Assembly: GCA_951406725.2 (NCBI GenBank)
Contig: OX597821.1
Coordinates: 113,150,001-113,214,000 of the forward strand
Source: Octopus vulgaris
Taxonomy: Eukaryota
Direction of reading: 5' to 3'
DNA length: 64,000 nucleotides
Below are positions 1 to 64,000 of the stretch, piece after piece; position 1 is the first letter of the stretch, and every line of letters starts with the position of its first letter. The notes under the pieces were generated by a model, which searched no databases, was not told where the DNA came from, and saw nothing but the letters and a program-made list of their open reading frames with translations. A program made the position numbers and the translations under genes.

Positions 1-1406
1 TCTTTCACCCAAATTCACTCACAAGATTTTGGCCAGTCCGGAGTTATGAAAGACATTTGTCTAAGGTATCTCACAGTGGAACTGAACCCAAGACCACATG
101 GCTGGGAAGCAAGCTTCTTAGCTACACAGCCACACCTGTGTCTATAGGTGTCTATTCATCTGCAAAATTAAACAAAGAATTCTGTGTGAAACAAGAATAT
201 TTAAAATTAATTTACTGTTGATGTAATCATCATCATCATACATCCATTTTCCATGCTGGAATGAGTTGGATGGTTTGTCTGGGGTCTGGGAAGCCAGGAG
301 GCTGCACAAGGCTCCAGTCTGAAATATTTAAATATTTTTCAAATCACAGTCCCACGTGGAATCTGAAATTCCTTTGTGACTGATTTTTTTTTTCCTTCTC
401 TGCATCTCATTGCATTTATCACCTTGTTACTCCTCTCCGGAAAATAGGGGACATCTTTTGGTACCTGTCATACATGAGTCAGCTGTCTGTTAGTGTCTCA
501 GATGGTTAAATGGCTCCTCCCTCATCCTTTACTTTTTAGGAAGTGATAATGTTCTGTATGATGATGATGATACTGGGATCAAATATTTTTGTAACCCTAG
601 GAAACCATCAAATGTTTAATTTGTGTGTGTGTGTTTGTGTGTGTGTGTGTGCGTGCATGCGTATGAATGTTTTATCTGGTTGTAAATGAACATGTGTGTA
701 TGTATGTGTTTGTGAGTATGCATGTGGGAATGTGTGTCTGTGTGGATGTGTGTTTATGCATGTATGTATTTGAATGCAATGGTGTGTGATTGTGTGGGTG
801 GATCGTATGCATGGATGTGTATGAATGTGAGTGTGTGTGTGTATATATGCTTGGAATGTTCTTTGATATGATTCACCCAAAGGTAAAAAAAAAAAAAAAA
901 GAAAGAAAAAATTTTTTAAATAACAAAAATAAATAAATAAAGCAGACATTTAAAAATCAATATAATTGAATGAGGCCATTACTGTGTGTCTGTCTGTATG
1001 TCTGGGTGTGGCTGAAAAGCATTTTATCTCACTGTTTCTGCTGAGAAACAAAATAATAATAATAACAATAATAATAATAATGATAGAAGAAAAGAAATCT
1101 CTAATATTCCTTGATATTGATTTCCATAAAGTTTTTAATTTCTATCACTTTCATATGAGTCTGTATATACAAGTGGATGAGCGTATATGCAAGTGAGTGC
1201 GTAAGCATGCAAGTGAGTGTGTGAGCTGTGTTTCTGTGAGACTAGCTTCTTCTCTTTCTCTCTTGTCTTATATTTCTGTTTATCCAGCCTCCATTTATCA
1301 TTTATATAAAAAGATATATCATTTTACTACTTCTGAAAATATCTCATTTTACCTTCTTCATAGATTTAAGCAGCTTTTCTGGGGTTTTTTTCCTGCATAA
1401 TAATTC

Positions 1407-1413
1407 TATATAT

Positions 1414-1484
<71 letters not shown>

Positions 1485-1498
1485 TATATATATACTAC

Positions 1499-1593
<95 letters not shown>

Positions 1594-1759
1594 TATATAT
1601 ACACACATATATATATATACATATACATATATATATATATACATACATATATATATTACATATATATATATATATATATATGTATATACATATATATATA
1701 TGTATATACATATATATATATATACATATATATATATGTATATACATACATATATATAT

Positions 1760-1827
<68 letters not shown>
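1407..1827. repeat. (TA)n/(TACA)n microsatellite
   Basis: Seen directly. Confidence 0.97.
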
Positions 1828-1831
<4 letters not shown>

Positions 1832-2225
1832 ATGATTTTTACAATATATGTCATTTAACAGAAAAAACTGGTTTTTCAGCTTTAGTTGTAACCATATCTT
1901 CTTTTATTTTTCCTATTTTCTTCCTACCTTGTTTTACTCACACACACACACACACACATAAATAAGCACACACAAACTGCTAAACACACATACACACATA
2001 TTCACTCACGCACACATTCCAGCGTAGACACCCTGTTTAGCACCCAGAAAGTCAACCCTCATCAACCTATGTGCTATTTATTCGTTTATTCGAACATTTT
2101 CCGGTTCTCGAAATGACTGTTTATCTCGGCCAACAGTTGTCATTTTAGTTATTCATTACCCTTCACTTAAAGTTTACCCTTCATTAATGACTTATTAAAG
2201 TTTTCAAGATAATTGTACTCTTACA

Positions 2226-2257
<32 letters not shown>

Positions 2258-2413
2258 TAACTGCATATTCACATGCATGCATACAAACATATACATTCGC
2301 ACATACCTTTACAGATTCACACACTCACAAATACTGGTTACAACCATTCACAAGGAGTTCACACGCTTTTTGTACATACAGGCCCACATAATCCATTCTC
2401 ATGCATACTGGCT

Positions 2414-2450
<37 letters not shown>

Positions 2451-2640
2451 ACACATAGGTACACACTCTCTCACACACACACACATCTCGTGTACACATA
2501 CAGGTTTACACACCCACTCACACACATTCTTATGCTCACATTTGCAGGTTAAAGCACACACACACACACACACTCTCTATCTATCTATCTCTCTCTCTCT
2601 CTCTCACTCTCACAAATGAACATTCGTGTGTGTTTGTGTG

Positions 2641-3005
2641 CTCTTCTTTTACCCTTTTACCTGTTTTAGTCATTTGACTGCGACCATACTGGGGCACCAC
2701 CTCTAGTCAAGCAAATCGACCCCAATACTTCTCTTTTGCCGAACCGCTAAGTTATGGGAATATAAACACACCACTATCAGTTGTCAAGCAATGTTAGGGG
2801 GACAAACACAGACACACAAACACACACACATATATACGACGGGTTTCTCTCAGTTTCCCTCTACCAAATCCACTCACAAGGCTTTGGTCGGCCTGAGGCT
2901 ATAATAGAAGACACTTGCCCAAGGTGCCACGCAGTGGGACTGAACCCAGAACAATGTGGTTCGTAAGCAAGCTACTTACCACACAGCCACTCCTACACCT
3001 ACGCA
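2641..3005 (-). mobile_element. tRNA-derived SINE, family A, near full length
   Basis: Head ggagtggctgtgtggtaag...gggttcagtccca (A- and B-box-like), CORE-like ccttgggcaagtgtc, internal (TA/TG)n and a (gtaaaaga)n tail; more than 12 copies in the window. Confidence 0.85.
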
Positions 3006-3373
3006 TATTAGTTTAAGTTCCTTGGCTGTGGCCATACTGGGGCACCTTTATCTTTGATAGTCACATGATAAAGATATTAGAATACTCATTCCATCTGTAT
3101 TTCCTGAAATTGTTATTGTTTAGCACCAGGTCAGCACTTATCAAGGTGACCTTTAATCAGAAGTAGTCCAGCCATGACCATGCCATCTCTTTTTGTTTTT
3201 CTTGCCCAGTATAACTTGGGCTACATGTTCTAATTCACCATGTCCTTTTCTTTAAGAAAGGATCTGATGGGAGATATATTTGGCTGCTATTTCCCGCAAG
3301 TCAAGCAGTTACTCCCTCATTGATTGAAGTGTTAATTATGTCTAGCTTGAACAGTTTTGTCTCAATCAATCAG

Positions 3374-3404
<31 letters not shown>

Positions 3405-4180
3405 TATGTGTGTGTTTGTGTGTGAGGATAAAGAGTTCCCTAGATGAAGCTTCACATTTCTTTAGACTTTAGTTCTTCAAGACTGTGAAATGGGAATTAA
3501 AATTCCTCGTAAACACCATTATTTCTATGATTTATTTTCTCTAAGCTGTACCTAATAAATTTTCAGCTATTCATTAATTGTTTACAGTCAAATTTAATTA
3601 ACCATTTTTCAAACTTAACAATAAACTATTGAAATATCTCTTACAAGAAACTCAGACCAGTTCCATGTTTTCTTGGAATATTTGTTTGTTTGTTTTATAC
3701 AGTGAATGTCATTTATAATAGCATCAAATTCATTATGAAGAAAGTCTTGGAGTCTATTTTCCAAATCATTTAACCTCTTTGATACCAATCTGTTTGAGAT
3801 CATCTTTAGTTCTGTGTTATAAACTTCCTGTTTTAAATTGATCGAAAATAAAAACCTTCCATCAAAATAGCATGTTAATTTATTTTTCCAGGTATTGGTT
3901 TAAGAATAATAATAATAATAATGTTATGTTACCGAATTCTTCGTTATTTTCAAAATTAATCAAAAGAAATACGACATATTTCAACAGACATATCGTAACA
4001 AAAGGGTTAAATTGATATAAATTAAAACCTTGTATCAAAATTTCATGTTAATTTGTTCTAAACACCAACTTAATTATGACAAAGTTACTTTTACTAAATT
4101 CGATATTTTCAAAAATATTTGAAAGAAAGGCAGCATATTTCAACAGAAATATGGTACCGAAATAGTAATGGTGTATATAC

Positions 4181-4740
4181 ATCATCATTATCAGCATCAT
4201 CGTTTAACGTCCATTTTCCATGCTGGCATGGGTTGGACGGTTTGACTGAAGACTGGCAAGCCATGAGGCAGCACCAGGCTCCAATCTGATCTGGCAAGGT
4301 TTCTACAGCTGGATGCCCTTCCTAATGCCAGCCACTCTGAGAGTGTAGTGGGTGTCACCGGCACGATGGGAGCCAGTTAGGTGGCCACGTTCAGATGGTG
4401 TTTTTTTTATGTAACCAGCACAAGAGCTAGTCAGGGCGGGCAGAGGTGGGGGGCTGACATGGACTGCGTTTGGATGATACTTTTTATGTGCAACCGGCAC
4501 GGGGAGCCAGTCAGGCGGCACTGGCAATGACCCACGCTTGAATGATGCTTATTGCATGCCACCAGCATGAGAGCCAATCAGGCGGCACCGGCACAGACGC
4601 TTGCATGAATGGTGCTTATTGTGTGCCGCCAGCACGAGAGCCAGTCAGACGGCACTGGCATCAGCCACAACCACAATTTCCATTTTTGATTGTGATTTGA
4701 TTTTTGATTTTACTAGACTCAATAGGTCTCCTCAAGCACA
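4181..4740 (-). mobile_element. Family C non-autonomous retroposon (RTE-like) with an internal array of about 65-bp units and a (GAT)n tail
   Basis: On -: ggcattaggaagggcatccagctgtagaaa...ccaacccatgccagcatggaaa..ggacgttaaacgatgatgat; more than 20 copies in the window. Confidence 0.8.
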
Positions 4741-6227
4741 GTGTAGCTTTAGATATCTGTAAGTCAGTAAGTTGAGCCTGTATACATACACCTTTTTATA
4801 TGTACATCATTCACAGTTTATATAATATCTCTAAAATATTTACTGGCAATTGATCAGCGAAAGGAACGCCAAGACAAAATGCTTTGTAGTAGTTCATCAT
4901 CAGCATCATCATCATCATAACCACCACCACCCTCATCATCATCATCATCATCCATTTTCTATATTGGCATGGGTTAGACAGTTTTACTGGAACTGGTAAA
5001 CTGGAGAGTTGTACCAGGTTCCAGTCTGGTATCGACTTGGTTTCCACAGCTGGATACCCTTTCTAATGCCACCCACTCCACCGTGTGTGGAGGGTGCCTT
5101 TTATATGTCACCATCACTCTCTGCGACTACGATTTCACTTGACCTGATGAGTTTTCCCAAGCACAGTAAATCACCAAAAGTCATGATCATTTGATATCGC
5201 TTCCGCTGGTTTTTGCCACAATTAGGAATTGGCACTTCTTTATGTTGCTGTCCTCGTCCATATGCAACTGTCCACATCCACAGTTAGTTACAATTATATA
5301 TGGCTACAAGTATGTGCCATGGAAAAAGTCCCATAAGGTTTGAAATGCACTGGGATGAGCTTTCCTCTCCCTCTGATATTTATTTTGTTTTTAACACAGA
5401 AAGTCGATTAGAGATGTTACCTCAGGAAAAATACTGCGGAAACTGGCCTATCAACTGTTTGTATACATTAAGTATTACTACATAGATGGCTATTTTAATC
5501 TTTTCACATTTCAGCTAATTGTACCTGGCTCAAATACTCTACCCTTCTTATGTTGAAACTGGCCAGATCCATCCTCTCACACCTAGCCTACAATGTCTTT
5601 CTGAATGTAAAGTTACATCATTGAAATTTCAGAGTTATGAGATAATGCATGATTAATTCAAAACAATGAGGGATAAATAAGGATTACATTTGGCAGGATA
5701 ATCTGAATCCTGAAGGATTAAAAGCAGAGTATTTCAACAAAAATATGATAATGAAACGATTAAAGCACTGAATTATTGATTAAGATTGTATTTACCTAAC
5801 ACAATGGATATCTGAGGCAGATATTTGTATTTTCATAGGTTAATTATTTTTATATAATGTAAATTTTAAATTTTGCACTGAGGCAAGTGAAATCAAAATC
5901 AATTCGATGACTGGTATCCGTGCTAGCGGGGTGCAAAGAGCACCATACAAGTGTGATCATTGACAGAGCGGCTAACCGGCTTCTGTGCCAGTGGCACATA
6001 AAAGGGCACCATTCAAGTGTCATCATTACCAACATCGCTTCACTGGAGATATATATATATCTCATGAAGTATATTTGCCACTTAAATGTGGCTAACCCCT
6101 AAGGCTGGATGCTATTGTACCTTGTAGCCCCAGGGGGACACCTCCTCCAGCTGGCTATTGACACATTTTCTGTGCCCTATCAGTATTTGCAAAGGGAAGC
6201 CATCCTTCCCGTCTTCAACCTATGATA

Positions 6228-6272
6228 CACACGGACTTGAGTTTCTGGGTATTGACCCATCATCAGCGTGTG
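6228..6272 (-). ncRNA. Minimal type I hammerhead ribozyme (Penelope-like element type), intact core
   Basis: cacacg-CTGATGA-tgggt(caat)accca-GAAA-c(tcaa)g-TC-cgtgtg: perfect 6-bp stem I, perfect 5-bp stem II, GUC cleavage triplet. Confidence 0.85.
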
Positions 6273-6572
6273 ACAATCACAGTTGTCGATGAAAAGTAGG
6301 GTTCCTTCACAAATATATATCCTTTTTCCAGTGACGCAGCCGCACATCTTCACATTAGGCAGACAAAAATTAGAACCAAATATTTATAAGGATTTTTATA
6401 GAATTTAATGTTTCTTTTTTTACTTGTTTTATATGTCTTTTAATGATGATTTTTTTTTTTTTGCTGCTGGGTTGTGGTTATGCTAGGGTATATTTTTCCC
6501 TTTTTCTTCTTCAAAAACCATCTTGTTAACCAATCAACATCAACTAATATTTTGATATTTCTATTTTTGCAG

Positions 6573-62485
<55,913 letters not shown>

Positions 62486-62831
62486 GTAAGCATTAATGTA
62501 TTAGAAATGTAAAATGTCTATCCCCTCAAACAGTAAGACACCTGTTCTTGTCCTTCTATCATGCTTTAACCTCTCATCACCAGACACAAAGTCACACCAT
62601 TCAATACCACTTTGTCCCACCCACTTTAGTCAAGGGGTCCTGTTCTACAAGTTACTCAGTGACCTCACTGGTGCTGGTGCCATTTAAAAAACACTCAGTA
62701 CATTCTATAATGTGGTTGGTGTTAATAAGCAGTAAAAACCATACCAAAGCAGACACTGGAGCTTGGCATGGTTCTCTAGCTTATTAGATCTTGTCAAACC
62801 ATCCAACCCATGCCAGCATGGAAAACAGATG

Positions 62832-63063
62832 TTAACCCTTTTATTACCAAATTCATTTTGAGATGCTCAGTGCTTCTTTCAATTAATCTTAAATATAACA
62901 AAGAATTTAGTAAACTAACTTAGTTATCATTAAGCTAGTGTTTTAAGAACATAAATTGTGACTAAGGTTTGGTGGAAGATTTTAATTGAGAACTTTTGAA
63001 AACAAGACATTTGTACTTGAGAGCCAGAGGTGCTTTCAGCCAGGTTGGTATCAAAAGGGTTAA
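62832..63063 (-). mobile_element. piggyBac-type MITE, subfamily 1, inserted in the TTAA of a family C tail
   Basis: gatgTTAA[MITE]TTAAatggtaatgatgat shows the TTAA duplication. Confidence 0.85.
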
Positions 63064-64000
63064 ATGGTAATGATGATACCTGCATGGGGCTGTTTCCAAT
63101 TCATATATCTCTATAAACTCTCCCTCTTTCTTTCTTTCCCACTCCCTCCTATTTCTAGTCATATGTTTGTCTTACTATTTACTAAAATACTTTCCTTCAG
63201 CTCTAATCTTCTAATTTCATAATCAACATTACCATATTCCTTCTATTTTCAAAGACACAGAGCACTTCTAAGTCTTGCCAACTGAGCTGCATCTGTATCG
63301 TTAAAGATCACTAATAAATTTTATTTTTTTTTGAATGACCACTACCATCATCAAATGGATCTAAAAGCAAATTCTACTCCTAGCTACATCATCATCTTCA
63401 TCTACCAAAAGCTTTGATTGGTTGATATTACTGCAATTATCATGATGGACTTTCTGAGTCCATCATGCATCATTTAAAACCTTGAATCTTGTCTCTGTCG
63501 ATACACATCTCATAGGTGTACCATCAGTTGTAGAATGTATTTTAAGACTAATCAAACCGCCAGAAGTCATACCTTTTCAAACTGTTGCCCACATGTCAAC
63601 AAAACCATCCTGAATTTCATTGTGTTACCCTCTCCTAGAGACACAAGCTATTCCTGCCCTGAGCATTTACTATGAGCCAGACTGGGTCATTTCCGGGCTG
63701 ATAACCTTCATCCTAGACTCACAGTTCCTTGACTCAATGAGGAACTATAAACAGCTAAAATCTTGGTTTGGAGTCTGTAATCTTATTATTGCAGCCACTT
63801 TTAGTCTCAACTGTGGAATAAATTCTATGGACAAGATGCCAAATTCCAATAAACAGAAATTAGTCTTATGTCTTGTTTAACAGGAGTAAAAATGTATTTA
63901 ATTCCAAGTCTCACATGAAAATGGAACATTTGTGACAGAATTCTCTTTGTAATATCAAACATGACTGTCGGGTTATTGTGAATAAAATTAAATTGAATTT

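Follow-up and report, generated by a model that had tools for sequence, protein, structure and literature searches.

Hammerhead ribozyme motifs in a myosin VIIa-like gene of Octopus vulgaris: probable ends of Penelope-like elements, with a family of stereotyped mini-foldbacks

The locus and its hammerhead motifs

The window (the whole 64,000-nt stretch of Octopus vulgaris DNA analysed here) contains a myosin VIIa-like gene, whose exons match the myosin motor, FERM and SH3 families as well as the myosin VIIa chain 3pvl_A (E 1e-49). These plus-strand exons confirm a preliminary description, which had placed a cluster of hammerhead ribozymes within a myosin VIIa gene (Table 1). No exon motif was found 5' of the first placeable exon (at about 6570), and the locus at 6266, which lies upstream of it, is presumably intronic.

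Table 1. Coordinates of the host gene and of the hammerhead-bearing repeats in the window
Feature	Position	Strand	Remarks
Family E copy, single arm	6064..6332	-	Hammerhead 6228-6272, core 6266; antisense to host gene
Host gene, myosin VIIa-like	6570..59710	+	Profile and structure matches to exons
Family F copy, single arm beside (AT)n	12230..12468	-	Hammerhead 12353-12433, core 12429; antisense to host gene
Host motor exons	18261, 30445	+	Myosin motor family match
Family B head-to-head foldback	19189..19652	both	Arms 19189-19384 and 19457-19652; cores 19321- and 19520+
Old family H copy	25550..25706	+	Core 25586; 72-82% to best relatives
Old family I copy	30050..30290	+	Core 30139; 72-81% to relatives
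Family A head-to-head foldback	32462..32990	both	Cores 32524- (CCGAUGA, family type) and 32928+
Family G copy between (TA)n runs	35351..35552	+	Variant core CUGUNGA at 35430
Family D tail	46017..46084	-	Stretch between two 3' end sites of parent copies
Family D perfect foldback in (TA)n	46085..46215	both	64/64 nt paired; 3-nt centre 46149-46151
Host FERM/RA exons	52425, 54109, 55407	+	FERM family match
Host SH3 exon	59492	+	SH3 family match
Family C head-to-head foldback	60777..61046	both	Cores 60886- and 60935+

A plain search for core boxes retained nine of the 30 CUGANGA sites in the window (6266-, 12429-, 19321-, 19520+, 25586+, 30139+, 32928+, 46146- and 46154+). When stem-aware descriptors were run on the window and on shuffled sequence, the density of motifs was above that of the shuffles, as had been expected: a strict type I descriptor found 2 motifs, as compared with 0.08 on average in the shuffles (2 were reached in 1 of 60), a descriptor with a looser stem I found 4 against 0.33 (4 were reached in none of 60), and one with a relaxed core found 7 against 2.9 (1 of 15 shuffles). 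All nine loci singled out beforehand are present close to where they had been placed and are not products of chance, but most of the single copies are damaged. The covariance-model match that had been anticipated was absent at threshold. Rfam gave no hammerhead match at E<=1 on the whole window and none on 46140-46215, and the best hammerhead score obtained, for 6227-6271, was 11.6 bits against the RF00163 gathering score of 34.

Matches of the window to miRNA families of Rfam were set aside as microsatellite or hairpin look-alikes. A tRNA-like match on the minus strand at 27906-27987 (45.4 bits, over the Rfam gathering score) could represent either a gene resembling tRNA-Ser or a SINE head. 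Other repeats include a 22-bp tandem array of 14 copies (56823-57125), triplets of 66-67 bp at 4489-4660 and 46764-46958, and very long runs of (TA)n, the preferred target of Penelope elements, at 44383-45121 (740 nt) and 1407-1827 (420 nt).

The repeat families represented in the window were searched for in the 2.8-Gb assembly (227 contigs), and all nine loci proved to be copies of multicopy families (A to I). The majority sequence of every family has three stems, the palindromic helix III noted in the preliminary description, and a UH cleavage site, and fits a type I hammerhead, with the core boxes present in families A-F, H and I; the majority core is exceptional in families A and E, which have C at position 4, and in family G, which has U at position 6. 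Four of the 13 window arms (6266-, 32524-, 32928+ and 46154+) are free of clear damage to the core or to stem I, while the remaining ones have lost G12, the cut-site base, a base of the first box or most of stem I.

At 6266-, stem I is of 6 bp and stem II of 5 bp, and one change interrupts the palindrome that helix III forms in this family. At 12429-, a long stem II and a palindromic helix III are found together with a weak stem I (2 contiguous pairs). Both family B arms lack G12, and both family C arms carry a single substitution in the first core box; the majority sequences of the two families are intact, that of family C having a long stem II. The copy at 25586+ has G at position 17 and is predicted to be inactive, and stem I is broken at 30139+; the family H majority fits a hammerhead, and that of family I has a 6-bp stem I and a palindromic helix III. 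A chance origin of these two motifs is ruled out by their membership of old repeat families. The copy at 35430+ has lost G12, its variant core being that of family G. In the family D foldback, stem I measures 9 bp at 46154+ and 2 bp at 46146-. At 6266 and 32928, the core is canonical, unlike the CCGAUGA majority of the respective families, probably through CpG decay. The end of the family G insertion lies 75 nt upstream of a myosin acceptor site (at about 35628), and a short inverted piece of its own 5' end occurs twice upstream of this copy.

It should be noted that published systems are compared here through the accessible parts of the respective sources. The window families share with the metazoan PLE (Penelope-like element) hammerheads of PMC4209133 the type I architecture, a short stem I, a palindromic helix III, an extra base before stem II and the prevalence of single decayed copies. 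That source already describes pairs of minimal hammerheads lying on opposite strands at distances of 100-700 bp, whereas the family D pair is only 8 nt apart, and the CCGAUGA (A, E) and CUGUNGA (G) cores are not among the variants in the accessible part of that source.

Probable Penelope-like parents of the repeat families

Reverse transcriptase (RT) frames adjoin families D, A and G, for which the proposed link of the arms to PLE RT/GIY-YIG ORFs is thereby borne out. Family A is the 3' end of a PLE, with RT/endonuclease frames upstream in other copies; its arm lies beside a PLE ORF at L182 and L228 (downstream) and, inverted, at four loci. The corresponding loci for family G are L225 and L227, and 25 matches to this family were found unselected in the flanks of fetched loci. 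Family E has one weak ORF link (79%), and for families B, C, F, H and I no arm-to-ORF link was found in the fetched loci. The earlier picture of several independent PLE families holds good, as regards their minimal type I hammerheads, the (TA)n targets and the 5'-truncated copies in inverted orientation, and all nine repeats are likely to be Penelope-derived.

The parent element of family D was reached by using as protein query an RT fragment that lies beside a family A copy. RT frames bordered by family D arms are present in 13 of the 20 loci fetched, and the unit, of about 5.2 kb (5.26 kb in L219), comprises the hammerhead, a 69-nt tail, the ORF and a long microsatellite-rich UTR. In L210, the YRDD motif, the linker and the YIG motif are on a single 562-aa frame, with the RT followed by a C-terminal GIY-YIG endonuclease; in L219, the ORF is split by a frameshift. 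Pfam and PDB gave no RT match for this element, and its RT was assigned by motif alone: L219 has SDKT (DKT replacing DKG) and RWRS (R for K in RWK), and L219, L259 and L272 have the CxCX5C linker, with CxxC and CxH near the end. On reading the sequence, one cysteine only is found between the two GIY-YIG halves, which means that there is no CCHH inside the endonuclease. The RT shows 50% identity over 126 aa to the RT linked to family A. Direct pseudo-LTRs (pLTRs) with hammerhead, tail and inverted 5' copies are present, and (TA)n is found on both sides in 30 of 30 fetched loci. Two 3' end sites are used by the parent copies, a near one at about 62-66 nt and a far one at 131 nt after the core; among linear parent arms, 29 end at the far and 23 at the near site.

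Family D is the end of a young autonomous PLE that appears, from its motifs and the published description of the Hydra clade of C-terminal EN+ PLEs, which covers the Octopus bimaculoides family Hydra-1_Obim (PMC8557442), to be of Hydra-like type. The term non-autonomous, which had been applied to these families, thus fails for family D. Assignment of the parent to the Neptune clade was dropped on account of DKT and CxCX5C. The features held in common with the Hydra clade are the order RT then GIY-YIG, the motifs DKT, RW[K/R], CxCX5C and CxxC/CxH, and a canonical hammerhead, and those in common with PLEs generally are the (TA)n targets, the inverted 5'-truncated copy and the tail at one end (PMC8557442). 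In contrast, Hydra elements are generally shorter than 3 kb, as opposed to 5.2 kb with a long microsatellite-rich UTR; the family D tail has 69 nt instead of 30-40, and its copies are young and near-identical; its hammerhead differs, by eye, from that of Hydra-1_Obim; and the stereotyped mini-foldbacks described below are absent from the accessible description of the clade (PMC8557442). In a repeat annotation of O. vulgaris, recently active Penelope-like insertions are reported, and ribozymes or palindromes are not mentioned in its main text, as far as accessible (PMC13282606).

A further Hydra-like family, apparently intact and matching none of the window loci, was encountered at L209:2487-4904, an open frame of 806 aa with DKT, YRDD, CxCX5C and YIG motifs.

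Like the window loci, animal non-LTR retrozymes are non-coding, carry type I hammerheads and derive from PLEs (bioRxiv 10.64898/2026.07.22.740005, PMC7229834), but they consist of tandem direct units each with a ribozyme, while each locus of the window has either one arm or two inverted arms, and no array of direct units, each with a full hammerhead, was found at the nine loci. The tandem units seen in L159 and L163 were dismissed as local duplications without an ORF. A DNA-transposon MITE was also excluded, considering that the unit ends an RT-bearing element and that the inverted arms meet in mid-unit, with the tail at one end.

Head-to-head foldbacks and the viroid-like reading

The four foldback cassettes with a motif in each polarity, recognized in the preliminary description, are real, their arms being 94.5, 86.2, 77.6 and 100% identical. 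Among the query-selected loci, motifs on opposite strands no more than 1.5 kb apart are without exception arranged head to head, and never tail to tail. Paired loci amount to 16 of 52 in family A (two of the 16 pairs look like unrelated neighbours), 6/24 in B, 15/29 in C, 5/27 in E and 4/22 in F, and to 1/13 in H and 2/11 in I. Every listed centre differs in sequence. It had been left to decide whether the palindromes are multicopy or unique to each locus. Because their centres differ at every locus sampled, the foldbacks of the three older families (A, B and C) count as debris of ordinary Penelope inversions; the family D junction, in contrast, recurs at many loci. Penelope elements of Adineta vaga likewise form inverted repeats in head-to-head arrangement that have palindromes where they meet (PMC3846280).

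The centres of family A (L004, L006, L008, L014, L026) often carry short insertions copied from nearby sequence, which resemble the products of microhomology end joining.

It had been suggested that the cassettes are architecturally like a rod-shaped, ambisense viroid-like RNA, which would be released with a working ribozyme in each polarity. The presence of a ribozyme motif on each DNA strand and the recurrence of family D with an identical junction would agree with this. However, the mirror copies face outwards, and a transcript of either strand contains one sense ribozyme, whose single cut cannot release a unit. This ribozyme would moreover be buried: forcing its fold inside the foldback costs 74.9 (D+), 74.4 (D-) or 75.8 (A+) kcal/mol, as compared with 1.2 (D+) and 8.3 (A+) kcal/mol in the arm alone. 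Circle formation is also contradicted by the lack of tandem units at the nine loci; families B and C have damage in both arms, no two of the listed loci of A, B or C share a centre, and D belongs to an autonomous PLE. Because of this geometry and folding, the viroid-like reading fails, and we regard it as extremely improbable.

As for the host gene, the intact motifs on its sense strand are only 32928+ and 46154+, which are the downstream arms of foldbacks. Because the antisense partner arm is transcribed first, no cutting of the pre-mRNA is predicted: the two ribozymes would form part of long hairpins in the myosin pre-mRNA and be paired off. Dense intronic hammerheads, therefore, need not harm the gene that hosts them, the sense copies being dead or paired off. 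The cluster is real, but it is no new RNA replicon, and it is nothing unusual for a genome with many Penelope elements and much (TA)n.

Junctions of the family D foldbacks and a proposed mechanism

A 200-nt query from family D gave 761 first-look candidates; the 40 scored were all >=99% identical to the query, and 28 of them were mismatch-free. By fetching 30 of 40 matches per search, a set of at least 187 distinct foldbacks with centres shorter than 70 nt was obtained. All were chosen by similarity to a query foldback, and frequencies in the set are not genome frequencies.

The foldbacks of this set are strikingly uniform in the make-up of their arms. One far end (131 nt after the core) and one near end (60-70 nt, mostly 62) are combined in 185 of the 187, the other two having two far and two near ends, respectively. 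From the 29 far and 23 near ends of the linear arms, independent choice would give about 39% far-far combinations among tailed loci, and the queries used do not penalize far-far foldbacks. Both arms are of the same lineage type, as judged at three sites, in 183 of the 187; the other four differ by single private changes or a gap, and none of the 187 joins the two main lineages.

The junctions, on the other hand, are of many types, 19 and 20 in the two main lineages. Taken literally, the family D palindrome is multicopy: an identical junction does recur at many loci, in three sub-lineages and with the tail on either side, but it is accompanied by dozens of sibling junctions. The junction of the window has the tail on one side in 36 loci, all belonging to the window's lineage, and on the other side in 41 loci of three lineages; the matches that the orientation search gave in the second lineage were perfect palindromes. 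A junction that is a perfect 4-base palindrome is found at 29 loci and is the commonest in the sampled second lineage (29/68). Many junctions also include a stretch of 3-6 bases for which the newly made arm served as template.

Junctions in the two main lineages end where stem I begins, 29 nt below a TATA box and in most cases with an additional C. The base that follows the stem I complement at 220 arm ends of these lineages is C in 150 cases, T in 68 (nearly all accounted for by the 4-base-palindrome overlap), G in 2, and in none the templated A. This sharp stop is seen in the two main lineages; in the third one (20 loci, obtained with a longer-centre query), 19 junctions are further upstream and the templated A is present at 36 of 36 ends. 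Among parent arms having the TATA hexamer within 50 nt, it starts at -29 from stem I in 59 of 60, a spacing with a rough chance probability of 0.7%, to be read bearing in mind that the arms are copies of one family and not independent.

A possible explanation for the recurrence of one junction is that the 200-bp foldback is itself mobile: a read-through RNA of the foldback would be copied twice, the self-complementary cDNAs would anneal, and repair of the 3-nt central mismatch would yield both orientations. The mismatch-free copies of one form (28 of the 40 scored), the existence of both orientations with one of them confined to one lineage, and the presence of deletion derivatives across the hairpin speak in its favour. 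It would, however, require separate masters in at least three lineages, and it has to contend with the 19-20 sibling junctions per main lineage that share a common end point, with the lack of any shared one-arm variant in the paired region among copies of the window's lineage, and with the structure of the mini-foldbacks, which are without a TATA box and whose 64-bp hairpin covers the near start site. We consider this quite unlikely. Recurrence across sub-lineages and tail sides fits fresh formation better than a replicating palindrome.

We propose that the foldbacks consist of two reverse transcripts, primed at both cut ends of the (TA)n target and joined head to head. For family D, transcription would be driven by a TATA box lying in the 3' UTR of the element and yield a capped RNA whose 5' terminus is the initial nucleotide of stem I. 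Reverse transcription would begin twice, at the near site for one cDNA and at the far (tail) site for the other, with each cDNA extending a different target end; the template is probably one RNA, or RNAs of one source copy. Both cDNAs would be extended to the capped terminus and run off it, in many cases with the addition of one C, and their ends would be joined by pairing of 1-4 nt, sometimes after a snap-back of a few bases. The resulting mini-foldbacks, having no TATA box, would be dead ends. The RNA template would be uncleaved, because both arms hold the whole ribozyme, and at least one of the two orientations would need two cDNAs, because a tail on the copied arm cannot result from pure self-copying. 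That the fixed end arises from ribozyme cleavage was rejected, again on account of the whole ribozyme in both arms; few junctions coincide with the cut site (6 of 13 matches of one search), and deletions or stem I joins could also have produced them. The extra C could instead be a one-base extension made after the end of a cDNA has paired with the other strand of stem I.

Precedents are available for several of these steps. Cutting and extension of both target strands, two start sites and the use of uncleaved RNA have been observed in vitro for a lizard PLE (PMC11167929), and the untemplated 5' G in L1 and SVA insertions has been attributed to copying of the cap (PMC3287187). In that lizard element, Poseidon PAc of Anolis, the two internal starts define the tail, as for family D, the enzyme is a predicted dimer, and uncleaved RNA is the main template, in line with our proposal; however, no strand difference in the choice of start site is reported for it, as opposed to the near and far combination in 185 of 187 foldbacks here, and the joining of the cDNAs and the capped run-off end are left aside in the accessible account (PMC11167929). 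The pLTR of the A. vaga element has a putative TATA box and initiator, as in family D, but its structures were ascribed to self-priming on an antisense template (PMC3846280), while family D needs two cDNAs in one orientation. Drosophila Penelope has a TATA-less internal promoter, in contrast with the TATA-box promoter proposed here (PMC2377424).

The foldbacks might also be formed afresh with their fixed end set by structure or microhomology and not by a capped start, through stalling of the enzyme at stem I, the 4-base palindrome, or pairing between stem I strands. Stem I does provide 6-7 nt of complementarity, and the 4-base palindrome lies exactly there; some junctions run on with several bases of the post-cleavage strand. 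Furthermore, a full-length mRNA starting at stem I should sometimes give ORF-bearing arms that begin at this point, and of 11 parent arms running into the ORF none does. Difficult to reconcile with such an origin are the 220 arm ends without even one templated upstream base, the many junctions made up of exactly one C followed by the other arm, and the TATA hexamer at -29, and we judge it rather unlikely. For the fixed family D junction, we lean towards an origin at a capped start site. That the elements are of PLE origin and their foldbacks freshly formed is highly probable, and the reading as a whole, in which the nine loci are PLE hammerhead ends, mostly decayed, with foldbacks built anew at each insertion, is probable.

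A more speculative extension is that family D undergoes a step resembling retroviral strong-stop synthesis, in which the TATA box of the end repeat would drive a capped RNA from the first base of the hammerhead and a dimeric enzyme would copy this single RNA twice, from the near and the far site, with one cDNA placed on each end of the target; we put this forward tentatively, as a possibility that is somewhat doubtful. If it were true, a failed onward jump would leave the mini-foldbacks and a successful one would build the pseudo-LTR tandems, and the junctions would report, in vivo, on where the RNA starts, on its cap and on how the two enzyme subunits share the work.

On how inverted and tandem Penelope ends are formed there is one in vitro study, in which the second-strand and joining steps were left without validation (PMC11167929). 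The literature search, which covered subscription papers and supplements incompletely, found nothing on fixed-junction PLE mini-foldbacks or on cap copying by PLEs. The at least 187 short and nearly mutation-free foldbacks of family D probably represent an in vivo read-out of Penelope insertion, in which a near and a far end, arms of the same lineage and a sharp stop with an extra C are recorded, and the mini-foldback offers a small template for reconstitution.

Finally, a one-base loss after the predicted cut site, affecting only the arm with the tail, is seen in L299, L301, L303, L314, L321 and other loci. It is common to several different junctions, and could be either a sequencing error at the hairpin or the trace of a cut-and-rejoin event.
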